Shown piece after piece: positions 1 to 64,000 of a stretch of DNA of 64,000 nt (the first letter of the stretch is position 1; every line of letters begins with the position of its first letter). Position numbers and translations under genes: made by a program. The stretch is taken from the NCBI GenBank assembly GCA_964106915.2, contig OZ066915.1; one strand, 5' to 3'. A model generated the notes under the pieces. The model worked only from the letters and a program-made list of their open reading frames with translations. It was not told the DNA's origin and did no database searches. Origin of the DNA: Podarcis gaigeae. Lineage: Eukaryota.

Positions 1-10945: not shown

Positions 10946-11235
10946 CCCCACGGCGGGGTGAGCTCCCGTCGTTCGGTCCCAGCTCCTGCCCACCTAGCAG
11001 TTCGAAAGCACTCTTAAGTGCAAGTAGATAAATAGGTACTGCTTTCTAGCGGGAAGGTAAATGGCGTTTCCGTGTGCTGCGCTGGTGCAGGCTCGCCAGC
11101 TGCAGCTTCGTCACGCTGGCCACGTGACCCGGAAGTGTCTTCAGACAGCGCCGGTTCATGGCCTCTTAAGCGAGCTGAGCACGCAACCCTAGAGTCGGAC
11201 ACGACTGGCCTGTACGGGCAGGGGTCCCTTACCTT
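10946..11235 (+). mobile_element. Sauria SINE, 5'-truncated
   Basis: Starts within the B box; 14-bp TSD TAATAGATGAGAAT at 10932-10945 and 11236-11249. Confidence 0.93.
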
Positions 11236-12157
11236 TAATAGATGAGAATTATATTGGCCCAGAGCTTTAAACACTGAATTCTAGCTCTTCCTAGCAAAGC
11301 TAACATTTTAGTGAGGCTCATGGACAGACAGACACACACACACACACACACACTCATTAAAGTATAATACATCTTTCCACACAGCCACTGTTTGGCTGAA
11401 CTAAACTGTGAACGTGGTCCATCTGTGAACCTATGGAGATGCCTAGGGTGGCACAAGCTGACACCGCAGATTTATGCTGCCTGCGGAAACATAAGACAGC
11501 AGCACATGACTTCCTGACCCATCCTGAAAAGAATGCATGTCCATGGCGAAAGTTCAAGCCTTACTCAACAGAGAAAACCACTTCTCGTTTACAAACTGCA
11601 GGAAACCCCCCAAAAAAGAGGGATCCTGATGAGGAAACATCTGCGCACTTGACACAGTTATTTGTGCAAAGGGGGTACAGTTTGCACTAGTCACTAGCAA
11701 GTCCAGATCCTGAAGCTTTGCTAGAACCCAAACAAATCTAGAAGTACAGAACGACAGTCCTCCTGTGACAATTTCTCCTAAGGAAGAACTTTCCTGTAGA
11801 AAAGACCTTTTCACTCCTTGTGCATTTAATATGTAAAACTAAAGGGTTTATATGCTACGTCAAAAAACGTGAAGTGCAAATGCAAAAACAGGTGTTTGGA
11901 ATGTGCATGCACACACACGTGAACACACATAAATGCACAGAGAGAGAGAGACAAATACATTAATCAGAATGATCAGGTAAGATGGCAGCTCCCCACTGAG
12001 TGTCCATGGCAGACTTAGTGCTGGGTCTACATAACTTGTGAAAATGATCCTAACAGGTGGAGGGACACTCACTCACCGCAGAAGAAAGAGGAAGTGCGTC
12101 ACCAAAGAAAGGAGACCTAAGAGGGCACATCTTTTCATATGCTTAGGGTCTGCAAAT

Positions 12158-12558
12158 AAACTTACGGTCTTCAAATAAAAACATCCTGAAGGTCCCAGGC
12201 CAAAAAACATCCTGAAGGTCCCAGGCCACAAAGAGGTTAGGCTGGCCTCAACTAGAGCCAGGGCCTTCTCGACTGCGCTCCAATCTGGTGGAACGCTCTG
12301 TCACAAGAGACTAGGGCCCTGCGGGACCTGACATCTTTCCGCAGGGCCTGTAAGACAGAGCTGTTCCACCAGGCCTTTGGTCAGGGCGCAGCCTGACTCC
12401 CTCCTCTGGCAATCTGCACAGAATTTTTATTTAATGGTTGTCATCTATTTGATTTTAATTAATTCTTATAATGAAATGTTTTTAGAATGTTGGATCATAT
12501 GATTGTTGTTAGCCGCCCTGAGCCCGGCTTTGGCTGGGGAGGGCGGGATATAAATAAA

Positions 12559-12618
<60 letters not shown>
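12158..12618 (+). mobile_element. Young L2 LINE 3' end with long (ATT)n tail
   Basis: ORF2 C-terminal motifs LRSSNKNILKVPG..VRLASTRARAFS and WNAL; 26-bp tandem duplication at 12177-12228; ~19 ATT units. Confidence 0.85.
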
Positions 12619-12620
<2 letters not shown>

Positions 12621-12744
12621 TAGCTATTTTTTGTGTGGATGCTGCAAATTTAGAACCAATTACTAAGACTGAGGAGAAGGACTGAGCCTGGCCTCAGTTG
12701 CCTATGCTCTGGAGACCTCCCTCTTAGACTCCATGGGGCTGACC

Positions 12745-13205
12745 TTGAAGTTGCAAAAGGCAGCTGCTAGGTTGGAAAGAAGGACAACCTGGCTGGATAA
12801 TGTGTCACCGGTCCTGACAGCTTTGCACTGGCTGCCAGTGAGCCCAGTTCAATGTGTTAGTGCTAGTAGCACCTTAAGCAGCTTGAGTCCATAGCCCCTG
12901 AAGTATGTCAAGGATCAACCATCCCAGGCCCTACAATCAGCACGGAAGCCACTTTCAGGAGACATTTTAATAAATTGATATTTACCCAGGCACTGGACTG
13001 CTAATAGATACTAACCACCGCAACCTTGAAATTAGCTAACTGTGAAGGTGATTGCTTTTAAATGTTTTTAGATTAAAACATTTCAAAACAGATATGCTTA
13101 TTTTATTTTAAATTGCACAAATTTTTAAATTTCAATATTTTGATGTCTCCGGGGCTCCTTTGGGAGGAAGGGAGGGGCACATGTTTAATAAATAAATAAA
13201 TAAAA
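12745..13205 (+). mobile_element. Old L2 LINE fragments plus 3' tail
   Basis: Degenerate LQKAAAR..VSPVLTALHWLPV; tail GGGAGGAAGGGAGGGG..(AATA)n. Confidence 0.6.
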
Positions 13206-13265
13206 TGATTGCAGGTAACTTCTGATGGTTGGCTACCTCTGATGCAGAGAGATCTCTGGCTGGTA

Positions 13266-13490
13266 CAGTCGTACCTTGTTTTGAGGCCAGGATCCATTCC
13301 GGAGCCCCAGCCCCTAGATGAAAAGGATGCAGGGCAAAGCGTCACATCTGCGTGTGGAGCAGTTTGCACTTATATGTGCACGTGAGAAGCACGATTTAGC
13401 GCTTATGTGCATGTCTGTACTTCTGTGTTTGCCGTGGACGTTCACTGGAATGGACACTAGACAAGGTGGACGCTCGCGGAGGTATTGCTG
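13266..13490. mobile_element. Tigger-like MITE, degenerate
   Basis: TA|CAGTCGTACCTT ... GAGGTATTGCTG|TA. Confidence 0.65.
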
Positions 13491-15749
13491 TATATACAAT
13501 AACAGCAGCACAATAAAAGCAAAATATGAGTCATTGTAACAGGCAACTTTTATTTTTTGTTTAAGAAAAGAAAACAGTGTTACAAAAAAGGCCACAGACA
13601 AATGTAACACCTATCAAAATCGTGCATGGTTGTGTTAGCTGCAATTTACCAGCAAAACAATGACTGCAAACCTTGAGTATATTTTTTATTACATATAACT
13701 TGTTACTGTCTTCCAGAGAATTCTAGCATGATAAAGCTGGTTCCATTTAACTCCCTCTCTTTGGCACAGTTCAATGTAGCTGACACAGGCTGCGCTGCTA
13801 AGAGATGTTGAAAAATGGAAACAGGTCAAACAGCTGCACTAAATGACCTAGTTCCTTTGCAGCCTATAATTCCAAGTGCTTGAATGGGCTGAGCAGGACC
13901 ACAGGACAGAGAGAGAACATGTGCTCTGTATGTAGAAGATCCAAACTTCAGTTCCAAGGCCTTTTGCACTTGGAGAGCTGCTGCCAGCATAGTCCTGGAG
14001 AACCTGTGGCCCCTCCAGAAACTGTTAGACTCCCATCATATCCCAATGGCTATGCTGGTTGCAACTGATGAGAGTCTGAAATGTCTAGGAGGAAACAGGT
14101 TTCCCATCCCTGAAGCACATAAATCCAGAATTATTTGATTCCATATAAAATAGCATACTGGTCAGGTCAGGAGAAAAGATAAACACTTGGAAATTACACA
14201 AGAACACCATGAAAAGTGTGCTCATGCAACATGAATGCCCAAACCATGGGCAGTCCTGTATGTACCATGCAGTTTATGACTGTGGCAATGACCAGCTCTC
14301 CCCTCCCCCCCCCCCAAATCAATCACCCTCAAATGTTCATGTTGCTGAAATTTTGGTTCTTCCTTGCATCTTTACAGAACATTTGGTTTCCATGGCATCA
14401 GATATACCGTGTGAGATTGGGCTTATATTTAGAAACTGGAACAGGGATCATGTGAGCACCCAAATAGATATGCTCGTGTTGTTATAGCAACCAACAACTT
14501 CTATCTACGATTACTCAAATCAAGATTCTTTTCAGTTGGTAGAAGAATTCACAGTTGAACAAAATGACCCTGTTAGGAATCTCAGCTCCAGAGAGCGGAC
14601 CCAGCCTGGGATGAATATTGCTTGTTTTGCCAATGTTGAAGACAAGCAACAGAAACAGAAGCCTGGCATTGCTGCAGTGTTTATGACTGGGTGGCATTCA
14701 GCAGCTGAACAGTTGGAGAGAACCCAAGAGGAGCAAACATGATGGCGCAGCTTAGCCCCTGATGACCCTTTCAAGAGTCACTTGCCCAAATGAATGAGAG
14801 ATGTACCAAGCCCAGACTGCACATACCACTCTCGCCACAAACACACTCTATGGCGTTAGCAGGACACCTCTAAAGGGCTTTGTTGCCCTCTTGAGCTCTG
14901 GAGAATAGGCTCGTTGTTGGTTGATTTTCAGCAGTTCTTGGACTGTCAGAGTCACAAGGCAGAGAGACCAGGGCAGCTGCAAAGTGAGAGCTCTAAGACT
15001 TGCGTCACACGCTCAGGGAGTCCACAGCATCACCCAACAGGGGGCACATCCAGGCTTCATAAGCCGGGGTTGATCAACTTAACCTGGATCTGGAGACCTG
15101 CAGTTAGATGCACATGGCTTTCTATATGGTCCTCTTCAGTAACTGAATGGACGCTAAACTAAGCCTGCATTTATAACAAACACACTCAATCGCAAGCCCA
15201 AATGCCAGAGCTTTCAAAGGCCCTCCAAGTCCCTGGAGACTAACAGGGCTTTGTTCCACTTCAAGTTTTCTTTACCTGCAGCCTTTCCTCAGGACTTTTC
15301 CAGATTTTCATTTCTTTGGGTGCTAACTTTTCGTTTCTTGCCAGTGCTGGTGCAAAACATGGCAAAACAAGGCCAACTATTTCACATTGCTGCATGGCAG
15401 GGCCAACCCTCTCTCGCACGAGTTTGTTGCAGCAGATGCCACCAGGCCAACAGCCTATGCAGCACAGAACACTGCAGCACAGTGCTCTGCTGTGTGTGGA
15501 AGCACCCCCTATTTTGCAGATAAAGTGTAAGAGTGCTTGCTTGCCGCCCATTGTCTGTAGGCTATTTTCCCTCAAGTTTTGGCACACAGAGTGAAAGTGG
15601 TTAAGGAATGGCAAGCAGCTGTACAGTTCCTCTACTGAGAGTCCCACACATTGCTGTGGAAGACGTGTGGACATATTCTACCAATGATGAGGTACAGCTG
15701 GGGCGTTATTGATCTGCTTAAGCTAGAGGTGGGCAACCTGTGTCCCAGT

Positions 15750-15935
15750 TTAGGCTGTGCCCACACTATACCTTTAAAGCACACTCAAAACACATTCCCT
15801 CCCCTCATAGAACTCTGGGCACCGCAGTTTGTTAAGGGTCGCTATGAATTGTAATGCTGTGAAGGGAAGGCCAAACAACAATGCCCAGAATTCTTTGAGG
15901 AAAAGAATGTGTTTTGAATGTGCTTCAAAGCTACA
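15750..15935. mobile_element. Palindromic MITE family member
   Basis: TTTAAAGCACACTCAAAACACATT ... AATGTGTTTTGAATGTGCTTCAAAG inverted arms. Relatives near 26750-26920 and 61665-61855. Confidence 0.6.
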
Positions 15936-18900
15936 ATTTGTGTGCACTGCTAGTGCACACAGGAGCAGAGACCCCTTAGGGAGAGGAGAGGGAAGTCGTG
16001 GAGGGCTAGAAAGAGGGGGAGAGCAAAGTCCTCTGCAAGGAATAAGACTCCTGACAAGAGCAACCTGTCCCTCAACACACAGCCTGCTGCGTAGGGAAGG
16101 AGAGAGAGAACATAGCAGTAAAAGAGAAGACAGATAGCCAAAAGAGAGAAAATAGAGTGGCCCAGTATGTGGCCCCCAACAAATTGCCCTTTAAAGAATG
16201 TGACCTTCAGCATAAAAAGATTCCTTATGCCTGACTAAAGCCCTGAGGCTGCTGTAACAGGGAAGAGCCAGGCATCACCAAATCTACATCCAGCTTCTCT
16301 GGAGGCAAAGGTGAACCCAACCTATGTCTCCCTTCCACAGATTAGGCCAAGACACAAAGATGGATGAGTGTGAATAGGAAGTTAAGAGTCAAGTTATTGG
16401 TGTTGCTTGGAATTTCAGATTCTCCACTCCGGTTGTCTGTGTATCTAAACAAAACTGGGAACCCCAACAGGAAAGAGTTGCATAAGATTAAACTTTGATA
16501 CAACCGGCCCTCCAGAGAAAAGAACCAGATGCAGAGGTGAGTCTCGAGAGTCCACTTTCTGTGAAACAGCATTTGCCTCTAAAGCACTGTATGCTTGGAG
16601 GAGCCTGGTTTTTATATACATTTCATCCAGCAATATGCAAAGACATTTCATATGCAAGACTTCACCCCCACATTTTATTTTATTTTAAGGATCTCTCAGT
16701 TGTGCAACAGTGCATACACAAATTTGGTTTTATGCGCATCAAAAATCCATATGAAAACACTAAAAGTGGCTTGGAAGCACAGTATATAGAGGAAAGGCGG
16801 TTTGTTTGCACAATAAAGACAGGTGATCAATTCAGGGCTGCCTCTTTTGAGAGATAAGCCTGATAAGCACAATATATCTATTGCAGGTCTATACCTTTTC
16901 AGACGGTAGGTAGAGATTGAAAGCTGGGAAGGATTCAGTAACCTAGGCTACCCCTTACTTAGCATGCTTGCAGTTCTGTCCAAAGAAACATTTTAGCACC
17001 CACCTGCACTCCAGACTCAAACTTACTTCCACATCTACTGTTCGTGAGAACGAGGTCAGCAGCAACACAAGCCTCAAGCAAGAGCACAAATGGAATCTGA
17101 ATGGCTGCAGAGGGCCTGCTTCTTTCTGCCCCAGCCAGCAGTGCTTTGCTGTGCAACTGCTCTCTTTCTCACCCTGTAGTAGCCCTTATTAAAGGAAGGG
17201 TCTTCCGTCTTCCTCCTCCCTCCCTCCTTCCTTGGTCTGCCTAAGAAGATTGCCAACTGCTTCCCTCATTTGACTGTGCCACTGGGGAAGTGGAGTGGAG
17301 AAGAAAAAGCTGAGCAGTTTTCTATTTGCTTGCTTGCAAGAGAAAGTAAATTGGGGTGGGTGTTGGGGGAGAAGAGAATATGGAGAAGGAATTATCCATC
17401 ACCTTAAAACAGGGTAGGTTTAAGAGGCAGCTGCCTACCTTCCAATATTTTACAGAGGAAATGCAGTGACACTTCTGTGCATGAGCGGGTGGGTTTGGAG
17501 GGCAGAGTCGAGCAAGCAGCACAGCCTAATGGCCCATGGCAGAGCTCATAATCAAGATTCAAAAGTGCCAGAAGCAGAAAGCGGAGGAAACTAGAGGTTC
17601 ATGCAAGCCAATGGCTCCAGATGACAAAAGCAATGAGGCAAGCGACAGCTTTCAAAATTCCTTGTACTATGCAAGTCTCCCCTTTTAAGCCCCCCCCCCC
17701 CAATATTTTCCAAGTCTCCCCACACTTCCTCCTTAATTTTCTGAGATCAGTAACTTAAAGAAGGAGGGAGAAGGCTTGACCAAGGCTTTAAGGCAGCCCC
17801 CACGCTGGAGGCTCAAACAAGAACACAGGACTTCTCTGCAAATGCACAAGCAAGCTACTTCAAAGAGAGCTTTTGCACAGGCGTTTAATTCCCACTCAGC
17901 CAACAAGGAAGAATTAAATCCTGCTACCTTGGCTGCCAATGCAGGATTCAAACCTGTCCTTCCACCCATCAGCAGACGTCACCAGTGACATAAGCTGATG
18001 GGTAGGTGGCCATGGTTTGGGGAAAATGGCCTCGTGGGTTGTCCTGTGGGCTGGAGGAAACCCACTCCTGCTATAAGGTAAAACAGTGTCTAGAATAGAG
18101 TTCTACATACAAGCTTGTTTCTTTAAGGCTTCAGCTTCAACTGAACAGACATGTGTATGGCACAAAAAGACAACAGGGAAGGCACCACTTGTTTAAAATC
18201 GTGGTGACTAGATGAGACAAACTAGATGTCTGTCCTGGATGAATTTTGAGTGCGACAACTGATACGCAACGGGATTCACTGCTGTGTGAGCTGGAGAAGA
18301 AGGGGACCAGAGGAAGAATCGTTAAGAACACAACAGCCTACTTTCAGGTTATAATGCTGCTGTAAGAGGAAGTCAGAATTTCCCCTCCCCAATTCATACA
18401 CAATTGTGGCCCCAATATGGAGAGGATTCCAAATAATATGACAACTCTTATCTATTTAACCCCTATGGCAAACATCCCAGTCTACGTGAACAATGAGCTT
18501 CAGGTTACCATCCTAAACCTACTTTATTAGTGAGTGAGTTGTGGACTTACTTCTGGGGAAACACGCACAGGATTGCACTGTCTAGAAGTGCTGCCTTTTG
18601 CGAGACTTTGTGAAACTGAATTCCATATGGGAATTCCATAGCTACCCCAAACTGCCGGGGTTAACAACTCTCCTTTATATGATTACTGTTTCTGAGAAAC
18701 AAGCAGAAATTGTTTCCAGATTTTCACAGGGGTTCATGATTTTCTTTCAATTTACTTTAGCATTTGATTTGATCCTTGGGTGTATAAACAAAATGACAGG
18801 ACGAAGCCCATTCACGGTTTATTATCGGAAGGCAGCTGATCATGAACGCAAATCCCAAGTGTGTCAACAGCCCTGACAGGTGGGAAAGGCGAAGTGGAAG

Positions 18901-19749
18901 CCCTGTCATGTTCAGTGATTTTTGGCTTCAGTTTAGCTTCCATAAATGCAATGGCGAAGTTTGCAACCAAAAAAGAAAAGAAAAGAAAAAAGCCGCAGCA
19001 GAAAATTCACAGGAGTCAGCAAGAGTTCAGAAACTAAAAGAGCTATTTTTAGATCTTGGTGAGAAAATTTTAATGTGATTACCCCTCAAATGTCAAAAGG
19101 GATTCCTGGGAGATCAATATATACGATACAGCTGCCAAAAAACCATAATAGTGAAGCTGAAGGAGTCTGGGAGAGTGACTGAACCTTTGGTTCCTTTGAA
19201 ACAAAAAGGGCAGGCACAACACATAATTAAGAGGAAGTTTCCTCATGTTGTTGTTTTAAGTAACTAACATTGCCTAATGCAACTAAAAAAAGTGAGTAGT
19301 CTCATTTTTTTACATTTTCCCATACTTCTTGTCCCTGCAACATAGTTGCACATAAATTGAAACTCCCCGTAATTTGGGAAGTGGGAGTTGCAAGAAAAAT
19401 GGGATTCAAGCCCCAGGCTTCTAGGCTTCAGAGTGCCTTTGATGAAGTCATGGCCCAAAGATGTCTACACCTACTGCATGCTTTCCTTTCTAGCACAAAA
19501 CAGGATAAAGTATGCAAATCAAGAATGCGAAGCACACCCTTGTCCTGCTCACACTGAACTAATTACTGGTGCCTGGAGGCGGGGGGGCGGGTCCAGGGAA
19601 GTCCAATTCACACTGGGTATGGGCATTGGCTTCATGAAGATCTTGGCCCCTCAAGTAAATGTGTGTTGCATCCAAGTTGGCTAGACATCGTGAGTTGCAG
19701 CCATGCTATAATCACCCAATTCCCTAATCACTCATGGTATCTAATAAAA

Positions 19750-20062
19750 AAGGTAAAGGACCCCTGACAGTTAAGTCCAGTCGCGAACGACTCTGGGGTT
19801 GCGGCACTCATCTCGCTTTACTGGCCGAAGGAGCCGACATTTGTTCACAGACAGTTTTTCCGGGTCATGACTAAGCCACTTCTGGCGAAACCAGAGCAGT
19901 GCACGGAAACGCCGTTTACCTTCCCGCCGGGGTGGTACCTATTTATCTACTTGCACTTTGATGTGCTTTTGAACTGCTAGGTTGGCAGGAGCTGGGACCG
20001 ATCAACGGGAGCTCACCCCGTTGCGGGGATTCGAACCACCAACCTTCTGATCGACAAACCCT
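19750..20062 (-). mobile_element. Sauria SINE, slightly 5'-truncated
   Basis: Core AAGTGCAAGTAGATAAATAGGTACC and 3' end GACTTAACTGTCAGGGGTCCTTTACC. Confidence 0.92.
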
Positions 20063-20469
20063 GTAAGATGACACAAATCTACTGACCTCAGTCAGGCCCT
20101 CTAGAATTTAGGATGATACGTTATACCTGTGGTGAAGTGAACTGCAGTTGGCAAAAAGTGTATGGCACAATGAATTTGCTCCATCTTAAGACTCTGTTGT
20201 TTTTGCTGTAACAGACTGCCCCTTGGAACAAACTGTGTCAAAAGTAGTTTCTAGTCACTGCCTTCCTTACATCTGTCCATTGATTTGGTAGAGAAAAATA
20301 ATACTTTAAACTCTATGTTACACTTCACCCTTCACTCTGATGTTGCAGCTACTGACCCATAAGGCAGAGGTGTGCTAATGGATGTTACTTCTTTTTGTAC
20401 CATAGAATAGAATAAAAACTTTATTCCCCTCAGCCAATGGCCCTAGCAACAAGAGAACATTACAATATA

Positions 20470-20695
20470 CAGTGGTACCTTGGGTTAAGAACTTAATTCA
20501 TTCTGGAGCTCCATTCTTAACCTGAAACTGTTCTTAACCTGAGATACCACTTTAGCTAATGGGGCCTCCCACTGCCGCCGCGCCACCACCGCACAATTTC
20601 TGTTCTCATCCTGAAGCAAAGTTCTTAACCTGAGGTACTATTTCTGGGTTAGCAGAGTCTGTAACCTGAAGTGTATGTAACCCAAGTTACCACTG
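20470..20695. mobile_element. Tigger-like MITE (~230-bp family)
   Basis: TA|CAGTGGTACCTTGGGTTA ... TAACCCAAGTTACCACTG|TA; internal TAACCTGA repeats. Confidence 0.9.
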
Positions 20696-20948
20696 TACCT
20701 ACATGAAGGGCAGAGCAGCCTGCTGTACTATCCCTCTGAGCTTTAAATTAAGTTTCCCATTTTTGAACTCATGTATTTCCTGCAGAAATTTGCATTATTG
20801 GTGGATTCTTTTAACATATAAAAACATTTTGGTTTGCATCTGAATATGATGGTTATACAAGCTAGGAGCATAATGCAGCTCACATGAACTGTAGAATGAT
20901 AACTGCTTAGGGACAAGAGACAAATTTCTGCTTGGCTCTTTCTGTATA

Positions 20949-21190
20949 CAGTGGTACCTCGGGTTAAGTACTTAATTTGTTCCGGAGGTCCGTTCTTAAC
21001 CTGAAACTGTTCTTAACCTGAAGCACCACTTTAGCTAATGGGGCCTCCTGCTGCCGCTGCGCCACCAGAGCACAATTTCTGTTCTCATCTTGAAGCAAAG
21101 TTCTTAACCTGAAGCACTATTTCTGGGTTAGTGGAGTCTGTAACCTGAAGCGAATGTAACCTGAAGCGTATGTAACCCACGGTACCACTG
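20949..21190. mobile_element. Tigger-like MITE (~230-bp family)
   Basis: TA|CAGTGGTACCTCGGGTTA ... TAACCCACGGTACCACTG|TA. Confidence 0.92.
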
Positions 21191-22563
21191 TATACACAAG
21201 GATATCATTAAACAACATTACATCCTTGAAGGTTGAAGGGCCTGCAATCCTATGCAGCAATCTGAGTTTTTTTGCCCGGGGTGGTGGTGGTGATCCTATA
21301 CAAATTAGGCTAATGTGAATTGCATTGGAAAATCTCCAGATACGCTAGAAAGTGTGATGTAATTTAGTATGTTTCTTTTACTCGTGATTTGTAAACAAAG
21401 CTTTAAAAGTACCCCATGTTAACATTTTGTCCCAGTACTCCTGGAATATTTGGCGGGGGAAATTAAAGAAAGCTTAATATGATTTGAATGTTATACTATG
21501 TCAAAATGTTTTTGTAGTACTTGTAAATAATTAAAGGCAATGCTTGGGAGAACTGGCAGAAAAACATTAATTGCACTGCCAAGCTTGCCTAATTTTGTAT
21601 TTGCAAAGGGCATTCAATCATTTGTTACTAACGAACTTATGAAACAGAAAATTTTCCATGGAACAATAAAGCACTGGAAAAGATATCCCATCTTGGCAAA
21701 TCTTTTGCCCAACATCACTGATCCTATGCACTCTTATTTACTTCTGAGTAACCATACACAGAATGCAGCTAAGTCTAGGATTTTTCAGAGGCACAAGCTG
21801 ACAGTTACTAGGGGAAAATATGGTGCCTCTATAAAATGGAATGTTAGTATCTCTGCTGCTCAGTTGGTAGAGTCATATTTATTTATTACTAGTATTTTTC
21901 TCTGCTTCTGTCAGTCTGAAGACTATCGGAGCAGCTCATAATATTAACTCATAAGAATTTATAATTTGCAACTGAATGCACTGCAGAGCTCAGGTAATTG
22001 GAAGGCATAAAATAGTGCAAGATCACCTACATGGGCTCAGTAGAGTATCCTGGCATGGTATACTCTCATGCTTCTGCTGAAGTGCCTGGGAAGAAGCCCA
22101 CGGCAATGAAGACAATTCATGAACTAAGTCTTCACATGGGAGTAAGCCTTAAACAAGTGGTACTTACTACTGAGTGCACATATAGAGAACTGTGCTGTTA
22201 CTGTATAAAGTATTATGCTGCCCTAGGCTCTTTTGGGAGGAAGAGCAGGTTGTAAATTCAACAAATAAATAAATAATACAATGCTAAAGGCAGCCATCCT
22301 AAAGTCAGCCAAAGGCTGGCTGAGCGACTATTGGAAGTAGATTAAATACCCCACTGCCAGGTCCAGAGGGAGACCAGCCAGCTAGGCAGCACCTACAACC
22401 ACAGAAAGCTTGGGGGGGGGGGGAGTACATACAAGCAAAGAGCATGTTATGTCTGGCCAAGAATCCATTGCTCAGCCTGGTTGTAATCCCATACCCACCT
22501 ACTTGACTGAACTAAGTGGGACTAATTCTGAATAAATATTTAAAGCACTATACCGCTAACCTC

Positions 22564-23040
22564 CTTGCCAACAAAGGTCCGTATAGTTAAAGCTATGGTT
22601 TTCCCAGTAGTGATGTATGGAAGTGACAGCTGGACCATAAAGAAGGTTGATCGCCGAAGAATTGATGCTTTTGAATTATGGTGCTGGAGGAGACTCTTGT
22701 GAGCCCCATGGACTGCAAGAAGATCAAACCTATCCATTCTTAAGGAAATCAGCCCTGAGTGCTCACTGGAAGGACAGATCGTGAAGCTGAGGCTCCAATA
22801 CTTTGGCCACCTCATGAGAAGAGAAGACTCCCTCGAAAAGACCCTGATGTTGGGAAAGATGGAGGGCACAAGGAGAAGGGAACGACAGAGGATGAGATGG
22901 TTGGACAGTGTTCTTGAAGCTACCAGCATGAGTTTGACTAAACTGCGGGGGGCAGTGGAAGACAGAAGTGCCTGGCGTGCTCTGGTCCATGGGGTCACGA
23001 AGAGTCGGACATGACTAAACAACTAAGCAACAACAAAACT
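22564..23040 (+). mobile_element. Bov-B (RTE) LINE 3' fragment
   Basis: LPTKVRIVKAMVFPVVMYG..WTIKK..RRIDAFELWCWRRLL*..KLRLQYFGHLMRREDSLEKTLMLGK..RWLD..AWRALVHGVTKSRT; (CAA)n tail; 9-bp repeat GCTAACCTC at 22555-22563 and 23041-23049. Confidence 0.95.
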
Positions 23041-23829
23041 GCTAACCTCAGAAGGTCGTCACCCCCTACGCCCCATGATTCTCTTTCTTTCTATGTGACA
23101 GAAGCTGTTTGATAGATGTTCATGATTCAGCTTAAGATATTGTGTATATAGGCCTTTATACCCTTGGATTTTAAATTTTAAACCAGAATTTGCTCCCCCT
23201 CCTGTGTCTCTCCTTCTGAACCCCTGACAAGTACATACTCAGGAGTATATCCTCTCAAATACATCTTATTTCTAAAGAGTGAATGCATTGAAAAGTGCTA
23301 TGTTTGAGTACTGATGTTACACTCACACCATAGCATGAAGTATGTTCAACTTCCTGAACTTCAGGAGGACAGAGAACAACTTATGACACAACAAAAATAA
23401 CTAAATAGGAACGTGATTATGAACACATCACTCAGAAGGCAAAGTCACCACATAGTGAGGTAAAATATGCATGGTTCTGGGGGTTCTTAATCAACATTTT
23501 ATAAGTCAAATCAGTGGTTTTCAACCAGTGTGCCATGGCACCTTGGGGTGCCTTGAATGATGGTCAGGGATGCTGTGGACAACACTGGCCTCTGTCCCTC
23601 TTTCCTTCCCTCCCTCCTCTGAGGTCCTCTAGTGTCTCTGCCTCCCCAAAACTAGTGCAGCTGTTTGTTGCAGCAACCCTGGCTACAAGCTCCCCAGGCA
23701 AATGATGCCTCTGGGGCTGACCAGGGTGTGCCAGTTTGCAGGAGCTGTAGTGGCCTTGGAGTAAGCAAGAAAGCGGGTGAGGGAGCCCAGCTTGCCAACC
23801 CTTGCTGTTGGGAATTGACAGACAAGTCC

Positions 23830-23880
23830 CAGGCCAACCTCTGCTTAAAAGCTCCAATGAAGGGGAGTCCACCACTGTTC
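23830..23880 (-). mobile_element. CR1 LINE 3' fragment
   Basis: GTGGTGGACTCCCCTTCATTGGAGCTTTTAAGCAGAGGTTGG resembles the CR1 VVDSPSLE.FKQRL segment (with an indel). Confidence 0.6.
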
Positions 23881-23924
23881 CTGCCTGGAGATCTCATAAT
23901 ACTGATTTCACACATATACAACTA

Positions 23925-24143
23925 CAGTGGTACCTCGGGTTAAGTACTTAATTCGTTACGGAGGTCCATTTTTAACCTGAAAGTGTTCTTAACCTAAAGC
24001 ACCACTTTAGCTAATAGAGCCTCCCGCTGCTGCCACACCACCGGAGCATGATTTCTGTTCTCATGCTGAAGCAAAGTTCTTAACCTGAAGCACTATTTCT
24101 GGGTTAGCGGAGTCTGTAGCGTATGTAACCCGAGGTAGCACTG
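23925..24143. mobile_element. Tigger-like MITE (~230-bp family)
   Basis: TA|CAGTGGTACCTCGGGTTA ... TAACCCGAGGTAGCACTG|TA. Confidence 0.92.
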
Positions 24144-24559
24144 TATGTTGCTACAATCCAACAGGGAGCAGTCCATAGTACCAGATGAAAATATTATGCC
24201 AGTAAGTCCCACCATACTCTCTCCCTCACATAGCACATGCACAAACATGCATCTCTTTCTCATTCATATATGCACTTCATATATTTATCACGCGGACCAT
24301 ACATACACAAAAACCACCCCATACACTCCCTTCTGAAATTCCCACACACTACACACAGACCTCTCTCTGCCTGGCTCTCTGTCACCTCCACCCCCAGTGC
24401 AACTCACTCAAATGCAAAGAGCATGCCTGACATTCGGATTCATTGCTGGGCTACTAGTCACGGTGCCTGTGTGCTATTTCTAGGTTTAAAGGCAGTGTGC
24501 CTCCAAATCTCAATGGCTGGGGAACACCAGTGCAAAAAGACCATTGTCTTCAAATTCAT

Positions 24560-24562
24560 TCT

Positions 24563-24641
<79 letters not shown>
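24560..24641. repeat. (CT)n(CA)n compound microsatellite
   Basis: Read directly from the sequence. Confidence 0.95.
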
Positions 24642-24642
<1 letters not shown>

Positions 24643-24919
24643 AGATTAGCCTACTTGGCGACCAAGAGTGGGAGATGAAACAGTGCCTGTAATATGCAGC
24701 TTGGATTGCTGGCACCATCTGGTGCTATTTGCCCCATAGGCACCATTCTGCAACGCAACATTTCTCCAACTGTAGCCCCTCTGTGATCTGGCTTGCGTGG
24801 GTTTGTTCTGTGGAGGTTTGCTATGCGGATGTCCTACAATAGGAAATATAAACAATGCTGCTGCAGCAGCAATATACTGAGCAGAAAGCGGATGCCCCGT
24901 GCAAAAATGAATAATATTA

Positions 24920-25144
24920 CAGTGGTTCCTTGGGTTACAGACGCTTCAGGTTACAGACTCCGCTAACCCGGAAGTAGTACCTCGGGTCAAGAACTTTGCT
25001 TCAGGAAGAGAACAGAAATCGTGCAGTGGCAGCATGGCGGCAGCAGGAGGCCCCATTAGCTAAAGCGGTATCTCAGGTTAAGAACATTTCAAGTTAAGAA
25101 CGGACCTCCAGAACAAATTAAGTTCTTAACCCGAGGTACCACTG
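24920..25144. mobile_element. Tigger-like MITE (~230-bp family), opposite orientation
   Basis: TA|CAGTGGTTCCTTGGGTTA ... TAACCCGAGGTACCACTG|TA. Confidence 0.92.
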
Positions 25145-26056
25145 TACTTTTAAAGGAACAGGGACTAAAGAGCTAGTAACAGCCCTTCTTCTCATCAATT
25201 CCAACGACAACTGAAACAAACTGGGAAAGGGTGGGAAAGCATTTATAGACTAAAATCGGTGGATGTGGGTGAGCATCTCTGCGTGGTCCTTCTTAGCCTG
25301 CAGAGGTAATTTCCCTCCATGGCAGGGATTACTACTAATCTCAAAATCAAAATGGGGAGGATGGGGGGGGGCCGATATAGTTTAAAAAGAGCTGGGGGGG
25401 CATATGGGAGGGAGGAATTAGCAGACAGAAGATGGTTTAAGCCCCACAGCAGATTCTCCCCTTCATATGCCTCCAATTAACATTATAAGGCAAGAACAGG
25501 CTAGGAATCATATCTCTTTTAACATACAATTCCACCCTCACTTGTATGTGCTGTCTTGCTTAGCCTTCATTTGTAGCATTGCTATAGTTTATATATGAGA
25601 TATTTATAATGACAGCCAAATCCTCTGTTCTTATAATAAGTGAGTTTTGTCATGTAATCTTGAATAACTCTAAAAACAGGCCTCTGAACCTGCCTCCCCC
25701 TCAAAAAGGTATTCCCAGCAGCTCCCTATATACAGTATTTCCCACCGTGCCCCACCTGCTTTTGTCCTGGTTCAAAGACTAGTTTCTCCTGACTTATACT
25801 TGAGGCATTTTTCTCCCTAAAGACCACTTTGAGCACTTAAGGAATGCTTCAGGAACGCTTGCTGATACTGAATATTTGCTAGGTGAAAACCTTCCCATAC
25901 CTGTTTGTGGTGGCTTAAGTAAATCTCAACAGCATTAGCAATGGTGAGGAAGAATCCCCCTTGTTTGGGGAAGCGGGGTTGGGGTGGGAGAAAAGGAAAG
26001 CAGGGGAGGGAACTGAAATAAGACTCTCCTTTTACCCTTAAGTCCCAAACAGAATT

Positions 26057-26203
26057 CCTGGTTAGAACTCAGTGGGCAGAGCATGAGACTCTTAACCTCA
26101 GGGCTGTGGGTTTGAGCCCCATGTTGGGCAAAAGATTCCTGCATTGCAGGGGGGCTGGACCAGATGACCTTCGTGGTCCCTTCCCACTCTACAATTCTAC
26201 GAA
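26057..26203 (+). mobile_element. tRNA-Lys(CTT)-headed SINE with CR1-type tail
   Basis: CTCAGTGGGCAGAGCATGAGACTCTTAACCTCAGGGCTGTGGGTTTGAGCCCCATGTTGGGC resembles tRNA-Lys-CTT; tail AGATGACCTTCGTGGTCCCTTCCCACTCTACAATTCTA is a CR1 3' end. Partial copy on the minus strand at 49801-49860. Confidence 0.85.
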
Positions 26204-27016
26204 CCTTTAAAAAAAGCATTACACTCACAGTCTAGTATGTAGAAAATAATATGTTGAGGTTGGACGTGGGAGAAAACAATGCTCACTGGGTGGCCTTAGA
26301 CAAGCCATTCTGTGTCACAGTCTAAACTACTTAACAGAGTTTTAATGAGGATGAAACAAGATCAGGATGTATTATAAAAAGAAAGAAACCCTTTTAAGTT
26401 AACAAACATTTCCTAAAACTCTAAAAATGATTGGATGGGTTTCAAAAGTTACCACATGAGACAGAAACTGCATTGTGTCAAGGCATTTCTTGATTTAACT
26501 ATTTAAATACAGGATTCAAATGGAGATGTGGTGGGCGGTTTTGTGTTTCGTTTTGCAAAAAGGTGGTTATAAAAAAAGAAGTCTCAGTCCTGTAAGGTGG
26601 GGGGGGGGGAGGGTACTATAGTTAATTTAATGAAACAAACAGTAAGAACAGGCCCTGCTAAGTCAAACCAAAGGTGTATCTAGACTCACATCATGTTTCC
26701 CATAGCAGTAAACCAGGTGCCTATGGAAGCCCAGAAGCAATATATGGCTGCATATCATACACACTATGCATTTAAATCACATGACTCACCCCAAAGAATC
26801 CTGGGAACTGTCAATCACCACTCACAGAACTACAGTTCTCAGCACCTTAAACTATAGTTCCCAGGATTCTTTTTTTTGGGGGGGGGTCCATGTGCTTTAA
26901 ATATACTATGCGTATATAGCTTAAGAGCACCACAGCACTCTCTCCACTCATGTTCCCCAGTAACTGGCCTTCAGAGTGGACAGCCTTATCATTTATGAAT
27001 TACCGGTACTCTAACC

Positions 27017-27341
27017 AGCCTAGGACTTGCCAATCAGAAGGTTGGTGGTTCGAATTCCCGCGACGGGGTGAGCTCCCGTTGCTCAGTCCCTGCTCCTGCC
27101 AACCTAGCAGTTCGAAAGCACGTCAAAGTGCAAGTAGATAAATAGGTAAATTACCTTCTCTGACGGGAAGGTAAACGGTGTTTCCGTGCGCTGCTCTGGT
27201 TTGCCAGAAGCAGCTTAGTCATGCTGGCCACATGACCCGGAAGCTCTATGCCGGCTCCCTCAGCCAGTAAAGTGAGATGAGCGCCGCAACCCCAGAGTCG
27301 GCCACGACTGGACCTAATGGTCAGGGGTCCCTTTACCTTTA
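27017..27341 (+). mobile_element. Sauria SINE, slightly 5'-truncated
   Basis: Core and 3' end GACCTAATGGTCAGGGGTCCCTTTACCTTT. Confidence 0.93.
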
Positions 27342-27497
27342 ACCCCTTTAAAGCCACCATAAGGCGGGTGCCCATCATTACGTCTTGTACCAAACTCCAT
27401 AGTTTAGCAAGGCACTATTTGGAGAAGTACTTCTTCTTGCTTGAAGGCTGAGCCGCTGCCATCAATCTGCACCATTTGAGTGACCTCAAGCTTCTAG

Positions 27498-27531
<34 letters not shown>

Positions 27532-28430
27532 ATATATATAGGAGGGAGGGAGGGAGAGAGAGAGAGGGAGGGAGAGGGGGAGGGAGAGATCCATTTCCCC
27601 CATGCCATACAGAATTCTATACTCCTGTTTATCTAATACCTATCTGGGACATTACTGAGATCAGAACTGAAAAGAACAGAATACCAGAAGTTTCCTTTGT
27701 TTTTGTTGCTTTTAACATTTGCCATAGAACTTTATGCAAGGTGGAACAGTTGACTTAATAAAAAAAATGTATTTGGCAAGTTAATCAAAACTGGCTCCAA
27801 TCCAAAACTTCAAGGGCATCCCTACCCTAAAAACATAAGTGGTGAGTTTTCCTTTGATAGGACAAGTCACATTCTTAAAGATTAGAGTGAACTAAGCACT
27901 TTCGAGCACCGAAAGTATCTTTGGCATGTTATGCATGTTTATTGAAAAATAATTCCCCCTGCTCAATGGGGTTTACTGCTTAGAAAGTTGAAGTTCCAGT
28001 TACACGCACTGCAGTACTTGATAGGACCTTTTACCCCTGTTTATGTCTTTGTTTTTAAACTAAACTATAAGGAAACAGTGCCAAGGTACAAACTGACTGA
28101 AAGTCTTCAAAGTGGGGGCAGACTAAGGGAAGCTGTCAAGCTTTATTCGTATTTTCATAGAGAGTTAAGAAAAATCAACTCAGTACACAGAGATGATACT
28201 AAAAGCTGCAGACAGAGAACTGTGCTATGGACAAGAGGCAAGCCACAAAAGGAAACTAAAGAGGTCAGAAATATGGGCAGGAAATAACAAAATGAGATTC
28301 AGCTTGGAAAAATGCAGCTACGGGGGAAAATCAGCCAAATAGAACTATTCAGTGGGAGGGAGGTCTTGGGGAAAAAACAATTATAGCATTTATGACCCAT
28401 CCCACCCTGCAGCTGGGGAGCATGTGTCTT

Positions 28431-28476
<46 letters not shown>

Positions 28477-28493
28477 GAGAGAGAGAGAGAGAG
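28431..28493. repeat. (GC)n(CA)n(GA)n compound microsatellite
   Basis: Read directly from the sequence. Confidence 0.95.
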
Positions 28494-29479
28494 AACAGCA
28501 ATCATACAACAAAACGTTATTAAAAAAATCCTGTTTTAGCTCCAGTAACTTCACAACTGTATGACGGACTTCATTTGCCATGTCTAATAAGAAGAAAAAA
28601 TAGCACACCGAGAAATAATGCTGATGTGGTTCTGAGTGTGTGCAGAGTGACAGCCTTCTTGATTTAAATAGTTGACCTAGGATTGCATAAAGATTTGTTG
28701 CTTCATGCAAACATCTTGATTTGTTTTAAGCAAAAAAGGTTCAGCTCTGTAAGGTGGTAGGGCATATAAACATCCCATCATGCAAAGCATAGAACCCTGG
28801 AATCTTTGTATTCTTAGAATTTCAGAAGCTCTTTCCAATGATTAGCCCTTAAGTGTCTTAAAGAGGGATACTTCCCAGTAAGTCATATACTGTTCAAATG
28901 GGCTGTCCTTCATGTCATGTTCAGCAAACATATTGGCTGTGGCATTTTCCACAAACTGTATGATGTCTGGAATTCCTAATAGCAATGACACTGGTAGTAT
29001 CACATGGCTGGTTCACCCATTCCCTTCATAAATTAGGCTTAGCGTTATACAAAACAAGCCTTTCTAAAAAACAAGCACACCACTGTGTGCTGCCCTTCAG
29101 ACCAGAAAGTTCATCCCACTGTATTTTGTTTTATAATCCACACACACTATCATGAAGTTCAGAGTACGCAATGCAAGAAAAGGAAACCAGCAAATTATAT
29201 GACATCCTATTAGAACACCATTGACATGTTTCCACCCTTTGCTCATTTAACTCTGGGCGCCAAAGCCAATCAAAGGAAGTTGGTCCAACACTTTGGTTCA
29301 ACTTTGACAAGCTTGCAATGAGTAGTTCCATAGCTGGGGTACAACTACTAGGAATGTCTTTCTTTTGAACACTTGGTGTCTAAGTCTGAAGCACAGGTGG
29401 TATCATTAATAGAGCACCTTCAGTGGATCTCAGAGAAGCAAGCAATGAGATGTTTTCTGAGGTATACTTATCCTTAGTC

Positions 29480-29990
29480 ATTTCTTTTATCAGCTAAAAC
29501 AAACACCTGAAAAGAACTAGTATCCAATGTGGGTGTCAAGCCAGATCATCAGAAAAGTAACTATTCAGAAAGAATTATCTTAGTTCCATGTAGGAACATG
29601 TTTACAGAATTAAAATTTAAAGTCATGCCCTCTGCATTTTTAGATGGCCACTATAAGAAATTACCCTTGGAGCAGCATTTCTGTCTGTTTTGTTGAAAAG
29701 TTATAGAGGATATTATTCATTATTTTACTCAGAGCCCTTTTTGTAAGGATCCTTTTGAAAAATATTTGAGTTTAGTGTCAGGAAGAATATTGCTATACTT
29801 TTTAAAATTTACAAGGTATTGTGGGGGGGGGAGCTATCTGAAAACTATGTTACTTTGTTCCCTTATTTGCACTGGTAACCAGGAAATGAAGATCTAAATT
29901 TGTGGCTCAACTCTGAAGGTTCCTGTTTTGTTGTTGCTGCTATGGCTTATTGCTAAACAATAAATTTACTACAAAAAATAAATAAATAGG
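29480..29990 (+). mobile_element. Old non-LTR retrotransposon 3' end (clade uncertain, RTE-X-like)
   Basis: From ~29592 reads RNMFTELKFKVMPSAFLDGHYKKLPLEQHFCLFC*KVIEDIIHYFTQSPFCKDPFEKYL, a decayed C-terminal zinc-knuckle region; AATAAA and A-rich tail near 29960-29990. Confidence 0.6.
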
Positions 29991-30303
29991 AAGTATCCAC
30001 CTAACGTGTTCCATCAGCACAAGGATTTCTGCTTGCACAATGAAACACCCCCGTCCCACTCACCCCACCCCACCCCCAAAAAACCTACTCCGGGGTGTTG
30101 GAGGAACTTTCAGAACAGATCTAGGAAGTGCATGAGGGTAAAAAGGGGGGAAGGTTCTGTTGTGCAAGCGGAAATCCATGCACTGATTAAATGAGTTACC
30201 ATAGTTGGATACCACCCAGTGTGAATGTCAGGTGTAGCTGCAATGAGAACCGCTCTGCAAGCCATACTGTTCAAAGTAGTAACCTATGCCCAACATATTA
30301 ACT

Positions 30304-30352
<49 letters not shown>
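30304..30352. repeat. (GA)n microsatellite
   Basis: Read directly from the sequence. Confidence 0.95.
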
Positions 30353-30356
<4 letters not shown>

Positions 30357-33300
30357 ACTTAGAAAAAAAATTAAAAGTTGGGGTAGGCTGATTACTTTGG
30401 GTATAAATCTCCAGAGTCAACAACTTTTACCAGCATTCAATTCACCTCATTAAAAAAAATGTTTTTTAAGTTTTCCCTACACAGACCGCAATGAAATGTT
30501 ATATTGCACTTAAAACATGGGGAATAATTAGATTAACTTTGTAGCTATCATAAGTTTTGACTTAGCTGGTAAGGGCAAATCAGTTCATGAGGTTTGAAGT
30601 CACCCCAGTTTGAAAAATGAGCTATACTTAAAATATAAAAACCCTACTGGAAGTTCAAGAGCCAGTGTTGCTCGCAGGAAAGGAGAAGTAAGAACTTTGC
30701 AAATGGCTTGTATCCCATTGTTAAGCCTTGACCCTGGCAGTCAATGATTGAATACAACAGAATGGAAGAAATCTAGAACGGAATACAAGAGCAAACTCTA
30801 GCTTTGATTCAGGTACCATTAGAGTGCTCTACTTACAGCTAAAAGACGGACAGAGCTTTTACATCAGTGAAGCTCAGCTGCAAGGAGGCTCAGCTCTTGT
30901 CTCCAAGCACAGAGTTTCTCCTGTTCTATATTTAGGCCTGTTTCAAGTACACAATGCCCTGCAACCCCAAAACTGTGAGCAAGGAGGTGTAATTAGTTTT
31001 CCTCCTGCAGCCACCTTCTCTGATGTTCTGAGAATTCATTAGGAGTTTTCAATGGCCATCTCAGGATATTCTTCAGGTTGATCCTGGCCCACATGAGCAC
31101 AGACTCTGCTGCAGAAATCTGGAATTCCAAGCATCTTAACTTGCAGCGACTTTTCTAAACCATTTACAGCCATTAGAGCAATGGAGAATGCCATGCAACT
31201 GAATTGCTGGATTATCAAAAGTTTTATATTATGTGTCTCTATCATTCTGCCTTTTTCTTGTAGCCACAATACTTAACATGCCTTCTCTTCCCACACATCC
31301 ATAACAGAACACCCGCGGGCTTTTTAAAGAACAACTTCACCATCTATTTGAATTAAATAAATGCTTGCAAATCTGATTAGTTTTCGTCGTTTATTTTGGA
31401 GGAGAATTTTGTTCCCTTTGGCACAGAGTACCTGCAATGCTGATCACAGTGATTCTGGAAGGTGGATCATCAACTGGCAACATAAATCATTTGGATTAAG
31501 GGTAGAACAGAATCTACTCTGTGGGGCTGAAATTTTGTATATCTTTGATATCCATCAAAGTTTTAAATCCAAGTACTTTAGACTTCCCTGTTGCTCATCA
31601 AGATGTCAAACAACAATGCCATAAAGTGTAAACTATCAGATACTGACAACCACTGTCAGGTACCGATAACTGATATATCAACACTAAATGCCACTGCATA
31701 TCAGTTGCTGGCTGCCAAATATCCTGAGATATGCTGAAATCAAATATGCACAGATATTGTCTTTGAATATTCAGCAACTATTTGGCTTATGGAAACAACA
31801 TCAACGTTCAGAAACGCTGGGAGCAGGTTTGTTGCAGCTCCAAAAGGAATTTCCTTGCACAAAGTATTGAAATGCAAAGCCTGCCCCACCTCGTAAGTTT
31901 ATGTTAGCTTACAATGTATAAAGTTCCTCTCACATTTTGTAGAGCAACCTGCTCCTGGCACATTCTAGGATCGGGGTTTCGCATATTATTCCTATGGGAA
32001 GCTGACCTTGCCTTTGTGCTGCACTGAACAACTCTCTGAGTCCCTTCTAGCTCTGCGGCTGCTCTCACAAGCTACCCAGAGAAGCCAAAGTTCCCATCCG
32101 CAACTACCTCGCTTGTTTCTGAATTGCTAACATGGTTGTCATGGTATCTTAAAGGCAGGAAACAGCCCTTTAAAATGTGAATGATAGCCAGATAAGCGGG
32201 CACTATTTACCTGAAATTATCCAACAGATGTGCATTCAACCGTTTCTGTGAACAGTTTAAACACCAGCACACCAGCCCCTTTGTTTAAAAATCAAAACAT
32301 CCATGCTGGTCCCCACCTGTAGCACAATACCTGCTCATTTAAAACACTGGGATTTCAGGATTTAGAAAAGAAAGGGGGAGATCATCTTTTCCTTTATGGA
32401 ATGAATACAATGCTGGCATTTGTGAGATCAGCAGAGAGACATGTTGACAATCTCCAGCGAAAGCTCTCCACCACCATTCTATAATGATGGCACCGTCATG
32501 TTCAGTCCTTTTCCATGGTTTGCTACAAAGCTCCATTCGGCATTCAGCTCTCTGAGGCAGTGGACGGGCCTGACTCACAGAGGATCTACACAACATGACT
32601 GGGTGGGAGAGGCGAAAGAGAGAAGGCCTGGGAACGCATCCAAAAGTTCAGATCAACGCAGAGCCTCACAAAACTGCTATCACCAAACACAGTTCAACAA
32701 GCCAATTGGAAAGGAAGCTTTTATTTACAACTCACATTTAACTCCAGATGACACCAGCATGAGCCCAAACAAGGCCTGCATCGCATTATGCATAGATTTC
32801 ACAAACCTATGACCTCAGATATGTTCCAAGCACGTTGGCCTGCTTAGTCTTTGCCAAGTCCCTTAAGGGGCTGAGGCAGACACATGCTTGAAACATCTGA
32901 CACTCTGCACAGAATCTAACGAGCAAGGCAGCCACGGGCTCCTCCAGCCACCATCCCCTACAATGCCGTCATTGCCTGATCCTCACTTCCTACACTTCTT
33001 TGACACCTTTAAAGGAAGACAGAAGCATCTATTTCCATCTAGTGAAAGAGAAACCTGTCAATTTGGGGGTTCTCTCAGACTATCATTTTTTTCAATATTA
33101 AGTTCAGTTTGCCACATTTCCACAACTGATTGCAATTTAAGAAATAAAAGAAAAATCCCCACGAGAATTCATCAGCATTCTAGTGCACATTTCTACCAAT
33201 ATTTCATTTCATTGTTGATTTGTAAGGGTATTTCTAAACCAACTATATAATTGGTGTATACAATAAAACATTTATTAGGCATTACAAATATAGGACATCA

Positions 33301-33426
33301 TAAAACAGCCATATATAAAATTTTAAAATATATACAAATAAACAATCATGTAAAAATATGTAATAATGAGGATTTTTATTGGAGTTTCTTCCAGCTAAAT
33401 AGTGCCATTCACCACTCTAAGAGATA

Positions 33427-33787
33427 GGTAAAGGTAAAGGTACCCCTGCCCGTACGGGCCAGTCTTGACAGACTCTGGGGTTGTGCGCCCATCCCACTCA
33501 AGAGGCCAGGGGCCAGCGCTGTCCGGAGACACTTCCGGGTCACGTGGCCAGCGTGACATCGCTGCTCTGGCGAGCCAGAGCCGCACACGGAAACGCCGTT
33601 TACCTTCCCGCTGGTAAGCGGTCCCTATTTATCTACTTGCACCCGGAGGTGCTTTCGAACTGCTAGGTTGGCAGGCGCTGGGACCGAGCAGCGGGAGCGC
33701 ACCCCGCCGCAGGGATTCGAACCGCCGGCCTTTCGATCGGCAAGTCCGAGGCGCTGAGGCTTTAACCCACAGCGCCACCTGCGTCCC
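33427..33787 (-). mobile_element. Sauria SINE, full length, young subfamily
   Basis: 14-bp TSD CACTCTAAGAGATA at 33413-33426 and 33788-33801; CpGs intact. Confidence 0.95.
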
Positions 33788-36700
33788 CACTCTAAGAGAT
33801 ACTCTTGATAAAAACTCATTTTTGTCAATAGGAGCAAATGACCCAACTAAAATGGTCCCAGGAAATAAGTGTAGCAGTGGGGCAAAAACTTGCATTTGAT
33901 TTTAGAAGCCAGGTACTCTTTAATCTAAAGAATATCAATTCTCATAGTGACATTCTGCAAGTATATAGTAAAATCTTCAAAACATTTGAAGAGCTTAACA
34001 CTCCATGAAAAGTCAGGGCACTTAAAAACAGAACTAGTTCCTGGTTTGATGACGAATGTCTTCAACTTAAAAGAAATTGTGCTGAATTTTCATAGATAAT
34101 CGTACCAAACTAGAACCTTCCTACTTTGATGAAAAGAAAATATCACCTTGTTCTGGCCAAAAAGAAACAAAAATGTGCCACCCTAAAATGGTCCCAATTA
34201 CTTGACTCCATCCAAAACAAAAATAACAAAGCATTTTGGTCGATAGTATATAAATTTCCCTAAAATATGCATATTTGTATGTTATTTTCACAAATATGTG
34301 CATTTTTATGCACACTTTCCCTAAATGTACACAACTTATGCACACAGTATATGTCTGGAGAACTGCATCGCAAAATTTGGACAAGTGCAAATTTCAAAGA
34401 AGAGCTGTTTTTCAGTTCATTTTCCACTGCAGTAGTTATCATCAGGTGCAACTTTAGAATAGGGAGAGAACTGGCAAAAGGCAACCATGTTGTCACATCT
34501 TTCCTAGTTAACTAGGAACATTTTCTCTGAAGAGGAACACAACCTGCAGAGACATGGTATTGGCATAATGTACAAGATTATTTCTTCATATAAACCGAAC
34601 ATGGAGATCTTTGAAATCAATGTTGAAATGGCATGCTTTAATGGACACACTCACTTCTTGCCCTCTAAGTCTCCGACACTCAGCTCTGCTCAACCAGAAC
34701 TCCTTACTTTTTACTAGGTGAGCACAGCCTGGCTGCTTTATTTCTAACTTACCTGCAACGTTGATCATTCAGAATGTGCACAATGGTTTACACAACACTG
34801 AACAGAGCCAACCAGCACAGAACCTGTCTTTAAAAAGAGTAGCCATGAATGGCAATGTATATTTTATGATGTTGCCTGAATTTTGCTCAAGTCCTCATGG
34901 TACCATTTCCATTATTATTCCTAAATAAGTCCAGGATTTCAGTTTTCCAGACTGACTAATCAAGAACACTGTATCATCCTATCAATTTAAATTACAGTTA
35001 TACCTTAAAGGGTGGTTCCTGTGTATATTCAATCATTATTTGGTTAAAGTTCCATAAAGCAAAGGCTTTAAAAGATATTAAAAGGTCCCATCTACTTTAG
35101 GGCAGGGGGGTTTGGGGGGGGAGGAGAAAGAATTATTTGTGAAGCTACCTTACTAGCCCAACTATTAACATATGCTTAAAAAAATTCCAGCACAAAGAGT
35201 TCCCACAGAAATGGGCTGGTTCTATTTTTAAGTGGCAGTACAGTGTTAAATCATGCAACTTTCGGATCCACAGCCATTGGAACTCATCTGGAACTAAATG
35301 CCATTCAGCTTCTTTCCTAGAGCTTATGTGAGCCACAGACCATTCCATGAGACACATATGGCTATCCTCAGCTGGCATATAAAAGCATGCGCGCGCACAG
35401 ACACACACACAGAGGTACAGGCAATGGGGGTCAGGGGAATGTGGTGGATGTAATTACAAAGTGAGGTCAGAGGCCCAGCAATGCGAGAGATGGGTGTGCC
35501 ACATTACTACAAAGCACACAGAGGAAAACGAGATTCATTCAAAAGAGGAAAAGATCCAATCAAAGTGGGTGTGACCCATTCCTGACTGGTAATGAATTAG
35601 AAAAGCAAGTATATATGGACAACGAAAGAGAGACAATAACTTTCTATGATGAGCTGGCCACTCCCAGTCTCAACTGAGCCTGTCTGACAGTGTCAAATCC
35701 ACTAATAAATTCCACACAGCAGTTTCACAATACTTCTTTGTCGACGTATTAACCCAGTATTGTCAACTCCCATCAACGGTGGGTCTCCTAAGGCCTCAGG
35801 CACATTTCTTTCCCAGTTCTGCTACCTAAGACTTTCTGCATGCTTGAAATAGGGAACAAATCCTATATCTCCATATAGATCCTATGTAGGCTGCAAAGGA
35901 AGAAAACACATTTTCTTGCCTTCTCACTTATAAGCGTTCATTGCAACTTGGGGTCAGTGCACACCATTACTGGATGCATGACGAGTCGGTGTTTTGCAGG
36001 CTGGACAGAATTATTTGCATAATGAAGCACCCTAACGAACCAACCTTCAGGAACACAGGTCATAATTTGCCACTAGAATTAAAACACCACACACACAAAC
36101 GCAAAAAAAAAAAATGTTTTTCCCCACATAGACACAAATCTCACCTGAATTGGCTTTACCTCAACCCCAGTCCGGGATCTCCCTTTTCACCTGCATTCTA
36201 TCCAGTGCAAATGTGTCAAAGTCACTTCCCTCTGTCACAAATTTACCTTTCTACTGTAATCAATAGGTCTCCTTGCAATTGTCAGGGAGGAGGTGACAAG
36301 TGTATACAGGCTAAACCTGTCCCATCTGTTGAAAGGCTCTTACTGAAATGAAAGTAGAATTCTCCTTTCAAACATCAGTGCAAAATTTCACAATAGAAGC
36401 AAAACACAAAAGCTACACTATCCAGGAAGGATAAAGTGTGGGGGGAACCATTTCAAGTTACTGTATTTTTCTTCTTCTTCTTCTTCTTACGCCTGATAGT
36501 TGCCATGGACACCAGAAAACTTTGTATGTATCTGTGTCTAATTAGCCGCCCCCACACTGCACCATAGCAACACAGCTAATATTGTCCTCTAAAGATTACT
36601 GTGTTTTTCGCTTCTTAAAGCATATAGATTTGTAGCTAGTTCTATAAAGGTTACCAGTTCCTTAAAAAGGGACGGTCTGGAATGCATCCTACTAGTTAAA

Positions 36701-38590
36701 AGAAAAGCAAGATGTAAACATCAGAGGAGGAATATTCTTTCAGCAGCCAGGGCTGGGCTATGAAGCTGCTTTTCAGTGACAGGTCTTGGGCTGGGATATT
36801 CTTGTCCTGAAAAGATTAAACACAAGGAAGTTGAGGTACCTTCATGCTTCTTCTTGTCCATTGTCCAACAGAGAAGAAAAAGCTTGCTGGTGTAAATCAG
36901 GGATGGGGCTTAAAGGGAGGTGGACCAATATTAATCTCTGCCTGATAAAGTGAATGCTGTTTGCCTGATCAAGGAAAACAGACATGGGGGAGAGGGCAAA
37001 GAAAAAGAACATACTATCAATTTGTGCATTATGGTACAGCATCCAGCAGATATGCAACAACATCTTTCAAGGATATTCCATCACGCCAAGACTTTCGTCC
37101 CCCACTCTAATAAAACCAGCTATAAGGAATTTCTTGCAGTCAGTACCTTATCAAAAATGCATGCCCAACATGTCACTTTCTTGATTTACTGACCATTTCT
37201 GTGTGGAATCGCGGCAGGCAGCTCTTCAGAAATATCCAGGCAAAACAGCCAATGTCACTTCCTTCTGAATCCTGCAGCTGGTCCCTTAGAAGTCTCTCTT
37301 TGCTTACACTTGAGTTTCTCCTAAATTGCTTCCAATTACCTGACTTTACTGCATGCTTACTTGAATGTAACTCCAACTGAGTTCAGGGAGGCTTACTTCC
37401 AAGTAAGCATGCTTAGGCCTGCAGTTTACACTTGCCTCAATTCCAACCTTTGAACTGTGATTTTCCACAGCCTTGCACCTTACCTGCTATATTAACAGAT
37501 TTGCCGAAATATAGTTCATAGGTTTCTTATCACAGGTGTGCCACCACCTCAGTCCAGAGGGTGACCTGCATCTCCTCCCGCTTTTTTCCAGACTTCTTCT
37601 ATAAATTCAGGTTCAAGTTAAGTTCTAACCATAGGCCATCACTTCCTGAAAGCTGCAGTATCTAAGCTAAGCAGCACATGCTGAGTAGCACATGCCACCA
37701 TCTAGGGAAAGCACCTGGAAAGGGTAATATTGCTTGTGAGATGCTTAAGTTTCCTGGGTCTGGGTAGCGATGACTCACAATGCTAATAATTGCATATTCA
37801 TATACTGATGTTTTCATGCCCTTAGTAATGCTTCATGCACCAATTTCTTAGTGTGGGAGAGGTCACAGGCTGTTTTCCAGTCCAATAATCTCACAGTGCA
37901 CACGGATATTTCCCCTTGTCTTTATGGGGCCACACAGCAGATTCAGGATGCATATGACATCTCTATTCCTCCTACATATTTTTACTATTGTAAATGTCAA
38001 GTAACAGGCCAAAAACACATACAGGGTACTATTTTTGAAAGCTTTAAGAGACATATCCTTATCTACAGTCAAGGTTGCAAAAAGCAGTAGAGCTTATTTT
38101 ATTTGCATACCTCATAATGGCTAAATCTGCAAGGAATGGCAAGCCAAACCATAGCTTAGTGCTAATATGTGAAGATGCAGGCTACCAGGGATGAGATTGC
38201 AGCCGCTTTGCGCCTCTCCGGTCCTTTTAAATCAGTGTTGGGTGGGCAGCTAAGCCAAGATATGGCTTAGTGTGGCATCCCATCCCAGGCTTGTGATTAA
38301 GTTCTCTCCTCCTTAACCACTAGCTGCAGCAGATGTTCTTAAACTGGCGACCATCATTTCCAAGTTTGGATGATTGGTGAGACACTTCCAAGTTTAAGCG
38401 CAGCTCAAGTGAAGGGGTTCTCCATACCAGAAAAGAGCTTGAATTCATGCCACTTAGTGAGTTGAGATACGATTACCTGAACCAGATCTATTTGTACAGC
38501 AGGTCTTTTGAACTTAGTAGCCACTTTATCATTTGAAAAAGTGATCGCCGATTAACCATATTCACAAATTTGACTTCCGGTGGTGAGGTA

Positions 38591-38956
38591 AAAAGGTAAA
38601 GGTAAAGGTACCCCTGCCCGTACGGGCCAGTCGTGTCCGACTCTAGGGTTGTGCGCCCATCTCACTTAAGAGGCCGGGGGCCAGCGCTGTCCGGAGACAC
38701 TTCCGGGTCACGTGGCCAGCGTGACAAAGCTGCATCTGGCGAGCCAGAGCTGCACACGGAAACGCCATTTACTTTCCCGCTGGTAAGCAGTCCCTATTTA
38801 TCTACTTGCACCCGGAGGTGCTTTCGAACTGCTAGGTTGGCAGGCGCTGGGACCGAGCAGCGGGAGCGCACCCCGCCGCAGGGATTCGAACCGCCGACCT
38901 TTCGATCGGCAAGCCCTAGGCGCTGAGGCTTTAACCCACAGCGCCACCTGTGTCCC
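38591..38956 (-). mobile_element. Sauria SINE, full length, young subfamily
   Basis: 14-bp TSD CCGGTGGTGAGGTA at 38577-38590 and 38960-38973. Confidence 0.95.
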
Positions 38957-39057
38957 TTCCCGGTGGTGAGGTAGGGGACAATAAAACAGAGTTCTTAGCA
39001 TCAGTTGCAAAGTTACCTTAAATCTACATTGTGATGTATAAAAACATTCAGCAGGGC

Positions 39058-39060
39058 TGA

Positions 39061-39092
<32 letters not shown>
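39058..39092. repeat. (GAAA)n microsatellite
   Basis: Read directly from the sequence. Confidence 0.95.
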
Positions 39093-39117
39093 GAGAGCAG
39101 CAGCTTGTCTTGAAGAC

Positions 39118-39424
39118 AAGGATGGGCAAGAAATTTGATTCAGTTCAAGTACCTAGTTGCTCGCTAATTCAAACTTTCTGAAACAATATCCAAACCAAAA
39201 CACACCCATCTTTCAAAATTTGCATTTAGCCAAATCTTTCATTACAGCTCTCTTAGCCACTTACTGTATGCAAAAAATGAGCACAGAAAGGTATTATATT
39301 AGGGGAAGTTGTTTTGCAAAATGTGTGCATTTGGAGAAATTTGTGCTAAAATGCTGATGACTACTTACTTAAAGAGGAGAAAAATGAAAAAAGAGAGAAA
39401 CTAAAATTGACAGATCAATCCCTG
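39118..39424. mobile_element. Degenerate non-autonomous DNA transposon (hAT-like)
   Basis: Termini resemble AGGGATG...CATCCCT; AT-rich TGCA-repeat interior shared in reverse orientation with ~34230-34420. Confidence 0.4.
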
Positions 39425-40004
39425 CTTGATGGAGGCAGCTGCTGTCCAAGATGTTTAAAACAAAGAACCACAAGGAGCTCCAGATTTCTCCCCAGTACAC
39501 TTTAAAAACCAGCCAATGGTTTTGTTAAGAGACAAAAAGCAACAGCCTGGCTAGCCTTTGTTTGTCCCCACCCCACCGAGAGCGGGAGCTGTGAAACCCA
39601 GGACTTGCCTCCCCCCCCCCCCCGCCAAGGGCTACACCCAGGCCTTTAGTGTCATGGCATCTTCTTTGGACTGACTTCCTGTTACATATTCGGCAGGGGC
39701 CACCACCTTTTAAGCACCGACTGAAGATCTTTGCCAGCATGCATCTATACTGGAACTGTTTTCAGATGTGTTTTAATTGTTGTATCATTTGTATGTTTGC
39801 TGCTTCGGGAAGAAGGGAGGGATACCCATGACATAAATAACAAGTACAGATACAGCTGCCCAGGGGAGTTTTTGCAGACACTGCCCATCAGCAACTCCTG
39901 CAACACTGCCTGTGCTGCCAACAAGCAGCTGATTGCTGGCGCTTCCATAGCTTTGTGTGTGGCATCAGACCTGGCCCAGAGATGCAAGTTGCTGAGGCTG
40001 CTTT

Positions 40005-40987
40005 TTTTTTTATATAAATAATTTTTATTAATTTTCACAACCAACAAAAGACAAGAAAGAAAACAGCACACACAAAAAAAGAAAAGAAATAGACATATAC
40101 AAAACACAAAAATGTGTGACTTCCCCATACCTCCCTTACACTGCATCCTTGTTTTGCAATTTTTCAGCAACCCTTTAGTCCTTTTTTCTATTTGTATCTC
40201 TCTCAAATTTCTTCACATTATTATTTACAGCTGTAATTCTCTGTTTCTTACCCCCTGACATCTTAACAGTCCACAATCTTACAACAATTTTTAAGGTATA
40301 ATTTAAATTTTTTCCAGTCCTCCTCCACTGTCTCTTTCCTCTGGTCACGGATTCTGCCGGTCATCTCCGCCAGTCCCATAAATTCAGTCACCTTCATCTG
40401 CCATTCTTCCAGAGTGGGTAGTTCTTGCGTCTTCCAATACTTTGCCAGAAGAATTCTTGCCGCTGTAGTTGCATACATAAAAAATGTCCTATCCTTTTTT
40501 GGTACCAGTTGGCCAACCATACCCAGGAGAAAGGCCTCCGGCTTCTTTGAAAAGGTCCACTTAAGGACTTTCTTAAGTTCATTATAGATCATTTCCCAGT
40601 AGGCCTTAATCCTTGGGCAGGTCCACCAAAGGTGGTAAAAGGTTCCTTCAAACTCATTACATTTCCAGCATTTGTTATTGGGCAAATGATAGATCTTTGC
40701 AAGCTTGACTGGTGTCATGTACCACCTATAGATCATTTTCATTATATTCTCTTTTAAGGCACTACATGCCGTAAATTTTATACCAGTGGTCCATAACTGC
40801 TCCCAGTCAGCAAACATAATGTCATAACCGATATCCTGTGCCCATTTAATCATAGCTGATTTAACCGTTTCTTCCTGTGTATTCCATTTCAGCAGCAAGT
40901 TATACATTCTAGACAGATTCTTAGTATTGGGTTCTAACAATTCTGTTTCTAACTTCGACCTCTCCTTCTGGAATCCTGCTTTTCTGT
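40005..40987 (-). mobile_element. L1-clade LINE, 5'-truncated 3' end with open ORF2 C-terminus
   Basis: About 240 uninterrupted codons ending at 40263, with CCHC knuckle CWKCNEFEGTFYHLWWTC; AATAAA and poly(A); 13-bp TSD CTGAGGCTGCTTT at 39992-40004 and 40988-41000. Confidence 0.93.
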
Positions 40988-41669
40988 CTGAGGCTGCTTT
41001 GAACACAGAGCAACACAAAGAGAGACAATCTTTTGTTTGTGTAGTATTTTCTTTAGATTGTCTGTTGCTTCGGGGGTTTTTTGTACGCTGCTTATCGAGA
41101 TATTTTTTAACATAATAAGCGGCATAGACATTAAATAATCAATACACCAAGTAATTCCACCCAGGAAGAAACCTTTCTCCAGCACTTGAGTATTGAATAG
41201 AAAAGTGCCCTGGCTTTCCCATTTTTTTGTTCCTTTGGCTGAAAAAAAACACAAACCTCAGCATCACAAAACCAAGGTGAAGCCATTTTCACACAACAGG
41301 AGCCATCACTGAGCTACTAATTAAGCAGAGCTAATCCTGTGGTCAGGGGCTGCTCGGCAGAGCAAATACAAAAGAAATCAATTTGCAATTGAACTCTCAT
41401 CGCCTAAACGGCAGGGAGAGGAAAGCTTTTATTTTCCATCGCAAGTTCAAACTTCCCCTGCAATGTTTAGCGTGAACAGGACTGGGGGTCAGGAGGTTGC
41501 TGGAAAACAATAGAATGGTGAATCTCACATTCAGATAATGTGCCAGCTACACAATGGCTCGTATTATTCCTGCTAACTGTAGAGGCTTCTGAGCTGGATT
41601 TACGCATTGAAAAGAAATGACTGCAGTTCACCGGCGCTTGGTTTTTTCAAGCAAGGTATTGCTATGAGA

Positions 41670-42003
41670 AGGGCTTGCTGGTCGGTGGTTTGAATTCCCT
41701 CAACGGGGTGAGCTCCTGTTGTTCAGTCCCAGTTCCTGCCCACCTAGCAGTTCGAACGCACACCAAAAAAAGTGCAAGTAGATAAATAGGTACCGCTCTG
41801 GCGGGAAGGTAAACAGTGTTTCCGAATGCTGCTCTGGTTTTGGTGTTCCGTTGCGCCAGAAGCAGCTTAGTCATGCTGGCCACATGGCCCGGAAAAACTG
41901 TCTGTAGACAAATACCGGCTCCTTCGGCCTGTAAAGCAAGATGAGCACCACAACCCCAGAATCATCTGCGACTGGACTTAACTGTCAGGGTCCTTTACCT
42001 TTT
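41670..42003 (+). mobile_element. Sauria SINE, 5'-truncated
   Basis: Core plus 3' end GACTTAACTGTCAGGGTCCTTTACC. Confidence 0.9.
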
Positions 42004-42137
42004 TACACTGAATAGTGGCTTTCCAGAGTTTCACACAGGGATCTCTCCCGACCCAAACTGGAGATCCCAGGGATTGAACCTGGGACCTTTTGCTTGCAGT
42101 ACATGAGCTCTATCACCAAGCTATAGCAATTTCCCTG
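42004..42137 (-). mobile_element. Squam3-like tRNA SINE 5' part (interrupted by the Sauria SINE)
   Basis: A box TAGCTTGGTGATAGAGC and B box GGTTCAATCCC; body GAAACTCTGGAAAGCCACTATTCAGTGTA. Probable continuation at ~41635-41665. Confidence 0.7.
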
Positions 42138-42304
42138 GGGGTGGAGGGGGGAAGGTGTGGAAAAATTGCTGCGAGGGATTGCTCCATTTGGGGATGGCTG
42201 GTTGGTTGCAGTTTTCTGCTTGTAAAAGGTGTGCACTCCAGTTCTGATGAGTTTCCTAAGACTACATGAGCTCTCTGTCTAAGGGGTGGGGGGAGGATTA
42301 AGAA

Positions 42305-42412
42305 CTGAAAGAATCTCTGCCTGAAAAGTTGGGAGAGCTGGTGCCCTTCAGTGTAGACAATACAGGGCTAATGGTCTGACACAGTATAAGGCAGAGAGTC
42401 CTGTGTTCCTAT
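42305..42412 (+). mobile_element. Squam3-like SINE 3' part
   Basis: CAGTGTAGACAATACAGGGCTAATGGTCTGACACAGTATAAGGCAG..TGTTCCTA. Confidence 0.7.
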
Positions 42413-45400
42413 GGCAAGGCTTTCAAAGCAAAGGTTGACCAAATGAAGACCAAATCACAGCATATCACACATGTGGTGATTGAAAGGAAAGTAACTGGCA
42501 GGGAATAACAGCATATTCCAGCACCCAAACATTAAATAATAAGTGATTTCATCACAATTGCATTGGAAAATGTCATATGGAACCACCACTCCAACTCAGC
42601 CAGCCTTATAATGAAGCACTCTGTGCAGCAAATTCCTAAGAAATCACAATTTTCTTCCCCTAACTCATCATGTGGAATCATACCCAAGCTTTTTATTTTG
42701 TTTTTTTAAGTTAGTAACGAAGAGCTGTCATTTTGACTTTTTGCTTCAGGTATGAAAAACGCCTAAAGCCACCAAGCTAAACATTTCCATCTCAATAAAA
42801 ATGATCATCTGGAAAGACCTGGCATGGTGTGTCAGCTGCAGTGTCAGAACCGTGTGAGCCAGATGTGCAGGACTCATATGTCTTAGGCAAGCAGCCACCG
42901 GAGAGGAAGACGAATTAAGCCCCATGCTGAATCGTTTTCTGTGGAACATACAACATCTCAGCAAGTGCTGTGAGAACAGTTTAGGCCTAGAATCAAAGTG
43001 CCAGCCAGAATCAAACATTTCTCTCCGACCCTTTGCAGAAAAGTGACTATCCAAGGGAAAAAAGTGGGTAGAGGCTGGGAATGTAAGAAGGCTTCCTCCC
43101 CCCGCCCTCATTCCGTACTGCATTCATCGCGTGCAGCACTGTTTCCATTTCACTGCAGTTAGCCTTCTACCAAAAACCACACCATTTGTCTTGCAGTCCA
43201 CTATGGTAAAATTACCTAACTTACACAATTTGTTACTTAACCTACACAATTAATTGTGCAATGTACGGTATTACACCCCATTCATTTAAATGCAAAGGGA
43301 ACTCAATGCAAATCAGGGTGCATGTAATCAATGATGTATCATTTGTGGATGGAAAGCAGCAGCAGCAGCAGTGCCAGTCGTGTTTGCTGGATCGATTCAA
43401 GGGATGAATAAGTGAACATTGGCAATTTCTCCCCCATTCCCATCGAAATTCTCCAATGTCCCTAGTAAGGAGTCATTAAAAGATCTCTGAGCTGTTTAGG
43501 AAGATTACAGTAAGGCCTATCTGTGAAAGCTGCTTCAACAAGAGGGAACAAATACTACCGCTTTTCAGAGTTCATCTCTCCTCTTTTGTTACACGCATGT
43601 AGGTTATTGGTACATGGGAGTACACTAAAGTATTTGCACGTATTTAACGTAACTTTAAAAGTATCCCATGTTTATTGTCCCAAGGAAGCAACTAAGTCCA
43701 GCAGATATGTAAAGAACAACACAGAACCAGTCAAGAGACATGTCAAACCACAGTAACAATCTGCTACAAATGAGACCTACTGTAGATAAGGAAATAGACC
43801 CAGGACTTTCCTTTGCAAGTCATTATCCATTTCTACATTTAGGAGATGGAGATGACTTTTAGCAGTGGTAACATGTTTTTGAGCTTGAACCATAACAGGC
43901 ACAGACTCCATCAGACATGAGCAATTAAAACAAACATTTGCATGTACTGTTAGGACTCACTTGTGTACATCACAGGAGCACTAATAACTTTACCACAATC
44001 CTATTGAGAGGTTACTATTTGTAAAACCCAATCTCACAGGATGCAAGTGGACGGAGTCTGAACTCTTGCCAAGATTTCACTATTGAAAGTGATTACTTGG
44101 CTTAAGATAAAGAGTTAGTCCTATTAGGACACAGGTGGTGCAAGACAGGAAGTCAGAAGCTGTTGACACCATAAATTGCAAAGAGCCCCTCTCCTGTTTT
44201 GAATTGCAGGTCTTGGTTGCAACTACGTGCAAAAATGTTATGCCAACTCCTAAGTGTGCCTCACATCTTACACTGTGTTACACTGTGAACTAAATACACC
44301 AAAAGGGAGGGGGAGGATGCAAGGGACCCCAGGAATCGTCTGCTCGAGAACCTAAGGTTTCACATTACACAAGCCATGTCTGCCAAGTCTTATAAATCAC
44401 CTTGTAATCCACTTGTCTAAGTGCAATTCCGCAACTGCAGTAAACAACATTTGCTTTGTGCTAACCACTTATATGGACTTAGAAGCCTTTCTATAACCTC
44501 CAACTTGACACTGATGTCTAGCTACAAACAGGCAGTTGGTTCAAAGTGGAGATTCAGGTCAAACCATGGCTGTATGAACTGCTAGGAGGTGTTTTCATGG
44601 GTTGGTATTGGGCGATAAGGTTTTCCAACTTGTACCAAGTCCCATTTATTCATTTAGAAGATTCATATCCCATGCATCACTACACATTCTCAGAATGGCT
44701 TACAGATACCGTACACAAAACAATATAGATCAATATGCCCAGAGTAAAGCATTTCTGATAAAAATCAATATATGTGAACCTTAATCTGACCATTATATAA
44801 CCATTCTTACTGATCAAAGATTCAATGAAAGATAAACTTTGTAACCCCAAACTAGAGTCCATTCAGTGTTGGTGCCCATCTCAAGAGGGAGAACATTCCA
44901 TTCTACTAACAGAGCCTCCTTCCAACACATAGAGCATCTCTCCAATACTGTACTGTCTTTCTGCTAAATGAGTCTCAAACAATTCAGAACTCTGTCTATC
45001 ACAGCAGGCCTCCAACTGCTTGGTGCCTTTGTGGAATGATCGTAGCAGCGCCTTCATCACTGGGGAAAGCTTTCCCAGATAGCTTCTGGAAGATGCAAAG
45101 GTGCTGGAGAAGCAAGTTTTGTTCACCACCATCACTGCCACATGGTAGGCACAAAAGTGCACTCTCAACTATTCTAAATGCATTTGGTACAATACTTGCT
45201 ATTGTCTGGTCACCTGGAGTTCTCCCCAAAATCAAGAAGGCCTTCTTACATCCATGAGAACAGATGGGCCACAATGACCCTTTCCATTTCTCTGTTCCAC
45301 ATACAGACAAAGATTATGGAAGAGCACCAGTCATGCTAACTGGGAGATCCCCAAAAGCATTCAGAAATCCCACAGATTCCACGGCAGACACCCATCATAC

Positions 45401-45471
45401 CTTGAAGGGAGTCATTGCTACCAAAAGTCTAAATCCATAACAATGGGCTAATTGAACCACTACAACCAAAC

Positions 45472-46073
45472 TGTGCTTGCCCCATGGGCTAACTGAGAGG
45501 CAAGGTCCAAGTCCAGTCCGAGGTCGAAGGTGCAATAGGGAGGCAGTCCTTAGAAGTTGAAGCTGGGTGCAGGGAAGGGAGTCGGGTGAGGTCAGGAGCA
45601 GGAAAGCAGGACAGGGTTCAGGCAGGAACTAGTAACCAACAATGTTGCTCCCGCAACTTGGGACTGGGCCTGGCTGGCTTTTATCTGCCCCGAGGCATAG
45701 GGCGGCCCCAATCCTCAGGTGACTCGCCTCTCCTGGCCTGGAGGTGAGCACTCCTCCTGCGGAAACTTAGTTCCCTCTGCCTCTCTGCCCTGAGCCTCTG
45801 CAGCTCAGGAGAGGCTGGAGGGTTACTGGACCCAGAGGCAACCTCAGCTTCTTCTGATGGGGTTGAGAGTGGAGCACCTGCAGGCAATGGGTCCTCCATC
45901 ACCTCAGGAGCCAGAGCAGAGTCAACTGGTGCCTGCACCTGAGGATCCAGCACAGGTGAGGACCCTTCAGGCTCATGCCCCGGCCCTGGCTCAGCTGTTC
46001 TGGAGGTGGGGAATCCTGTGCAGGCTGGGATTCCTCAGGTTCAGCATCTGAATCCGAATCCCAGGCCATCACA
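45472..46073 (-). mobile_element. Solo LTR, 602 bp (Gypsy-like or other LTR class)
   Basis: TG...CA termini with imperfect inverted ends (TGTGATGGCC / TGTGCTTGCC); perfect 5-bp TSD CAAAC at 45467-45471 and 46074-46078; TATA-like GATAAAA on the minus strand near 45679-45685. Confidence 0.85.
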
Positions 46074-49000
46074 CAAACCATTTACCAGTCATCTGTTCAC
46101 CAAAGCCAGATCCATGATATATCTGCTGCTGCTGCCCTGCAATAGTGAGGACTAATTAATTTCCACTTTTCTGGGACTATCTAAGGGATATAATGAAGCA
46201 ACTCATGGATAATAGAATCTAAATTGAGACTGCCAGTGATAACCTAACTCAACTCCTTAGAGGCAACTAAGACTGTTCCAAACTAAGTCTTCACACTTAA
46301 TGATGCCCGGCCTGTGCAGCAGGGTGAGCACAAAAAGCATGTTTACCTTTTATACCCAGAAACTTAAAACTAGAAAATAATTTTAAAACACACTACTTAG
46401 AGCACAATTTGTATTTCGGAGCATAGCACATGTCAAACCTTTGAGAATCAATAGGAAGGTTTTGCTTGAATCTAGAACACTCACTTCACAAACACTTTCC
46501 CTCTGTACTGAAGCTCCATTGTTGCCCATTTTCAAATGAGATGCTGGACTGAGTCAGAGTCTATGAACACTGCAATGCAGCTTGAAAAGTTGCATTTTTC
46601 TGCTATACATCACTGATCATGATGCTTCTCTTAACAAGAAGATCATTTGTTCTGCCCTTGCTGTGTACTGGTACACAAAATTACACAATACAGATTGTTG
46701 TGTTTGTTAAAAATATATCACAATGCAAACTTGTGCTGTAAGAGATTCCTAGAAAACAGAACTGCTTTCATTAACTGTTCACAATTGTAAGTCTTCCAAT
46801 CCCTAGGTTTGGGTCATCCTAAGGAGCTAGTAAGAATTATTATTTTTTACAATAGCCATGTTACCTAACAGACAGACAGGCATATACACACAACATTAAT
46901 ACACTTGATGCTCTGCCCCCCAAAATAATTCAATTCTATTCACTAAAATTGTGATATCCCATTTTACAAAACATCAAGCCTGATGTCCATAGTTACCTCA
47001 AGAAAATATTATACAATGCCTATCTGTAATGTCTCAGATACCTCCATGATGCTATAGCACAGCACACCCTTGCAAAGCAAAATGTACTTTTAAAAACATT
47101 GCAATTACCCTTCCACAGTTATGGTGGATGATGCAATTATTTACATACTTTTAATCCAGGACTGGACTTCATTATAGGTGCTTTGATTAGGAGCACACAA
47201 ACTCATAAAGGCACGTCTTGCTAAAGTAACAACAATATGCCACATGCCTGGGGTGATGGGACAATTGCTGGGAACACCCTTCTGCGTTGAAGAAAGAGTC
47301 GCATAAGGGCATTCTGTCTATTGTGTAGGCAAGCACCCACGCCTATCATGAACAGAATGCAAAATGTGCCCACACACCCTTGACTCACATGCTTGGTGGC
47401 GATCTTCCTAGGTCTCTCAAACACATCTCTTCAATATCCCATTAAACATTAGAAGTGATGCTGAAGTGTACCACATAAAAGCACAGCATAGGAAGCCCAA
47501 CTTAACTATTAGCTTCTGTTCCCTATAAACAGAGCTGTTGCACCATCTTCATATTCACAGCTTGTTCCAGTTCCCAGATGATGCACAATAAATCCCCATT
47601 TTCTGCTGCTCTATAACCAATCCGGCTAGTCATTCAGCCAAATATATACACACTAGATGCTGGGGAAAGAATAATCAAGGAAAGATCAAATTAGCAATGC
47701 TGAGTAACTTCCGTACTTGTCATTTCAGCTCATACAGACTCGTTTATTAAGCAAGCTTCTGTCTGCTGTAAAGAAATACATACCCATAGCTCTATTGCAC
47801 AAGAGTGGCTCGTATCTGTGAGTTACAGGCCTAGTTACATTCCAAGTGAAAAGAATTGCAAAATCCCAAAGTGCCAATCAAAGTAAGGTATAATCCCATA
47901 CTACTATGATGCATATTTATAAGCACAAATAAAGAGTAGATCCTAATAAAATACCTGCAATTATAACTATACTGCCAGTTCAGACAGCACAATCCACAGC
48001 CCTGTACTCCCATAAAAGCAAAATGCTGGTTAGTGAACATAAAGGAAGTTCTGGCCTAGAAAACATGCTGACAGTAAATCAAGAGAATGCATTTCTTGGC
48101 AAACTAAACGTTCCATATCTATAAGATTTAAACCAACTCAAGAAACCAACATAACTGAACAGAACCTTAATTTATTCAGAAGAGGAAATCCTCTTTTTGC
48201 CTTCTTAAAAATCCCAGGACATAGTCTGAGATGTGAAATTTTAGGATTGATTGGTTTAGGACTGTAACTTCATCTCAGGCTTCTGTTAATGGTGTGGATA
48301 CTTACTGCTATAATTATTGACGTTTATGTGGCCGCTCATCAGTAAAATTCTCTAGACACCTCTGTAGCTTCAAGCACAATAAAAGAGGCCACCTTGCCCT
48401 TTGGTCACAGAATGCACCCACTCAAGCTTCCCAATAGGGAATACAACCACTGCAAACCTGTATTGCCAGTGCCCTCCCCAATCTTGTTTTCCACTGCTTT
48501 TCCCTCATCCATTTTAGTGAGCAGAACTCTAGCCAAAGGCAGATTTAGGGGAGCACAACCGGTTGTACTGGTCGTGGAATTTTGGGGGCGCTGCAGGTTG
48601 CTCCACAACTATTATGTAGTATGGAAGGTGAGAGGCAGTGAGGTGCTGAATTTTGGCATTGCACAGGGCACCACTGAAATTTGAGATCCCAAGGCCCACC
48701 ACTGCCCTAGCTGTAACACACAGGTACGCAGATGACAGAATCAGGAAACCATGGCTGCTGCTCTCGCACTGCATCAAGGCATTTAAAGGTACATGCCTAA
48801 TGTTCTGGTTGCAATGCATACATCAGTATCAGATGGTGAAATTGGGGGGGGGGGGTGTCACTGCTGATTACCTGGAGGGAGGGGGGCAGCAGCAAGCTGC
48901 AAATGCACCAGCAGGAGTGCTGGACTGGCTCTGTACCCGCCTTGCCCCTCCCTCTCTTCTTTTCAGCAAGCAGCAGCAGCACTGACCAGAGGTCAGATGA

Positions 49001-50002
49001 ATGCCACTGTCCAACAGGTACTCCACCATAGCTGTATGAAGACTTGTCTTCAAACATATGCAGTTCCCACAATGAAAATCAAGCATTAGCTGATGCTTGT
49101 ACATAGCTACTTCTCACCATCATGCAAACATGACTCTAGGAAGCCTCTATCCCGCTTAAACCGTTTCACACCTCAGGTCAAATCTTATTTTCCCTGTCCC
49201 CTCACCCATACACAACCAAACATTGGGAGTAAAAGGTTGGCCTGAAATAAACAGGATTATCTTCCAAGTTTATTTATGCATTGCATGAAGAGGTACCACA
49301 CAGAGAGTGGGACTGTGGGGCTACACCCCTGGCCCTGAGGTCACATGGTGATGCAGGTGCAGATATCTGCAAATGATCGCCTATGTGTTTTCCACGTGTT
49401 CTGGAAGTTCCCCAGTCGTGCAGGATTCCCAAACACATGGAAAGCTGACACATGCAGGCTTTTCTTTGCAGACAGCCACACCTAGCATGTGGGTGTGGGG
49501 GCAGCTTGTGGCCGAGGGTAAGTGAAGGGGAACATAAGTAGCAGCCAACATTTGCTGTATTTTTACACACACACAGCCCAAACCAGCAGTCAAAGTTAAT
49601 TTCTGAAGCTGCAAAACCAAGCCTACAGCTTAGGCCAAAAGTTGTACACAATTACTAGAAAACAGAAATGTTATTTCTCCCCAACCAAGAAAAATTAAAG
49701 GGTTCCATTTCCCACTGTAGTGGTCCAATCTCCATGCAAGTGCTAGTGGGCGCACCCCCACCCCCATCATGCTCGTTTAACACAGACATACAACATCAAA
49801 ATGCAGGAATCTATTTGCCCAACGTGGGACTTGAATGCACGACACTGAGATTAAGAGCCTTACCTGGAGAAGCCAGGGATTGAAACTGGAATCCCTGAGT
49901 CACTGAGCTATGATCCCCACCTCCTTCAAACACCCTGCCCTTATGCTTATCTCCTTACCTACAAGAAAGGTACACATTCTTTTCAGGGGTGCCTAATTTT
50001 CA

Positions 50003-50368
50003 GCGGGTGACGCTGTGGTGTAAACCACTGAGCCTTGGGCTTGCTGATCAGAAGGTTGGCGGTTCGAATCCCCGCAACGGGATGAGCTCCCGTTGCTCAG
50101 TCCCTGCTCCTGCCAACCTAGCAGTTTGAAAGCACGTCAAAGTGCAAGTAGATAAATAGGTACCACCCCGGCAGGAAGGTAAAATGGTGTTTCTGTGCGT
50201 TGCTCTGGTTTCGCCAGAAGCGGCTAAGTCATGTTGGCCACATGACCCGGAAGCTGTACTCAGCCAGCTGTACTCAGCCGGCTCCCTCAACCAATAAAGC
50301 AAGATGAGCGCCGCAACCCCAGAGTCATCCGTGACTGGACCTAAGGGTCAGGGGTCCCTTTACCTTTA
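50003..50368 (+). mobile_element. Sauria SINE, near full length
   Basis: Head to (ACCTTT) tail; internal 14-bp duplication AGCTGTACTCAGCC at 50252-50279. Confidence 0.93.
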
Positions 50369-53300
50369 ATCTCAGTCAAACCTCACCAGGGCTAGGACCG
50401 AGAGAGGGACGAGTGCATGCTTGACCTGCAGGTGCAGAAACACCAGCCCTTCTCAGTGTTTCTTTCTTAGCAACTTCCCACACAAAGCCATCCAAATGGT
50501 TTGCAATTGGCCCATGTTTTGTGCAAGTTGTTTGATGGAAGAGATGCTCATTTTCATAAGGTATCTTAAACAGTACTTTCTATTAGCAAAACACCAGATT
50601 TTGACATCTGTCTCTCTTTTTGACTGAACAGACATATTTTATACAAGTAAAAAACTACTGGGAAGGGTATAAAAAAAGAATTAGGACCACACTTCACACA
50701 TTACACCAGCATTCCAAAACCTGGTACAATCCAGATACTACTGGAGCAGACTAGGGACTACACTGCATTCCTCCAAATACTACTACTACAGTATATGGAA
50801 TAGGTAGGCTCATAGAATACTGGGTAGAAAACTTTTGTATTTTCTGATCCAAACAGTTACCAAATAAGAAGCATTTCCTATGCACCTCTCCCAGGGACCT
50901 CTTCTCAGTGTTATTCTTTCCTGGATTCTTCTAGATTTATAGGGTTTAGCAAATGAACCCCTTTCTATAAAATACATGCAAGGACAATACATACAATAAA
51001 AGAATCTGTTTGGAGCTGCAATGTTTTCATTGAGGAAAATGGTGTGATATTTTATTTTTAAAAAATGTATCGCAAACAAACCACTCTGGGGGGGGTCTTA
51101 CCAGTTTACTGATTTGAGCACAAAGCTTCACAGCTATTTGTTTTTGTAAAGAATCCAAGCCAATATACCTTTCCAAAAAACAGCACTTTTGTTCCTCAGC
51201 TGTTGAAGATGATGCAGCCCAGACATCTTAGAATTAAGTAGCAGGGTGCATTTTCCCAGCACTCAAACCATAATGTTTTGTTGCTAGAAAAATGCAATTT
51301 TCTCCAGCTAGCACTTCCCTAGCAATGCTCTGCGGACTATGACTGCCTGAATGGATAGTGCCTGCAATATTACTAGCCTAGTGACAAGTAGCAACTCCCA
51401 CGCCACCAGCACCCAAACCATAGTTTGTACCTTTAAAAAATGGTTGCATGCATGTGTACATGTGTGTGTGTGCATACATACACACACAGAGAGAGAGAGG
51501 TCTCCATTATAACCTTTTTCTGTGCTTTTTCGCTCCCCACTGTTGGACACAGAGAGCTGTACATCTGGCCTCACATGGCGGGGGGGTTATATGAATGTTC
51601 TTAATATTGGCATGTGTCTGAGCATTCACAATCCTAGCTTCACTGTTAAAGTATCTCCCACCCGAAAGCCAAATCATACAGTGACTTCATTTTGTTGAAA
51701 AACAGTTGTTTGAATCAGCCGTGAGTTATCAGAGCTGTGCATTCATGTCCTTTATCCCAGTTCCTCATGCCAGTTTTTCCCACCCTTGGCTTCCACCAAC
51801 ATCACCAGTGTCATTGCAACAGGAAACCACATCCCATGATGCTGCCTTGTGTCACATAGCAGGAGAAGCTCACACACAAGACTTTGTTTCAAAAAATGAA
51901 CCACGTAGAACATGTTTTTTTTTCTATCAGCAAAGCTAGGCTTCAGAAGGTTGGAGGCACCCAGAGCAAAGCTTCCAGATCTTAGCATCTGAGTAGGTAC
52001 ACATGGGGGAAAAGATTGTCATTCAGGTACCCACAACCCAAGTCATGCCTCTGAACATGCACAGCTGACTTTCCCTTCCCATTCAGGAGCCACCGCCTGC
52101 ACTAAACAGCTGGGATTAAGGGACCTGACTTTCAGGTGAGAAGGGTGTAGTTCAGCCAAAGCTTGAATCCCACTACTTCTAACTAAACCACAGTGAATTC
52201 TCAGGATTGTTTGTTCCACTTTAGCCTCCACAAAACCATCACACTTTATGATGACTTTTAAACAAAGCTTAAAAGAGCCCCAGCTAATGACTAATTTTCA
52301 ACAGGGGGCATTTTCTAAGTCAAACAAGGACTAACAACATGAACTCTTCCCACTGATTCTGGCACAAACCTAGCAAAGGGCTCCAAAACAGTGTAGATGG
52401 AGACAGAACCGCTTGCCAGAGTTATTCCCTCATTTAGCTCAGATTTCAATCCTGTGCAAAGCCAAGACACAAAAGGGAGTGAAGTGTTAACTGACCCTGC
52501 ACACACAGGATACAACAGTATGAAAGGTTTACTTATGTGGTCACTTGCCTTGCCGCTACAATCCCTTGACTCTCTTCAACCCTGGGCCAGTTTGTAATTT
52601 CAAGGCCAAAGTGAAAGATGAAAATTGAACATACAGCATATTAAAATATGATTCCCTTCTCCAGGGCACTGAGGACCCCACATCATCCTTTGGTGCTCCA
52701 CTTCCACACCTGTTCACTGTGCAGGAGTTCACTACACAGGGAATAAATGCAGTACACTTGCAGACAGTGGTCCACGCATACTGCTTATCACTGAGCAAGA
52801 GAATCCCTGGACTACCTATCTTGCCATTTTGGGCAGCCACAGTGGTATATCATTGTGTAACGAATGAGTCACCCCAATATCCCACCAATAATGTGGCAAA
52901 ACAAACACGCATATTTGCTAAGGTGAGCGTGCCGGCAGCATATAGGAAACAACTGATCTCTTAGATGCCTGGCAAGCAAAACTATTTTGAAAATCTGTCC
53001 CCCCCCCCCCAATCCATATATAAAACTGATACCCACTGAAAACAACAGCAGCTCTCAGCAAATAGATGGGTGCTGGCAGAAGTTCCAATTCCCAAGCTGT
53101 CTCCTTCAGTACTGGAATGAGACATTATGCTTCGCAAGAGAGATGTGCAACTATGGGAGGTGACAGTAGCTATAAAAAGTCCTGACAGTTTTCAGAAGAG
53201 CAAAATTTACATTGGCTGCTGCTTCTTTGCATAAGTGATTTCCCAAAGCCATCAGTCAAAGAAACATCAACCATCCAATAATGTCCAAATAACCCTTTGC

Positions 53301-53496
53301 AAGATATTAATGATGTGCAGGTGTCACCATTCCAGGATCAAATGCAAACAACAACAGTGAGCCATACTAGGTCAACTCACTATTCAACCCTAGGCTTGGC
53401 ATGCAGACAACTATCAGCTGATACGTTAAGTCCATTTTTAAAAATGGTATAATATACTGAAATTTTACAAAATTTCAGGAGTAAAGGAACATAAGA

Positions 53497-54160
53497 TTTA
53501 TGGGGGACTCCCTGGTCCTGAATGGGGCAACTGTAACCCTGAAGGAGCAGGTGCGCAGCCTGGGAGTTATTTTGGACTCACAGCTGTCCATGGAGGTGCA
53601 GGTCCATTCTGTGCCCAGGGCAGCTGTCTACCAGCTCCATTTGGTACGCAGGCTGAGACCCTATCTGCCTGCAGACTGTCTCGCCAGAGTGGTGCATGCT
53701 CTGGTTATCTCCCGCTTGGACTACTGCAATGCGCTCTACGTGGGGCTACCTTTGAAGGTGACCCAGAAACCACAATTAATCCAGAATGCGGCAGCTAGAC
53801 CGGTGACTGGGAGCAGCCACCGAGACCACATAACACCGGTCTTGAAAGACCTACATTGACTCCCAGTATGTTTCCAAGCACAATGCAAAGTGTTGGTGCT
53901 GACCTTTAAAGCCTTAAACGGCCTCAGCCCAGTATACCTGAAGGAGCATCTCCACCCCCATCTTTTGGCCTGGACACTGAGGTCCAGCGCCAATGGCCTT
54001 CTGGAGGTTCCCTCACTGCAAGAAGCAAAGTTACAGGGAACCAGGCAGAGGGCCTTCTTGGTATTGGCTCCCGCCCTGTGGAACGCCCTCCCATCAGATG
54101 TCAAAGGAATAAAGCCCTGTTTAAGGAAGTTTTTAATATTTAATATTTTATATTATTATT
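53497..54160 (+). mobile_element. L2 LINE ORF2 3' fragment
   Basis: VRSLGVILDSQL..LVISRLDYCNALYVGLP..IQNAAAR..HITPVLKDLH*LPV..TFKALNGLSPVYL..RAFLVLAPALWNALP; one W>stop; followed by (TAG)n. Confidence 0.92.
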
Positions 54161-54815
54161 AGTAGTAGTAGTAGTAGTAGTACTGCAATCTTATTGCTGT
54201 TTGTTAAGGAGCAAGACCCAACAAACACAATAGGACATCTGCAGATAAACATGTGTAGGGTTGCATTGCATTAACAACATATAGTAAATTAAGGACAGGT
54301 GGTGAAATAAGGTTATGTGTCACTTTCAAATTATAGGCTGCTGCAGAAGCTAAGATGTCTCTCCAGAGAAGGCCAAATCCACACACTGCCTTCCTTTTTC
54401 TCTGCACACCAAGAGGCCTGGTGTCACCACAACACGTACCAGGGAGCCTACTGCTCCTTCCATGGGCTGCCAGCAGCACCACAGCCAAGTAGCAGCAGGG
54501 ACAGGGGGTGGTTGGGCCTATGCAGTCATCTTAAGCTTTCAGCCCATGAAGTTGTACTCACCTCATGAGAACTCACCATATGACATACATACATCCTGGA
54601 TAGGGGCAGCATAATTTAGTGGCACTGGTGAGCACAGATATGCCATATGAGTTCAGGGCTCTGCTCAGCACCTCCTCCCATTAACTACTAAGTGAAATCA
54701 AGGGCAGCTTGCCCAGGACACCCTGCCCCCAAGCCTGCAGCTGGGCCTGCAGGTTAGTTCCCTTCTTCACCTAAGGTGCATAAGAGAAAACTGCAATTCA
54801 GCAGGACCCTGTTTA

Positions 54816-55132
54816 AAGGTAAAGGGACCCCTGACCATTAGGTGCAGTCGTGACCGACTCTGGGGTTGAGGCGCTCATCTCGCTTTATTGGCCGAGGAAG
54901 CCAGCGTACAGCTTCCGGGTCATGTGGCCAGCTCTTGGAAACGGCGTTTACCTTCCCGCCGGAGCGGTACCTATTTATCTACTTGAACTATGACGTACTT
55001 TCGAACTGCTAAGTTGGCAGGAGCAGGGACTGAGCAACAGGAGCTCACCCCATCACGGGGATTCAAACCGCCGACCTTCTAATCGGCAAGTCCTAGGCTC
55101 TGTGGTTTAACCCACAGCACCACCCACGTCCC
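54816..55132 (-). mobile_element. Sauria SINE with internal deletion
   Basis: 13-bp TSD AGGACCCTGTTTA at 54803-54815 and 55135-55147. Confidence 0.93.
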
Positions 55133-58100
55133 ATAGGACCCTGTTTAGGTGCATGTACCGGTAATTACATGTTATGTGCACTGAACACTAAAGGTACTTT
55201 CATTTCAAGGATGTAGGGCACGCGGACCTGATGCTCACCACATGTTCTCATAGCATTGAACCATGGTTTGGCCTTGTGTCTGAACACAGCAGCTGTAGGA
55301 CAAACACGTTTTACTAGTGAATCTTTCAACTCACCTCAGAACAGGCTTTGTCAGAGCAGGTGGAACACAGTCATTGTCTATGTGCAACAGTGGGAGAGAA
55401 GACTTCACGTAGAGAACGAGACTTGTAAGTGTTAACGCTGCCAGGCTGCATGTCACGTTTGCAGACGTCTTTGTAACACTGAGTTGGTATGCCAACAGGC
55501 CTGGTGCTTGTAGTCAGCTGTAACTCTCCAATGGTTTGACTTCACCTCCGAAGGCACACTCTTCCATTGTCTCCCAAGACAGACAGATGCCAACAAAAAA
55601 AAACTAACTTGTAAGAGTATGAGTGTTACAGAAAAGACCTAGTTTTCATCTGCATAATGTTGGAAGAACATTAAGCCTTGCTCCCTTCTTCTGTTTCCAG
55701 ATATTTTTACAAGATACTCCCTGCTCTCATGAGGGCTAGAAATTTATATAAACAGATATCTAGGATTATCATATTTCTGCCATAGGCATCACATTCTTCC
55801 TGCAAGCCAGGTGCCAAGTTGCTCCTCACAATTTTGATTCAGCTACTGTTCACCTCATCAACTAAGAGCCTGGGTTCCTGATATTTGCCCTTGAACCAAG
55901 TCCAGTTACTAATATTTGGCAGAGGAAATTCCCACCACCCCAGATTTCTTGCTATACATTCCTCCTTCTGTCCAATACCCTAGTTCTTTGATGCAAATCA
56001 AATTATGTATGAATTTGGAGGCCTTATAGCATGAGTAGGGTTATGGTCATTATTACCCTGTCATCTCAAACAGGCCTAACAGGAATGAAGTCATTGAGAG
56101 CAATTACACTCTGATGGGGAAACAAACAACACATAAGAACCACTTCAGAAACAGCGCCAGCCTGGAGCAGTAATAAGGAGATACATATTACTGCCACAGC
56201 AAAAGGGTTTTAAGCTTCAAAAACAGGAAAGGGAGTGAACAGTCCGTGTACACCAAAATATTCGGAAAAGTGCCCTTCATATGCAAAAGAACCTATGTAC
56301 TTTCTTAAGTATCCCTTACAACTTGGATCTCAAGGTGATTAAATATATGGGGTGGTGTGTATGTGTGTGTGTATGTGCTTTAAATCAAACACTGTATAAA
56401 GCTACAACTGTTTCAGCATTTACCAGAGAGAGCTCTATTTCAAATATACATGTTTCTGCAAACTGTAAACAGCTAAAGGTTCTAAGGTTGCATTCCAAAA
56501 AAACAAACACCCCACTCCAAGGGTTTGTTAAACACACCAATGATCTTTTCTTCATAGTAATTGTGCAGAAGACATTTATTTCACTGCATGGATGCAAGCA
56601 CAAAAATAAGCAAAGAAAAAAGAATGGAATTTCTGAACTTGGGTTGAGAAGGCAAAGCCAAACTGTGTATGGATGAAATTTCTCTTTTCCACTTCATCAC
56701 TGTGCATGTCCCAACCAGCAGTTTGTTACTTGCAGGATACATCTCCAAATGCCAATGGGACAGCATCCATGTGGCTTTCCCCCATATCAGCTGGATTGAG
56801 GCACATATGAGAAGACAGCCTCCCACGACTCTGAAGAGCAGGCACAGCAACTTTGTCTAGACTAGATTACATGTAGCAAGGAAAACCCTTTGAATCATTT
56901 TTTAGGTGGCAGCAATGCCAACAGCACATTTCTCCACAAAAAGGTAGAAAATTGGGGAAGGACCGTGTGGCAGAAATGCACATATTTGAGTATTTGCTCT
57001 ACAAAACGACAGGCTTTATTACAAAAAATACACACCAGAACTCTTCTCCACAGCTTGGCCAACCAATTCAAGGTCCTTATTAGCAAACCTAGTGCAAGAG
57101 GACTGTACAGTACTGACAATACAAGCTGGAATGTTCAGGATGCAACTGTTATTGTGCTGGAAGCTTTTGACTCACCTGAGCCCGACTTCCAATATTCTAC
57201 CGGAACACCTGTTCACAAATACCTTTTTCAAGTCATTGGTAGCATACTGACTGCCAAAGAGAATAAAGGACCTACCCTTTAAACAGTTTCAAAAAGATTC
57301 TCTGTCAAGTTTCCTGGAGGGGATCCTGATTCTAATTCACCACAGGTGACCACACAAGTGGTTATTTACACCCTGTTCTAAATTACCCCCACTATACTTG
57401 CCCTTCTCCTTGTGTGCTTACACAGCAGACAGGAAAACAAAGCGACATACTTTCTAATATCTACAGAGCCCTCCCTAAAAAAGCACACACATTGACCACC
57501 ATTATATTTTATCCCTAGGAAAATACTGCAAACTGTATGATGACCAATTAATCTGCATTTTGCAGTCAGAAGAAATCAAATATATTCATCTATCATTTTA
57601 TTTTATTTGGCTTGTCTAGTCCGATCATAGAGGCCTAGCAAATATTGCATTTCTTGGCAGCAGAGTTTGGCATTTTTGGTGATACATCCACAGATCCCTT
57701 AAGAACAACACAGATGGGAAATTTGTGGTGCTGAAAGTTTACTTGGAAATACTTAGGATTCTGAAAACCATATGTCAAAGCACAATCCTGACAGATTGTT
57801 TGTGCCATAGATGCTTACAAAGCATCATTAAAGATGGTGTATAGACACAACATCTGGCACATCTCCTAACTGGAATCCAGGGTGTCACTAGACTGCCCCA
57901 TACCAAGCTTAAAGCTTTGCCAACAGCCTTCCTAAGCAATAAATGACAACACCAAATTAATAAACATGTAAGTGATGATCCTGGCTCAGCTGTGCAATGG
58001 GACCATATTACATCAATACCATTCAGTTGCACTTGGGCAGCAGAGCACATTCTAGAACCAAATTGCATTGAGCTGAGCTGATTATTTAAGAAATAAATCC

Positions 58101-58419
58101 CGCCAAAGTAAAAGTTCAAGCACATTGATTGGCATATATGTCACATGTGCTTAGAATATCTTTAAACAGAGGGCTCTTCTCTTCGCTCATCATTGGTGTG
58201 GTCTACCAAAGTTTCCTCTTATGTAAACATTGCTATCTTCCAATAAAAGGCTGGAGACAGTAAATTTATGATTAGTATAGAATAATCTGTTTGGGTTTTT
58301 ATATTTTTTAAAAAATATATTCATTCATCATACTCAACCACAGGGAAACATGGTATGCAGGCAGCAATCCTGTCAGGAAAAAAAGAATCCACATCTGGCT
58401 GGAAATATGGTGAAGAAGC

Positions 58420-58615
58420 GGCCCATTTTCACAGGCAGCTTTTGACATTAATCCATCAAGATCAGTGTTGTCAAGATGTGCTCTTAGCTGGTAGCAGCTC
58501 AGCAAGGTTTTTCAGGTGATGGAATTGCCCAGCCCTACCTAGAGATGCCATGGATTGAACCTGAGACCTTCTGTTTACCAATGAAGGGTTCCACCACAGA
58601 GCTGCAGCCCTTCCC
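58420..58615 (-). mobile_element. Squam3-like tRNA SINE, degenerate
   Basis: GGGAAGGGCTGCAGCTCTGTGGTGGAAC..CAGAAGGTCTCAGGTTCAATCCATGGCATCTCTAGGTAGGGCTGGG. Confidence 0.75.
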
Positions 58616-59279
58616 ACTGGGTTGAGGGGGAGGGAATGAGTAAGTTACTCATCTCATCATGCGCCGAAATGGGTCTTCAGCAGAGCATGTTTCTCACCCA
58701 TGGTTCATACATGGAACAAACACTTCATGGGGAAAGCAGCCCACCTACACACCTTGGGGAAACAAAGCTTAAGAATGTGGAGAGCTCTTGTGAGGTGGAA
58801 ACCACACAGTGGAAGAAATAGGCAGCTCCTCTTCACGCTGGAGATGCAGTTAAGAGGATCCCACCATACTGCTGGCCATACTGCTTGTAAATAAGAGACA
58901 CCCACAGAACAGGCACTCTGGTTACCTATACCAAAGGGAGCATCTTCACAGCACCCCACAAACACTGCACACATCACACAACAGCAGCAGCTCTACACAC
59001 TGCACAAGAGGCTGCACCACTCTGCAACCCACACCGCCTCCACATGCCACTTCCAAGGGAACCCCTTCGCCCAAGTTCCACGGCGAGGGCCACCAGGCAG
59101 GATGCACGCCTCCCTCGCTGCAAGGCAGTCAGCCAGCCAAGCTCAAAACACCTCACGCAAACCCGTGATCAATAATAATAATAATAATAGCAGCAACAAC
59201 AATCAAGTAACCCCACGCCGGCACCTCATGGAAGCACCCCAACAATTCCCCCAACCAACACTCTTCAGATCCCCACAAG

Positions 59280-60280
59280 GTGAAGAAACCCGTCGCAGGG
59301 GCGCCTAACAGCCACCGCAGAGCAAACTTGGCAAGACCCGAACTCGGGTCCAGCGCCTTCTCCCCTCCACATGCCACAGTCTGCCCACTGCCCTACGGGG
59401 CAGCCCTGTTGCCATCACCCGAGCCCACCGCCGCCCTCCCCACACACCCCCTGGCTGGACTGCAGAGCGCCCGCCCTCCCCCCTGCCCTGCCCTGCCCCT
59501 CACCTCGATCAGCTGGACGTAGCTGGCCGGGAACCAGCCGCGGAGCCCTTCGGCGGTCTCCCCTTCCCACCAGCCGCCGTCGGGCCCCGCCTGCAGGACT
59601 GTGAGCAGCTCCCCCGCCGCGAAGCGCAGCCCGTGCCGGTGCCTCTCCCCGGAGAAAGGGTACAGGGTCCTGCAGCGCGCGCCCAGCACCGGCAGCGCCC
59701 GCTCCTGCCCGGGCGGCGGCATCCCCTCGCCAGCCAGCCAGCGACTTGCCTAACTAACTCGGCTCTGGCCGCCACAGGTGCTGCTGAGCCGAGCGCCTCT
59801 GGCTGCCGGGAGCGAGCCTGCCTGCCTGCCTGCCTGCTCGCCTGGCCCCCCTCGCGTCCCTCCCTGTCAGCCCGGCCGGCGGATTGGCCGCCTCGCTTCC
59901 CCGCACCGCCCCCTGGGACAGGCGGACCGCCGCCGCGCCCGCCCTCTCACACGCGCACGCACACCGGAGTCCCAGCCAAGGCTGCACGCCCTCTCTGCAC
60001 GCGCGGAGAGGGGGACGGGACGGGACGGGGCAGCGGCGCCTCCGCCTCTTCTTCGCCCCCGTTGTTTCTCCCCGCCGCCCCTGGCAAACACGAGCAGGAT
60101 TTTTGCGCTTCTTCGCCGCCCACTTGCATTGTATCGGTAGGAATCCGGCGTCGGACTTACCGGTGAAATGGTTGTGATATACACCGAAAAGGGGGGAGGA
60201 GGGTGTTGAAGCACAAAATGCGTGTGAATTCATCGAACACGTGTGTCATGCAGGCACGCTTTCCGGGTGCGTGGTGAGTT
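59280..60280 (-). promoter_or_regulatory. CpG island / GAS7 promoter
   Basis: Abrupt GC- and CpG-rich segment spanning exon 1 in otherwise CpG-poor DNA. CCAAT on the minus strand at 59883-59887; GC boxes (CCGCCC) near 59906 and 59939. Confidence 0.85.
59504..59722 (-). CDS. GAS7: GAS7 coding exon 1 (SH3 domain), 73 codons, phase-0 end
   Basis: Translates MPPPGQERALPVLGARCRTLYPFSGERHRHGLRFAAGELLTVLQAGPDGGWWEGETAEGLRGWFPASYVQLIE, matching the recalled human GAS7 N-terminus (MSGARCRTLYPFSGERHGQGLRFAAGEL...GWFPASYVQLLE). In-frame TAG 10 codons upstream of the ATG; donor GAG|GTGAGG at 59503. Confidence 0.96.
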
Positions 60281-61172
60281 GGGCAGACCTAGTTTGGTGC
60301 CACTACAGATAGTAAAACTACCCACCCCGCCGCCAAAATTGCATCATTAAATTAAAACATAGTCAGTACATGTAAAATTTAAAGACTCTGTAGCAGTCAT
60401 TGAACAGCGGGACCCCTGCATAAAATTGTTTTTCTCTGCCAGACAGCAAAAATAAAAAAATATAATTAAAATGAGTAAAGATATTTCCCATAGTGTGGCT
60501 ATACTTCCTCTAATGGCTATGAGATGCCAACAAGAACTATTGATGAGAATGTTTATGATTTTTATGGATAATGAATTTTCATACTATTTTGTGCATGGGT
60601 TTTGTTTGAAACTTTGTGTGTTCCCATGGCTATGGAAATAAAGTTAACTCACAATAAAACAGAAATTAACTCCCTAGGCAACTAGGATAACTACAAAAGA
60701 ACTCCCTAAATAAGCCTTGCTCTGGTACTAGCAACAGGTAAGTTTCAAGATAGGCACACCTCAGAAGGAACCCCTATGTTGAGAAACCCTGGAGAATTTC
60801 ATTGCACCCATGGCTCACGGCACTTTGTCACTATTTTCAGATGCAATTCAGTCACGTCCCCAAAAATTCCGGTTGTGCAGTTCTCTTGCACAACGAAAAC
60901 ACTTCCCCCCACAAAATCAGACATTTTGCAATAAGGAAAATGGTCAGAAAATGTACTGAGAAGTACAGGGTGACATTTGCTTGACATAACATCATCTAAC
61001 TTTCCAGCGAACAAATCAGAATAAATGCTTGATAAATAGCTGGCACTGTCTAACTTACTCACAAATTTTGTGCCAACAAATTAGGGTGAATCTTCAATGA
61101 ACACATCAGCTGTAAGCAACCCTACTTCTGAGCTTCCCATTGGCATCTAGCTGGTTACTAGAACATGCATCT

Positions 61173-61621
61173 TGTTCTACTGGGGTGGGAGGTGCAGTTT
61201 GACTGTATGATGCCTGAGCCCCTTCAGGCAAGAGCCACAATGTCCCCTAAGCAGGATCCTTTGCATAAGAAAGGAAGTGGCTCTGTGCTAGGGGGCAAAT
61301 GGGTGGGCCTCCTCCCTCACCTGGCTGGTGGTGAGAAAGACTATTGTGTGAGCTGGGCTAGAAGTAGAAACAGGCAAAAGCCAGAGAGTGAGAGCCATGT
61401 TTGAATTCTGCTGTGACTATGGGAGAAGCAAGGCCTTCTGGGGTGTTGATGGTGTGAGCCCCTCCATTGTAGGCTCAGATTGCATATATGTGTAAATAAG
61501 CCATAATCATAAACACACCAGCATCTCCGTTGTCCCTCATTCCAAGGAAACTGAACCCTGGATAAGTGTTTGGAGCCCCTAGTATCTTGCAACGCTTGGG
61601 AGAGTGGGGTGGCATGGAACT
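61173..61621 (+). mobile_element. Possible solo LTR splitting an older SINE-like repeat
   Basis: Flanks at 61135-61163 and 61622-61665 read as two halves of one older repeat. The insert starts TGTT and has TGTAAATAAG near 61490, but no clean TSD. Confidence 0.35.
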
Positions 61622-61988
61622 AATACTGGTTGGGCCTTTGGTCTGTTCCAGCAAGGCTCTTCTTAGGCCTCATACACACTACCTCTTTAAAGCCCATTTA
61701 AAGCACCTTCTTTCCCTCAAAGAATCCCGGCCACTGTATGGTTTACCCCTCACAGAGCTATGATTCCCAGCAGCCCTTAACAAACTACCATGCCCAGAAT
61801 TCCGGGGGGGGGGGAATGAATATGTCTCAAGTGTGCTTTACAGGTACAGCTGTAAACAGAGTGTACACAACCCCAGTGTGGCTGAAGTAGTTTGAAAATA
61901 CATTCACTGAATTCTGAGGTATTTGTTTTCAGATCACAGACTGTATGCTCAGGCAAGTCCTTGTCGTTACCCTAATACAAAATATGTA

Positions 61989-62214
61989 CAGTGGTACCTC
62001 GGGTTACATACGCTTCAGGTTACAGACTCCGCTAATCTAGAACTAGTGCTTCAGGTTAAGAACTTTGCTTCAGGTTGGAAACAGAAATCGTGCTCCTGCG
62101 GCGTGGCGGCAGCGGGAGGCCCCTTTAGCTAAAGTGGTGCCTCAGGTTAAGAACAGTTTCAGGTTAAGTACAGACCTCCAGAACGAATTAAGTACTTAAC
62201 CCAAAGTATCACTA
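61989..62214. mobile_element. Tigger-like MITE (~230-bp family)
   Basis: TA|CAGTGGTACCTCGGGTTA ... TAACCCAAAGTATCACTA|TA. Confidence 0.9.
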
Positions 62215-62234
62215 TATAAGCTATTATTATTATT

Positions 62235-62750
62235 ATGGGGTAAGATGATCCAGCAAATAAACTGTTCCCAAGCTGTTAAGGGCTTTATTTACTGTAACAG
62301 AAAATAACTGTTGCCCAGGAGCAAATCAGCAACCAGTGCAGATCTCTGGATAATCATTGGTGGAGGAAGAGGGGGTTGGGGGAGTGCACCGCCCCCAGCA
62401 GTATGATCCCATTGGGGTTCCATCGCAGCTACCCCCCCACCCGCACTGGGCGCCCTGCCCCCCACCCAGTGCGCACCCCACCCCAGAATGCGTTCAACCC
62501 CCCCCCCCCTGTGGGCGATGCACCAGTCCCCCAGAACATGTGCCATGCCCCTGCAGGCAGTGTGCCACGCCCCCCACCTGCTCTCCGCCCCCGGTGCCGG
62601 AGCATGAAGCTCCGCCACTGGGGATAATGTGCTGATCTCACTCCTGTCAGCAGCTGTGCTTCAGCATTCTGCACTAACTGCAGTTTCAAGGAGTGCCCTT
62701 CACAGAGTGCAATGCAGTAGTCCAACCTCAGAAGTCACCAGTGCCAGAGC
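62235..62750 (-). mobile_element. Old L2 fragment interrupted by the hAT MITE
   Basis: LDYCIALCEG..KLQLVQNAEAQLLTGV on the right side and RDLHWLLIC on the left side of the insertion. Confidence 0.7.
62355..62620. mobile_element. GC-rich hAT-type MITE
   Basis: TIRs CATTGGTGGAG / CTCCGCCACTG; 8-bp TSD TGGATAAT / GGGATAAT. Confidence 0.75.
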
Positions 62751-64000
62751 TACTGTGGTCAAGCTCTCCCAGTCCAGAAACAGCCACAGCTGTCATACCA
62801 GGTGCAGCTGGTAAAAGGTGTTCGGCTTGTTCGTGGCCCACACTGCTACGTGGTAGGCTCAATCAGTGTTTGAAACTCCCATTATTCTAGGCGCATTTTG
62901 CGACAGGGAATTTCATTAGCACAAGCAGTTTCTGAGCTCTGGGCGCAGTACTGCAGCTAAGATTTCAGATTAAAACTGCAGAGTGTAAGGAAAGGAGGAC
63001 TGTGTTCTGCTTCCCCATTTCCAGTACTCTCTGAAGACTGGAGAAGAGCCCTTCTTAAGAATATTAGAGGTTGGGCAGGGGAGGACTAGACCATGTGAAA
63101 AATGAACATAGTATTTTAGCTGCAGTTCATTCATTTTCAGCTTTGTATTCTTGTTATCTTAAAAAAAAGGGTGCCTAGACGTTCCGTTGTTGCACCCATA
63201 ACCTAGGCGTTAGGTGCCATTTCGCTCCTAGCTTTCCTATCTAACACTGGGCTCAATTATGTGCACTCACCAATGTTCAGCCAGCTTCAGAGTGAGACTT
63301 GCACCACTTGTTCTCCAGATTTTGCCTGGCCTGCTTTCATAGTCCAACCCTTCACTATATCACCTCTGCAAATCTACTACTTCAGCTCTGTATGTAAATG
63401 TAGAAACTTCAAGCCTCATCCAAACCATTATAACATCCTTCTAGGATAATTGAAGGCATCACTTAGCAAATTTAAATAAAGCTAACATGCTTCAAAAGGG
63501 AAGAATAAGCTTCAATATTAAGAGAAGTTTTCAAATGACAGAACTCTGGGAGAAAGTTTGGAATTGCCAGAACACACTGAATTTGAGTGCTATTTGAACA
63601 CTGTTTGAAGTGAATATTTTGTTCCAGCCTTTGTCCTTGATATGTCCAAGACAGATCAGACAGATGTGAAAATCAGTGGCTTATCACAAATCAAAAATCT
63701 TTCTTATCTATTTAAATTCCCATCAGACCAATGCTTCCTTTTCCCAAAATTCCTCACTGTTGGAAGTTAACCTTGATGCTGCTACTTCAAGGCTAAGGTT
63801 AAACTGCCAAAAATAAGCAACCCTTAGAGTTCTAGTGGTATTCATCCAATTATGTTCTATGGAAATATGACTATAATTGATAATTTAGAAGTAAGAGTCA
63901 GCATATTGTTTATGATGTGCTACTTCTCAGGTTATGGTAAGCAAAGTCAATATTAATTAATCTGATGAAGTGATTTCTTTTTTAACCACCTTAAAATTGC

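What the first reader, a model, noticed from the sequence alone, without database searches (positions are those of the whole stretch)
45472..46073. Solo LTR whose U3 region holds a ~129-aa ORF broken by a single 1-nt deletion
Seen: on the minus strand an ATG at LTR position 5 (46069) opens MAWDSDSDAEPEESQPAQDSPPPE. Restoring one base near 45998 joins it to (P)AEPGPGHEPEGSSPVLDPQVQAPVDSALAPEVMEDPLPAGAPLSTPSEEAEVASGSSNPPASPELQRLRAERQRELSFRRRSAHLQARRGESPEDWGRPMPRGR*. The stop overlaps the TATA-like GATAAAA at ~45681. The ORF spans 389 nt, about 65% of the LTR, with an acidic/Pro-rich disordered N-half and a basic helical C-half containing RRRSAHL. Known: U3-encoded accessory ORFs exist (MMTV sag, HIV nef), and short Arg-anchor motifs (KSHV LANA, CENP-C) bind the nucleosome acidic patch. 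Inference: this LTR family may encode a small accessory, possibly chromatin-tethering, protein.
Basis: partly seen in the sequence, partly recalled or inferred. Interest (0 to 1): 0.7.

Follow-up and report, generated by a model that had tools for sequence, protein, structure and literature searches.

The report
Integrase tail hidden in lizard LTR
This is a broken leftover end-piece of a lizard jumping gene; in many intact relatives its reading frame is not a separate gene but the long tail of the integrase, and that tail ends in a conserved motif predicted to grip nucleosomes the way the host's HMGN proteins do.

Summary
In detail: a 602-bp solo LTR (TG..CA, 5-bp TSD) with a frameshifted U3 frame that is open for 129 codons in 32 of 51 close copies. 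The reading as a stand-alone accessory gene is not supported. The parents are Tf1/Sushi-type chromoviruses. Their pol frame (integrase, SH3, chromodomain) runs through the polypurine tract into the 3' LTR, in frame with this ORF in 44 of 94 junctions, the commonest class (13 of 19 among the youngest). The ATG lies in the terminal inverted repeat, upstream of the predicted transcription start. Between lineages the frame is under moderate purifying selection (dN/dS 0.5-0.65; basic block 13 synonymous against 5 non-synonymous changes); among solo copies it decays neutrally. The block carries RRSARL[QK]A, 7 of 8 residues of the HMGN acidic-patch motif; the window copy has His at the anchor arginine. 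Binding is untested. Against: 27 of 94 junctions stop pol at a TGATG overlapping the ATG, and the one linked copy of the window's own subfamily is out of frame. Plant CRM elements are the precedent.

The parts
45472..46073 (-). Solo LTR (602 bp) of a Tf1/Sushi-type chromovirus (Ty3/Gypsy); ends TGTGATGG ... CAAGCACA
   Evidence: parents
46074..46078 (-). Target-site duplication GTTTG, copy before the LTR
45467..45471 (-). Target-site duplication GTTTG, copy after the LTR
46066..46073 (-). 5' att site / terminal inverted repeat, holding the ATG at 46069-46067; in sister copies 7 of 8 bases pair with the 3' end CCAGCACA
   Evidence: Sushi att motif TGTYANR...CNTNACA in PMC3601003 (passage read)
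45681..46069 (-). U3 coding frame = remnant of the C-terminal tail of Pol/integrase (129 codons in intact sister copies), frameshifted in this copy
45995..46004 (-). Stretch in which this copy leaves the frame (one base shorter than 29 of 29 neighbours)
45840..46069 (-). Acidic, proline-rich linker part (aa 1-77); length differs between lineages; aa 26-77 evolve close to neutrally (pN/pS 0.82-0.92)
45735..45839 (-). Conserved basic block (aa 78-112)
45741..45758 (-). HMGN-like hexamer; RRSAHL in this copy, RRSARL in most copies
45679..45685 (-). TATA-like GATAAAA, overlapping the stop codon
   Evidence: promoter function inferred
45645..45654 (-). GCGGGAGCAA, complementary over 10 nt to the primer-binding site of linked parents: predicted self-primer and start of R, 31 nt after the TATA-like box
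   Evidence: criterion from PMC6317226 (passage read)

Best explanation
The stretch is a dead solo LTR of a lizard Tf1/Sushi-type chromovirus, and its U3 frame is most likely the last 129 codons of pol: a tail behind the integrase chromodomain whose conserved RRSARL motif is predicted to tether the integration complex to the nucleosome acidic patch. Shown: parents with gag and PR-RT-RH-IN-SH3-chromodomain; pol open through the PPT into U3 and ending at the TATA-like box in many copies; frame-specific purifying selection between lineages, strongest in the basic block; neutral decay among solo copies. Inferred: the element RNA starts about 31 nt after the TATA-like box, so the tail is on RNA only as the 3' LTR copy; the tail stays on the processed integrase; an acidic, proline-rich spacer of free length (114-142 aa tails) lets an arginine anchor reach H2A/H2B while the chromodomain reads a histone tail; recombination between LTRs left the solo copy, which then frameshifted. 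My odds: tail of Pol 0.85; the motif binds the acidic patch 0.4. The window copy itself makes no such protein.
For: PPT-linked LTRs sit behind integrase and chromodomain, and 5 of 23 distinct loci were open for all 504 codons held upstream in the ATG frame. L061 has one 1370-aa frame from the zinc knuckle to the U3 stop. Junction class: 44 of 94 in frame, 27 one base short, 15 one base long, 8 other; 13 of 19 in frame among elements whose LTRs are at least 99% alike. The spread lies in a G run. The one linked copy of an older lineage (L297), which groups with the window subfamily's L080 at 97/95, is in frame. UniRef model P0001 (Podarcis muralis) has the same fusion, and one contig from another organism spans the junction without a gap (X17). 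A second clade about 40-45% identical in integrase reads 70-96 aa into its LTR with no ATG at the LTR start, and a further member does likewise. Selection: between lineages dN/dS 0.48-0.72 in the coding frame against 0.83-2.04 in the other two frames; within window-type copies 0.80-0.97. Same copy pairs: integrase core 0.14, tail 0.54, at dS 0.20. Older against window lineage: 36 synonymous and 49 non-synonymous changes, p=0.003; aa 78-112: 13 and 5, p=0.0001. Motif: RSARL in 53 of 55 young copies scored. HMGN binds the acidic patch through RRSARLSA with the last arginine of RRSAR as anchor (PMC12487698, passages), and such motifs work outside HMGNs (Dsup; yeast Dot5 RRSARIAT, PMC13347269, passages). 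3 of 13 distant chromovirus Pol proteins carry R[RK]SxR right behind the chromodomain and none before it.
Against: Only 44 of 94 junctions are in frame. Among long-linker copies nearest the window type 2 are in frame and 4 stop pol at the LTR start, and the single linked copy of the window's own subfamily (L080) is out of frame, so fusion is not directly seen for this subfamily. Selection is moderate, the pairs share history, and the aa 78-112 boundary was chosen after seeing the data. The hexamer's own codons show only 0-1 synonymous changes between lineages, so DNA-level (promoter) constraint on those 18 bases is not excluded. The triplet-indel test is weak: three lineage lengths (237, 267, 300 nt), and 4 of 6 common lengths of the non-coding control were also multiples of three. 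A six-residue basic motif can equally be a nuclear localisation signal. The second clade's tail has no RRSARL, a third family stops 41 nt before its LTR, frog relatives lack RRSxR, and 10 of 13 distant Pol tails lack the motif. No protein or ribosome data.
Confidence: 0.7

Rival explanations
1. Same anatomy, other job: the tail is part of integrase, but its basic block is a nuclear localisation signal or a non-specific DNA-binding helix, and the HMGN likeness is incidental.
For: All 13 distant Pol tails examined are arginine/lysine rich but only 3 have R[RK]SxR. The second clade ends in a different basic run. A C-terminal NLS in Ty1 integrase is in print (titles in the reference list of PMC3605345; papers not read).
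Against: S, A and L of the hexamer and the acidic residues of the preceding block stay unchanged across four lineages while the three residues before it vary; a plain NLS would not need that. The match to RRSARLSA is 7 of 8.
Confidence: 0.3
2. The ATG at LTR position 5 starts a free 129-aa protein. In elements with the one-base-short junction pol stops at TGA (LTR 3-5), which overlaps the ATG (TGATG), and ribosomes would reinitiate; G-run slippage would switch between fused and free tail.
For: 27 of 94 junctions are one base short, 4 of 6 among long-linker copies. A one-base deletion at the G run is seen in short-read contigs of another genome at depth 161 of 860 (X2), so the form is not only an assembly error. 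The ATG is kept in all four lineages, and aa 1-25 show pN/pS 0.08-0.47. Stop-start reinitiation is recalled from caliciviruses and some retroelements; not checked.
Against: One-base-long junctions (15 of 94) occur too, as slippage around an in-frame mode predicts. The youngest class is 13 of 19 in frame and the older lineage's linked copy is in frame. The ATG is explained by the terminal inverted repeat. The second clade has no such ATG.
Confidence: 0.12
3. The frame is a by-product of GC-rich promoter DNA; conservation reflects U3 enhancer or promoter sites, not protein.
For: Stop-free runs of this length arise in 32-46% of shuffles. The conserved block lies 50-150 nt before the TATA-like box. 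Linker pN/pS is 0.8-0.9.
Against: In aa 78-112, 13 of about 30 synonymous sites differ between lineages but only 5 of 75 non-synonymous sites. Only the pol frame shows dN/dS well below 1 between lineages. The frame is open to the TATA-like box in four lineages and continuous with pol.
Confidence: 0.05
4. This particular insertion has been taken over by the host gene as an exon or promoter.
For: It lies on the same strand as, and between, an SH3 exon and a WW exon. Automatic gene models elsewhere use such LTR frames (P0015, P0018, P0021).
Against: This copy is frameshifted and has His at the anchor position; window-type copies decay neutrally.
Confidence: 0.02

Closest known systems
Tf1/Sushi-group chromoviruses of vertebrates (V-clade: Sushi-ichi, Amn elements; grouping from PMC6317226, passages read)
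   Same: gag then PR-RT-RH-IN, Tf2-type SH3 and chromodomain; no tRNA-type PBS but a 10-nt complement inside the LTR; att ends like TGTYANR...CNTNACA; 5-bp TSD.
   Different: pol continues 114-142 codons past the PPT and fills U3 up to the TATA-like box. I found no description of this for vertebrate elements in searches; the main paper on the group (Butler et al. 2001) was seen only as a reference.
Plant centromeric CRM group A chromoviruses (PMC3059260 and PMC3605345, passages read)
   Same: [quoted passage not shown] Some Beta Bingo elements also extend into the LTR.
   Different: CRM-A has the CR motif in place of a chromodomain and a tRNA-Met PBS. Here a type I chromodomain (Y, W, Y present) lies before the PPT and the LTR adds a second module. 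No sequence likeness to the CR motif was tested. Copies lie on many contigs.
HMGN nucleosome-binding motif RRSARLSA and its mimics Dsup and Dot5 (PMC12487698, PMC13347269; passages read)
   Same: RRSARL[QK]A matches 7 of 8 positions including the anchor arginine, inside a low-complexity protein with an acidic region.
   Different: It is carried by a retrotransposon integrase tail; binding is untested; position 7 is Q or K, not S; the window copy has His at the anchor.
U3-encoded accessory genes MMTV sag and HIV nef (recalled; no call)
   Same: Coding sequence occupies most of U3.
   Different: Those are separate proteins with their own messages in retroviruses with env. Here no env-like frame was seen between pol and the LTR, and the frame is fused to pol in the commonest junction class.

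Membership tests
Tf1/Sushi chromovirus (Ty3/Gypsy) | TG...CA LTRs with Sushi-type att ends and short TSD | tested here: met
   23 of 30 loci have a perfect 5-bp TSD; ends fit TGTYANR...CNTNACA except at one position
Tf1/Sushi chromovirus (Ty3/Gypsy) | gag, then PR-RT-RH-IN order, no env | tested here: met
   L061 Pfam scan; window-subfamily element in L111 has the same order, decayed
Tf1/Sushi chromovirus (Ty3/Gypsy) | Chromodomain at the integrase C-terminus | tested here: met
   PF00385 E=7.5e-15; Y, W, Y cage residues present
Tf1/Sushi chromovirus (Ty3/Gypsy) | Self-priming: PBS complementary to at least 10 nt inside the LTR | tested here: met
   10 nt between the L111 PBS and the LTR site at window 45654-45645; 8 nt in L061; priming itself not shown
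Tf1/Sushi chromovirus (Ty3/Gypsy) | RT tree placement with named Sushi-ichi/Amn references | not tested
   No reference sequences were in hand; the integrase tree holds frog and fungal relatives only and its backbone is unresolved
Stand-alone U3 accessory gene (sag/nef type) | Frame separate from pol | tested here: not met
   Fused in 44 of 94 junctions, the commonest class; separate in the remainder, including L080
Stand-alone U3 accessory gene (sag/nef type) | Own message or own initiation | not testable with these tools
   The ATG lies about 415 nt upstream of the predicted start of R; no ribosome data
CRM group A | Polyprotein extends into the 3' LTR | tested here: met
CRM group A | CR motif in place of a chromodomain; tRNA-Met PBS | tested here: not met
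   True chromodomain before the PPT; PBS GTTTGCTCC
CRM group A | Concentration at centromeres | not tested
   No centromere map; copies lie on many contigs
HMGN-like acidic-patch motif | RRSAR core with the anchor arginine | tested here: met
   53 of 55 young copies scored; 23 of 36 intact window-type copies keep the anchor R, 8 have H and 5 have C; the window copy has H, so it does not meet this itself
HMGN-like acidic-patch motif | Binding to nucleosomes that depends on the acidic patch | not testable with these tools
   Needs a bench assay

The most novel reading that the evidence does not exclude
Lizard chromoviruses store a second chromatin-reading module in their LTR: the integrase runs past its chromodomain through the PPT and ends in an HMGN-mimic arginine anchor (this family) or a motif with CENP-C-like R-x8-W spacing (a second clade), so thousands of solo LTRs are fossil copies of a nucleosome tether; slippage in the G run before the PPT would switch between tailed integrase and tail-less integrase plus a free tether protein.
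Probability: 0.25. Interest if true: 0.75.

Novelty: new variant of a known kind. Interest (0 to 1): 0.5.

Why it matters
If the tail binds the acidic patch, it would be a retrotransposon integrase using the vertebrate HMGN motif, and a vertebrate counterpart of the LTR-encoded targeting domain of plant CRM elements, whose partner was unknown in the paper read (PMC3059260). It gives a small, natural peptide with which to test how env-less elements reach chromatin in vertebrates. In practice it also explains why solo LTRs of this family look like small genes and end up in automatic gene models. If the tail is only an NLS, the finding is a tidy structural note on a known kind of element.

Tried and rejected
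Complex prediction of H2A + H2B (own-genome histones) with aa 84-125 of natural copy L002: no verdict, score 0.01; PMC12487698 reports that AlphaFold 3 also fails on HMGN2. Pfam: no family for the 129-aa tail. Word-index search for longer proteins with tail aa 70-129: 0 of 285 candidates. HMMER over 1.84 billion representatives: 8 hits, 7 from Podarcis gene models and 1 unrelated repeat protein, so the tail sequence has no reach beyond these lizards in that library. Pattern searches for PPT-linked copies: window subfamily 14 matches at 12 places, 1 linked; older lineage 15 matches, 1 linked. Pairwise indel calling inside U3 gave 1 of 6 shared events as multiples of three against L002, because the aligner split one 30-nt difference in two (-10/-20 or -4/-26); anchor distances were used instead. 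Expression: no RNA holder listed. Two single-cell RNA runs of another organism gave 94 and 108 reads on the LTR, in both orientations, mostly only partly matching, with depth of about 1 across the junction; this says nothing on translation. No structure was predicted, so 'helical' and 'disordered' rest on composition. Considered and rejected: that the GTTTG after the LTR is the start of an internal region (parents begin GTTTGCTCC); the window continues GTTTGGTTG and has GTTTG on the other side too, so it is the TSD.

Full report
Observation. The minus strand of 45472-46073 is a 602-bp, 59% GC element that starts TGTGATGG, ends CAAGCACA and has GTTTG on both sides. It has no second copy in the window. 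The window is G000:C2:39432001-39496000 of a 1.51-Gb genome. Near-identical proteins are annotated in Podarcis muralis and P. lilfordi, so the host is likely a wall lizard. The LTR lies between an SH3 exon and a WW exon on the same strand; the name GAS7 for this gene is recalled, not from a call.

Family. A DNA search of the genome gave 3076 first-look candidates, of which 40 were scored and 30 fetched. 23 of 30 have a perfect 5-bp TSD, and 20 of the 29 neighbours have an open frame of 125-129 aa from position 5. In a larger set of 123 de-duplicated solo and 3' LTRs, 51 are window-type (50 unlinked, 1 linked) and 32 of the 51 have exactly 129 aa. These sets favour intact copies. The window copy is one base shorter than 29 of 29 neighbours at LTR 70-79. 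Mean pairwise identity over the first 400 nt is 93%. Length alone proves little: 129 stop-free codons arise in 32-46% of shuffles, though an open frame from the LTR start in a given frame arises in under 2%.

Parents. A search for a G run before the LTR start gave 289 raw matches, with double counts. They sit behind integrase and a chromodomain. Full-length copies of about 5.75 kb have gag (DUF4939, Ty3 capsid) and PR-RT-RH-IN-SH3-chromodomain, with LTR pairs up to 99% alike. The PBS is no tRNA site; it is complementary over 10 nt to the LTR at window 45654-45645, 31 nt after the TATA-like box. That meets the self-priming criterion used in PMC6317226 (passages read) and is typical of the Tf1/Sushi group. 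By inference this site is the start of R, so the whole frame lies in U3. The ATG is part of the terminal inverted repeat, which fits the Sushi att motif at all but one position (PMC3601003, passages read).

The key result. The U3 frame continues pol. In L061 a single 1370-aa frame runs from the zinc knuckle through the chromodomain and PPT to the U3 stop. Of 94 junctions, 44 are in frame, 27 one base short, 15 one base long and 8 other (some C32 copies may be duplicates). Of 66 elements dated by their LTRs, 19 have pairs at least 99% alike and 13 of these are in frame. The spread lies in a G run just before the PPT. In the short class pol stops at TGA (LTR 3-5), overlapping the ATG. Most linked copies belong to younger sister lineages (114-119-aa tails, about 70-77% identical to the window LTR over U3). 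Among six long-linker copies nearer the window type, 2 are in frame and 4 stop at the LTR start. L080, the only linked copy of the window's own subfamily found, is out of frame. L297, the only linked copy of an older 142-aa lineage, is in frame and groups with L080. Fusion is thus seen in both younger and older relatives but is inferred, not shown, for the window's subfamily. Outside this assembly, UniRef model P0001 has the fusion, a contig of another organism spans the junction without a gap, and short-read contigs of a third show the short form as a minority (161 of 860 depth).

Generality. A Pfam SH3_Tf2-1 search brought up other chromovirus families (150 of 3022 candidates scored, 30 fetched). 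A very young family with a 1331-aa frame reads 96 aa into its LTR; relatives read 70, 83 and 95 aa; none has an ATG at the LTR start. A further member in L111 does the same. All have acidic then basic tails without likeness to this one. A third family stops 41 nt before its LTR, so the trait is not universal.

Selection. With 90 of 123 copies (those with intact frames), pairwise dN/dS among window-type copies is 0.80-0.97, as expected for decay after insertion. Between lineages it is 0.48-0.72 in the pol frame and 0.83-2.04 in the other two frames. Variants shared by four or more copies are 38 synonymous and 66 non-synonymous, against 43 and 144 for singletons (p=0.02). In 24 pairs from 8 x 3 copies the integrase core gives 0.14 and the tail 0.54 at equal dS. 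Lineage-level counts: young against window 26 and 37, p=0.016; older against window 36 and 49, p=0.003; linker aa 26-77 pN/pS 0.92; basic block aa 78-112 13 and 5, p=0.0001 (16 of 27 older copies used; boundary chosen after seeing the data). Synonymous sites in the block are free to change, which argues for protein rather than promoter constraint, except at the hexamer itself, where they barely change. The triplet-indel test is weak.

Motif. 53 of 55 young copies scored read RSARL. Among 36 intact window-type copies the anchor position is R in 23, H in 8 and C in 5, the pattern CpG decay would give (inference); the window copy has H. RRSARL[QK]A matches the HMGN core RRSARLSA at 7 of 8 positions. 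Cryo-EM shows that this motif binds the acidic patch with the last R of RRSAR as anchor (PMC12487698, passages read), and related motifs work in tardigrade Dsup and yeast Dot5 (PMC13347269, passages read). RRSARL did not occur in 126,596 residues of six-frame translation of the rest of the window. Among 13 distant chromovirus Pol proteins found with a chromodomain query that left the motif out, 3 carry R[RK]SxR just behind the chromodomain (the query protein is one of the 3, and was chosen for having it) and 10 carry other basic runs.

Mechanism. Best reading: pol is translated to the end of U3; the processed integrase likely keeps a flexible acidic spacer and an arginine anchor behind its chromodomain; this would hold the integration complex on nucleosomes. 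Rivals: NLS or plain DNA binding (0.3), a free protein by stop-start reinitiation (0.12), promoter by-product (0.05), host use of this copy (0.02). The first rival shares the anatomy of the best reading, so the figures do not sum to one. The solo copy in the window is a fossil either way.

Comparison and novelty. Extension of the polyprotein into the 3' LTR with a targeting motif is known for plant CRM group A (PMC3059260, PMC3605345; passages read), but there it replaces the chromodomain. Nine paper searches (listings seen) gave no description of such a tail in vertebrate chromoviruses or of an HMGN-like motif in a retrotransposon integrase. The fused protein is already in UniRef as an automatic model.

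Verdict. Observation confirmed; interpretation partly supported; a new variant of a known kind; interest 0.5.

Noticed in passing
L235, L242, L245, L254, L255 (locus 715-1686, minus for L235); L244, L251, L252, L253; L111 (reverse strand 3-1901): A second chromovirus clade, with many near-identical copies holding a 1331-aa frame, also reads 70-130 aa into its 3' LTR. The tails end in a basic run followed by L-[LA]-x-W with an arginine nine residues before the W, the spacing of CENP-C R521/W530 (PMC6776904, passages read). The likeness is by eye only.
   Followed up: partly
G000:C32 (29.5 Mb): 31 of the 40 best integrase-linked hits lie on this one contig, 2% of the genome, as expected of a W-like non-recombining chromosome (inference).
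   Followed up: no
PPT junction of linked elements, e.g. L061:7960-8005: A G run of variable length before the PPT decides whether pol fuses to the tail or stops at a TGA overlapping the ATG; a possible slippage switch.
   Followed up: partly
P0015/P0022 (XP_077791897.1, LOC114604991), P0018, P0021: Automatic gene models in Podarcis contain the LTR frame as a first or inner exon; possible co-option or annotation artefact.
   Followed up: no
P0013, P0046, P0049 (unnamed records related to Eimeria media elements); P0012: Distant chromovirus Pol proteins end in RRSARL, RRSTRI or RKSARL right after the chromodomain; P0012 ends in an AT-hook-like RGRGRP (label recalled).
   Followed up: partly
L136-L139 (G000:C29:7466889-7496310): Four equally scoring window-type LTR copies spaced about 9.6 kb apart: a tandem segmental repeat.
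   Followed up: no
L026:1501-2923: Two LTRs of different subfamilies (91% and 74% like the window LTR) lie about 360 bp apart in opposite orientation.
   Followed up: no
window 59396-59749 (-) and 40-423 (-): SH3 and WW exons of a host gene on the same strand as the LTR; GAS7-like by recall. A GC-rich island lies at 59001-60000 (68% GC).
   Followed up: partly
window 40263-41138 (-) and 53485-54162 (+): A 291-aa frame and shorter frames that look like LINE ORF2 ends (recalled); no Pfam hit at E 0.01 for the two scanned. Many 220-360-bp SINE- or MITE-like repeats are spread over the window.
   Followed up: no
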